From TPA_inf: Saccharomyces (taxonomy: Eukaryota), in NCBI GenBank assembly GCA_000146045.2, contig BK006946.2:320001-384000 (forward strand): 64,000 nt of DNA, given 5' to 3'. Under the pieces are notes generated by a model. The model saw only the letters and a program-made list of their open reading frames with translations. It had not been told where the DNA came from and did no database searches. Positions 1 to 64,000 of this stretch are shown piece after piece. The translations under genes were made by a program, and so were the position numbers. How positions within the stretch are numbered: position 1 is the first letter of the stretch; each line of letters begins with the position of its first letter.

Positions 1-1017
1 CTTGTCAGAACTCTTTTCTCTTATACCTGCCGTATCACAGATAATAACCTTATAGCCATTCACGTTTATCATTGCATCAATAGAATCCCTAGTAGTGCCA
101 GGTATATCACTGACAATTGATATATCATCGTTAGTCAAGCTGTTAACTAATGATGACTTACCGACATTGGGAGCACCAAGTAATACCAGCTTTATTCCAT
201 TTTGCAGTATGGTAGACTTTTCGACTTTTTGCATGAAAGTAACGATTTGGTCTCGCAGACATATGATGTTCTTTTCTACATTATGGAAAATCTCATCCGT
301 ATTCTGAATTTCTTGGCTATTATCGTCGGCAAAATCTATTATAGCAGTCAACTGTGCCATATTCTCGATAATGGTTTCCCTCCAGTTCTCAAATAGGATT
401 TTGTTATCCCCATTGAAACTTGACAAGGCAGATCTCCTTTGAGATTCTGTTTCCGAATCAATAAGATCTTTGATACCTTCAAGTTGGGTAAGGTCAAACT
501 TTCCATTTTGAAACGCCCTCCTGGAGAAGTCGCCAGGCAAGGCAAATCTTATATCTTTACCACTGCTTCTATCGTGTAACGAGCCGATAGCTTTCAGTAT
601 ACTATTAACTACGGCTTTCCCGCCGTGAACGTGCAGCTCTAACACATCCTCACCAGTAAATGAATAAGGAGCTTGGAAATATAGCAACAACGATGTGTCT
701 AATAATATTTTACTTTCCTTTTGATCATGAGGTTTCACACTACAAGAGGACGGCGAATAAATGTTCCTCAAAATAGCCTTCCTGATCGGCGGAACTGTAC
801 TTGAATCAACTAGTCGATTGTAAATGTACTTAGCATGGGTACCAGATATTCTTATGATTGCTATCGCAGAGGTTTGATTTGCTGGTGTAGATAATGCATA
901 TATGGTTGGTTGCTGGAAGGTATAAGGCTTTGCAAGTCCGGAGTACCTCTTTAACGACCTTCTTACGAGAAAGGATCTCGAAATAAGCCGTGATTGTAAG
1001 AAAGATGCACTATTCAT
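1..1017 (-). CDS. MSS1: Mitochondrial tRNA-modification GTPase (MnmE/TrmE family), 5' portion only. The ATG is at 1015-1017 on the minus strand and the 3' end runs off the window start.
   Basis: The minus-strand translation starts MNSASFLQSRLISRSFLVRRSLKRY. It carries GTPase motifs G1 (GAPNVGKSS) and G3 (DTAGIR) around 60-180, and reads open from 1017 down to position 1. It sits upstream of MRPL3 as expected for YMR023C. Confidence 0.8.
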   Translation of the reverse strand, partial: MNSASFLQSRLISRSFLVRRSLKRYSGLAKPYTFQQPTIYALSTPANQTSAIAIIRISGTHAKYIYNRLVDSSTVPPIRKAILRNIYSPSSCSVKPHDQKESKILLDTSLLLYFQAPYSFTGEDVLELHVHGGKAVVNSILKAIGSLHDRSSGKDIRFALPGDFSRRAFQNGKFDLTQLEGIKDLIDSETESQRRSALSSFNGDNKILFENWRETIIENMAQLTAIIDFADDNSQEIQNTDEIFHNVEKNIICLRDQIVTFMQKVEKSTILQNGIKLVLLGAPNVGKSSLVNSLTNDDISIVSDIPGTTRDSIDAMINVNGYKVIICDTAGIREKSSDK

Positions 1018-1146
1018 AAATAGAATACTTATTAACCATATATAACATTCTCTAAGTAGATAGCAGTCGTATGGAATATTGCTGTATCTTCATGTAACCT
1101 CGTAAAAGACGTTATATATGGGTTAGTTAGCCAAAAAAATAAAAAA

Positions 1147-1219
1147 TGGACGAGTCCGGAATCGAACCGGAGACCTCTCCCATGCTAAGGGAGCGCGCTA
1201 CCGACTACGCCACACGCCC
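1147..1219 (-). tRNA. tA(AGC): tRNA-Ala (anticodon AGC), 73 nt, no intron.
   Basis: The reverse complement reads GGGCGTGTGGCGTAGTCGGTAGCGCGCTCCCTTAGCATGGGAGAGGTCTCCGGTTCGATTCCGGACTCGTCCA. It has the G3:U70 acceptor pair, the AGC anticodon and a GGTTCGATTCC T-arm, and matches yeast tRNA-Ala. Confidence 0.9.
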
Positions 1220-1328
1220 GATTTGTATTGAAGACTTTGAAGAAGTATAGAAAACATAAATGTAGGATACATTTTTAAACTTTTATTAATGAAACCAATT
1301 TGAAGACATGTGGCAACCCGTGTTACTC

Positions 1329-1350
1329 ATATATATATATATATATATAT
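1329..1350. repeat. (AT)11 dinucleotide microsatellite.
   Basis: Perfect atatatatatatatatatatat run, about 110 bp 5' of the tRNA-Ala gene. Confidence 0.9.
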
Positions 1351-1847
1351 ACAACTATCAGAAGATTATCAATCTAATAGATCTTTAACGCCGCCTCAGT
1401 ACTTTCTGAACTGCAAGTAGAATATTTTTTTCTGGAATCGGCACATTCACATTCAGACGTATACGATGTCAGCACTTAGATTGCTACTATAGCAACTCAT
1501 TTATTATTAATCCCCATTCGTTCCGATATGGATGGCATATTATTACCTTTAAGAAAGGTGGAGTTCCAAAGATTCATCAATTTTACTGTTTATAGAAAAC
1601 GTTACGGAAAGATGAAAAGTAAACACCAAGGTCTCTTATGCCTTGACATAAAGAATACGGAATAGAATGATTGTAGACGCAACAAGATGAATAATTAATG
1701 GCAAATTATTATCCTATTAGATATAAATTACAGTCGCTTTAATGCGTGATTATAGAAAAGGTCCTTACAATATGCAGCCGGGTAAAGAGTGAAGTTTCCC
1801 GCCTCTGAAAAAGAGCAATACTAAAATAATCTGAAAAGAATTGGTGA

Positions 1848-3047
<1,200 letters not shown>

Positions 3048-3299
3048 TTCTGTGTTTGCCATTTTGTAGATAGAGAACTCCTTAACCAGAATACATTCTT
3101 GTACATATATATATACACGTTGGTACGATATGCGTTTACTTTATGTGTACTAAAATATATAAAAGTGAACAGAAGCATGTTCCTTGTTTACTACTATATC
3201 TTACCAGGAAACAGACAAAAAAAAAAAAGACTTGCTATATTTAAAGAGAACGCACATTTGTGAGGGGATAATAACACAAAGCAAAGTAATATAGGGTAA

Positions 3300-4187
3300 A
3301 TGGACCTCCTAAAATTCAGTTCTCTAGCTATATCAGAAATTAACTTCCTGCACGAGTCATCGTTTGACTCGATAGACCACTCTTGGTTTTTATTGATAGG
3401 TTGCAAATTGGATCAAGATGATGAAATTTACATCCCAATAAATGGTAATGAAGCAGAGTCTCAATGGTATATTGAAAAAGTTATACGAATCCCGATGCAG
3501 GAAAATGATAAAATAAATCAAGAACGCCTAGAAAGGAGAATTAACCTAACAAAAGTGACTCAAAAGGACATTTGTATACTGGGTATTCTTGATTTATGTC
3601 AGTTAGAAGAGGACGAAAATATCACTAATAAAGTGACGGAGAAAGTGCTCACCCAATTGACCGCCTTGGCATTGAAATATCTGATAAAATATAACGTGTT
3701 TCGCCAACATACCTCCTTCCAAGAAGCTGTCAATAGTTTAAAGGGTTATAAAATTGAAAATAGTGTACAGATAGGCGCGGAAATTATCCTTGATTTTCTA
3801 CAAGATAAAGTGCAAATTAAGGATGTAAATGACAGATACCAAATTCCCACACCTAATAATACCGTAGACCCAGGTTTTGATGAGTTTCAATTAATTGACA
3901 TGAAGGATAAAGAAATCAATATTCAAAAATATAATAATAATACCATAAGAAAATTACTCGAGAAGATTAATCGAATGATAATATTCTTGAAAAATTATGA
4001 TGCCACTGACAAGCCTTTCTCTTCCACGCAAGATGTAATACTTCGAAAAATATCAATGCTTGTAACACAACTGCAAAGAGGTGGAACAAGTGACATGAAT
4101 TACCTGCTGGATAACAAAATTAATGAAATAAAATTATTAGAAATTTCGTGTAAACAATGGGAAATTTCAAATATGTTAAAAAAATAA
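3300..4187 (+). CDS. CSI1: COP9 signalosome-interacting protein, 295 aa.
   Basis: ATG at 3300. The length and position between MRPL3 and PEX12 fit YMR025W. Confidence 0.65.
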   Translation: MDLLKFSSLAISEINFLHESSFDSIDHSWFLLIGCKLDQDDEIYIPINGNEAESQWYIEKVIRIPMQENDKINQERLERRINLTKVTQKDICILGILDLCQLEEDENITNKVTEKVLTQLTALALKYLIKYNVFRQHTSFQEAVNSLKGYKIENSVQIGAEIILDFLQDKVQIKDVNDRYQIPTPNNTVDPGFDEFQLIDMKDKEINIQKYNNNTIRKLLEKINRMIIFLKNYDATDKPFSSTQDVILRKISMLVTQLQRGGTSDMNYLLDNKINEIKLLEISCKQWEISNMLKK

Positions 4188-4235
4188 CTAGAATATATAT
4201 ATTACACAGAATTATTTTCTTCACTTCCTCCGTCA

Positions 4236-5435
4236 TCAGATTAGTAGCTTCCTAATACCTGTCACAACTTCCCATTTATTCGTGTGTTTGTTGTATGTAC
4301 AACCCAGCAGCTTTTTATTGGTAACGGGACAATGGCCTTCATTATTAACCAAATAGCTTATGGCACACGGGTAGCATGCCACGTATCCTGTTTCCAATAC
4401 ACAGGGGTTTTGTACAGTTTTTTCGCAAACGGGACAGGCCTCAGAAACTCCCTCTTTATCTTCCGTTTTGTCACTATGTGAGGAGAAAGGCGGCCTTGGA
4501 ATATCTTCATCCAAGTCATTGACCCTTTTCTGCAATTTAGTAGTCATGTCTTGTGTGGTCCACCATTGGTACACTCTTAGGACAAATATAAAAGTGGGGA
4601 AGAATTGCGAACCCATAAATGTTAAAAATCTGGGTATAATCGATAATTGTCCTTGCATTAGCGCGAAAATTGACGATATATTTGTTTTCCTTAGCCTATT
4701 ATCCATCCCTTTCGTCTCTTTGAGACCAGAGAGTTCTGACGATAGTGGTCTTACCGTTGTGTACTCTATCTTGAATAAGTATTGCAACAAGGAAACCGAC
4801 CCTGTTCTTTTAGTTAAAAATAATAATTTAACGAGTAAATTGGATAACGCTAATAATTTCTTAATAAATGGATAAATTCTTAGAAACGCTCTCTTGGGCC
4901 ATTTATTTTCAGTTTCATCGCTGCTGAATATATTATTCATTGATATTTTCTCTAATATTTCATCCAACTTCGCTGTGATATAGGGGAGAATAATTTTTTC
5001 CAAAAAAATAACACTCTTTTGCTGTTGATTCAGCTGCAAACCTTGGGGCCATTCACTCTGGCCCTTTGGATTTAAACATTGTGTTAAGGCAAGATTTCTG
5101 TCCCTCGAACTAAATAGTTGCAATCCATAAAACCGATCAATAAACGTAGAATTGTATGTCTTTAGATGATACCATTCAACAAACCCTTTTATCGCTTGAA
5201 ACCACTCAAAAAAGTACTTGTTCAGCCGCAAAGTATACCTGTTAGGGAAGTTCGCCACTAAATGATTTGCCAGTAGATAACGGATGGATGCGGGCAGTAA
5301 CGAATCGATTTCTTGTGATGACATTATCTCAAAGATAGTCGGATACAATGGTTCTAATCCCACCCCATTTCGACCGCTTGTTGAAGACCCTCGACTAGAT
5401 TGTCCTGCAGACGGTAGGTTTGAATAAAAGCTCAT
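4236..5435 (-). CDS. PEX12: Peroxin 12, a C3HC4 RING-finger peroxisomal import protein, 399 aa.
   Basis: The track starts this ORF at a GTG (5438). The first ATG is at 5435 and gives MSFYSNLPSAGQ.... The C-terminal Cys-rich RING (CPVCEK...CYPC) is present. Fits YMR026C. Confidence 0.85.
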   Translation of the reverse strand: MSFYSNLPSAGQSSRGSSTSGRNGVGLEPLYPTIFEIMSSQEIDSLLPASIRYLLANHLVANFPNRYTLRLNKYFFEWFQAIKGFVEWYHLKTYNSTFIDRFYGLQLFSSRDRNLALTQCLNPKGQSEWPQGLQLNQQQKSVIFLEKIILPYITAKLDEILEKISMNNIFSSDETENKWPKRAFLRIYPFIKKLLALSNLLVKLLFLTKRTGSVSLLQYLFKIEYTTVRPLSSELSGLKETKGMDNRLRKTNISSIFALMQGQLSIIPRFLTFMGSQFFPTFIFVLRVYQWWTTQDMTTKLQKRVNDLDEDIPRPPFSSHSDKTEDKEGVSEACPVCEKTVQNPCVLETGYVACYPCAISYLVNNEGHCPVTNKKLLGCTYNKHTNKWEVVTGIRKLLI

Positions 5436-5876
5436 CACTTGACGACTACCTTCCTTTCCTTTGCTTTATTTTCCCTGCTTATTCCCTTGCTTCTTCTGGA
5501 GCCTTCATGCAAAACCGTTTCTCTACCTAATGTGATTCTGCGGTAAGCATTGCTCTTAAGCATCTGAATGAGACGAAAGGATGACTCCACACTAAATTGT
5601 ACCTCTCTTCTCCAGTGACTGAATTGGAGGTTACCATTGCCAGTGACGGTAATCGTCCACATCGATGATTTCTTAGTATAACCCACACACCTCTCAGACA
5701 TAGAGGCCCCAGGTGCAACGTGATAGTATAACTGCCCGGAAGTAGAAATACAACTATTCCCTTCATATTAAAAGAATAAAACTTCATTTGAACTCTTTAA
5801 AATTTAGTGGTTCATTGTGGTCCTTGTGTAAACGGAAAAAAAGGATATTACGGTAGTGGGTAGTACATAACAAGAG

Positions 5877-7289
5877 ATGACTATCCCTGGAAGATTTATG
5901 ACAATTGATAAGGGCACTTTTGGTGAATACACTGCTAGCACCCGTTGGCCCATTATCATTCAGAATGCTATAGACGATTTAAGTAAGCATCAAGAAACGG
6001 AGAAGAGTAACGGCACTAAGTTCGAACAAGGTGAAGTTATCAAAAAGGAGCTCAAGGAATTCCGTCAGGAGATAATTGATCGTGTACCTTTGAGACCCTT
6101 TACTGAAGAAGAGATCAAAATTGCCAACGTCCCGCTTTCGTTCAATGAATATCTAAAGAAACACCCTGAAGTCAATTGGGGGGCTGTAGAGTGGCTGTTC
6201 TCGGAGGTTTACTTGTATAGAAGAGTAAATGTTCTTTTCCAACGCCAATGCGAATGGGCTAAATTTGACATATTCAACAGACTTAAACAGTCAACTTTTG
6301 AGTCCTCGTTTTATGGTGTCGTGGAATTGGCGTTAAGGTATGAAAATCTGTTACCACAGCTGAGAGAAATGAAGCAAAATCCAGGAAATGAGATTGACGA
6401 TATATTGAAAGTTCTTTTTAAAGAGTTTATTGAGATTTCTTTGTGGGGCAATGCCACTGATTTATCTTTATTGACCAACGCTACGTTAGAAGACATTAAA
6501 TCAATCCAAGGGGCGAAAGCAAGAGCTGCATCCGAGTCCAAGATTGTTGTTAATGACACGGAGAAAGCATGGGAGGTATTAACCAAAGCCAGGGCCGATG
6601 CCAATAGCAGAGAAATTCGTGTTGATTTTGTATTAGACAATTCTGGCTTTGAATTGTATGCTGACTTGATGTTGGCAGCTTTTCTGTTACAAAGTGGTTT
6701 GGCTACCAAATGTATTTTCCACGCTAAAGACATTCCATACATGGTTAGCGATGTTATGTTAAAAGATTTTGATATATTAGTTCATGACCTGAGAGATCGT
6801 GAGTTCTTCCCAAGTGGTGAACCCTCGACAAAGGAATCCAGAGCTCTTGATTTATTTGCTGGTGAAATGGAAAAGTTCGTCTCTAGCGGTAAGATAGAAT
6901 TCCGCGAAGATTCTTTCTGGACCACGGAATTAGATTATTGGAATTTGGACGCAAACGAAACCAAATACCATGGATCCATTTTGCACAAAGATTTGCAAAA
7001 ATCCAATTTGGTTATTTTTAAGGGTGATCTAAACTATAGAAAATTAACTGGCGACAGAAAATGGCCCCGCACCACTAAATGGGAAACGGCTATCGGACCT
7101 CTTGCTACGAATGGTATTACATCATTGAGCTTGAGAACCTGTAAAGCCGATGTACAAGTTGCTTTACCTGAAGGTCTAGACGCGAAATTAAGTCAAGAAT
7201 GGGAAAAGGAAAATCCTGGCCGTGGTTCTTGGTGGTGTTGTAGCGGTAAATGGGCAGTCATTTGTTTCTGCTCTGGTATACATAAATAA
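5877..7289 (+). CDS. DUF89 family protein (metal-dependent phosphatase, ARMT1-like), 470 aa.
   Basis: ATG at 5877 and a 470-aa ORF at the position of YMR027W. Confidence 0.7.
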
Positions 7290-7481
7290 GAATATGATAA
7301 GTTCTCTATATAACTTTACTTTATGACTTTCCCTATGAAATGTTCCAAAAAAGCACATAGATTTTTAGTACGTGCCTTTTATTTTATGTACTTCTGATAA
7401 AAAAAAGAAAGCTCCTAAGGACAAATTACAATCAATGGCGAAAGAAGAGGAAGAAAGTAATAACGAGGAGAGATCATAAAC

Positions 7482-8582
7482 ATGGCGTCAGTAACAGAAC
7501 AATTCAACGATATTATTAGCTTATACTCAACAAAATTGGAACACACATCTTTGAGGCAAGATTCACCAGAGTACCAGGGATTATTACTTTCCACGATCAA
7601 GAAATTATTAAACTTAAAAACAGCAATTTTTGACAGGTTGGCATTGTTCAGTACTAATGAGACCATTGATGATGTGTCTACTGCTTCCATCAAATTTCTA
7701 GCAGTTGATTACTATTTAGGATTATTGATATCAAGACGACAGTCGAATGATTCGGATGTTGCTCAAAGGCAGTCTATGAAATTGATTTACCTGAAAAAAA
7801 GCGTTGAATCTTTCATTAATTTCCTGACACTATTGCAGGATTATAAGCTTCTAGATCCTTTGGTTGGTGAAAAACTAGGTAACTTCAAGGATCGTTATAA
7901 CCCTCAGCTTAGCGAATTGTACGCGCAACCAAAAAATAACAAAGATTTATCTGGAGCACAGTTGAAGAGAAAAGAAAAGATTGAGCTATTCCAGCGCAAT
8001 AAAGAAATTAGCACAAAACTGCACTGCTTGGAGTTGGAATTAAAAAACAACGACGAGGACCACGACCATGATGAATTACTAAGAGAACTATATTTGATGA
8101 GGTTACATCACTTTAGTCTTGATACGATTAACAACATTGAACAGAATTTATTTGAATGTGAAATGCTCTCTAATTTCCTCAAAAATTCCGTACATGAAGT
8201 CAAATCATCAGGTACTCAGATACGAAAAGAATCGAATGATGATGATTCCACTGGTTTTACCGATAAATTAGAGAATATAAATAAGCCATTGATAGACAAA
8301 AAAGGTCAAGTCTTGAGGAACTTCACGCTTGTCGACAAAAGGCAACAACTGCAACAAAAAGTGCGAGGATATGGTCAATATGGACCAACAATGTCGGTGG
8401 AGGAATTTTTAGATAAAGAGTTTGAAGAAGGTCGCGTTCTTCAAGGTGGCGAAGAACCAGAGCAAGCACCAGATGAAGAAAACATGGACTGGCAAGATAG
8501 AGAAACCTATAAAGCTCGTGAGTGGGACGAGTTCAAGGAAAGTCATGCTAAGGGAAGCGGAAATACCATGAATAGAGGATAG
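7482..8582 (+). CDS. TAP42: TOR-pathway regulator of PP2A-like phosphatases, 366 aa.
   Basis: ATG at 7482. The 366-aa protein MASVTEQFNDIISLYSTKLEH... fits YMR028W. Confidence 0.85.
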   Translation: MASVTEQFNDIISLYSTKLEHTSLRQDSPEYQGLLLSTIKKLLNLKTAIFDRLALFSTNETIDDVSTASIKFLAVDYYLGLLISRRQSNDSDVAQRQSMKLIYLKKSVESFINFLTLLQDYKLLDPLVGEKLGNFKDRYNPQLSELYAQPKNNKDLSGAQLKRKEKIELFQRNKEISTKLHCLELELKNNDEDHDHDELLRELYLMRLHHFSLDTINNIEQNLFECEMLSNFLKNSVHEVKSSGTQIRKESNDDDSTGFTDKLENINKPLIDKKGQVLRNFTLVDKRQQLQQKVRGYGQYGPTMSVEEFLDKEFEEGRVLQGGEEPEQAPDEENMDWQDRETYKAREWDEFKESHAKGSGNTMNRG

Positions 8583-8659
8583 AAAAAAATACCTATATAC
8601 GTACACATAAGTATCTATTAGACAGATTCATATATTATTTTTTTTTCTGCCTACATCAG

Positions 8660-10231
8660 TTATATTTTAATCTTGTGCAAAAGGACTTCGTTATTTTTAT
8701 TCACGGTGATTAACACCGGCGTAGAATCTACAATCAGATTTGAAGAAAATACCACAGGCTCTTTTCTTTCCGAGAAGTTGATGTCTGCTACGACAAATTC
8801 GTCGATGGATGGTTTTAGGTTTTCTAAATTCCTAAACTCAAAGTCTCCATTACTATATGATACGGTGATTATGCTGTCGTTCAAATCGAGTTGTATTGGT
8901 AGTGTTGACGATGGAGTCAATTGTTCCTTCAGTACAACTTTTTTCTTATCAAAAGAATAAACCAATAATCTCTCATTGCTTAGCTGAATCAGTAGCTTAG
9001 AAGTTTTTCTATCCAAAAATAAATGGTAACCTTCTTCTTCTGGCTTACCCGATAATATTGTATCAATCTTCAAATCAATTTTTTGTAGAAGCTTACCCTC
9101 GAAATCATATATGGTAAGCTGGTATGGATTTGAAGACAGTAATATTAAGGATTTTTCTGTTATACCCAATATACAATCCAGAATGTTTGTGGAATCATTA
9201 CTATCATCGTCATCATTATCATGTGTTATTTCATATGTTTCTTTTATGTTAATTGGGACATCCTCAGGAGCCTCTATATTGTCCAATTCCCAGATTCTAA
9301 TTTGAGATTTATTCTTACTAGCTATCAACAACCATTTATTTTTGAAGTCTATATTAATGATATCACTAGACGAAAACGGCTGTTCTGAGTCTTGTAATAG
9401 GTCCACATCTGAGATCAAAGATGCGCTAGAAATAGAGAACAATTTCAAATGGAAACTCTTTTCAATAACAAGGAGTTTGGACGTCGAAACCCAGAAAAAT
9501 TTCATAATGTCGCTATCTTGCCCTAAAGATATTTTCTTTAAGAGTTTGGAATTCAAGTTTGCGTCCACTTGGTGTATTTCTAACGATTTGGTGTCTGCAT
9601 CATAAAGTGCCATACAGTCCCCGTAGGAGCTGATAATGTCGACTTTCGACAATTCCGAGTGTATCTTGGATATTGTTTCATTATTTTCACGCTTGTTGGC
9701 TGTGCTAAACAAAGATTTCACTTTGGTTGGTGATGGTGACTCTGAAGGACCTTGCTTTGGATTGGGTTTGGTGTCCAAGAGGGCATTATTTAAAATATCC
9801 ATCCCATTTGTCTTCGCACTGCCCTCTTCCTTGGGAGTATTCACGTTCAGTTTCTCTAAATCGTGCAATTCAGAACCCGCTTCTCTGCTATTTAATGACT
9901 CTAACTGATTGACCGTGTTAGGGCCTTTCAACAAATAAATTATTTCCTTCACATTTTCTTGAACAGCTAGCTTAGACTGCAGTAATGAATCAGGCACATG
10001 TTTTTCTTCCTTTTCACCTTCAGGAGAAACAGCTTTCGATTGTATTTGATTCAATTGATGCTTCAAATCTCTATTTTCGCCCTCTAGTTCTGCAATTCTT
10101 GCTTTCATTTCCGACCTTTCTAGCTCCCAGGTGATTCTATCTCTTTCATTCTTCGTGAACTCCGTTTGCAAGTAGTGCATTACACCAGGTAACGTGTAAT
10201 GCGGATGAACATGTGCCTGGTTAATAGCCAT
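8660..10231 (-). CDS. FAR8: Far complex subunit, striatin-like, 523 aa.
   Basis: The first in-frame ATG at 10231 gives [16 protein letters not shown]..., followed by a coiled-coil ([15 protein letters not shown]). The track start at 10258 adds 9 residues. Fits YMR029C. Confidence 0.75.
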
Positions 10232-10792
10232 ATTGTTTTCCGGTCTAACTACACGCACTTACTTCTTTTGGGTTTCTTTATTAATGTTGTTGCTTGCTCC
10301 TCACATTTAGTCGTTCTAGGTGGCTTTTATCTAAGATTACGCGACGGGGAAGATCGCAAAGTTAAGACCAATAGAGTACTATACCATATCCCAACAAAGA
10401 AGCCTAGGGGATGGTGCAGCAGTAAAAACTGAATAGACTATAATAGATCATCCTACGTAAAACCCGAATAGGTTATCTCTTAAACCTTGTTTTCCTGTAA
10501 AGTTGTCCCGCGCATGTGAAGACGCAGAGAGTGGAGATCAATCTTAAAACAACTGAAGCAACTAGCACTTTCTTGACATTTAATAAGGAACTATTATCGC
10601 GTAAACCAAAAGAAACGCATGTAAAACATCTGCAAGTTACTCCATCATCTGACACCTAGAGACGTACGTATCAGAACGATTTGAGTGGAGGGGTACAAAA
10701 AGGGACTCTGTAGATCAAAAACTGTAATATTATCCTTTTTTTTACTTTCTGAGAAGCTATTCGAAAACAAGGAGATAGAACTACAAGCAGTT

Positions 10793-11923
10793 ATGAAGGA
10801 CCTAAATCCAGAAATGGGGAAATTTGCTACCACTAAAGGCCCTCCTCAAGACAATAGAGGCATGGTTGATATAGCGACACTGCCTAATTTTCCTGCCAAC
10901 CGTAGTGGGACTCCTCGTGAGGAGATGTATCTGGCGCCCAACAAGATGGAAACTCCAAGGATACTTAATATGAATATGGTACCGGATTATTTGCAAAAAG
11001 AGAACTTCTCGCCAGATTTTTCTTCTGCTACCGTATCTGCCAAGTCATCTCCTGTCAACGTTACTCATGATGAGTCGCTTCCTCTGGGAACTATTGAATC
11101 GAATAGCACAAAGGATTCTAAATATGCAGTTCAACGGCAACAGCAACAAGTGGTAGATTTCATAGAGAATAATATGCAGCTACTGTCTTCAGAAACACTA
11201 AATTTTAGATCAGACATTATGAAAACTTTGGAGCTTCCCATTCCCAAGAGAAGAGATATTAAGGGAAACCATCTATCTAAACTATTATTTGCTAAATCAC
11301 CTCTAACTATCAACACATATTGCCAATTTTATGACCGTAGAACCAAGCGAATTTGCAATCAAGAAATGATATGGAAAGATAAGAACAGTAGAGAGAAGCA
11401 TGGTTCTAGAAAGTATCAAAGACATTTGAGTAAAGTTCACGATGTCCAGCTAACACCAAATAATTTTACCGAATTTTTTGATCATAATTCTCCACTTTTC
11501 CAGGAATGCTATGACTATCAATCTAGATTGATGCGTGATTTACTTGTTGAACCAGATGCCAAATTCAAAGAGAAGAAAAAGAAGAAAAAAGGGGACGTCA
11601 ACGGAAATCATCCTGAAACCGGATCGAGCCTCATCAACCACCAGGTCCAACAGCAAAATGTTCGAGAACTTCAATCGAAAATAGCCATGAACGACTTGAT
11701 AGAGATTCTTATCGATTTAAACATTCCGTTTTCTGTTTTAGACTACCAACCAATGAGAAATTGGCTCATCAAATATTCAATAATTTCAACAGATACTTTG
11801 CCGGATGAAGTATACTTCAAAACTGATCCAGGCGTGAATGAACTGGAACACAACAGTAGTAATTTAAACAATAGCAATAGCGGTACTCCTCATAATCATA
11901 ATCAAAACCAACATACCAATTAA
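10793..11923 (+). CDS. RSF1: Nuclear protein needed for respiratory growth. N/Q-rich C-terminus. 376 aa from the first ATG.
   Basis: The track ORF starts at a GTG (10685). The first ATG at 10793 gives MKDLNPEMGKF.... Fits the position of YMR030W. Confidence 0.55.
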   Translation: MKDLNPEMGKFATTKGPPQDNRGMVDIATLPNFPANRSGTPREEMYLAPNKMETPRILNMNMVPDYLQKENFSPDFSSATVSAKSSPVNVTHDESLPLGTIESNSTKDSKYAVQRQQQQVVDFIENNMQLLSSETLNFRSDIMKTLELPIPKRRDIKGNHLSKLLFAKSPLTINTYCQFYDRRTKRICNQEMIWKDKNSREKHGSRKYQRHLSKVHDVQLTPNNFTEFFDHNSPLFQECYDYQSRLMRDLLVEPDAKFKEKKKKKKGDVNGNHPETGSSLINHQVQQQNVRELQSKIAMNDLIEILIDLNIPFSVLDYQPMRNWLIKYSIISTDTLPDEVYFKTDPGVNELEHNSSNLNNSNSGTPHNHNQNQHTN

Positions 11924-12211
11924 TTAAAACTTGCTTTTAATCTGCATACATAAAACTTAGATCAAATAAATAAAAAAAAAAGTAAAACAACCATATATAC
12001 TATTTCATAAGCAAAAGTAATCAAATTAAACAAAAAAAAGAAAATACAAATATTAAATTTAAATTAAGGCAATAAACATATATTATACACATAAAAAGAA
12101 TAATTAAAGCGCAGATGAGAACTATCTTAATTATCAAAATTCTGTAGTATCCCACTCAACTGTTCAATATCTTAGCCGCACCATTTCTTCGTTATCTAGG
12201 CTCACTAGCAA

Positions 12212-23520: not shown

Positions 23521-24402
23521 GGTTTCTTCACCCTCGCTGACTTCAATCCTGGTTTGTCCACTGCTCTGTTTATCTTTTGTCTCCTTTCAAGTTAACTCTC
23601 TTTTCTTTGTTTTCGCTTGTAACTTTAAGTTTTCTGATATACGGCATCGAAACAGGGAAAAAACAGATAAAGCATAAAAAAGAAGGAAATAACAGAGTGT
23701 AACTGTTGGGGAAATATCATAATGAGAATATTTAAACGCCGGAACAATGTATCAAAAAGGGCTTTACCGCTAATAAGTGGAGTATCTATGCTTTTTTGAC
23801 GTATACAATGGACAGAAAAAGCGCCATATAAAACATTGAAGCCCCTCTTCATCCTTAGTCCTGAAAATGAGGCCTAGGAAATTAAGTATTCGGCAAAGAT
23901 ACATAATACAGTTCTAAAAGTAGCAAACTGGTAGATACTATTTGTGGCGCAGTTAGCTACCCCAAAATAAAAACGGTAATCTTCTCCCATTAGGGGCACC
24001 CCTCTTGCTTTTGTACGATGTGGTATCTTCGATTTTCAAACTGACAGGCATATTGCACAGCATAATGCGCACGGAATTCATTAAACTGTACGGATATATA
24101 TATGATATTACGGTGCCATATGATATTATACAATATTATACTGTACTGTACTATATTATATTATATTGTATTAATTATATTATACTATACCCTATCATAC
24201 CAAATATTTTGGCTATATTAATTTTTATCTACGTGTATCTAAGTTGTTACAGGCGGGGGAACTGAATTCCTTCAAAATGTGAAGGTACCGGAAAAATGGC
24301 AAAGAATCATGATAATAATAACAATAAGCCGTAAGCTTCATAAGTCATTGAACAGAATTATCTTATGAAGAAAGATCTATCGAATTAAAAAAATGGGGTC
24401 TA

Positions 24403-26517
24403 TTAAATGTCTCCATGTTTTTTATGAGTCTTGATGTGTTGCGACAAATTATCGCTTCTACTAAATTTCTTATCGCATATGTGACAAGCAAATGGTCGTT
24501 CGTTAGAGTGAACAGATCTCACATGCCTTTTCAAATGTTCGCTGCGCTTAAAGCTCTTGGGACAAATGTGACAGTGGAACGGTTTCTCCTCGAGTTCCTT
24601 TGTTGATTCTATTACGACACTTGATCTTCTGGACGGTGTCATTGATTTTCTCCTGTAACTTGGCCTTCTTTCCTTCGTAACCCCAGCACCATTGCCAGTT
24701 GAGTTGACACTACTACTGCTTATATTATTTTGTTGATTTGTAAGCGGCACCGTACCCATCAAAGGCACAGCAGACTTCCGCCTCCGAAGGGAAGAACCGA
24801 TTTTAGAGTTCATGGTATGGTGACCCTGCTGTGGGAAATGGTGATAGAAATGATTTGTTGCAAGAGACGTGGAGGATGATGATGCAGGCGATAATGGAGC
24901 CATATTCATTTGAGTGATGGAAAGATCGAAATTTGGAGTAGAATTAGCATTTTGTTCACCTTCCTCTGTCAAAAATGGCATATCATTACTCAAGCCTGTA
25001 GTCGCCACTTTCGCAATAACGGACGCATTGTCTGAAAGAATCATAGACGGTTTGATAAATTGTTGAGATGAACTCAAATTTGAATTCGGCAGCATATCGT
25101 TCTTGGGGTCTTCATCCTGCTTATTAACCAGGTCGTAGCTTAGTGAATCATCGATTATGGGTAAAGAAGCTCTTTGCCTTCTTGAATAAAGATCGCTGTT
25201 GAAGGATTTCATGTTAGTGCTACTGTTATTATGTGACGAGGTGAGCTGCTTGTGTTGAACTCGGTTTAGCTGTTGCTGTAATTGCTGACTTGGATTTATC
25301 TTTGTCATAGCATTGGCATCAAAAGAACTTGGGCAAGCAGATTTGTTCTTGCCAGAAGTGGATGTGCCCAAATTATCGTTGAAGTTCATATTATATTCGT
25401 TAAGAATCTGTGTCAACTCATTGTCTATGGTAGCGTCATTGTTTTTCGGGTTGCCAGCAATATTTGAGTCTGCATTTGCGTTCATAGTAGTGGTATTCGG
25501 ACTTGCATTGGAACTTGAGGTAGAATTAGTAGTGATATTGAGATTTGTATTTCTATTGCTTGGATTAATTTTCGGATGGTTCCAAAGGTCCAAAGAGTGA
25601 GAAATAGAATTCCTCGAATTTGTCATTGACGGAAATTGGTTTGTTATAACGTCGCTAAATCTTCGGCGTGATAAATTAGTGTCATCATCATCATCATTCA
25701 ATAAGAGATCACTAGAAACGTAATCATCTAGCATGGAGTCTATGTTCAGTGAATTAAAATAACTGGAATTTAAATTACCCGTAGAATTGGAGTTTGAATT
25801 AGAAATGGAGTTAGAATATGAATTTGTATCTGAGTTCAATTGATTTCTTAGTTTTTCGTTCAAATTGTTTGGGTTAGTGTCAATGAAAAGATTCGAATTA
25901 GCACCATTAGGTAAGGACAGACGATTATCTTTAATGGACGTATGTTGTTGGGCTCGAGGAGATATAAGAGTTTCATTACCATTTGAAGTTTGAGGCGATA
26001 AATTAGTTTCGTTACTTGCTGTATTTATGGGAGGATTTATAGTCGGATTTTGAGGTACCGATGAAGGTGACGGTGATTGTAACGGATTGTTCATGTTGTA
26101 CAAAATGTCGTTCATAGGATAAGGTGAAGTAAGAGTTGTGTATTGATTTGCCCCAGAGCCACTAGCATTATTAGTACTCTTAATTTCACTATCATTTTCA
26201 ATAGTTCTTGCATCGCGATTTTTGTTGCTATCAGCTTTCAAATGCAAGCTGTTATCGGTAGTGGATGGTATCGTTTCCGTTACGGGCAGTGGAGAGTCGA
26301 AAGATAGTGGAGGAAGCCCCAAATTCAGTGAAGTTTCTTGATTTTGAATGTCATTGAGATCCGCACTATCTAAGACAGTGTTTTTGATATCTAGAGAATA
26401 CGGGATAACATCGTTGTTAATATTATTTGGGTTATTATTCTCCACGTATTGTATACTACTCATGCTTTCTATGGGGAATAAAATATCTTCGCTATTGAAA
26501 TCATGGTCGACCGTCAT
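24403..26517 (-). CDS. MSN2: Stress-responsive C2H2 zinc-finger transcription activator, 704 aa.
   Basis: The track start at 26577 is upstream of the first ATG. The ATG at 26517 gives [15 protein letters not shown].... Two C-terminal C2H2 fingers are present ([24 protein letters not shown] and [23 protein letters not shown]). Fits YMR037C. Confidence 0.9.
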
Positions 26518-27510
26518 TTTAGATCTAGTTCTTCTATGAGCAATAAAAGTTGAAAAAAGAAAGAAAAAATAAAGCAAATAAAACCAAAGAAAAAAAGGTA
26601 GCCTCTTGGCGTATGAAATACCTTGCTACTACTGTTGTGATCTTCCCGAAAAATATGAGGAAGATACCGATAAAGTAAGGAAGAAAAAAGCAATATCTTT
26701 TTTTTTTTGAACTTTTCGTATTACAGACTAGTTTCTGTTATCTCCAAGGTTTCCGTCTGTTTTATTTTCGTGTAACACAGTTTCTAACTGGGAAGTCTTG
26801 TTGAGCTCGTGCTGCTTTCTTACTATTACCAAACAGGAAGGCAAAAAAAGGGAACACGGTTTACGCGATAAAAGTAAAAGGGCCAAGTCTGACTGGTGCT
26901 GATATCAGGCAACAAACACCACTTTGTTCTGCTATTTGTCTTTATTACCTGTCTCTTTCGCTGGAAACAACAAATATAAATAAGTAAGTGTCAATACTAT
27001 ATGTTGTCTGTAGAGGGGAAATTGTATATATTTTCGGTGTCTTGTTTTTCTTTTCCGCAGTTTGTTTTTCCCATTCTGATTTTCTGAAATTCGTAAAAAG
27101 GTGTTTTTTTCGTATAAATGGCTCTCTTTAATTTATTAGAGACAAAAAGAGCCGATATGTATGACGTAGACAGATGGTGTCAAGAACCGGCTTGGCTGCT
27201 ACGGAATGCGTAGCTGAACGCCGTGGTTTCCGGAGAAAGACGAAAGATCAACTCCGGCCGTCTGGCCAGGAACGATAGGTGCTGGAGATAAGTGAGGTAC
27301 GGATACCAAGAGCGAAATACCTCTTTAGGTACGTTCCGGGCCGTTGTTGCCGGCGAAACCGGAGGGACAAGGCAATATGAAGTAGGATTGGAAACCGGCT
27401 TTGGCATATTGCCACATGCGTATGTACATGTCCGGCATCACGTGGTTATGATGTAGTATACTATATTATGTTATATCTGTATTACGCTACGTTGTGCTAT
27501 CTTGGATGTT

Positions 27511-28260
27511 CTATTTGATGTTGTTGGCCAAGGCATCTTTTCTCTCTTCCCAAACAGTCTTTCCGGTACACGCACACACTTGTTTATTATTTTCCCACAC
27601 ACCAGCGCTTCTCGCAATGACTCCCAGAAATGAGTAGTCCTTAACGGAGGAAGGCTCGTTTTCTGGGTGGTTCAGAGACTTGGAAATGACAAAGCTGCGG
27701 CCGATAAGTTGCCATGTTGGCAAGGGAGCGCTCAGAAAGGTCTTCCCACTGTACAAGTTCTTGCCCAAATCACTCTCGTTGAAGCATTCAATGGGTTCGT
27801 CGAACTTGTGCCAAACTTTACCAGTAGATTCCACGCCCTTGGAGACGTCGCCTTTCTCGTGAATGCTGGCGTGGTAATTTCCCGCCTCTGGGACGCCATT
27901 TACAGTGATGTCAAAAAGAGTCTTATTCTCTCCAACCTGAACGATTCTTGCTAGGCCCCTCACGGCGGTGTCCTTTTTCTGGTCTATAGTATATTTTTGA
28001 AAGGTCTCTAAGATAGCGACCGCGGAAGAATTCGGCTTCCCGGCGCCTCTTATGATGGCGTCTTTACCACAGTTTCGCAAGGTGTTGATGATGGTTGAAG
28101 GGGCTACTGAGCTTTCCACGCTCATTATTTGTTGCTCTATATCGAAATTCAATGAATTGATTCCTGGGACATTTTTTAGGCATGCCTTTATATCATTCAC
28201 GCAATTTTCACAGTGCATGGGAATGGCATAAGTAGCCTCGTATGTATCGTTCGTGGTCAT
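27511..28260 (-). CDS. CCS1: Copper chaperone for superoxide dismutase, 249 aa.
   Basis: ATG at 28260. It has an N-terminal HMA-like MHCENC motif and a SOD1-like central domain. Fits YMR038C. Confidence 0.9.
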   Translation of the reverse strand: MTTNDTYEATYAIPMHCENCVNDIKACLKNVPGINSLNFDIEQQIMSVESSVAPSTIINTLRNCGKDAIIRGAGKPNSSAVAILETFQKYTIDQKKDTAVRGLARIVQVGENKTLFDITVNGVPEAGNYHASIHEKGDVSKGVESTGKVWHKFDEPIECFNESDLGKNLYSGKTFLSAPLPTWQLIGRSFVISKSLNHPENEPSSVKDYSFLGVIARSAGVWENNKQVCACTGKTVWEERKDALANNIK

Positions 28261-28643
28261 TTTTGTGCTGATCGAATGGGTTTCTGCCTTGCAAAGATAT
28301 CTTTATTCTTTTCTTAGTCTAAATTTTTTTTTTTTGGCTTGCCTTTAATATATTATTTTTCCGAACAATGAATTTTTACCCTCTTCCATTCTCACTGTGT
28401 ACTAGTTGTACGGGGAAAATGCTTAGTAAGCGCAAATTTTTTTTTGATAGTATATTATACTGAAATGTACAAGATTAACTTTTGTCTGGTTATTATAAAT
28501 CACATATTTGATTATATGAATTGTTAAAATGAATTTGACAAACAGAAAAGTATATATTTTTATTTCTTTTTTTTTTTTTTTATTCTCTAATAAGCTCGTT
28601 GGATGGAAGACGTTGACATAAGCAAGCTCAACTTCCAGGACTA

Positions 28644-29522
28644 TTATTCTTCTTCACTTATGTCGTCTTCAGCCTTGTTCATTTCAGCTTCCAAGCTTTG
28701 AGCAAATTCTTCGTCACTAGAATTTGCATCTTTTGACTCGTTTATGTTGGAGACAATATCTTCTTTTTTAGCTTGAAGTGTGGGTACAGGTTCAGGTTCA
28801 GGTTCAGCTATCTTTTCTTTTGCCTTTGCCTCTTTCTCTTGTTCTGCAACTGCTTTTGCCTTTGCCTCCTCTGCCTCTTCTTTTTCCTTTTGCTTGCGTT
28901 CCTCTTGTTGTTTCCTACCTGCCTGGCCTGGGATGATCAAAGTAGCATTGGCTTCTCTTTCAGCGTTTTGAATGTTTTCCTCGTGTGGAAGTAGAGTAGG
29001 TGGAGCAGGTTTCTTCTTCTTTGAACGTGGCTCCAAGTCATGACTCTCATTAGATGCTTTGGACTTATCTTCTCTCCTCTTCTTTGGGCTGTTCTTGTCC
29101 TTCCCGTTTTTATCCTTGTCGTTATTAGTACTGTCATTATTGTTATCATCTTCATATTCGTCGTCGGACAATAGTCTAACCATTTTGGTTTTTGGTCTCT
29201 TGGATCCTAGCCTTCTCAAGGCTTCATCAATATTCAATCTGTGCTTAAGCAATTCGTCGTATAGATCTTCTGTCAACGAAATACCTTTCTTCCCAGGTTT
29301 CATTTCGCCTGTAGATGAGTCCAGATAGTACTCACGGATATCAATTAAATTTATGTTTCTAAATTGTCTTACCGTGACCCTCTTATTTTTACCCAGATCA
29401 AAAATTGCATCTGATGCGGATAGTCCAGATGGCATACCACCATTGTTATTGTTACTGTTACTTAAGTTTCCTCCACCATTATCGCTTCTTCTTTTGTTCC
29501 TATACCTGTTGTAATATGACAT
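28644..29522 (-). CDS. SUB1: PC4-family transcriptional coactivator, 292 aa.
   Basis: The track ORF begins upstream. The known start MSYYNRYRNKRRSDNGGG maps to the ATG at 29522. The PC4 ssDNA-binding core is present (RVTVRQFRNINLIDIREYY). Fits YMR039C. Confidence 0.85.
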   Translation of the reverse strand: MSYYNRYRNKRRSDNGGGNLSNSNNNNGGMPSGLSASDAIFDLGKNKRVTVRQFRNINLIDIREYYLDSSTGEMKPGKKGISLTEDLYDELLKHRLNIDEALRRLGSKRPKTKMVRLLSDDEYEDDNNNDSTNNDKDKNGKDKNSPKKRREDKSKASNESHDLEPRSKKKKPAPPTLLPHEENIQNAEREANATLIIPGQAGRKQQEERKQKEKEEAEEAKAKAVAEQEKEAKAKEKIAEPEPEPVPTLQAKKEDIVSNINESKDANSSDEEFAQSLEAEMNKAEDDISEEE

Positions 29523-30380
29523 AGCGCTTGTGTTTGTATATATGTCGAAAAATTGATGTGTACGGAAAGATTTAATATTAAATAGCTTTCTTAAGTGGGC
29601 AACCAAAAGTGTTTCTTTGATTGGGGACTTTTACAAAATTCACGTTTACAACCTCTTCTCTTGTCTTCCTATCGTTCCCTGGATCAAATTAAGAATTTTC
29701 ATCAAGAATAGAGAGCAGAAGGCAAGCCAAGAGAGAAAAAGAAAGAGAGAAAGAAAGAAAGGAGAGGAAGAGGAGATGAAAAGAGAGGAAAACTTGAGTT
29801 TTGATAAAGAAATTTGAGGAAGGTAAAAGTAAAATTCCCATTCAAATGAATGTATTAATAAATTCTCATCATTAAAAGGAGGGAAAAATTACGTATAACG
29901 TAAAGATAAAACGTGTGTGTGTGCAGTGCTATACTCATTGTCCTTGTTAGTGATGATAATTCGTCCCAGCTGAAAAAACTCAAAATAAGTATTACCCGGA
30001 TCGAGGCTGTGGCATTTAGCGCCGCTGTCTTGACCATCCACCAATGGTTGATAATAACATCGGATGATCAGCCCATTTTTGGTGTATTACTATCCCATCT
30101 CATTCTTCCAAAAAACACGTATATATCATTGACGAGATCGAGATACGTCTGCTGTGTTTAACGGCTAACTTGGTTGTGTAGGCTTGTGTCAATTAGGCAA
30201 AATGGTTTTCTTGGAAAAAAGACAAGGGAAAAAAAAGGGTTGATAGAGCAATATATGTACAGCTGGCCTTCTCTGAGAAAAGCTAGCCGCCTGGAAGTAA
30301 ATAAATACGCTGAGTGTTCGTTGGAGCATGAATTATGTGAATAGAAAAATACTAAGCAAAATTTCAAAGTCGAGTTAGTG

Positions 30381-30863
30381 ATGGGTGTTTATTTGGCAGT
30401 ACTCTTTTCGTTACTGGTCATCGAAATGGCCATTCTGTTTATTTTGGTACTTCCGCTTCCACAGCGTATGAGAAGGTGGCTGTATATACGCTACAGTATC
30501 ATAAGTACTAATAAGAAATTCAGAACTTATATGGTTGGAATCATGATCTTCGTTGGTCTTTTGTTCATCGATTCATGGAAAAGGTCACAGATCAGAGTGT
30601 CTACGTACCGCAACCAGAAAAATCCCTATATAATAAATAGTGTAACCCCAGTGGATGCACTGGCTTCAAGGGCATATAACCAAAGGAATGTTTACATTTC
30701 AGGCTTCATCATCTACTTTTATATATGTATACTCACCGTGATGAGTATATTGCGAAGAATAGTGGAATGGAATGACAAAATGAAGGCTGGAGATGACATT
30801 CTGAAGGAAAAGTTAAGACGAAAGCAAAAATATTTAGAGGAATTGCAGAAGAAGAAATTTTAA
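30381..30863 (+). CDS. YET2: ER membrane protein of the Bap31/Yet family, 160 aa.
   Basis: The track start at 30378 is a GTG. The ATG at 30381 gives MGVYLAVLFSLLVIEM... with three TM helices and a C-terminal coiled-coil. Fits YMR040W. Confidence 0.7.
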   Translation: MGVYLAVLFSLLVIEMAILFILVLPLPQRMRRWLYIRYSIISTNKKFRTYMVGIMIFVGLLFIDSWKRSQIRVSTYRNQKNPYIINSVTPVDALASRAYNQRNVYISGFIIYFYICILTVMSILRRIVEWNDKMKAGDDILKEKLRRKQKYLEELQKKKF

Positions 30864-30965
30864 AAGGAAAAAACTAAAAAAGAAGAAAAGGAAAAACTTA
30901 CATATGTAAATAGAACAAATGAATATAAACTAAAATTTGACAAATTTTTTTTCTTTTTGGGGTGA

Positions 30966-31973
30966 TTATATCATTTCTGGATGAGGAATACCTGAAGACC
31001 ACTCTTCATTAAAATGTTCTTTAAAAATATTCTTTTGGATATATTCTACTAGTTGTCCGTCCTTAGAAGATAATCTGTTGCCATTCGATTTCACAATTTC
31101 GTAATTATCCAGAGCAAGTTTCAATTCTTCCATGCTACTGACTCCAAGAACAACGGGTCCCTTTCCTACCCATTCCGAAATCGCGTATCTTGTGGCCAAA
31201 TCGGCTAAGTCGACATTTTGTTCTTGACAGTATTTGGCAGCCTGAGATGCGCATTCTCTCAATTCATGAGAACACGGGTGAAACTGTCTTGTCTCCTGTG
31301 ACCTTAGTAGCGACATGCTCAAGATTGATGCGTTGCAAACCATTTTCAGTTTAGCATTGCGTAGCAGTCTTTCTCGAAAGTTCAATAGCTTATTGTTTTG
31401 TAAGTTCAAGTTACAATAGGACAATACTGCATCCAATGACCCAATATCACTTTCCTCGGTAGAGCAGTACTCAGCAAGCCAGGTGATAAAGTCGATTGGG
31501 TAGCCTGATATGCCAAAATTTTTGATAACTCCTTTGTTCTTCAAGGTCCTCAATTCCTTTAATGCCTCTAAGATGTCTGGAAATTTGACAAACTCGACAT
31601 CGTGCAAGTACACCAAATCGAGATATGTAGTGTGTAATCTTTCGCACGATCTGTGAACACTAAATCTCACGAAATCTCTAGAATAGTTAAACTCTTCCGC
31701 ACCAATACGCCCAACCTTTGTGCATATAAAATAAGTGTCTCTGGGAAATTCATTCCTTAAATTGGACAGTGCCCTACCATAAAGAACCTCACTAGGGCCA
31801 TAGTAGGGAGAAGTGTCAATTGCATTGATACCATGCGAAAATGCGTATTTGATTATGTCTTCCAGTGGAATGGATTCTGGCTCATCTGTATATTGCTGGT
31901 TCAGTATTGCACCTCCTAAGACTAAAGGAGAAACCGAAGCTAAGTCGAATGGATTCACTTTTTCATTAACCAT
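30966..31973 (-). CDS. ARA2: Aldo-keto reductase (D-arabinose dehydrogenase), 335 aa.
   Basis: ATG at 31973 and an AKR-fold protein MVNEKVNPFDLASVSPLVLGGAILNQ.... Fits YMR041C. Confidence 0.8.
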   Translation of the reverse strand: MVNEKVNPFDLASVSPLVLGGAILNQQYTDEPESIPLEDIIKYAFSHGINAIDTSPYYGPSEVLYGRALSNLRNEFPRDTYFICTKVGRIGAEEFNYSRDFVRFSVHRSCERLHTTYLDLVYLHDVEFVKFPDILEALKELRTLKNKGVIKNFGISGYPIDFITWLAEYCSTEESDIGSLDAVLSYCNLNLQNNKLLNFRERLLRNAKLKMVCNASILSMSLLRSQETRQFHPCSHELRECASQAAKYCQEQNVDLADLATRYAISEWVGKGPVVLGVSSMEELKLALDNYEIVKSNGNRLSSKDGQLVEYIQKNIFKEHFNEEWSSGIPHPEMI

Positions 31974-32279
31974 CTTATAGTCTCCGTTGTTACTCTTTTA
32001 TTTATGTGTACTCTTCCTTCCTGTTAACAGAGTAGATAAATATAGGCTTTAAACTTACCGTGTACTGAAACCCAGAAGGCAGCTTTCTTTTTTCCAGAAA
32101 GTAAAATAATGACAAAAAAATCGACTACATATGCACAATGCTAAGTTATATGACACTTTCTTTCTTATCCTCACTTATCCATAAGACACCCCTCTTCTTC
32201 AGAGAATTTGGTAAGCAATTTCATGTATTTCCATGAGAATGGGCTCGCATCCCAGAGCGCAACTAATATATGAATATAA

Positions 32280-32370
32280 GCGGATTTAGCTCAGTTGGGA
32301 GAGCGCCAGACTGAAGAAATACTTCGGTCAAGTTATCTGGAGGTCCTGTGTTCGATCCACAGAATTCGCA
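32280..32370 (+). tRNA. tF(GAA): tRNA-Phe (GAA) gene with an 18-nt intron at 32318..32335. The exons give the canonical 73-nt yeast tRNA-Phe.
   Basis: The sequence is GCGGATTTAGCTCAGTTGGGAGAGCGCCAGACTGAAGA [aatacttcggtcaagtta] TCTGGAGGTCCTGTGTTCGATCCACAGAATTCGCA. It is identical to yeast tRNA-Phe apart from the intron 3' of anticodon position 37. Confidence 0.9.
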
Positions 32371-32602
32371 TTAATTTTTTTTTACTTTTCATTCGTTTTC
32401 CTCTTTTGGTGATGAGCAGCATCACAGAAGCGGGTGGGTCATCCATTATTAGACGGTAAGTGAAAAAAATTTGATGATTCAGGTGAACCGCTATGGAAAG
32501 GCACGTAGTTCTACTTACTCCTAGCAAGTAGCTATGCGATTTTCCTGCGCCATTTTTTTTCCCACATTAGTTACATACACTCTCTAAAGAATATTGCTAA
32601 AT

Positions 32603-33136
32603 ATGACGTCGAATAGCGACGGTTCAAGTACCAGTCCAGTTGAGAAACCAATTACCGGCGATGTTGAAACTAATGAACCTACCAAACCAATACGGCGGCT
32701 TTCAACGCCATCGCCAGAACAAGATCAAGAAGGCGATTTCGACGAAGAAGACGATGATGACAAATTCAGCGTGAGCACATCAACTCCCACCCCAACCATA
32801 ACGAAAACTAAGGACAGCAGCGACACAAGTACGGTTACGAGGCGGAAGCAGCCGATCAGGTACATCGAGAATAAGACCCGGAGACATGTCACCTTCTCGA
32901 AGAGGCGGCACGGGATCATGAAAAAAGCATATGAGCTCTCCGTCCTAACCGGCGCCAATATTCTGCTTCTAATTCTGGCAAACTCTGGCCTGGTCTACAC
33001 TTTCACAACGCCTAAGCTCGAGCCGGTGGTACGGGAAGACGAGGGTAAGAGCCTCATCAGGGCATGCATCAATGCTTCAGACACTCCTGACGCTACCGAC
33101 ACGTCGCCGGCACAGGAACAATCTCCGGCAAACTGA
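32603..33136 (+). CDS. ARG80: MADS-box arginine-metabolism regulator, 177 aa.
   Basis: The track start at 32594 is a TTG. The ATG at 32603 gives MTSNSDGSST.... The MADS core is IENKTRRHVTFSKRRHGIMKKAYELSVLTG. Fits YMR042W. Confidence 0.9.
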   Translation: MTSNSDGSSTSPVEKPITGDVETNEPTKPIRRLSTPSPEQDQEGDFDEEDDDDKFSVSTSTPTPTITKTKDSSDTSTVTRRKQPIRYIENKTRRHVTFSKRRHGIMKKAYELSVLTGANILLLILANSGLVYTFTTPKLEPVVREDEGKSLIRACINASDTPDATDTSPAQEQSPAN

Positions 33137-33870
33137 ACATGCGAGAGTAAGAGATGCCCCACGAAGGCATAGGCAGATCCATATAGCACAATACGCGCAT
33201 ATAAAGTAGCATTGCTGCCAAAGGGGGTTGCACAAGGAGTTGCCCTCCTTCGGCACGCGGCTCGGAACATACCGGAGTGTCCCCCTTTGAGTAATTTTTC
33301 TCAAAAGAGGCACTTTTGCGCTGGGCCGCAGGAAATTTCCCTTTCTGTTCAGCACCTGTTGTCCTATATTAAGCTGTGCCAAACAAGGTCATCTCCAAAT
33401 ACTTACCAAAAAGCTAGGGCGTACTGTACTGGAATCTCTGCTTTTTTCTTTACCTTACTTCAATTTGCCTTGTCTGCTTTTTTACGTGTGTTTTGGCGTT
33501 TCTGCTTTTCTTTTTTATTACTCGTTGTTGTAAATCATTTTCTAAGTATTATACATACTATATCATCGCATACCCAATCGGTTTCCTATTCTCACCACTT
33601 TTTTCTGGAAAAATACATAGCCTAACAAGCAATTTTATTTTACGTTTGTTAATTCATTATACTGATAATATTTTTGAATTTTTTTTTTTTTTGATACATT
33701 TTTTTTAATCGCTGTTTTGTCTGTTTTTTTCGATTCAGTTATAGGGAAAAAAACGGGAAAGGAAAGAGAAAAAAAAATTAGTGCAGAGCAATAAGAAGCG
33801 AAAATCAAAAAAAAGTTTTGGATCTGCAAGACTTGCTGTCACGCAACAATATTATAGCCACCCAGCAAAA

Positions 33871-34731
33871 ATGTCAGACATCGAAGAAGGTACGCCTACT
33901 AATAATGGGCAACAGAAGGAGAGAAGAAAGATAGAAATTAAGTTCATCGAGAATAAAACAAGGCGCCATGTGACATTTTCCAAAAGGAAGCACGGTATCA
34001 TGAAAAAGGCGTTTGAGCTTTCTGTTCTAACGGGGACCCAGGTCCTGTTGCTAGTCGTTTCAGAAACAGGTTTGGTATATACTTTCAGCACGCCGAAGTT
34101 TGAACCTATAGTCACGCAGCAGGAAGGTAGAAACCTGATCCAGGCCTGTCTTAACGCCCCTGATGATGAGGAAGAAGACGAGGAGGAAGACGGTGATGAT
34201 GATGATGATGATGACGATGATGGTAATGATATGCAACGCCAGCAACCACAACAACAGCAACCGCAACAACAGCAACAAGTATTGAATGCACACGCAAATA
34301 GCTTAGGCCATCTAAATCAAGATCAGGTACCGGCAGGCGCGCTGAAACAAGAGGTGAAGTCACAATTGCTAGGCGGTGCCAATCCTAATCAAAACTCAAT
34401 GATTCAACAGCAGCAACATCACACGCAGAATTCACAACCACAACAGCAACAGCAACAACAACCACAGCAGCAAATGTCACAGCAACAAATGTCACAGCAT
34501 CCTCGACCACAGCAAGGAATACCACATCCGCAACAATCGCAGCCACAGCAACAGCAACAACAACAACAACAACTGCAACAGCAGCAACAGCAGCAACAAC
34601 AACAACCCCTCACCGGCATTCATCAGCCTCACCAACAGGCTTTTGCCAACGCTGCCTCCCCCTATCTGAATGCTGAACAGAATGCTGCCTACCAACAATA
34701 CTTTCAAGAACCGCAACAAGGCCAATACTAA
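33871..34731 (+). CDS. MCM1: MADS-box transcription factor Mcm1 with a C-terminal Gln-rich tail, 286 aa.
   Basis: The track ORF begins upstream. The known start MSDIEEGTPTNNGQQKERRKIEIKFIENKTRRHVTFSKRKHGIMKKAFELSVLTG maps to the ATG at 33871. It has an acidic D/E run and a long poly-Q tail. Fits YMR043W. Confidence 0.95.
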   Translation: MSDIEEGTPTNNGQQKERRKIEIKFIENKTRRHVTFSKRKHGIMKKAFELSVLTGTQVLLLVVSETGLVYTFSTPKFEPIVTQQEGRNLIQACLNAPDDEEEDEEEDGDDDDDDDDDGNDMQRQQPQQQQPQQQQQVLNAHANSLGHLNQDQVPAGALKQEVKSQLLGGANPNQNSMIQQQQHHTQNSQPQQQQQQQPQQQMSQQQMSQHPRPQQGIPHPQQSQPQQQQQQQQQLQQQQQQQQQQPLTGIHQPHQQAFANAASPYLNAEQNAAYQQYFQEPQQGQY

Positions 34732-35383
34732 TCTTATCGATTTCCGTATATAATTCATAGACGAGCATTAAGAGGAAAAAGCTGTTTCCGTACCAATTAA
34801 AGAAAGATAGACAACAAGAACAAAAACGTACATTACTCTATATTGAAAAAAGCCCTATGTCGGTAAAAGAATAGGAAGTACCTTAGTCATCGGCACTTAC
34901 CTTTTTTTTTACGATTACTTCTGGTTTGTTTCTTTGCCTCATTTCATTTTGCTGCCACTTTCTTTCATAGGCAAGAAGATTCAATCAAATCTCCCCTTCT
35001 CCTTCCCCGGATATATAAAATATAAATATAAAACTTTAAGAATATAAAAATATGAGAAACCACACATAACTTGTATACTTTACTCACATACACACATTTC
35101 CAAAAAAATTATAATGTTAATTACATTGCTTTTAATGCTAATCTTTTTTTAGTTGTATAATCATTACCATATAAATGCCTCTCGGTCTAATTTCATTGCC
35201 AGTATTGTAAGTTATATACTTTTATACGAGTGTACGGAAAATATCGTGGCTCCCCGTTAACAGTGAAATAAATCTACGCATGTAGCTGCCAGTTTTTTAA
35301 GCGTTATATCAATATTGGTAAAGTAAGAATTGACGAAGAAATTGTTAACTACATTTTTCAGAACGGCGTGTCATTCTCCGATA

Positions 35384-36811
35384 ATGTCTGAAGCGATATT
35401 CCAGCCAACGGACATTGTCCTTGCCAAAGTTAAAGGCTTTTCAGCATGGCCAGCAATGATTATCCCTAATGAACTCATCCCAGATAACATCCTCAAGACC
35501 AAACCTGTGAGTGTCCACAAAGGCAAATCAGGTAGTGATAAAAAAGCAAATGAAGATATAGATGCAGACATGGAATCAGAGGCTAGAGATCGAGAGCAAA
35601 GCGAAGAAGAAGAAGATATAGAGGATTTTGGTGAGAGTGAGGCTAATCCTGAAAAATTTATAATATACACTCCCGTTCTGAAGTTTCGTAAAAATGATAC
35701 GTTGAAATCGACTTACTGCGTCAAGTTTTTTTGCGATGATTCTTATATCTGGGTGAAGCCCATGGATATGAAGATTCTAACAAGCGAAGATTGTCGTAAG
35801 TGGCTAAGCGGCAAACAGCGGAAGAATAAGAAACTCATACCGGCATATGAAATGGCTATGAGAGGCAAAAATGGAATTGATATTTGGGAATTTGTGGAAT
35901 ATGGGTCTTACGGCAAGCCAGATGAAGAGGAATATGTAGAGGAAGAGGAAGAAGAGAACGAACCTGAAAAAAAGGCTATAAGGCCAACCAGGTCTTCCAG
36001 TAGACAGCGTCAGAAGCGCGCCTCAGAAACGGAAAAGAGTGAGGGCGGTAATAGCAATAAAAGGAAAAGAGTTACTAGATCGACTAGGCAACAAGCGATA
36101 GATGCTTCAGAAGAGGAAGAGGAGGAAGAGGAGGAAAAAGTACAAGAGGCTGTTAGAAAGAGGCCGCAAAGGACCAAAACTAAGAAAGTTGTAGTATCCA
36201 AGACTAAACCAAATCCAAAAACAAAGGCAAAGAAAGAGAAACCTAAACCACCTAAGCCAATCAAATATCATTTTGAAGATGATGAAGATTGGAGCATTGT
36301 TGGGTTGGGCCCACAAGATCTATCAATCGAAAAAACGATGGATCCGATTGCGAAAAAACTGTCGCAGAAGAAAAATCTAGAAAAGCATGTGGAGATTAAG
36401 CTAGATCTGGAGGATAAACTAGCAGGTATCAACAAGCTCCTGTGTGATGTCTTATGTTCAGCCATTAACCAGGCTGTTTCGATAAAGGATGATTTCGAAA
36501 TAATATTAGATGAATTGCAGATTGCCCTTGACACCAGGGGGTCCAGAAACGAATTTATAACAATTTTCCAATCAAATAATTCCCTACTGTTAAACTTTAG
36601 GATATTATTTAACTTAAGAAAAAGGGAACTGAACAAATGGGATCTGTGGGATCGTTTCCAGGATATTTTCAAGCATATTTATTCCTACCAGTTCATACCT
36701 GATACGGAAGATTGGCAACTAGAGCAAAATATGGAAATTGAAGAAATGGATCGGGAAAAGCCGAGCTTTAGTGAAGACGTAAAGGAAGAAGAAAGCAAAG
36801 TAGGAGCATGA
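35384..36811 (+). CDS. IOC4: ISW1b chromatin-remodelling complex subunit with an N-terminal PWWP domain, 475 aa.
   Basis: The known start MSEAIFQPTDIVLAKVKGFSAWPAMI maps to the ATG at 35384. The track start at 35330 is upstream. It has an acidic E-run and basic K-rich stretches. Fits YMR044W. Confidence 0.85.
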   Translation: MSEAIFQPTDIVLAKVKGFSAWPAMIIPNELIPDNILKTKPVSVHKGKSGSDKKANEDIDADMESEARDREQSEEEEDIEDFGESEANPEKFIIYTPVLKFRKNDTLKSTYCVKFFCDDSYIWVKPMDMKILTSEDCRKWLSGKQRKNKKLIPAYEMAMRGKNGIDIWEFVEYGSYGKPDEEEYVEEEEEENEPEKKAIRPTRSSSRQRQKRASETEKSEGGNSNKRKRVTRSTRQQAIDASEEEEEEEEEKVQEAVRKRPQRTKTKKVVVSKTKPNPKTKAKKEKPKPPKPIKYHFEDDEDWSIVGLGPQDLSIEKTMDPIAKKLSQKKNLEKHVEIKLDLEDKLAGINKLLCDVLCSAINQAVSIKDDFEIILDELQIALDTRGSRNEFITIFQSNNSLLLNFRILFNLRKRELNKWDLWDRFQDIFKHIYSYQFIPDTEDWQLEQNMEIEEMDREKPSFSEDVKEEESKVGA

Positions 36812-37004
36812 CCTGTTGCTATTGCAGTTGATGTACTCTGCTTTTGAACAATAGAGGGGAAACCTGTGTACTATAAAATAGACTAAAACTATGTAACTTG
36901 TGTATGTTCTGATATGTATGACGCAGTCTTTGATAGTCCAAAACTCACCTAGACTGTGCTGTATTATTACAATTAAAGTTCTAAGTCTGTTGTGCATTAT
37001 CATT

Positions 37005-37336
37005 TGAGAAATGGGGGAATGTTGAGATAATTGTTGGGATTCCATTGTTGATAAAGGCTATAATATTAGGTATACAGAATATACTAGAAGTTCTCCTCAA
37101 GGATATAGGAATCCTCAAAATGGAATCTATATTTCTACATACTAATATTACGATTATTCCTCATTCCGTTTTATATGTTTCATTATCCTATTACATTATC
37201 AATCCTTGCACTTCAGCTTCCTCTAACTTCGATGACAGCTTCTCATAACTTATGTCATCATCTTAACACCGTATATGATAATATATTGATAATATAACTA
37301 TTAGTTGATAGACGATAGTGGATTTTTATTCCAACA
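37005..37336 (-). repeat. 3' LTR (delta) of Ty1 element 1.
   Basis: Has TG...CA ends and sits next to the TACCACCC polypurine tract on its internal side. The six-frame track gives the same LTR-internal ORFs as for the 5' LTR. Confidence 0.9.
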
Positions 37337-37358
37337 TACCACCCATAATGTAATAGAT

Positions 37359-40300
37359 CTAATGAATCCATTTGTTTGTTAATAGTTTGAATGTTTTTAT
37401 CGGAAGAGGTTTGGTCATTACGTCTGCAATATTCTTTTTGGTTTCGATATAGCATACGTGCAGATGATTTCCTGATACTTCATCTCTCAGTCTCATTGCT
37501 TTAGTACCAAAAAATCTGTTTCTAAATTTCTCTTCATTATTGGATATAATTATACTGATTGTAGATTTACTGTCGGTTAGTAATCCTTTGGTAATTGGTT
37601 TCTTGTCGAGTTCTTGTATCAGGTAACTTAGATTATTTAATAATGGGACAGATTCACTTATTGCGTGTATTTCTGCTTCCGTAGTTGAAGTACATGTTAA
37701 TGAAGCCTTGGTGGACTTTCCTCCAATTACTTTTCCATTAAGTAAATATATGTTGCCAATTTGTGATTTATAATACGGTTGGTTACCATACGATGCATCG
37801 CTTATAACAACTAATTTATTTGTTGGCTTAACAGGTTTGCTTTTGTGCCATATTAATTGCTTATCTCTCGTATTCCATATGAACTGTATCAATTCATATG
37901 TCATATCTAACACTTGCTTGGACGGAAATAGTATATGTTGTGCAAGTGTGTTGATGTAGTATAATAGGTCAAATCTAAATTTATATCCAACATATGATGC
38001 TAGACCTATCAGCTTTTGCATTTCATGTACCTTCATTTTGTAATCATCTTCTTCTAGCTCTAGTTCTTGCTGGTCTATATATAGACCTGGTTGACCTGGA
38101 GCGCTAAGTTTCCTTCCTTTTGGGTTCAAAGGTACGTTTAGTTTGGGTATTTTTTCAGTTAATGAGTTTTCCATACCCAATTTCATGTATTTACCTCTTT
38201 GGTATTTGATTTCCAAGCCAAGAATGTCATATTGAATTTCCTCATCACTTTCGCCTAGATTTATAATCTTGGTGTCGTATTGCATCTTAAGCTTGTCTAT
38301 AATTCTTTTGTTTGAATTTAGATTTTTGCTAAACAGTACCATATCATCTACGAATAAACAAATTGTCACTTGACTGTTTTCAAATACGCATGACCATCCA
38401 CGAACTTCTTCCATACCACACTGTTTTATCAGGTATGATTTGATAGTTTCGTACCAGTTCGCTCCACTTTGTTTCAATCCATAAAGTGATTTCTTCAAAC
38501 GTATCAACTTATCATTCATTCCTAAATGTGGTGGAGGTCTTATGTATAATTCTTCTTTGATGTCTGCATACAAATATGCCGAAGATATGTCTAATTGTGT
38601 AATATAGTAGTTATTGTCTAATGCAAGTGACAGGGATGTCATTAATGCATAGTGATGTACGGTATTGGATTGCATGCCTGAGTCGTAAGTGTCAGGATGC
38701 TGAATATCACCTCTTGCAACAAATCTAGCTTTATGAGTACCGTCACGTTTCCTGTTGAAGATAAACATTGAATTTATTACTCTTTTAGGGTCTATTTCTT
38801 TTCTGTCATAATATTTGTCAGTGTCCCAAGTTTTCATCTTCAACAGTTGATTGACTTCTTTGTGGTATGCCTCGATATATTTTTCTTTTTCTTTAATATC
38901 TTTATTATAGGTGATTGCCTCATCGTATCGTAAGGTTGTTCGTATTGGTTTGATTGATTTTACTGCTTTTACAGCTGCAATCAGGTGGATTCGTTTCTTC
39001 GATCTCGGAGGTTCTAAACTACGCATATTCTTAGTATTCCATGTGTCTCGTGATACCTTAATTTCAGTTTCATTATCTTCTAATGATCTTTTCTTACTGT
39101 TGATAGTAGTATAGGCATTAGAGTCACCAATACCACCCAAACTGGAATTAGTTTGACGAGAATTGATCGGTGGAAGTTCTTTAAAGGAGTCTGATAATTC
39201 GGTAGGAGGTTCTGGAGGCAGATCGGGAAGTGGAAGATCAGCAATTATAGATTCCTCTGTATTCTCCTTAGGACAGGTATCTGACGTTTTGATAGGAACG
39301 ACGTGGTGTAGTGAATTACTTTCTGATGAGGAAGTATCGATCGAAGGTGAACGGTGTATGATCCTTTTCTCAGTCTCCTGTTCGCTTGTCTGCGGAACAG
39401 TTTTATTATTGGTACCACCCGTACTGGATATTGGTACGTTTGTATGATTAGTCTCATTGTCACTGTACGAGTCTGAGTGTCTGAAATCTTTAGATTTACT
39501 GGCGTGCGACGACTCATGTGTGTTAGATTGGGACATGGGAGCAAGTAAAGGAACATCTAATCTATGCATACCACCCGAACCGGTACTCTCGATATCGGAA
39601 ATTTGGGGGGTGCTAGATCTCTTCTTAGATGGAAGAATATTAGATTCAGATATGTTGGGGTCAACTTCTCTGGGTGCGCGAATATTGGTTTTGGAAACAC
39701 GTTTCGAATCTTCAGTATGAGTTGACGGAGGTGTGGAATCGGTTGGACTCACAGCTTTTGAAAGGACATTTCTCAGTTGCTCAGGATGTAGTTCAATGTC
39801 AGATTGGAAGTCATGGTCAGATTCTATGTTAAGATCATTGGATTGTTGGATCTCATTTGACGCAATGAACGAATGATATGAAGCAGTTAAACGGTTTAAG
39901 TCTTCATCGAAAGTGAGTGCGTCGTAATTGAATTGATCTAATCTGGATTCCTTGCCCTGAAGAATAACATAGTTAGTTGTATCTACTGTCTTCTTTAAGG
40001 ACGGAAGATAGATGATATATCCATAAGAGTTTCGAGACGGATGTAGAGCGTAGCCTGGGATGCCACGAGGATGTATTTTGGAGTTAGGGTTGTGATCATT
40101 GACGATAACAGGTTGACCGAAAGGTAACAAAGTACTGATATCAAGTCCTGCCAAGCCAGCATGTTGTCTTGCAGATTTTTTGCTTTTAGGTGAAGCTAGT
40201 GAATTTCTCACAATAGTAGAAAATTCGATTGCAGAGAACCATAAATGGTTCGGTAAACCACTACATTGCAGTTGAGTACGGCAGTCATCTAATAAGGTAC

Positions 40301-41325
40301 GGTTTAGCCGTTCAGCGACTCCATGTGCTCGGGAATCCGCTGTGGTTGTATAGCATGGAGTTATACCATTTTTTTCAAGGAATTTATGGAGAGTTCTGTT
40401 AGTATACTCAGAACCACGGTCCATTTGTATAACTAAGACACTGGCCTGAAACTGGTTTTTAATAAAAGCTAGTATCGTAGTAAAAACATCGAGGATAGAG
40501 TCCTCGCGACGGTCGTGTAATGGATAAACCCAACGGAATTTTGTTGTCTCATCAGTAAATGAGATGAAATAGGATGGTGCACTTTTTGGTAGGTTGTGAA
40601 CTGGACCAAATATGTCAGTATGTAGGTATTGAAAGGGTTCGTATGAATTTTGGTATTTTAGTCGTGAACCTTTGATATGTCTGTGTTTGGTGCTTTTGCC
40701 GATTAAACAATCAGGACATTGATAGTCAATAGCACTAGACCAGTCGACATCTGATTCGTTAAAATACGTGATGGTGTTATTTTTAAGTGAGTATCGAATT
40801 GTCTGTGCATTGGCATGTGCAAGCATTCGATGAATGAAAGGATAAGGATATTTGCGTGTACTTTCACTTGTATGGACATTATTGATGGTGGGTACGGAGA
40901 TATTTGATGGAAGCAAGTACTTTTTAGATACCCAGTAAAAGTCTCCATATTTTACGATAGGTGCAAGTACAGTGCCGTCAGATCGTTCTAAGACGTTTTT
41001 GGTAAAGCATGCTGTGATATCTACTGCAGCCAATTCATTCAAACTGAGTAAGTCATAGGCTATGTTAGGAGTGTGCAATACCTTTATTGATGTTTTGGTG
41101 TTGTCCTGGAAGTGAAATTGTAGGTCACCAATAGCGTTAATTGGTATATTTCTTTTTTGAGCATCAACTACGTTTATGTCAGGATTAGATGATGCTGAGT
41201 GTATGTGATGAGCAGATCTTATAAGGGTTCGTGATGCTCCTGAATCAAGAAGGAGGTGTCCAGGGAGTTTATCATCAGAATGATTAGTGTGATTTACCGT
41301 AGATTCAGTAAGTTCCTGGCCTAAG
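37359..41325 (-). CDS. TYB: Ty1 TYB (protease, integrase, reverse transcriptase, RNase H). It is expressed as a TYA-TYB fusion through a +1 ribosomal frameshift at CTTAGGC (plus-strand GCCTAAG at 41319..41325).
   Basis: A 1239-aa open frame holds the protease motif DSGAS-like region, integrase HHCC and DDE motifs, the RT YVDDM motif (FVDDMVLFS) and RNase H. It overlaps the end of TYA by about 40 nt in the +1 frame. Confidence 0.85.
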
Positions 41326-42627
41326 GTGAAGGTCGTGTGTATTCTTCAATTGAATCGGTTCAGTAGTCGATCCTCTTATGAGATCGTTATCAGGGCCGGG
41401 AGAGTTATTAAATGTGGATACGTTATGAGCCCTGGCTGTTCTTGATTGCGAATTATTTGGTTTTTGGGAATTCCGAGTTATGGATTTGGGTTTGGTTGTA
41501 TTCGTATAGGTGCGAGAGTCTTTCTTCTCATCACTCGGACTTCTCCTATGAGTAGATTTATTACGTTTTGATTCCTGTTGTTCTTCATACATAGAATGTA
41601 TGTCTGAAAACAGATCAGCAACTGTCATATGTATACATCGATGACGTGCGTAGCGTAAAAATTTGTACTCGCCAGATAGACCTCTCATAATGAATTGGCA
41701 TGCTACCTTGTTATTGATAGGAATACCATTGTTGTTTAGTCTGTCAAGAATGTTTGTGACTTCTGCTTCAAATGCATCTGCAGGTGTACTTCCATTATAA
41801 TGCAAAGTTGCTAGGGTCGTAATGTCATTTACCTCTTGAGTATCAGACTGCATTTTGTTAATGCTTTTGGAAAGAATTTTCATGATATCTGTATAATCAA
41901 CAGATAAGATGTCTTTAACCCAGGGGGGTAAGAATTGAGATGGAGCAAATAGTTGAAAGGTGTGACATAAGAAGGTGAGTTCGTCATCAGTCATCTGACG
42001 TACGGCTTTTCTTGTTGCTGTCGGAATAATATCACCGAGATTCGAATTTTGTAAAAATTTAATGTATATTTTAACCCAATTGAGAAAGTCATTAGGTGAG
42101 GTTAAGATTGGCGGTGGTCTGACATGTTGATTAGTGGATGTCATATTAGACTTTGCTGAGGATGAATCAGGAAATGAATTACCTGACTCAGGTGACGGGG
42201 TGTTCAAATGTGTTCCAACATATTGTGGATATTGTGTAAACTGTGATTGTGCCCCAGGTGGAGCGTACATAGGTGACATTTGATAAGGTGGATACGGCAT
42301 CAAGGATGGGTGCCCGTATACTGGCCAGCCAGAAATATTGGCTTGTTGGGTATTCATCATGCGCTGCTGTGGGTACGGCCCATTTTGTGGCAATGGTACT
42401 TGAGCAGCTTGAGGAGAGGCATGATGATGGTTCTCTGGAACAGCAGATGAGAGAGGTGTTGTTGGCTGTTGAGAATTAGCCTGAGTGGAAACCTTCTCAC
42501 ATTCTTCTGTTTTGGAAGCTGAAATGTCTAACGGATCTTGAGTTGTTTGGACTTCTTTAGAAGTAACCGAAGCACAGGCGCTACCATGAGAAATGGGGGA
42601 ATGTTGAGATAATTGTTGGGATTCCAT
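41305..42627 (-). CDS. TYA: Ty1 TYA (Gag), 440 aa, the divergent subfamily variant.
   Basis: Starts inside the 5' LTR as [26 protein letters not shown] and ends ...LHLRPGTY at the frameshift heptamer. Confidence 0.85.
42577..42586 (-). other. Ty1 primer-binding site, complementary to the 3' end of initiator tRNA-Met.
   Basis: TGGTAGCGCC (plus-strand ggcgctacca) lies directly next to the U5 end of the 5' LTR. Confidence 0.8.
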
Positions 42628-42918
42628 TGTTGATAAAGGCTATAATATTAGGTATACAGAATATACTAGAAGTTCTCCTCAAGGATATAGGAATCCTCAA
42701 AATGGAATCTATATTTCTACATACTAATATTACGATTATTCCTCATTCCGTTTTATATGTTTCATTATCCTATTACATTATCAATCCTTGCACTTCAGCT
42801 TCCTCTAACTTCGATGACAGCTTCTCATAACTTATGTCATCATCTTAACACCGTATATGATAATATATTGATAATATAACTATTAGTTGATAGACGATAG
42901 TGGATTTTTATTCCAACA
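42587..42918 (-). repeat. 5' LTR (delta) of Ty1 element 1.
   Basis: 332 bp and identical to the 3' LTR. It contains the TYA ATG. Confidence 0.9.
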
Positions 42919-43063
42919 TCATTTTCAATGAAGCTGTGACCTTGGCATTCGCACCGCTTGACACTACAGGACGAATAAATTCCATGTTCGGGTGGTGGCT
43001 AGAGGTACATATGCGGTAAATGTACTGTATAGCCCAGCATGTTTTTCTTAACAATCCAAGTTT

Positions 43064-43135
43064 GCCATCTTAGTATAGTGGTTAGTACACATCGTTGTGG
43101 CCGATGAAACCCTGGTTCGATTCTAGGAGATGGCA
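43064..43135 (+). tRNA. tH(GUG): tRNA-His (GUG), 72 nt. G-1 is added after transcription.
   Basis: GCCATCTTAGTATAGTGGTTAGTACACATCGTTGTGGCCGATGAAACCCTGGTTCGATTCTAGGAGATGGCA matches yeast tRNA-His. Confidence 0.9.
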
Positions 43136-43363
43136 TTTTCTTTTTTTTTCAAAGAAAAGAAAAAGGGAAGGCAACAAACGACATGAATTATTGTCTTTTT
43201 CAAAAGGATGTAATTATCGCAGCAGGTCTATGAAGGGTCCCTTTTCTCTTTTTTATCACTTGTTCCATCTATAATTTTATACTCAAAAATTTAACAGGTT
43301 AATTACACTAAATGCATTACAAATTTGTATTTGATTCTATATATAGTTTCGTTATATAATAAC

Positions 43364-46300
43364 TCAGGTCTGCTCTGCAGCGTGGTTTACGATAAACACG
43401 TATGTACCACTGTCTGCATCATAGCTTTCGAACTTAGAATTTGGATTTTTCTTTAAGCGTTCGATATGCCTTTTAACCAGTTGATGATTTGGATCCTTTA
43501 TAGGTTTTCTGGTAGATTTGTCTACAGGATAACAGTTAAAGCAGGTAATCCTGGCCCGAACATTAATGCCCTCCCCTCTCTTCGGTCTGTTTGGTAAGTT
43601 CGCATATATTATACAGGTTTTTGGTTCAAAAGTAATGATTACGCCCCCTAATGAGGTCAAAGGAATTCCAGCGAGGTCAACAGGTTCAAGAAATTCAATT
43701 TTACCATAACTTTTATGACCCACAACTAAATGAGGAACTTTGCGCAGTTGCAAGAGAGAATAAGAGGATAATGTGTCCAGGGATGGTGAGATATAGTAGT
43801 TCTCATTAATGAAGGAGGCATCTTTTTCCGCAACGTCCGCAAAAACAGCCTTTTTATCATCTTCTGAATATTCTTGCTTCTGTAAATCGGCGACATTTTC
43901 TTTATTTTCTTCGTCCATATTCCGGGAATGATGTTTCGTTGCGCTATCTTCCCCATCGTTCTTTGAGGACAAAACCATTCTTTCCCCCCCATTAGCAGTT
44001 TCTTTTTCATCCATCTTTGGCTTTCCCAAGATCGTTTCTTGTTCTTCACTTTTACTTTTAAAATTCATATCGTTGTTCTGTGATCCGTTATTCTTTTCCT
44101 CGGATGCGATCAACATTTTCCTGTTATTAATTAGATTCTTGAATGACCTTTTATCGGGATTGAATAATAACTCAGAAGCTTTTAATATGCTTTCGTCCAA
44201 ATTTTCCTCCTGCTGGTTAGAAATCGCAATCTGATTATTCTTTTTATCAATGGAAATCGACAACTTTGGATCAACCTTGATCTGGGCCTTATCCATGACG
44301 GAATTATTAGTCTTGAGCTTGGCTGTAAATAAAGTTTTAGGAATCATTTTGTATGCGTTCGTCAAACTGGCTTTTTTGCGTTCATCGGCTTTGATCTTTG
44401 TAGCGCTTGGTTGAATTGGATAGGAAACCGTGTTGGTGACAGTTGCTTTCGAAAAAAGCTCATTAGTACCGTAGGGATTGTTATTCTGAATTTGTAATCG
44501 TTGTTGCTGCTGCTGTTGTTGGAGCGCATTTTGTGATTGTGCCATTGACTGGGAAGGTTGGGAAAATAACCCTCCGCCCGAAGTGTTCGTACTAGTGTTA
44601 TTCTGAAATAAGCCTCCAGCATTAGTAGATTGAGAGGTGTTATTACTACCAAACAGGCCCGTTGAACCGTTGGAATTGTTTAGAGACGAGTTGTTATTGT
44701 TTCCAAATAGTCCTCCAGCACTTGTAGAAGCTCCCGCACCAACTGGTTTATTACCAAATAAACCAGTAGAATTGGTGGTGGCCGCCGTGTTAGATGCATT
44801 ATTGGACCCAAATATTCCACCCGAAGAGGCGTTTGGAGCCGTGGAATTAGTACCTCCGAAAAGGGATCCTGTAGCAGGTTTGCTACCAAATAATCCGCCG
44901 CTAGTTGAGGCAGGATTGTTTTGATTTGCAACTTGATTGTTTCCAAATAATCCGCCTCCAACAGTGTTTGATGGTTTTGAACCAAACAGGCCACCCGAAG
45001 CAGGTTGCTGTTTATTTTGGAACAAACCTCCTGATTGCTGCTGCAAATTATTTCCACTTATACCGTTACTTTGATTTGTTGTGCTGTTAGAGAATAAGCT
45101 TGTATTTCCAAAACCAGTTGGTTTCGCTCCAAAAAGACTATTATTCTGTTGTGGTTGTTGTAACCCATTTTGGCCAAATGGCTGATTATTATTTTGATTG
45201 GTCTGGCCAAACAATCCACCAGGTTGGGACTGCGACTGGTTGTTTTGTTGTCCGAATAATCCCCCGGTTGATTGCTGTTGTTGGTTATTTTGCCCAAATA
45301 TAGAATTATTTTGGGCATTACCAGACGCAAAAGTGGATGCTCCCTGCTGTTGTCCAAACAGTCCTCCTGCAGGTTTGCTTCCAAATAATCCGCCTTGTTG
45401 CTGTGGCTGGCCAAATGCGTTTGAGGAGTTTTGTTGTCCAAATAATCCGGATTGGTTCTGGCTTTGGTTATTCTGACCGAACAATCCTCCAGCGTTGGAA
45501 TTTTGTTGCTGGCCAAATAACCCTCCTCCACTTTGCTGCTGATTGGTTTGCCCAAATAAGCCACCAGTGGTACCAGTGGGGTTGGTATTCATTCCGAATG
45601 CTTTTGAACCAGCAGATTGTCCAAATAGTCCACCAGAAGCAGGTTTAGCTCCAAAAAGAGCACCAGTGCCTTGCTGTTGGCCGAAAGCGCCACCATTTGC
45701 GTTAGCGTTTGATTGACCAAATATACCACCACTACCTTGTTGTGTTTGTTGTTGGGGAAAGGCACCACGATTCACCTGACCAAAGGCTCCCCCGTTACTG
45801 ACATTATTCGCCCCAAATGAATTTTGCTGTTGACCAAATAATCCTCCGTTTGTATTTGAGTTCTGCTGGCCGAAAAGGCCTGTATTATTAGTGCCGTTTG
45901 TTGGGTTGTTAGTTGTATTACCAAACAATCCCCCGGAAGTGGCAGGTTTATTTGCTCCAAATGCAGAATTTCCTGAGAGGTTAGTAGAGCTTCCAAACAA
46001 TCCTGTAGAGTTGGTCGCTCCAGAGCCAAAGCCACCACCACTTCCAGTTCCGGTTCCAAACATGCCTGTTGCTGGCTTTTGACCAAATAATCCTCCTGTT
46101 GTAGCAGAAGTAGTGGAGTTATTATTACCCATAATTCCAAATCCAGTATTGGTAGTTCCTTGAGGATTGTTAAAAGTAGTACCAGTGCCATTTTGACTGG
46201 TACCGAATTTTCTACCAGCTTGGTAATCTTGAAATCTCAATTCTTCAAAAGAAAAATTTCTGTATTCAGGCATACAGGTGATACTTTGGAAGACGTTGAT

Positions 46301-46705
46301 GACACCTGTGGTTGGATCCTTCTCTTCGAATGTAGTAAAAGGTTTAATGCTTGTACCTGCAGTAGAATTGGGCACAACAGAAGCGGAACCAGCAGAAAGT
46401 GCTGTGTTATTACCCATTCCACCGAAGATCGAGCCAGAGGCATTGTTGTTCGTCAATTGACTTTGACCAAAAGGAGTACCATTTGCTGTAGTCGAGCCTG
46501 ACATTCCGAAGGGAGAATTAGAAGTTTGGTTACCAAAGTTACCAAACGCAGGTGCTTGTGTTGTATTTGTTTGCTGACTGAGGCCGAAAGCAGAAGTGTT
46601 TGCTACTGGTTGTTGTTGTTGCTGTTGGCCACCAAAGGTTGATCCTGTTGAGCCAAATGGCTGTGTTGTTGCGCTGGGGAATGCGCCACGGCTAACTCCA
46701 AACAT
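43364..46705 (-). CDS. NUP116: GLFG-repeat nucleoporin with a C-terminal autoproteolytic/NPC-targeting domain, 1113 aa.
   Basis: ATG at 46705 and a 1113-aa protein. The first roughly 740 aa are dozens of GLFG/FG/SLFG repeats separated by N/Q/S/T-rich spacers. Fits YMR047C. Confidence 0.9.
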   Translation of the reverse strand: MFGVSRGAFPSATTQPFGSTGSTFGGQQQQQQPVANTSAFGLSQQTNTTQAPAFGNFGNQTSNSPFGMSGSTTANGTPFGQSQLTNNNASGSIFGGMGNNTALSAGSASVVPNSTAGTSIKPFTTFEEKDPTTGVINVFQSITCMPEYRNFSFEELRFQDYQAGRKFGTSQNGTGTTFNNPQGTTNTGFGIMGNNNSTTSATTGGLFGQKPATGMFGTGTGSGGGFGSGATNSTGLFGSSTNLSGNSAFGANKPATSGGLFGNTTNNPTNGTNNTGLFGQQNSNTNGGLFGQQQNSFGANNVSNGGAFGQVNRGAFPQQQTQQGSGGIFGQSNANANGGAFGQQQGTGALFGAKPASGGLFGQSAGSKAFGMNTNPTGTTGGLFGQTNQQQSGGGLFGQQQNSNAGGLFGQNNQSQNQSGLFGQQNSSNAFGQPQQQGGLFGSKPAGGLFGQQQGASTFASGNAQNNSIFGQNNQQQQSTGGLFGQQNNQSQSQPGGLFGQTNQNNNQPFGQNGLQQPQQNNSLFGAKPTGFGNTSLFSNSTTNQSNGISGNNLQQQSGGLFQNKQQPASGGLFGSKPSNTVGGGLFGNNQVANQNNPASTSGGLFGSKPATGSLFGGTNSTAPNASSGGIFGSNNASNTAATTNSTGLFGNKPVGAGASTSAGGLFGNNNNSSLNNSNGSTGLFGSNNTSQSTNAGGLFQNNTSTNTSGGGLFSQPSQSMAQSQNALQQQQQQQRLQIQNNNPYGTNELFSKATVTNTVSYPIQPSATKIKADERKKASLTNAYKMIPKTLFTAKLKTNNSVMDKAQIKVDPKLSISIDKKNNQIAISNQQEENLDESILKASELLFNPDKRSFKNLINNRKMLIASEEKNNGSQNNDMNFKSKSEEQETILGKPKMDEKETANGGERMVLSSKNDGEDSATKHHSRNMDEENKENVADLQKQEYSEDDKKAVFADVAEKDASFINENYYISPSLDTLSSYSLLQLRKVPHLVVGHKSYGKIEFLEPVDLAGIPLTSLGGVIITFEPKTCIIYANLPNRPKRGEGINVRARITCFNCYPVDKSTRKPIKDPNHQLVKRHIERLKKNPNSKFESYDADSGTYVFIVNHAAEQT

Positions 46706-46980
46706 AATAATGTTTTAAAAAAGAAATCTTCGAAGCTGAATGGTGCCTCTCAGTTGCCGGGATCTCTATGCAATGCTGATAGTTTCCTTTGCGACCTTAT
46801 GACACTTTATTAACTCTAAGTATAATTTAGTTTTGTTCTTTTTCTAATGAGCATGGTAAGGAAAAATGCCGGGTAATGATAATCTGCAAAAGTGACAATA
46901 ATAAACTGACGCGTAACAAGATCAATGATATACTGGATTAAAATGCCATGAAAACGTGAACAGAAACTTTTATTGAGGTC

Positions 46981-47934
46981 ATGGATCAAGATTTTGACAG
47001 TTTATTACTAGGTTTCAATGACTCCGATAGTGTCCAAAAAGACCCAACTGTACCAAATGGCTTGGATGGTTCAGTAGTTGATCCTACCATTGCGGATCCA
47101 ACCGCAATTACAGCTAGAAAGAGAAGGCCTCAAGTAAAATTAACAGCCGAAAAACTACTCAGTGATAAAGGTTTACCATATGTTTTGAAAAATGCACATA
47201 AAAGGATACGAATTTCCTCAAAAAAAAACTCATATGACAACTTATCAAATATTATTCAGTTTTACCAGCTTTGGGCACATGAATTGTTTCCCAAGGCAAA
47301 ATTTAAGGATTTTATGAAGATCTGTCAAACAGTAGGTAAAACAGATCCAGTTCTTAGAGAATATAGAGTCAGCCTTTTTAGGGACGAGATGGGCATGAGT
47401 TTCGATGTTGGCACACGGGAGACTGGGCAAGACCTGGAAAGACAATCACCTATGGTTGAAGAACATGTCACTTCCGCGGAAGAGAGGCCTATTGTCGCAG
47501 ATAGTTTTGCGCAAGACAAAAGGAATGTAAACAATGTCGATTACGATAATGACGAAGATGACGATATCTATCACCTTTCTTATCGCAACAGAAGAGGACG
47601 AGTTTTGGACGAACGTGGGAATAATGAAACGGTACTTAACAACGTTGTGCCGCCTAAGGAAGATTTGGATGCATTATTGAAGACATTCAGGGTACAAGGG
47701 CCCGTTGGCCTTGAAGAAAATGAGAAGAAGCTCTTATTAGGATGGCTAGATGCGCATAGAAAAATGGAAAAAGGCTCTATGACTGAAGAAGACGTTCAAC
47801 TGATTCAAAGTTTGGAAGAGTGGGAAATGAATGATATAGAGGGACAACATACTCATTATGATTTATTGCCAGGGGGAGATGAGTTTGGCGTAGATCAAGA
47901 TGAGTTGGATGCTATGAAGGAAATGGGCTTTTAG
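46981..47934 (+). CDS. CSM3: Replication-fork protection / meiotic chromosome segregation protein (Tipin homologue), 317 aa.
   Basis: ATG at 46981 and a 317-aa ORF at the YMR048W position. Confidence 0.75.
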   Translation: MDQDFDSLLLGFNDSDSVQKDPTVPNGLDGSVVDPTIADPTAITARKRRPQVKLTAEKLLSDKGLPYVLKNAHKRIRISSKKNSYDNLSNIIQFYQLWAHELFPKAKFKDFMKICQTVGKTDPVLREYRVSLFRDEMGMSFDVGTRETGQDLERQSPMVEEHVTSAEERPIVADSFAQDKRNVNNVDYDNDEDDDIYHLSYRNRRGRVLDERGNNETVLNNVVPPKEDLDALLKTFRVQGPVGLEENEKKLLLGWLDAHRKMEKGSMTEEDVQLIQSLEEWEMNDIEGQHTHYDLLPGGDEFGVDQDELDAMKEMGF

Positions 47935-48093
47935 CAATGTCATTGAAGGTAATAATCCAAACGTGCGTGTGGGCATCTATACATATAGGTTTATATATAT
48001 TGTGTAAATAAAGCTTGTAGAAAGAGCCTGGTTCGAGTGTTTGATTTTTTCTTCTTGGGCGTTATTATACAATATCTACTTCAAATTATTTAT

Positions 48094-50517
48094 CTAGGTG
48101 GTCCATAAGCGAGCCGTATTATCAGCACCGGCAGAAAACAGCCAAGCTTCCCTCGGATGCCAAATAGCATCAAGAACACCCAGACTATTGATTACTTTAT
48201 GACCGGTTAGTTTCTTTAGTGGCACAATCATCGGATTTTTCATCATGTCATCATAAACAGTGGCATGGAAAACATGTATGGTACCGTCATCAGCGGCAGA
48301 GCTGAATAGAGGTAACTTTTTGTGGAAATTCACACTTCTGACGGCTTTTTCATGATATCTTAGTGTCTTGTAAGGTGTGCTAGCCAAATCCAGGTCGTGC
48401 CATAAAACTCTCTTGTCAAACGATGACGCAATTAAATTATCACCCCTTGGGTGAATATCGATTTTCGATAACCAACGGGCACCAGGCAACAGTTTCTTGA
48501 CCAATATTTGTTGAGATAAATCATAAATTCTGACATATCTTTGGGAACAGACAAATAATTGAGGTTTAAAAGGATGGAACTTCGCATCCATAATAATGCC
48601 CTTCGATTTTTTGAATGGGGATTGGGTTAAATGCTTGGAAACTTGGTGAATCAAAACAGAAGTGTTACCAGAGTCAGGTTGAACAGTGACAAAGTAATCA
48701 CCTTTTCTATGCCATGAAAGCTTTTTTACTGTTTTTTTGCAAGAAATAGTGATACAAATATCCTTTTCTAGTTGCTTTTGAGAAGGCTTGTTCCATTGGG
48801 CTACTTGTTTTTTTACAGCATTCTTAGCAGATTCATTCTCTCCATCTTCATCGCCATCACCATTCTCGTTCACTTCTAGGTTAGATTTTTTAACAGTCCC
48901 AAAAGTATCGTAGCCAAAACCATCTTCAATCTTAGTTTTGCCGTTATTTTCAATATCGTAGCCGAATATTGGTGGTACTATTAAATGAATGTTTTCACCA
49001 ACAGCAACGGCGAGAATACCATTATTAGCATCAGGATTCCATTCAATGCATTCAATGTGGTAATCTGGGTTTTCCTCGTCATCGATTAAAGTAGTTCTAT
49101 AAACTTCTCTACCAGTTAAAATTTCCCATACCCTGACTGTTCCGTCATCAGATCCTGTTGCTAGCCATAATCCAGAAGGATCAATGGATAATGTGCGTAC
49201 TTTTCCTTTGTGACCAGCGTATATTGTTGAGCAACGAATAGGGAAGGGTCTTAAATCCTTGGGAGAGGGAAGTTCTGGAATTAGAGAATTAGGATCAATA
49301 TTCAATTTGTTTTTACGGACACGAGGAGCTAAATATAAATCCAAAGATCTTTCAAATCTTTCCCTAATAGATTCACCGTAACCAGGGACCTTTCTTAAGG
49401 CAGAATACTTTTGAGGTATGAAGTTTCTTTCTCTTTCACTATATTCAGTATTTTCCCAGGCCTCCTTTTCTTCAGGAGACAAAAGATACTCTTCTGGTGG
49501 ATTATAACTCTCTTCATTAGTTGGTGGAGGTAATTTTGGTGCCCTTAGATGCATTACATGATCATTTGTTTCCGTAGAATCACCCCATAAATCGTATTGA
49601 TAGTTTTCAATTTTTTCCTTTTCTTTCATTTCCTTTAATTTTTTAGGAGGAATAATACGGCCCTCTCTGATAGCTCTTACAATTTTCATAACTCTCTTGG
49701 CTTCGTTTTTGGATGGAACAAATCTTCTTTTTGGCTCCGGAACAGCAGTTAATGGCATCACTTCTTCGTGTCTCGTGAACCAATCGATTAACGGTTCGTA
49801 TGGATTTATGCTATCATCAGTTTGTTCGTTCCTTTGGATTTTGGAAATAAGTTCTAATTCCTCTTTGGTTAAGTTCAAACTTGAACCGGAATTCTTGTCC
49901 AGTAAACCAGTCCAGCCTTCAGGTAGCTCGATAGAATCCAACAGTTGATCTAAAGCAGAACCCTTGGCAGGTCTCATAATCCTTTTACCGTTGATATCGT
50001 ATCCAATGTGTGGCATTTCATCGTATGCAGAAAGTGGAATATTACCAATGGTATTTTGCGTTTCGGCATCACTATCATCGCTATCATAAACTGGATTAAT
50101 TTCAGGTTTGATAATTCTATCACTGCCATCTGCATATTTTGAGTAAATATTCGGATCAACGATCGTTTGCAATTTCACACCCGATAATCTGTCTGTTAAG
50201 GAAGTTGTGTCGTCTGAAAACTCAGAACTGTCATAGTCCTCTTCCCCATCACCTTCTTCTTCGGCAAGCAGTTTGTTTAATTCAGCATCGGAGTCATCAT
50301 CAGAATCATCTTGGGCTTCTTTATCAGAAGATGATTCCTTTTCTTCAACGGCAGACTCGTATTCGTCATCATCCTCGTCACTCTCACTTGCTTCCGCATC
50401 GATCAAACCGTCAACGGATAAAAGCTTGTCCTCATCTTCCTCGACATCAGATTCTTCGCTAGCTGCTCTCTTTTTCGACATCTTTGCCTCGGTAGTTTTG
50501 TTGTTCTTAGCCATCAT
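48094..50517 (-). CDS. ERB1: 60S ribosome-biogenesis WD40 protein (BOP1 homologue), 807 aa.
   Basis: ATG at 50517. It has an N-terminal acidic/Ser-rich region, a BOP1 N-domain and C-terminal WD40 repeats. Fits YMR049C. Confidence 0.9.
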
Positions 50518-50602
50518 TGACCTAGTTATGTTAGAACAGATTTAATACAGTACCTTTCTTCGCTAGGATCTATATGCGAATATATCACATATGTAAATTA
50601 TA

Positions 50603-50636
50603 AGCTCATCGCAAAACCAAAAAAAAAAAAATTTTC
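50603..50636. promoter_or_regulatory. PAC motif (AGCTCATCGC, 50603..50612) followed by an RRPE-like A6T4 element (about 50626..50636), 85-115 bp upstream of the ERB1 ATG.
   Basis: Exact match to the reverse complement of PAC (GCGATGAGCT) and to AAAAATTTT, the hallmark pair of ribosome-biogenesis regulon promoters. Confidence 0.6.
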
Positions 50637-52444
50637 AATAATTTTTCACTAATCTTCAAAAACAAATGGGGTAACCCGTACAAGAGTTATTAAAACCCAA
50701 AATGACAAAATCGCGACAATTCAATCCTACTTAATTAGCAATAACATACTAGCGGTAGAGCTACTATCACATGTTGAACCTTGAATGCTCAATTCATTGT
50801 ACTCAATACTGCTATCAAAAGAAAAAAAATGTATTAATTATATTCTTGTCAAAATCAATTTTACACTATAAGAGGAAAATGTTCTTCAGTCCTAGTAACA
50901 TTAGTTTTCTCCCTTTGCTAGAGACTTTACATAATATCCTAGAAGGTAAAATTCGATAATACAGCAGTAAAGTCGTATATTGGTAGCAATCCTTGGTGAC
51001 GCTGACTTTTTTTTTTTGTAATTTTATTGTTTAGTTCATGATAAAAAACTTCAAATCACTTTTAATCTGGTAGACAGAGAAAACAAATCGAAACGAAAAT
51101 AGAGAACTACGAATAAAAAAATATAAGTGGAGAAGATCGTCACTACGCATTAAACAATATTGATCGCTCAATGCCAGTACTGCGCGTAAAAGTTTAGTAA
51201 CTTAACGATTTAGGCACAATTTGAGAAAAATTTCGCCCTGCAGTAAGTATGTTATTCAGTACGATATAAAGCTGAGGTTTTATGCTGGCAACGTTCAGAT
51301 TTTTTAGGTTATCAGCAATGTTAAAATATTAAATAGGATACTTTTATTGTTTGAGACCACCCTCAATGCCAGATATGTTAAACGCTTTTTTCTGGAGTGA
51401 GGTATCATAGAAAAAGGCTCGAGTACATCAAGCACTTAAAGGTTCAACACTCTACTGTTACTTCTTTAAGCTAAGCTATTCATACATAATAGTCCATCAA
51501 AGTGGCTCAAATTGCGCATACAGTGTAAAAATGCGTTCAGGGAATAACGATGTCAAGCAGCGTGTGAAAATTGGACACGTTGAATAATAAACTTCCTGGA
51601 AACCGTCGCGCGCCACTGCTGTCAGAAAATAGTAGACTACTTAATTTTCAATTCATATTTAGCCTGCTTTTTGATCTATGAAATCGCCCACTCTAAATCA
51701 GCGGTGTTTTTGCACGGTTTGTAATTTTAACTTCATTATATGTATTATTCGGTGACTTCACTAAAAAAGAAGGATCTATGCAATATTCTTATCTTCTATT
51801 TTTTTTCTTTTCGATTTTTGAAGTTAAACCTTCGTAATGAACAGATTCGAACAGTATACAGCTGATGACAATTACATGTTAAACTTTCATTGATGATAAT
51901 GGCACGCACTCCACCTGTTAAAGAGGCAGAACGAAGAACCTTTGCTTATAACATAGGTCAGTGTATACTGGATAATAGTATCGAATAACCAGCATAATAT
52001 TTTCTCTGGAAATACCTTTAAGGGGTTTTTAGAAGAAAAACAAATCCTAGTGCAACTTGCAAGTCATCAAAAATAATCTATCTTATCTCTATATATATAT
52101 TTGTGTATTTTATATTTTATGACAAAGCTAGAAATATAAAATCAGATACCGCAATAGAAGATATTTCAAATAATAATACCAATCTCATAGCTCAAAACAG
52201 GCACTAAGGGAATACTGAAGAAAGTAATGTCTAGGAGTTAGTATAGCTTGAAGTTGCCATCGGTGTCATTTAGGTAGATCTATCTAGATTACGCGCAGCC
52301 CTCAGAAAAGCAAGTGATTTCCGAAGTTTCAACCTACCCAGACTATTCACATAAGGTTAATTTATGATTGAACAGTTCAAATAAATCTGCGCCATTCATG
52401 AAGATGATTCGATACCGCAATATGCTGCTAAAGTGCTAAAAAAA

Positions 52445-52518
52445 TGATTTCGCCCAGGATCGAACTGGGGACGTTCTGCGTGTTAAGCAGATGCCATAAC
52501 CGACTAGACCACGAAACC
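52445..52518 (-). tRNA. tV(AAC): tRNA-Val (AAC), 74 nt, no intron.
   Basis: The reverse complement GGTTTCGTGGTCTAGTCGGTTATGGCATCTGCTTAACACGCAGAACGTCCCCAGTTCGATCCTGGGCGAAATCA matches yeast tRNA-Val(AAC). Confidence 0.9.
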
Positions 52519-52696
52519 AGGTTTTATTGAAAAATTGCATCTAAAATAACCTATACTAATAAATCTTCTAATAAATCTTCTAACTCTTCGCTGTTCTATG
52601 TGATATCGTTGATAGTTAGGTTTTCGTGTTGAAATAATCAATTACATTTATTGACTGGTTTAATATTAATATATTATCATATACAGTGTAAGAAGG

Positions 52697-53034
52697 TGAG
52701 ATATATGTGGGTAATTAGATAATTGTTGGGATTCCATTGTTGATAAAGGCTATAATATTAGGTATACAGAATATACTAGAAGTTCTCCTCGAGGATATAG
52801 GAATCCTCAAAATGGAATCTATATTTCTACATACTAATATTACGATTATTCCTCATTCCGTTTTATATGTTTATATTCATTGATCCTATTACATTATCAA
52901 TCCTTGCGTTTCAGCTTCCTCTAACATCGATGACAGCTTCTCATAACTTATGTCATCATCTTAACACCGTATATGATAATATATTGATAATATAACTATT
53001 AGTTGATAGACGATAGTGGATTTTTATTCCAACA
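52697..53034 (-). repeat. 3' LTR (delta) of Ty1 element 2.
   Basis: The plus strand reads TGAGATATATGTGGG...TTATTCCAACA, with the adjacent TACCACCC polypurine tract. Confidence 0.9.
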
Positions 53035-53056
53035 TACCACCCATAATGTAATAGAT

Positions 53057-56000
53057 CTAATGAATCCATTTGTTTGTTAATAGTTTGAATGTTTTTATCG
53101 GAAGAGGTTTGGTCATTACGTCTGCAATATTCTTTTTGGTTTCGATATAGCATACGTGCAGATGATTTCCTGATACTTCATCTCTTAGTCTCATTGCTTT
53201 AGTACCAAAAAATCTGTTTCTAAATTTCTCTTCATTATTGGATATAATTATACTGATTGTAGATTTACTGTCGGTTAGTAATCCTTTAGTAATTGGTTTC
53301 TTGTTAAGTTCTTGCACAAGGTGACTGAGGTTATTTAATAATGGGACAGATTCACTTATCGCGTGTATTTCTGCTTCCGTAGTTGAAGTACATGTTAATG
53401 AAGCCTTGGTGGACTTTCCTCCAATTACTTTTCCATTAAGTAAATATATGTTGCCAATTTGTGATTTATAATACGGTTGGTTACCATACGATGCATCGCT
53501 TATAACAACTAATTTATTTGTTGGCTTAACAGGTTTGCTTTTGTGCCATATTAATTGCTTATCTCTCGTATTCCATATGAACTGTATCAATTCATATGTC
53601 ATATCTAACACTTGCTTGGACGGAAATAGTATATGTTGTGCAAGTGTGTTGATGTAGTATAATAGGTCAAATCTAAATTTATATCCAACATATGATGCTA
53701 GACCTATCAGCTTTTGCATTTCATGTACCTTCATTTTGTAATCATCTTCTTCTAGCTCTAGTTCTTGCTGGTCTATATATAGACCTGGTTGACCTGGAGC
53801 GCTAAGTTTCCTTCCTTTTGGGTTCAAAGGTACGTTTAGTTTGGGTATTTTTTCAGTTAATGAGTTTTCCATACCTAATTTCATGTATTTACCTCTTTGA
53901 TATTTGATTTCTAAGCCAAGTATGTCGTACTGAATTTCGTTATCACTTTCACCCAGATTTATTATCTTTGTATCGTATTGTTTCTTGAGTGTTGTTATGA
54001 TTTTCTTATTTGCATTTAAGTCTTTGCTGAACAATATCATATCATCAACGAATAAGCAAATTGTTACTTGACTATTCTTAAATACGCATGACCATCCACG
54101 AACTTCTTCCATACCACACTGTTTTATCAGGTATGATTTGATAGTTTCGTACCAGTTCGCTCCACTTTGTTTCAATCCATAAAGTGATTTCTTCAAACGT
54201 ATTAACTTATCATTCATTCCTAAATGTGGTGGAGGTCTTATGTATAGTTCTTCTTTGATGTCTGCATACAAATATGCCGAAGATATGTCTAATTGTGTAA
54301 TATAGTAGTTATTGTCTAATGCAAGTGACAGGGATGTCATTAATGCATAGTGATGTACGGTATTGGATTGCATGCCTGGGTCGTAAGTGTCAGGATGTTG
54401 AATATCACCTCTTGCAACAAATCTAGCTTTATGAGTACCGTCACGTTTCCTGTTAAAGATAAACATTGAATTTATTACTCTTTTGGGGTCTATTTCTTTT
54501 CTGTCATAATATCTGTCAGTGTCCCAAGTTTTCATCTTCAACAGTTGATTGACTTCTTTGTGGTATGCCTGGATATATTTTTCTTTTTCTTTAATATCTT
54601 TATTATAGGTGATTGCCTCATCGTATCGTAAGGTTGTCCGTATTGGTTTGATTGATTTTACTGCTTTTACAGCTGCAATCAGGTGAATTCGTTTCTTCGA
54701 TCTCGGAGGTTCTAAACTACGCATATTCTTAGTATTCCATGTGTCTCGTGATACCTTAATTTCAGTTTCATTATCTTCTAATGATCTTTTCTTACTGTTG
54801 ATAGTAGTATAGGCATTAGAGTCACCAATACCACCCAAACTGGAATTAGTTTGACGAGAATTGATCGGTGGGAGTTCTTTAAATGGGTCAGGGAATTCGG
54901 TAGGAGATTCTGGAGGTAGATCAGGGAGTGGGAGATCAGCGATGATAGATTCCTCGGTATTCTGTTCAGAAACAGTAGTTGGCGTTTTGATAGGAACAAT
55001 ATTGTGCGATGAATTATTTTCCGGTGGAGAAGCATCGATTGAAGGTGAACGGTGTATAATCCTTTTCTCAGTCTCTTGGTCACTTATCTGCGGAACAGTT
55101 TTGTTGTTGGTACCACCCGTACTGGATATTGGTACGTTTGTATGATTAGTCTCATTTTCACTGTACGAGTCTGAGTGTCTGAAATCTTTAGATTTACTGG
55201 CGTGCGACGACTCATGTGTGTTAGATTGGGACATGGGAGCAAGTAAAGGAACATTTAATTTATGCATACCACCCGAACCGGTACTCTCGATATTGGAAAT
55301 TTGGGGGGTGCTAGATCTCTTCTTTGATGGAAGAATATTAGATTCAGATATGTTGGGGTCAACTTCTCTGGGTGCGCGAATATTGGTTTTAGAAACACGT
55401 TTCGAATCTTCAGTATGAGTTGACGGAGGTGTGGAATCGGTTGGACTCACAGCTTTTGAAAGGACATTTCTCGGTTGCTCAGGATGTAGTTCGATGTCAG
55501 ATTGGAAGTCATGGTCAGATTCTATGTTAAGATCATCGGATTGTTGGATCTCATTTGACGCAATGAACGATTGATATGAAGCAGTTAAACGGTTTAAGTC
55601 TTCATCGAAAGTGAGTGCGTCGTAATTGAATTGATCTAATCTGGATTCCTTGCCCTGAAGAATAACATAGTTAGTTGTATCTACTGTCTTCTTTAAGGAT
55701 GGAAGATAGATGATATATCCATAAGAGTTTCGAGACGGATGTAGAGCGTAGCCTGGGATGCCACGAGGATGTATTTTGGAGTTAGGGTTGTGATCATTGA
55801 CGATAACAGGTTGACCGAAAGGTAACAAAGTACTGATATCAAGTCCTGCCAAGCCAGCATGTTGTCTTGCAGATTTTTTGCTTTTAGGTGAAGCTAGTGA
55901 ATTTCTCACAATAGTAGAAAATTCGATTGCAGAGAACCATAAATGGTTCGGTAAACCACTACATTGCAGTTGAGTACGGCAGTCATCTAATAAGGTACGG

Positions 56001-57023
56001 TTGAGCCGTTCAGCGACTCCATGTGCTCGGGAATCCGCTGTGGTTGTATAGCATGGAGTTATACCATTTTTTTCAAGGAATTTATGGAGAGTTCTGTTAG
56101 TATACTCAGAACCACGGTCCATTTGTATAACCAAGACACTGGCCTGAAACTGGTTCTTAATAAAAGCTAGTATCGTAGTAAAAACATCGAGGATAGAGTC
56201 CTCGCGACGGTCGTGTAATGGATAAACCCAACGGAATTTTGTTGTCTCATCAGTAAATGAGATGAAATAGGATGGTGCACTTTTTGGTAGGTTGTGAACT
56301 GGACCAAATATGTCAGTATGTAGGTATTGAAAGGGTTCGTATGAATTTTGGTATTTTAGTCGTGAACCTTTGATATGTCTGTGTTTGGTGCTTTTGCCGA
56401 TTAAACAATCAGGACATTGATAGTCAATAGCACTAGACCAGTCGACATCTGATTCGTTAAAATACGTGATGGTGTTATTTTTAAGTGAGTATCGAATTGT
56501 CTGTGCATTGGCATGCGCAAGCATTCGATGAATGAAAGGATAAGGATATTTGCGTGTACTTTCACTTGTATGGACATTATTGATGGTGGGTACGGAGATA
56601 TTTGATGGAAGCAAGTACTTTTTAGATACCCAGTAAAAGTCTCCATATTTTACGATAGGTGCAAGTACAGTGCCGTCAGACCGTTCTAAGACGTTTTTGG
56701 TAAAGCATGCTGTGATATCTACTGCAGCCAATTCATTCAAACTGAGTAAGTCATAGGCTATGTTAGGAGTGTGCAATACCTTTATTGATGTTTTGGTGTT
56801 GTCCTGGAAGTGAAATTGTAGGTCACCAATAGCGTTAATTGGTATATTTCTTTTTTGAGCATCAACTACGTTTATGTCAGGATTAGATGATGCTGAGTGT
56901 ATGTGATGAGCAGATCTTATAAGGGTTCGTGATGCTCCTGAATCGAGAAGGAGGTGTCCAGGGAGTTCATCATCAGAATGATTAGTATGATTTACTGTAG
57001 ATTCAGTAAGTTTCTGGCCTAAG
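53057..57023 (-). CDS. TYB: Ty1 TYB (Pol), expressed by +1 frameshifting at CTTAGGC (plus-strand GCCTAAG at 57017..57023).
   Basis: A 1239-aa frame that is nearly identical over its C-terminal two thirds to the TYB of element 1. It has integrase, RT (FVDDMILFS) and RNase H. Confidence 0.85.
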
Positions 57024-58325
57024 ATGAAGGTCGTGCTTATTGTTCAATTGAATCGGTTCAGTAGTTGATTTACTGATGGAATCGTTGTCCGTGCTGGGAG
57101 AGTTATTAGATGTGGATACATTGTGAGCCCTGGCTGTTTTCGATTTCGAATTATTTGTTTTTTGAGGATTCCGAGCTATAACTTTGGGTTTGGTTGTATT
57201 CGTATAGCTGCGAGAATCATTCTTCTCATCACTCGGATTTCTCCTGTAATTAGGTTTGCTGTTTCTCGATCCCTGTTGTTCTTCATAAATAGCATGGATA
57301 TCTAAGAACAGTTCAGCGACTGTCATATTTAGATGTCGATGACGTGTGTAGCGTAAAAATTTATATTCGCCAGATAGACCTCTCATAATTAATTGGCATG
57401 CGACCTTGTTATTGATATGAATGCCATTATTGTTCAGTCTGTCGATAATGTTTGTGACTTTTGTTTCAAATGCATCTGCAGGTGTACTGCCATTATATTG
57501 CAAATTTGCCAGGGTCACAATGTCGTTTGCCTCTTGGGTATCAGATTGCATTTTTTCAATACTTTTGGAAAGAATTTTCATGATATCCGTATAATCAACG
57601 GATAGGATGTCTTTGACCCAGGTAGGTAGGAATTGAGAGGGAGCAAATATTTGAAAAGTGTTATACAAGAAGGTGAGTTCATCATCAGTGATCTGACGTA
57701 CGGGTTTTCCGTTTACTGTCGGAATAATACCACCGAGATTCGAGTTTTGTAAAAATTTGATGTATGTTTTAACCCAATTTGGAAAATCATTAGGTGAGGT
57801 TAACATTGGTGGTGGTCTGACATATTTTTTAGTGGATGTCATATCAGAGTCCGCTGAGGATGAATCAGTAAATGTATTACCTGACTCAGGTGATGGAGTG
57901 CTCAGAGGCGTTCCAACTGATGATGGATACTGCGGAAACTGTGATTGTGGCCCAGGTGGAAAGTACATAGGCGACATTTGATAAGGTGTATACGGAATCA
58001 TAGATGGGTGTCCGTAAAATGACCAACCAGATGGATTGGCTTGGTTTTGGGTCATCATGCACTGCTGTGGGTACGGCCCATTCTGTGGAGGTGGTACTGA
58101 AGCAGGTTGAGGAGAGGCATGATGGGGGTTCTCTGGAACAGCTGATGAAGCAGGTGTTGTTGTCTGTTGAGAGTTAGCCTTAGTGGAAGCCTTATCATAT
58201 TCTTGAATTTTGGAAGCTGAAACGTCTAACGGATCTTGATTTGTGTGGACTTCCTTAGAAGTAACCGAAGCACAGGCGCTACCATGAGATATATGTGGGT
58301 AATTAGATAATTGTTGGGATTCCAT
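57003..58325 (-). CDS. TYA: Ty1 TYA (Gag), 440 aa, canonical Ty1 type.
   Basis: Starts [48 protein letters not shown] and ends ...HLRPETY. This matches the reference Ty1 Gag as I remember it. Confidence 0.9.
58275..58284 (-). other. Ty1 primer-binding site (TGGTAGCGCC).
   Basis: Lies directly next to the U5 end of the 5' LTR of element 2. Confidence 0.8.
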
Positions 58326-58622
58326 TGTTGATAAAGGCTATAATATTAGGTATACAGAATATACTAGAAGTTCTCCTCGAGGATATAGGAATCCTCAAAA
58401 TGGAATCTATATTTCTACATACTAATATTACGATTATTCCTCATTCCGTTTTATATGTTTATATTCATTGATCCTATTACATTATCAATCCTTGCGTTTC
58501 AGCTTCCTCTAACATCGATGACAGCTTCTCATAACTTATGTCATCATCTTAACACCGTATATGATAATATATTGATAATATAACTATTAGTTGATAGACG
58601 ATAGTGGATTTTTATTCCAACA
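58285..58622 (-). repeat. 5' LTR (delta) of Ty1 element 2.
   Basis: 338 bp and identical to the 3' LTR. It contains the TYA ATG. Confidence 0.9.
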
Positions 58623-58639
58623 GAAGGTGATCTAAAGAT

Positions 58640-58700
58640 TGAGAAACAGTCACCAGATTTAGGGGAAGCTGAAATGCAATGATTGATAATGTAATAAGAA
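58640..58700 (+). repeat. Internal fragment of a delta (Ty1/Ty2 LTR), plus orientation, diverged.
   Basis: TTGAGAAACAGTCACCAGATTTAGGGGAAGCTGAAATGCAATGATTGATAATGTAATAAG aligns to the middle of a delta (…ATGAGAAATAGTCATCTAAATTAGTGGAAGCTGAAACGCAAGGATTGATAATGTAATAGG…). Confidence 0.6.
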
Positions 58701-58737
58701 GCGAGAGGGAAAGTATAAAAAGGAAGTGATCAATTTG

Positions 58738-59061
58738 TGAATAATTTGATAACCGTTGGGATTCTATTGTTCGCAAGGGCTTTATTTTATTATGTGTACA
58801 GAATATAATAAAATTTCCCCTGAGAGATATACCAATCCTCAAATTGGAATCGATACTCCTATATAATACAATTACAATTATTTCTCCCTCCCTTTCGTAT
58901 GTTTCATTATCCTAGTACATTATCAATCCTTATATTTCTGCTTCCATTAAATTTTACGACTGTTTCTCAATGTTTAGATCATCTTCTTACACTGTATATG
59001 ATAATGTACGAGTGGCATGAATACTACTGAACAGATGATATTTTATAGCTTCATTCCAACA
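58738..59061 (-). repeat. Near full-length diverged solo delta LTR, minus orientation.
   Basis: It lines up along its whole length with the plus-strand reading of the Ty1 LTRs above (…aaccgttgggattctattgtt…cctcaaattggaatcgatac…gtatgtttcattatcctagtacattatcaatcc…ctgtatatgataat…tcattccaaca), with many substitutions. Confidence 0.6.
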
Positions 59062-59096
59062 GAAAGAACATAAAGTAATATCGTTACGTAAAACTA

Positions 59097-59215
59097 TCGA
59101 TTCCCTTTTGACGATTCCTACATCCTCGAGAAGAAGTTCTAGTATATTCTGTGTACCTAATATTGTAGGCTCTAACAACAATGGAATCCCAACAATTAAT
59201 CATCTTGATTATTTT
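59097..59215 (+). repeat. 3'-portion fragment of a delta LTR, plus orientation.
   Basis: GATTCCTACATCCTCGAGAAGAAGTTCTAGTATATTCTGTGTACCTAATATTGTAGGCTCTAACAACAATGGAATCCCAACAATTAATCATC aligns to the U3-R end of a delta (…GATTCCTATATCCTCGAGGAGAACTTCTAGTATATTCTGTATACCTAATATTATAGCC…AATGGAATCCCAACAATTATCTCAACA). Confidence 0.6.
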
Positions 59216-59302
59216 ATTCCCCGCGTTTTAGAGCATCAATCTTGCCAGCTTATAGCTGGTCATTGTCGACGATAATCTCAAGCACAGGGCTAAAAAATAA
59301 AT

Positions 59303-59408
59303 TGAAACGGACAGGAATTGAACCTGCAACCCTTCGATTGCAATCTTATTCCGTGGAATTTCCAAGATTTAATTGGAGTCGAAAGCTCTACCATTGAGCC
59401 ACCGCTTC
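59303..59408 (-). tRNA. tW(CCA): tRNA-Trp (CCA) gene with a 34-nt intron at about 59339..59372.
   Basis: The reverse complement is GAAGCGGTGGCTCAATGGTAGAGCTTTCGACTCCAA [ttaaatcttggaaattccacggaataagattgca] ATCGAAGGGTTGCAGGTTCAATTCCTGTCCGTTTCA. The exons match yeast tRNA-Trp. Confidence 0.9.
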
Positions 59409-59585
59409 AACTTTTATTGTTTATATTGACACCTGTATAACAATATAACCACAATAAAAGGTTCATTCAAAGCTCCGGCTAGCATTCGGCGATTAATGAA
59501 GAAAGTTAAACCGTGATTTATTACTTCTTGCTCGTTTTTTCCATCATAAGTTCGCACAGAGCAGTATATATAGTGATTTGCAAAT

Positions 59586-60200
59586 ATGAATAGCGGTGGT
59601 AGTGATAGTTTCGATTATCTTCTTCAATTAACAAAAGCTTTAAGTGCAGAGTGTCGGGCTAACAGACAAGAGACCGATCGAATAGAACTATTGTTAAAGC
59701 GCCTTGCCAAACAGTCAGGAATATCTTATGATAATTTGAGCAAAAACATAATTCCAGATTCATGGAAAGATAATGCATCTCAAAAAGCATCTCCCCCCAC
59801 TGAGGCACAGAAGCTTATCAGCGAAAATTTTAAACTCATATACGAGATTGAAAAACAAGAGTACTTCAATACAAAGGCTGTTGCGCTAATTAACAACATA
59901 AATGAGCATTTCTCATATATTAAAAATTTTATCGACGAACAGAATGCAATAAGAGAACGAAATATTGCCACATTTTCATCAGAGAAGCTTGATGAAAGGA
60001 ACAAAAGTCTTCAACAAAATTACGAGTCATTGAAGACAGAAAATGAAGAAACAAAAAAAAAATTGCATTCAATTATCAAACAGTTTGAAAAACTTTTGAA
60101 GGAAGTGGATTGGGATCGTATATCTAAAGATTCCAGAGATTACAGCCGCTTTAAAAAACAGTTGGAATACCTGCAAGACACGTACCAGGTACTGAAATAG
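59586..60200 (+). CDS. FAR3: Far complex coiled-coil protein, 204 aa.
   Basis: ATG at 59586 and a 204-aa coiled-coil protein at the YMR052W position. Confidence 0.8.
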   Translation: MNSGGSDSFDYLLQLTKALSAECRANRQETDRIELLLKRLAKQSGISYDNLSKNIIPDSWKDNASQKASPPTEAQKLISENFKLIYEIEKQEYFNTKAVALINNINEHFSYIKNFIDEQNAIRERNIATFSSEKLDERNKSLQQNYESLKTENEETKKKLHSIIKQFEKLLKEVDWDRISKDSRDYSRFKKQLEYLQDTYQVLK

Positions 60201-60345
60201 CCTACGATGGATCGAACAAAAGTGTAAGCAGACGTGAAATAGCAAACCTTTGAATGCATTTATATATTTTAATATACTTATAACAACGGATAAATGTTTA
60301 GATCCCTTTTGAAAAAAAAAAAAAATTAGGATGAACCGAAAAAAA

Positions 60346-62898
60346 TCATACTCGTATTCCTCTATCGTCTTCACTGGCATTATTGTGTAAAGAATTATTA
60401 CCAAATAACCACCTGAACCACCCCACAGTATCATTCTTTAAATCTTTAAAATAACGGCGGCTCAGCATCTTTAAACAAAGAGCTTCATAGGTGGGGTTGT
60501 TAGTGGTCATCAAATCATTTACGCATCTATCATATTCGTCTTTATCACTCTTGGGATCTATTGCAGAGCATATTCCAGTTTTACCCTGTCCCTGAAGAGA
60601 GCTTTTCAACCCAATTAATTTGGAATCAAACTGAGCAACACTACTTTCAATATCTCGTACACGAACTTCCAATATCCTCATATCATATTTCAACCTAGAT
60701 GATAAGGAATTTAACTCTTGCATCTCATGGAGAAGAAGTTGTTGCTTATTGTCAATGTCTTCAAATCTCCCTTCAAACACTTTTGCACCATCTGAATACT
60801 TCTTATATAGTTCTTGCAGTCTTTTATATCTTTCGTTGAATTTAGAGTACTGACCAACAGTTCCCTCCTTATTTAATTTACCCATATAATGCTCATCCAT
60901 TTCTTGTATGTGTTGCTGCGCTTGGATGTCGTATTTCATTCGTAACAAATCTCTAGCTATTCGAACAACAGATGGATCAAATGGTAAATCCCATTTTTCC
61001 ACAATATTCTGTACAGCAGAAGAAGAGTTGCATCTATACAAACGAGATGACTTTTCCTTCAGCTCTGAAAGATCTTCATAAATGTTGTCGTGTGTGCGAT
61101 CTTTACAATAGGGAAACGAATTTCTTCGGTAGTATTCTCCTTGATATAATTTGTTGATGCCAAAATTATATGCATATTTGGTATTATCGTAGTTTGGAAA
61201 CATTGATGACACTGTTGCAGATGAGGGCATAGCATTGGTCCTCCCTATGTCTTCAGATGTATCAAGACTGGAAGAACTAACCTTTTTGGAGGCGTGCTTT
61301 TGAGCGTATGCGATTCTTTCCAAACGAAATTTTTCTAGTAGCATTTCCCTTTCTCTTATCTGCCCATCAGGATCGCCTCTCTGGTAGTTAAATTTCAAAA
61401 ATTCTTCATTAGAAATATCCGTACAGCATTTCCTTGGGTGTCCCTTACCTTTCCATAGTAGTCCTACAGAGCCTCCATGAATATTATGAATAAGTGTATC
61501 TAGATCTGTTGTAAGAATTTTGTGTGACAGGTTGATGGGATTTCCCTTTCCTATGATGTCCTGTACCGTTGATGTCACCATTTTCTTCAGTTTAAAAATG
61601 TCTTTGCTAGAAACTTTCGCTGTCACTTCAAAGAGTTTCTCTAACGTTCTTGGGTCTAAATAAACTCTAGATTTTCTTTTATTGAGGCCATGCTTTTTTT
61701 GGAAATTATAAATACCTTGGAAGAAACCAGCTTCATCAAAGGGATCCTTAGAGGAAATGCAATTTTCTATCATCAACTTGAAATAGCAACAAAGGATCAA
61801 ACTAATTAGGCCAGCTACTGTCGTCGGACCCAGTGTGCATTCATTCCTTGGCTTTTCTGTACCAAGGTACAGTTTCCCGTAAGTTTCCCACCATTCATCT
61901 ATAGCTCGCTTGGTGTCTTCACACAAAAGACCATCCGTCTGGTAGTTCTTAGATAACAAATTGAAATAACTCAACGAAATTTGAATTAAAGTTACCATCT
62001 CCACGACTGGTGATTTACTATCGGTATTTCGACACTTTGAATTTCCAACCGTCTTGTATTCTTCCTCAGGCAAACGCGGTTGCTGCTGCTGAATCATTTG
62101 GGGATACTGTGCAATAAAACCATTTGTAGGGATTTTGAACAGTTGTGAAAACTTATCAAGTGATGCCATAGTTGGAGGGCATAACAGATTTGCCGATCTT
62201 CCACCACAATGCAGGTTTTTCAGATCAAAATTAACCTCGAAATCCTTCCAAATTGTTCTCAAGTCACCACATTCCACATGCAACAGATTCAAGCCAAAGG
62301 ACACACCCGAAAGATTGGTAATAAATAGAGTGCCCTTTGGTGTAAATTTTGGCCGCGCAAATTCCATTAATTCTTCAAAATACAGTCTAAATCTCCCTGG
62401 CCACATACTCGTATCCTTTGGCAAAACGACTCTGACTCCCGATATTGTATCCTGAGAGTTTCCTGTATATGACGTAATCAATGTTGACAAATTCCTACAT
62501 GCTACCCATTGCTCCACAATATATATTTCAAACCCGTGTACGATAATTTCTTCATAAGTTAAATCAGCATAGTTGCCTAAATCTAACAAGAACAAAGCCC
62601 TAGAATCTGGGAATATAAAACTGTCGAGAGGCGGGAGCTGGCTCACAGTATCATTCTTTATCAACCCAACCACTTCCGAATCATCTGAGTGACCATAGTA
62701 ACTACTTCCACTGTAATTGGTTTCCTCATTGTTTAATTCATCGTAATAATCACCGTTTGCATCTTTTTGTCCACGTTCTCCAAAGAAATTATCATCGAGT
62801 GTATCCCTAGTGGAGTAAATTCTTTCTAAATCCTGCATATGTTTTCCATCAAACTGGCTAGTTTTGTCTCCTGTGGCAATAGTATCCGCCATAACCAT
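60346..62898 (-). CDS. STB2: Sin3-binding protein, 850 aa.
   Basis: ATG at 62898 and an 850-aa ORF at the YMR053C position. Confidence 0.8.
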   Translation of the reverse strand: MVMADTIATGDKTSQFDGKHMQDLERIYSTRDTLDDNFFGERGQKDANGDYYDELNNEETNYSGSSYYGHSDDSEVVGLIKNDTVSQLPPLDSFIFPDSRALFLLDLGNYADLTYEEIIVHGFEIYIVEQWVACRNLSTLITSYTGNSQDTISGVRVVLPKDTSMWPGRFRLYFEELMEFARPKFTPKGTLFITNLSGVSFGLNLLHVECGDLRTIWKDFEVNFDLKNLHCGGRSANLLCPPTMASLDKFSQLFKIPTNGFIAQYPQMIQQQQPRLPEEEYKTVGNSKCRNTDSKSPVVEMVTLIQISLSYFNLLSKNYQTDGLLCEDTKRAIDEWWETYGKLYLGTEKPRNECTLGPTTVAGLISLILCCYFKLMIENCISSKDPFDEAGFFQGIYNFQKKHGLNKRKSRVYLDPRTLEKLFEVTAKVSSKDIFKLKKMVTSTVQDIIGKGNPINLSHKILTTDLDTLIHNIHGGSVGLLWKGKGHPRKCCTDISNEEFLKFNYQRGDPDGQIREREMLLEKFRLERIAYAQKHASKKVSSSSLDTSEDIGRTNAMPSSATVSSMFPNYDNTKYAYNFGINKLYQGEYYRRNSFPYCKDRTHDNIYEDLSELKEKSSRLYRCNSSSAVQNIVEKWDLPFDPSVVRIARDLLRMKYDIQAQQHIQEMDEHYMGKLNKEGTVGQYSKFNERYKRLQELYKKYSDGAKVFEGRFEDIDNKQQLLLHEMQELNSLSSRLKYDMRILEVRVRDIESSVAQFDSKLIGLKSSLQGQGKTGICSAIDPKSDKDEYDRCVNDLMTTNNPTYEALCLKMLSRRYFKDLKNDTVGWFRWLFGNNSLHNNASEDDRGIRV

Positions 62899-63302
62899 AC
62901 ATATTTATTAATAGGTGCTTCTTCCAGGGTCTAGTTCATTACCTCCCCTAAATATCATTCTCAGATCATTATAGCTTCTATTTCCTGTTATGCGGGTAGC
63001 GGGGCTTATTTTTGTTTCTCAAAATAGAGGTGTCCTTTTTTGCCATTTTTGTTTATGTAGTCAACTGCATAGGTAGTTAAGAAAAGACATAGGCCCACGA
63101 AGGTGATTGGAAGTTCAGTGTTGACAATAATAGAATAGTAGCACACTCTTTTTATTTCGTTTTGCTTACAGTTTTGTACTCGCTTTTGCTTTTGCTTGCA
63201 AATAATATCCTCGTGACCTCGAGGCTTACATTAAGGTGCATATCATAATTCGCAACAGACGCATTCTTATTCTCTAAAATTCCTCGAGTTATATGAATAA
63301 TT

Positions 63303-64000
63303 ATGAATCAAGAAGAGGCTATATTCCGGTCAGCAGACATGACGTACGTCCAACTGTACATACCGTTGGAAGTCATAAGAGAGGTAACTTTCTTATTAGG
63401 GAAAATGAGTGTCTTTATGGTGATGGATCTCAATAAAGATTTAACTGCCTTTCAAAGAGGTTATGTTAACCAGTTGAGGCGTTTCGATGAAGTGGAAAGG
63501 ATGGTAGGCTTCTTGAATGAGGTAGTTGAAAAGCACGCCGCAGAGACCTGGAAGTATATTTTACATATCGATGATGAAGGAAACGACATTGCCCAACCCG
63601 ATATGGCGGATCTCATCAATACCATGGAACCACTATCGTTGGAAAATGTTAATGACATGGTGAAGGAAATTACTGATTGCGAATCCCGTGCAAGGCAATT
63701 AGATGAATCTTTAGATAGCCTTAGAAGTAAACTGAACGATCTTTTAGAGCAAAGGCAGGTAATATTCGAATGCTCAAAATTTATTGAAGTCAATCCTGGG
63801 ATTGCTGGAAGAGCTACAAACCCCGAGATTGAACAAGAAGAAAGGGATGTTGACGAGTTTAGAATGACCCCTGATGATATCAGTGAAACATTAAGCGATG
63901 CTTTTTCTTTTGACGACGAAACACCACAGGACCGGGGCGCTCTAGGGAATGACCTCACTAGAAACCAATCAGTCGAAGATCTAAGCTTTTTAGAGCAGGG
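63303..64000 (+). CDS. STV1: V-ATPase V0 subunit a, the Golgi/endosome isoform. N-terminal 232 codons only, and the gene continues past the window end.
   Basis: ATG at 63303 gives MNQEEAIFRSADMTYVQLYIPLEVIREVTFLLGKMSVFMVMDLNKDLTAFQRGYVNQLRRFDEVERMVGFLNEVVEKHA, the typical Vph1/Stv1 N-terminus. The frame stays open to 64000. The 165-aa minus-strand track ORF at 63461..63958 runs antisense to it. Confidence 0.85.
   Translation, partial: MNQEEAIFRSADMTYVQLYIPLEVIREVTFLLGKMSVFMVMDLNKDLTAFQRGYVNQLRRFDEVERMVGFLNEVVEKHAAETWKYILHIDDEGNDIAQPDMADLINTMEPLSLENVNDMVKEITDCESRARQLDESLDSLRSKLNDLLEQRQVIFECSKFIEVNPGIAGRATNPEIEQEERDVDEFRMTPDDISETLSDAFSFDDETPQDRGALGNDLTRNQSVEDLSFLEQ

Follow-up and report, generated by a model that had tools for sequence, protein, structure and literature searches.

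Mosaic similarity between two neighbouring Ty1 elements of yeast chromosome XIII: YMRCTy1-3 is very probably an intact, recent Ty1' insertion beside a canonical Ty1 of recombinant ancestry

The Ty1' subfamily has been defined since 1998. Canonical gag gives rise to the copy-number-control factor p22/p18, and it is accepted that exchanges between elements of this kind arise by template switching in reverse transcription. Ty1/Ty2 hybrid elements were reportedly described by Jordan & McDonald (1998/1999). How Ty1', canonical Ty1 and Ty2 are related as mosaics was worked out in 2020. Ty1' was found to be ancestral and canonical Ty1 to be a derived recombinant, the canonical copies of S288c being recombinant with Ty1' in pol (PMC7055915). 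The divergent regions, which are the same as those found here, are gag, mid-pol and a Ty2-derived 3' pol/LTR, and three full-length S288c elements carry a Ty1' gag, although the text does not name YMRCTy1-3 (PMC7055915). Experiments have used YBLWTy1-1 as the reference for Ty1', and it is for this copy that retromobility of Ty1' has been demonstrated (PMC10951436). The restriction systems of the two subfamilies are both Gag-derived and do not cross-react (p22/p18 versus Drt2).

The window, by which we mean the whole stretch of 64,000 nucleotides that was analysed, comes from chromosome XIII of S. cerevisiae S288C, as seen from exact protein matches to Ty1-MR1 Gag, NUP116, CSM3, ERB1, FAR3 and STB2. 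It contains two full-length Ty1 elements, both on its minus strand; no further Ty1 was found in the window. Element 1 (37005..42918, 5,914 bp) is YMRCTy1-3 (YMR045C/YMR046C), a catalogued Ty1' retrotransposon whose Gag is exactly UniProt Q04215 / NP_013760.1 (Ty1-MR1). Element 2 (52697..58622, 5,926 bp) is YMRCTy1-4, a full-length Ty1 with a canonical gag and a mosaic pol; one accession for its exact Gag, DAA09950.1, lies between ERB1 (DAA09948.1) and FAR3 (DAA09951.1). An earlier note on this DNA had recognised the common orientation of the pair, and the TYA N-termini and U5 ends that it quoted are present verbatim in both elements. Its placing of the second element 41 kb away was mistaken: their start positions differ by 15,692 bp, and 9,778 bp lie between them.

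Element 1 is intact over its whole length and is collinear with the Ty1' contigs L011-L013. Its LTRs have the boundaries TGTTGG...TCTCA, and the 5' LTR (42587..42918, minus strand) and the 3' LTR (37005..37336, minus strand), of 332 bp each, are 100% identical. The target-site duplication is AATGA in element orientation, with the upstream copy at 42919..42923 and the other at 37000-37004. The primer-binding site TGGTAGCGCC (42577..42586, minus strand) is directly 3' of the 5' LTR, and the polypurine tract GGGTGGTA (37337..37344, minus strand) adjoins the 3' LTR; both signals have the same sequence in element 2. In Ty1, this primer-binding site is complementary to initiator tRNA-Met. TYA (gag; 41305..42627, minus strand) is of Ty1' type and encodes 440 aa (Pfam TYA, E=3e-225), and its ATG falls within the 5' LTR (window 42627, element nt 292). 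The +1 frameshift heptamer CTTAGGC, which leads from TYA to TYB (41319..41325, minus strand), is in frame at nt 1594, and the fused Gag-Pol of 1,755 aa is open throughout across it. The open TYB (pol) frame (37359..41078, minus strand) has Pfam rve, SH3_retrovirus and RVT_2 matches, with integrase placed before reverse transcriptase (rve at residues 147-247, RVT_2 at residues 765-972). The insertion is 144 bp upstream of a tRNA-His(GTG) gene (43063..43136, plus strand), and Ty1 usually inserts in the few hundred bp upstream of genes transcribed by Pol III. Element 1 has all the features of the Ty1 family (Ty1/copia, Pseudoviridae): LTRs with a target-site duplication, primer-binding site and polypurine tract, frameshifted TYA-TYB and a site upstream of a Pol III gene. 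Judged from the sequence, its open reading frames and cis signals would be compatible with transposition activity.

Element 2 likewise has identical LTRs, of 338 bp each (52697-53034 and 58285-58622, minus strand), and a target-site duplication, CCTTC; it is 177 bp upstream of a tRNA-Val(AAC) gene (52444..52519, minus strand). Exact empty sites for both insertions are found in nine of ten other assemblies, where the site of element 1 has a single copy of AATGA, and both sites are occupied in a second S288C-like assembly (L015). Because the LTRs are identical within each element, the target duplications intact and the sites empty in nine of the ten assemblies, the data support two young insertions, made independently and from different source copies. 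The earlier note had anticipated both the identity of each LTR pair and recent insertion from different master copies. Collapse or chimerism of Ty copies in assembly or annotation would be an alternative origin for such a pair, Ty elements being a classic source of misassembly, and the metagenome contigs L009-L013 do show LTR-collapse permutations. Each element here, however, has unique flanks and matching 5-bp duplications, the proteins are identical to curated entries for S288C, the empty sites in other strains are precise and L015 is likewise occupied. An artefact was rejected on these grounds and its likelihood is close to nil.

The original survey of the subfamily, Kim et al. 1998, reportedly counts YMRCTy1-3 among the Ty1' elements. 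Membership of element 1 in the Ty1' subfamily, which the earlier note had suggested, is supported by several comparisons. Its Gag is 99.1% identical to that of YBLWTy1-1 (4 of 440 residues differ), against 77.5% to canonical Gag, and shares a 90% cluster with Ty1-BL. In a set of 148 elements, the Gag dimer-1 residues 266/270/312 were reported to distinguish the subfamilies in 100% of cases (PMC12530519). Element 1 has V266/T270/F312 (VTF) at these positions and lacks the A266/V270/L312 (AVL) of canonical Ty1 (Ty1c), which is the combination found in element 2. Throughout pol and the LTR, element 1 is also of 'pure' Ty1' type, with metagenome contigs as the references. The Ty1' comparison DNA was obtained through the cluster representative P0002; lookup in the contig index of the YBLWTy1-1 Gag (P0010) and of the exact element 1 TYB ORF gave 0 matches. 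SGD element names were sought in the supplements of Czaja et al. and are absent there, internal 'S288c_f' identifiers being used instead.

The similarity of the two elements is strongly mosaic and its breakpoints are sharp. Over nt 313-1672 of element 1 the two differ at 208 positions, but over nt 1673-3510 at 17 (Fisher p = 1e-60). Block A (41247..42606, minus strand; nt 313-1672), comprising the U5 end, the whole of gag and ~80 nt beyond the frameshift site, is 14.5% divergent from element 2. The TYA proteins, which had been described as different throughout, differ at 99 of 440 residues (77.5% identity). The 5' half of pol is 99.1% identical (0.9% divergent). Pol also contains three divergent blocks (14-19%), all given on the minus strand: block B in the integrase C-terminal/linker region (39174..39408; nt 3511-3745; 19%), block C in the reverse transcriptase region (38178..38381; nt 4538-4741; 18.6%) and block D in the RNase H region (37590..37662; nt 5257-5329; 13.7%). 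In block C element 2 is of Ty2 type, 2.9% from Ty2. Blocks C and D are separated by a 515-bp tract with 0 differences (nt 4742-5256). At the protein level, Gag-Pol residues 454-917, the N-terminal ~40% of TYB, have 0 amino-acid differences, and 41 of the 43 Pol differences are located between residues 918 and 1674, mostly clustered at residues 1011-1147, 1416-1462 and 1668-1674. Near-identity had been ascribed to the C-terminal two thirds of TYB; it is the N-terminal part that is identical, and the C-terminal stretch holds the three divergent blocks. A TYB peptide quoted as common to the pair has three residue differences (Y/H, I/V, D/N), not one.

A pairwise mosaic is silent on which partner is recombinant, and the locus serves as a check on reasoning of this kind. 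The earlier note took element 1 to be a recent hybrid, in which a divergent TYA/U5 master switched template onto a co-packaged canonical Ty1 RNA for its 3' TYB. Such an event would fit the sharp breakpoints between the ~14.5% divergent gag/U5 and the 0.9% divergent pol 5' half, and the identical LTRs place any exchange before insertion or at the time of it. The evidence against it can be summarised as (i) the same combination of gag and pol recurs in three independent Ty1' contigs (L011-L013), from which element 1 differs by 0-2.5% per 200-bp window and at 22 positions overall; (ii) of 477 informative sites, 466 are of the Ty1' type in element 1; (iii) the pol 5' half is at <=1% from element 1 in 9/9 other canonical-gag elements examined, and since it is common to every canonical element examined it belongs to the Ty1 backbone and reflects no private exchange; (iv) at the 3'-pol sites that distinguish the subfamilies element 1 is always Ty1'-type, whereas element 2 changes type; (v) published phylogenies put Ty1' as ancestral (PMC7055915). 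A hybrid origin of element 1 is very unlikely on this evidence. The three contigs were independently assembled from short reads of unrelated metagenomes and have one Gag sequence in common; they may be a collapsed consensus of closely related copies. They show the structure of element 1 to be subfamily-wide, with which an older recombinant history of Ty1' would still be compatible. A Ty1/Ty2 hybrid was likewise rejected for element 1: its distance from Ty2 is 12-48% whichever block is compared (36% in gag), and none of its segments is of Ty2 type. As a separate observation, a four-site patch of element 1 (nt 3100-3131) has the allele common in canonical copies and could be a tiny conversion tract.

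By these comparisons element 1 is not a recent chimera but standard Ty1' from end to end, and the subfamily-discordant blocks sit in its canonical neighbour, YMRCTy1-4. The alleles of element 2, 317 of them non-Ty1' and 159 of Ty1' type, fall into blocks: gag and blocks B and D are canonical, block C is Ty2-type and the remainder, including most of U3, is Ty1'-type. This patchwork agrees with Czaja et al. 2020. An S. paradoxus origin of gag was tested only indirectly, the outgroups being L024 (a divergent contig of the Ty1 family), L025 (an element from S. mikatae) and L026 (a contig at greater distance). Element 2 is the nearer to L024 in gag (9.9%, against 15.0% for element 1) and in block B (10.6% against 26.4%), and in the shared pol 5' half the two are equidistant from it (12.3% and 12.5%). 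Among the nine other canonical-gag elements the 3'-pol block pattern differs copy by copy, and several other canonical copies have Ty2-type 3' pol and U3. The type of the LTR U3 follows that of the 3' pol end beside it, which is what the scheme of reverse transcription would lead one to expect.

The two elements are direct repeats that are 99% identical over ~1.8 kb; they flank ERB1, CSM3 and NUP116, and deletions mediated by them have been observed (PMC4349867). Ectopic gene conversion after insertion between these repeats, 15.7 kb apart, could in principle have given near-identical tracts such as nt 4742-5256. Ectopic recombination is known, deletions having been recovered with YMRCTy1-3 and YMRCTy1-4 at the breakpoints (PMC4349867), and the 3' pol of element 2 is more Ty1'-like than that of most canonical copies. 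The non-Ty1' alleles of element 2 across nt 4751-5500 (2/33, 0/45 and 11/47 in successive bins), however, are exactly the pattern of L008, a canonical element that lies elsewhere on the chromosomes, beside RAD4/SPT2. The pattern common to element 2 and L008 was therefore spread by retrotransposition, not made locally, and the identical LTRs of element 2, with a Ty1'-like U3 at both ends, point to a replicative origin. Local homogenisation is highly improbable, and as the source of the identical tracts, conversion between the neighbours was rejected because of the pattern shared with L008. We see a similarly slim chance that the block pattern of YMRCTy1-4 came in part from exchange with YMRCTy1-3, or that the patch at nt 3100-3131 of element 1 is the reciprocal trace. 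If true, the pair would be a natural example of two subfamilies with non-cross-reacting restriction factors recombining through closely linked copies.

We propose, with high confidence, that YMRCTy1-3 is an intact and recent Ty1' insertion and that its mosaic similarity to YMRCTy1-4 results from the recombinant ancestry of canonical Ty1. Element 1 would have integrated upstream of the tRNA-His gene in the S288C lineage. Canonical Ty1 would consist of a Ty1'-like backbone that received a foreign gag together with the U5 end, a foreign mid-pol block, and Ty2-derived 3'-pol and LTR sequence. In the 3' half of pol, individual canonical copies would later have exchanged sequence with Ty1', and YMRCTy1-4 is one such patchwork. 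The present analysis itself shows the anatomy, the subfamily assignment, the block structure, the insertion polymorphism and which of the two is discordant. The exchanges would have occurred before each copy inserted, either as reverse transcriptase switched templates among co-packaged RNAs or through gene conversion involving cDNA. Both routes would fit the sequence alike, and both are drawn from the literature and from the retroviral replication scheme; S. paradoxus as the probable source of the foreign gag is likewise taken from the literature. The original observation of a mosaic is right in outline and already known, and at a locus of the reference yeast genome it has little weight as a discovery. 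Of the two partners, the one labelled 'canonical' is the derived patchwork and the one labelled 'divergent' the conserved ancestral type.

Element 1 resembles Ty1' (reference YBLWTy1-1) in its VTF dimer-1 residues, intact ORFs and frameshift site, and the types of its LTR, gag and pol match independent Ty1' contigs over the whole length. Its differences from Ty1' are point-like only (4 of 440 Gag residues from YBLWTy1-1, 22 nt from the Ty1' contig consensus); YBLWTy1-1 occupies another chromosomal site, whereas element 1 is upstream of tRNA-His on chromosome XIII. With canonical Ty1 (Ty1c; Ty1-H3 type; here YMRCTy1-4) it shares architecture, primer-binding site, polypurine tract, frameshift site, protein lengths, a pol 5' half that is 99.1% identical and a target upstream of a tRNA gene. 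It differs from canonical Ty1 in the 14.5% divergent gag/U5, in having VTF rather than AVL and in the three divergent blocks of pol, and the LTR of YMRCTy1-4 is 6 bp longer. As for Ty2, it is element 2, not element 1, that has a Ty2-type block (nt 4538-4741), 2.9% from Ty2.

Two Ty1 elements, and no third, lie in the window, both on the minus strand. Element 1 (37005-42918, 5,914 bp) is bounded by two identical 332-bp LTRs and a 5-bp duplication (AATGA); element 2 (52697-58622, 5,926 bp) has identical 338-bp LTRs and the duplication CCTTC. Common to both are the primer-binding site TGGTAGCGCC, the polypurine tract GGGTGGTA, a 440-aa TYA, a CTTAGGC +1 frameshift site and a 1,755-aa Gag-Pol read-through, with Pfam domains in the order TYA, integrase core, RVT_2. 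The TYA N-termini and U5 ends quoted in an earlier note on this DNA were found verbatim, and the LTR pairs are identical as it had described. The 41 kb it placed between the elements is in fact 15,692 bp from start to start, with a gap of 9,778 bp.

Exact-sequence look-up put the window on chromosome XIII of S. cerevisiae S288C: the 440-aa minus-strand ORF spanning 41305-42627 is identical to the database entry 'Transposon Ty1-MR1 Gag' (Q04215, NP_013760.1, DAA09945.1), and the ORFs around it match NUP116, CSM3, ERB1, FAR3 and STB2 of that strain exactly. The accession of element 2 Gag (DAA09950.1) falls between those of ERB1 (DAA09948.1) and FAR3 (DAA09951.1). In SGD nomenclature, element 1 is YMRCTy1-3 (YMR045C/YMR046C) and element 2 is YMRCTy1-4 (YMR050C/YMR051C). 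YMRCTy1-3 and YMRCTy1-4 have been tabulated as directly oriented repeats of chromosome XIII, and a deletion with breakpoints at the two is listed in a published data set (PMC4349867). As direct repeats (37005-58622) the copies surround tRNA-His, NUP116, CSM3, ERB1 and tRNA-Val, and they have in common approximately 1.8 kb that is 99.1% identical, as well as a 515-bp stretch free of differences.

The mosaic similarity between the elements is real. Pairwise alignment yielded 346 differences, clustered in blocks (numbered here in element-1 nt). Block A (313-1672), which spans the U5 end, the whole of gag and around 80 nt beyond the frameshift site, is 14.5% divergent, whereas the pol 5' half (1673-3510) is 0.9% divergent, a disparity far above chance (Fisher p = 1e-60). 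Further downstream, block B (3511-3745, 19%), block C (4538-4741, 18.6%) and block D (5257-5329, 13.7%) are separated by segments with 1.3% divergence (3746-4537) and zero differences (4742-5256), and followed by one with 0.4% (5330-5582). A few more differences lie in U3 of the LTRs, which also differ by 6 bp in length. The proposed near-identity of the C-terminal two thirds of TYB does not hold, as 41 of the 43 Pol differences fall at Gag-Pol residues 918-1674, mostly clustered at 1011-1147, 1416-1462 and 1668-1674; residues 454-917 have no amino-acid differences.

Element 1 is correctly labelled Ty1'-like, because its Gag is 99.1% identical to that of YBLWTy1-1, the S288C copy serving as the experimental Ty1' reference (PMC10951436), and 77.5% identical to canonical Gag, and because of its diagnostic residues. 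Three dimer-1 Gag residues are reported to be 100% diagnostic over 148 elements (canonical A266/V270/L312, Ty1' V266/T270/F312; PMC12530519); V/T/F is found in element 1 and A/V/L in element 2.

The note had gone further and made element 1 the hybrid, a divergent TYA and U5 joined to a canonical TYB. This names the wrong element: it is the 'canonical' element 2 that is a patchwork, and the 'divergent' element 1 belongs to the conserved type. The comparison drew on nine further elements with Gag identical to that of element 2 (L001-L006, L008-L010; other S. cerevisiae assemblies and loci), Ty2 copies neighbouring two of these, and three Ty1' contigs from unrelated metagenome assemblies (L011-L013). 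In the joint alignment, element 1 differs from the Ty1' contigs by 0-2.5% in each 200-bp window, and from their consensus at just 22 positions. For every canonical-gag element, divergence from element 1 is 12-17% in gag and at most 1% in the pol 5' half; their 3' pol halves are patchworks of ~0% and ~11-21% blocks, arranged differently from copy to copy. At 477 informative sites, defined by one allele common to the Ty1' contigs and a different one in two or more canonical copies, element 1 carries the Ty1' allele at 466, whereas element 2 carries 317 non-Ty1' and 159 Ty1' alleles in contiguous blocks. Four clustered sites in element 1 (nt 3100-3131; window 39788-39819) have the canonical-common allele, unlike L011-L013; this patch may reflect either conversion over a short tract or ordinary Ty1' polymorphism.

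Between nt 4501 and 5500, the Ty2 allele is the non-Ty1' allele at 156 of 167 sites, and in block C element 2 is 2.9% from Ty2, element 1 21.6%. A divergent Ty1-family contig (L024, ENA metagenome, 5,653 bp) is equidistant from the two subfamilies over their shared pol 5' half, at ~12% (12.3% and 12.5% from the two elements), and nearer canonical Ty1 in gag (element 2 9.9%, element 1 15.0%) and in mid-pol block B (10.6% and 26.4%); it may come from an S. paradoxus/Ty101-type lineage. Across the canonical copies, the U3 of the LTRs agrees in type with the neighbouring 3' end of pol. This is expected, since reverse transcription makes both LTRs from the U3 of the RNA 3' end and the R-U5 of its 5' end. 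The exact 3'-pol pattern of element 2 recurs in L008, at another locus adjoining RAD4/SPT2; it has therefore spread by retrotransposition rather than arising locally.

Among ten other assemblies with the same CSM3 allele, both sites are precisely empty in nine, where the target pentamer occurs once, and one, S288C-like, is occupied. Given these empty sites and the identical LTR pairs, both insertions are recent and restricted, among the assemblies sampled, to the S288C lineage. The zone upstream of tRNA genes is the usual Ty1 target; element 1 lies 144 bp upstream of tRNA-His and element 2 177 bp upstream of tRNA-Val. Element 2 entered an old, degenerate solo delta, whose halves (delta nt 43-86 on one side and 92-151 on the other, ~84% identity) now flank it. 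Just outside lies a further pair of old delta fragments, oppositely oriented, and the whole makes a nest of LTR relics upstream of tRNA-Val (52661-52703, 58640-58699, 58733-59008, 59075-59198). In L014 (13537-17651), another S. cerevisiae assembly, the ERB1-FAR3 interval is ~1 kb longer than in other empty-site strains and the element 2 site is empty, and thus a different insertion occupies the same region upstream of tRNA-Val.

The standard account of Ty recombinants is that reverse transcriptase switches template between co-packaged RNAs, and this is compatible with the identical LTRs and intact duplications. Gene conversion by cDNA would give the same product; since sequence does not distinguish the two, the mechanism is inferred.

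Ty1 Gag and integrase filed under 'Streptococcus uberis' (protein clusters P0012 and P0016, e.g. WP_461249341.1) are most likely yeast DNA contaminating a bacterial assembly. In two metagenome contigs (L009 1083-12307, L010 40-11563), Ty2 is followed directly by canonical Ty1 with one LTR in common, either a real tandem array or an LTR-collapse assembly artefact. A 440-aa JGI metagenome Gag (P0092) matches canonical Gag over residues ~41-200 and Ty1' Gag over ~201-440; YNLCTy1-1 and Y12_f109 have been described as within-gag recombinants of this type.

The phenomenon has been described before. Czaja et al. 2020 (PMC7055915) described Ty1' as the ancestral S. cerevisiae subfamily, the sole one found in wild strains, with three full-length S288c elements carrying its gag. 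In their account, canonical Ty1 arose when recombination brought S. paradoxus sequence (gag and part of mid-pol) and Ty2 sequence (3'-pol/LTR segments) onto a Ty1'-like element; many S288c canonical copies, Ty1-H3 among them, are further Ty1' recombinants within pol. Block A corresponds to the gag, block B to the mid-pol and blocks C-D to the Ty2-derived regions of that study, and the picture of element 1 as the hybrid is therefore inverted.
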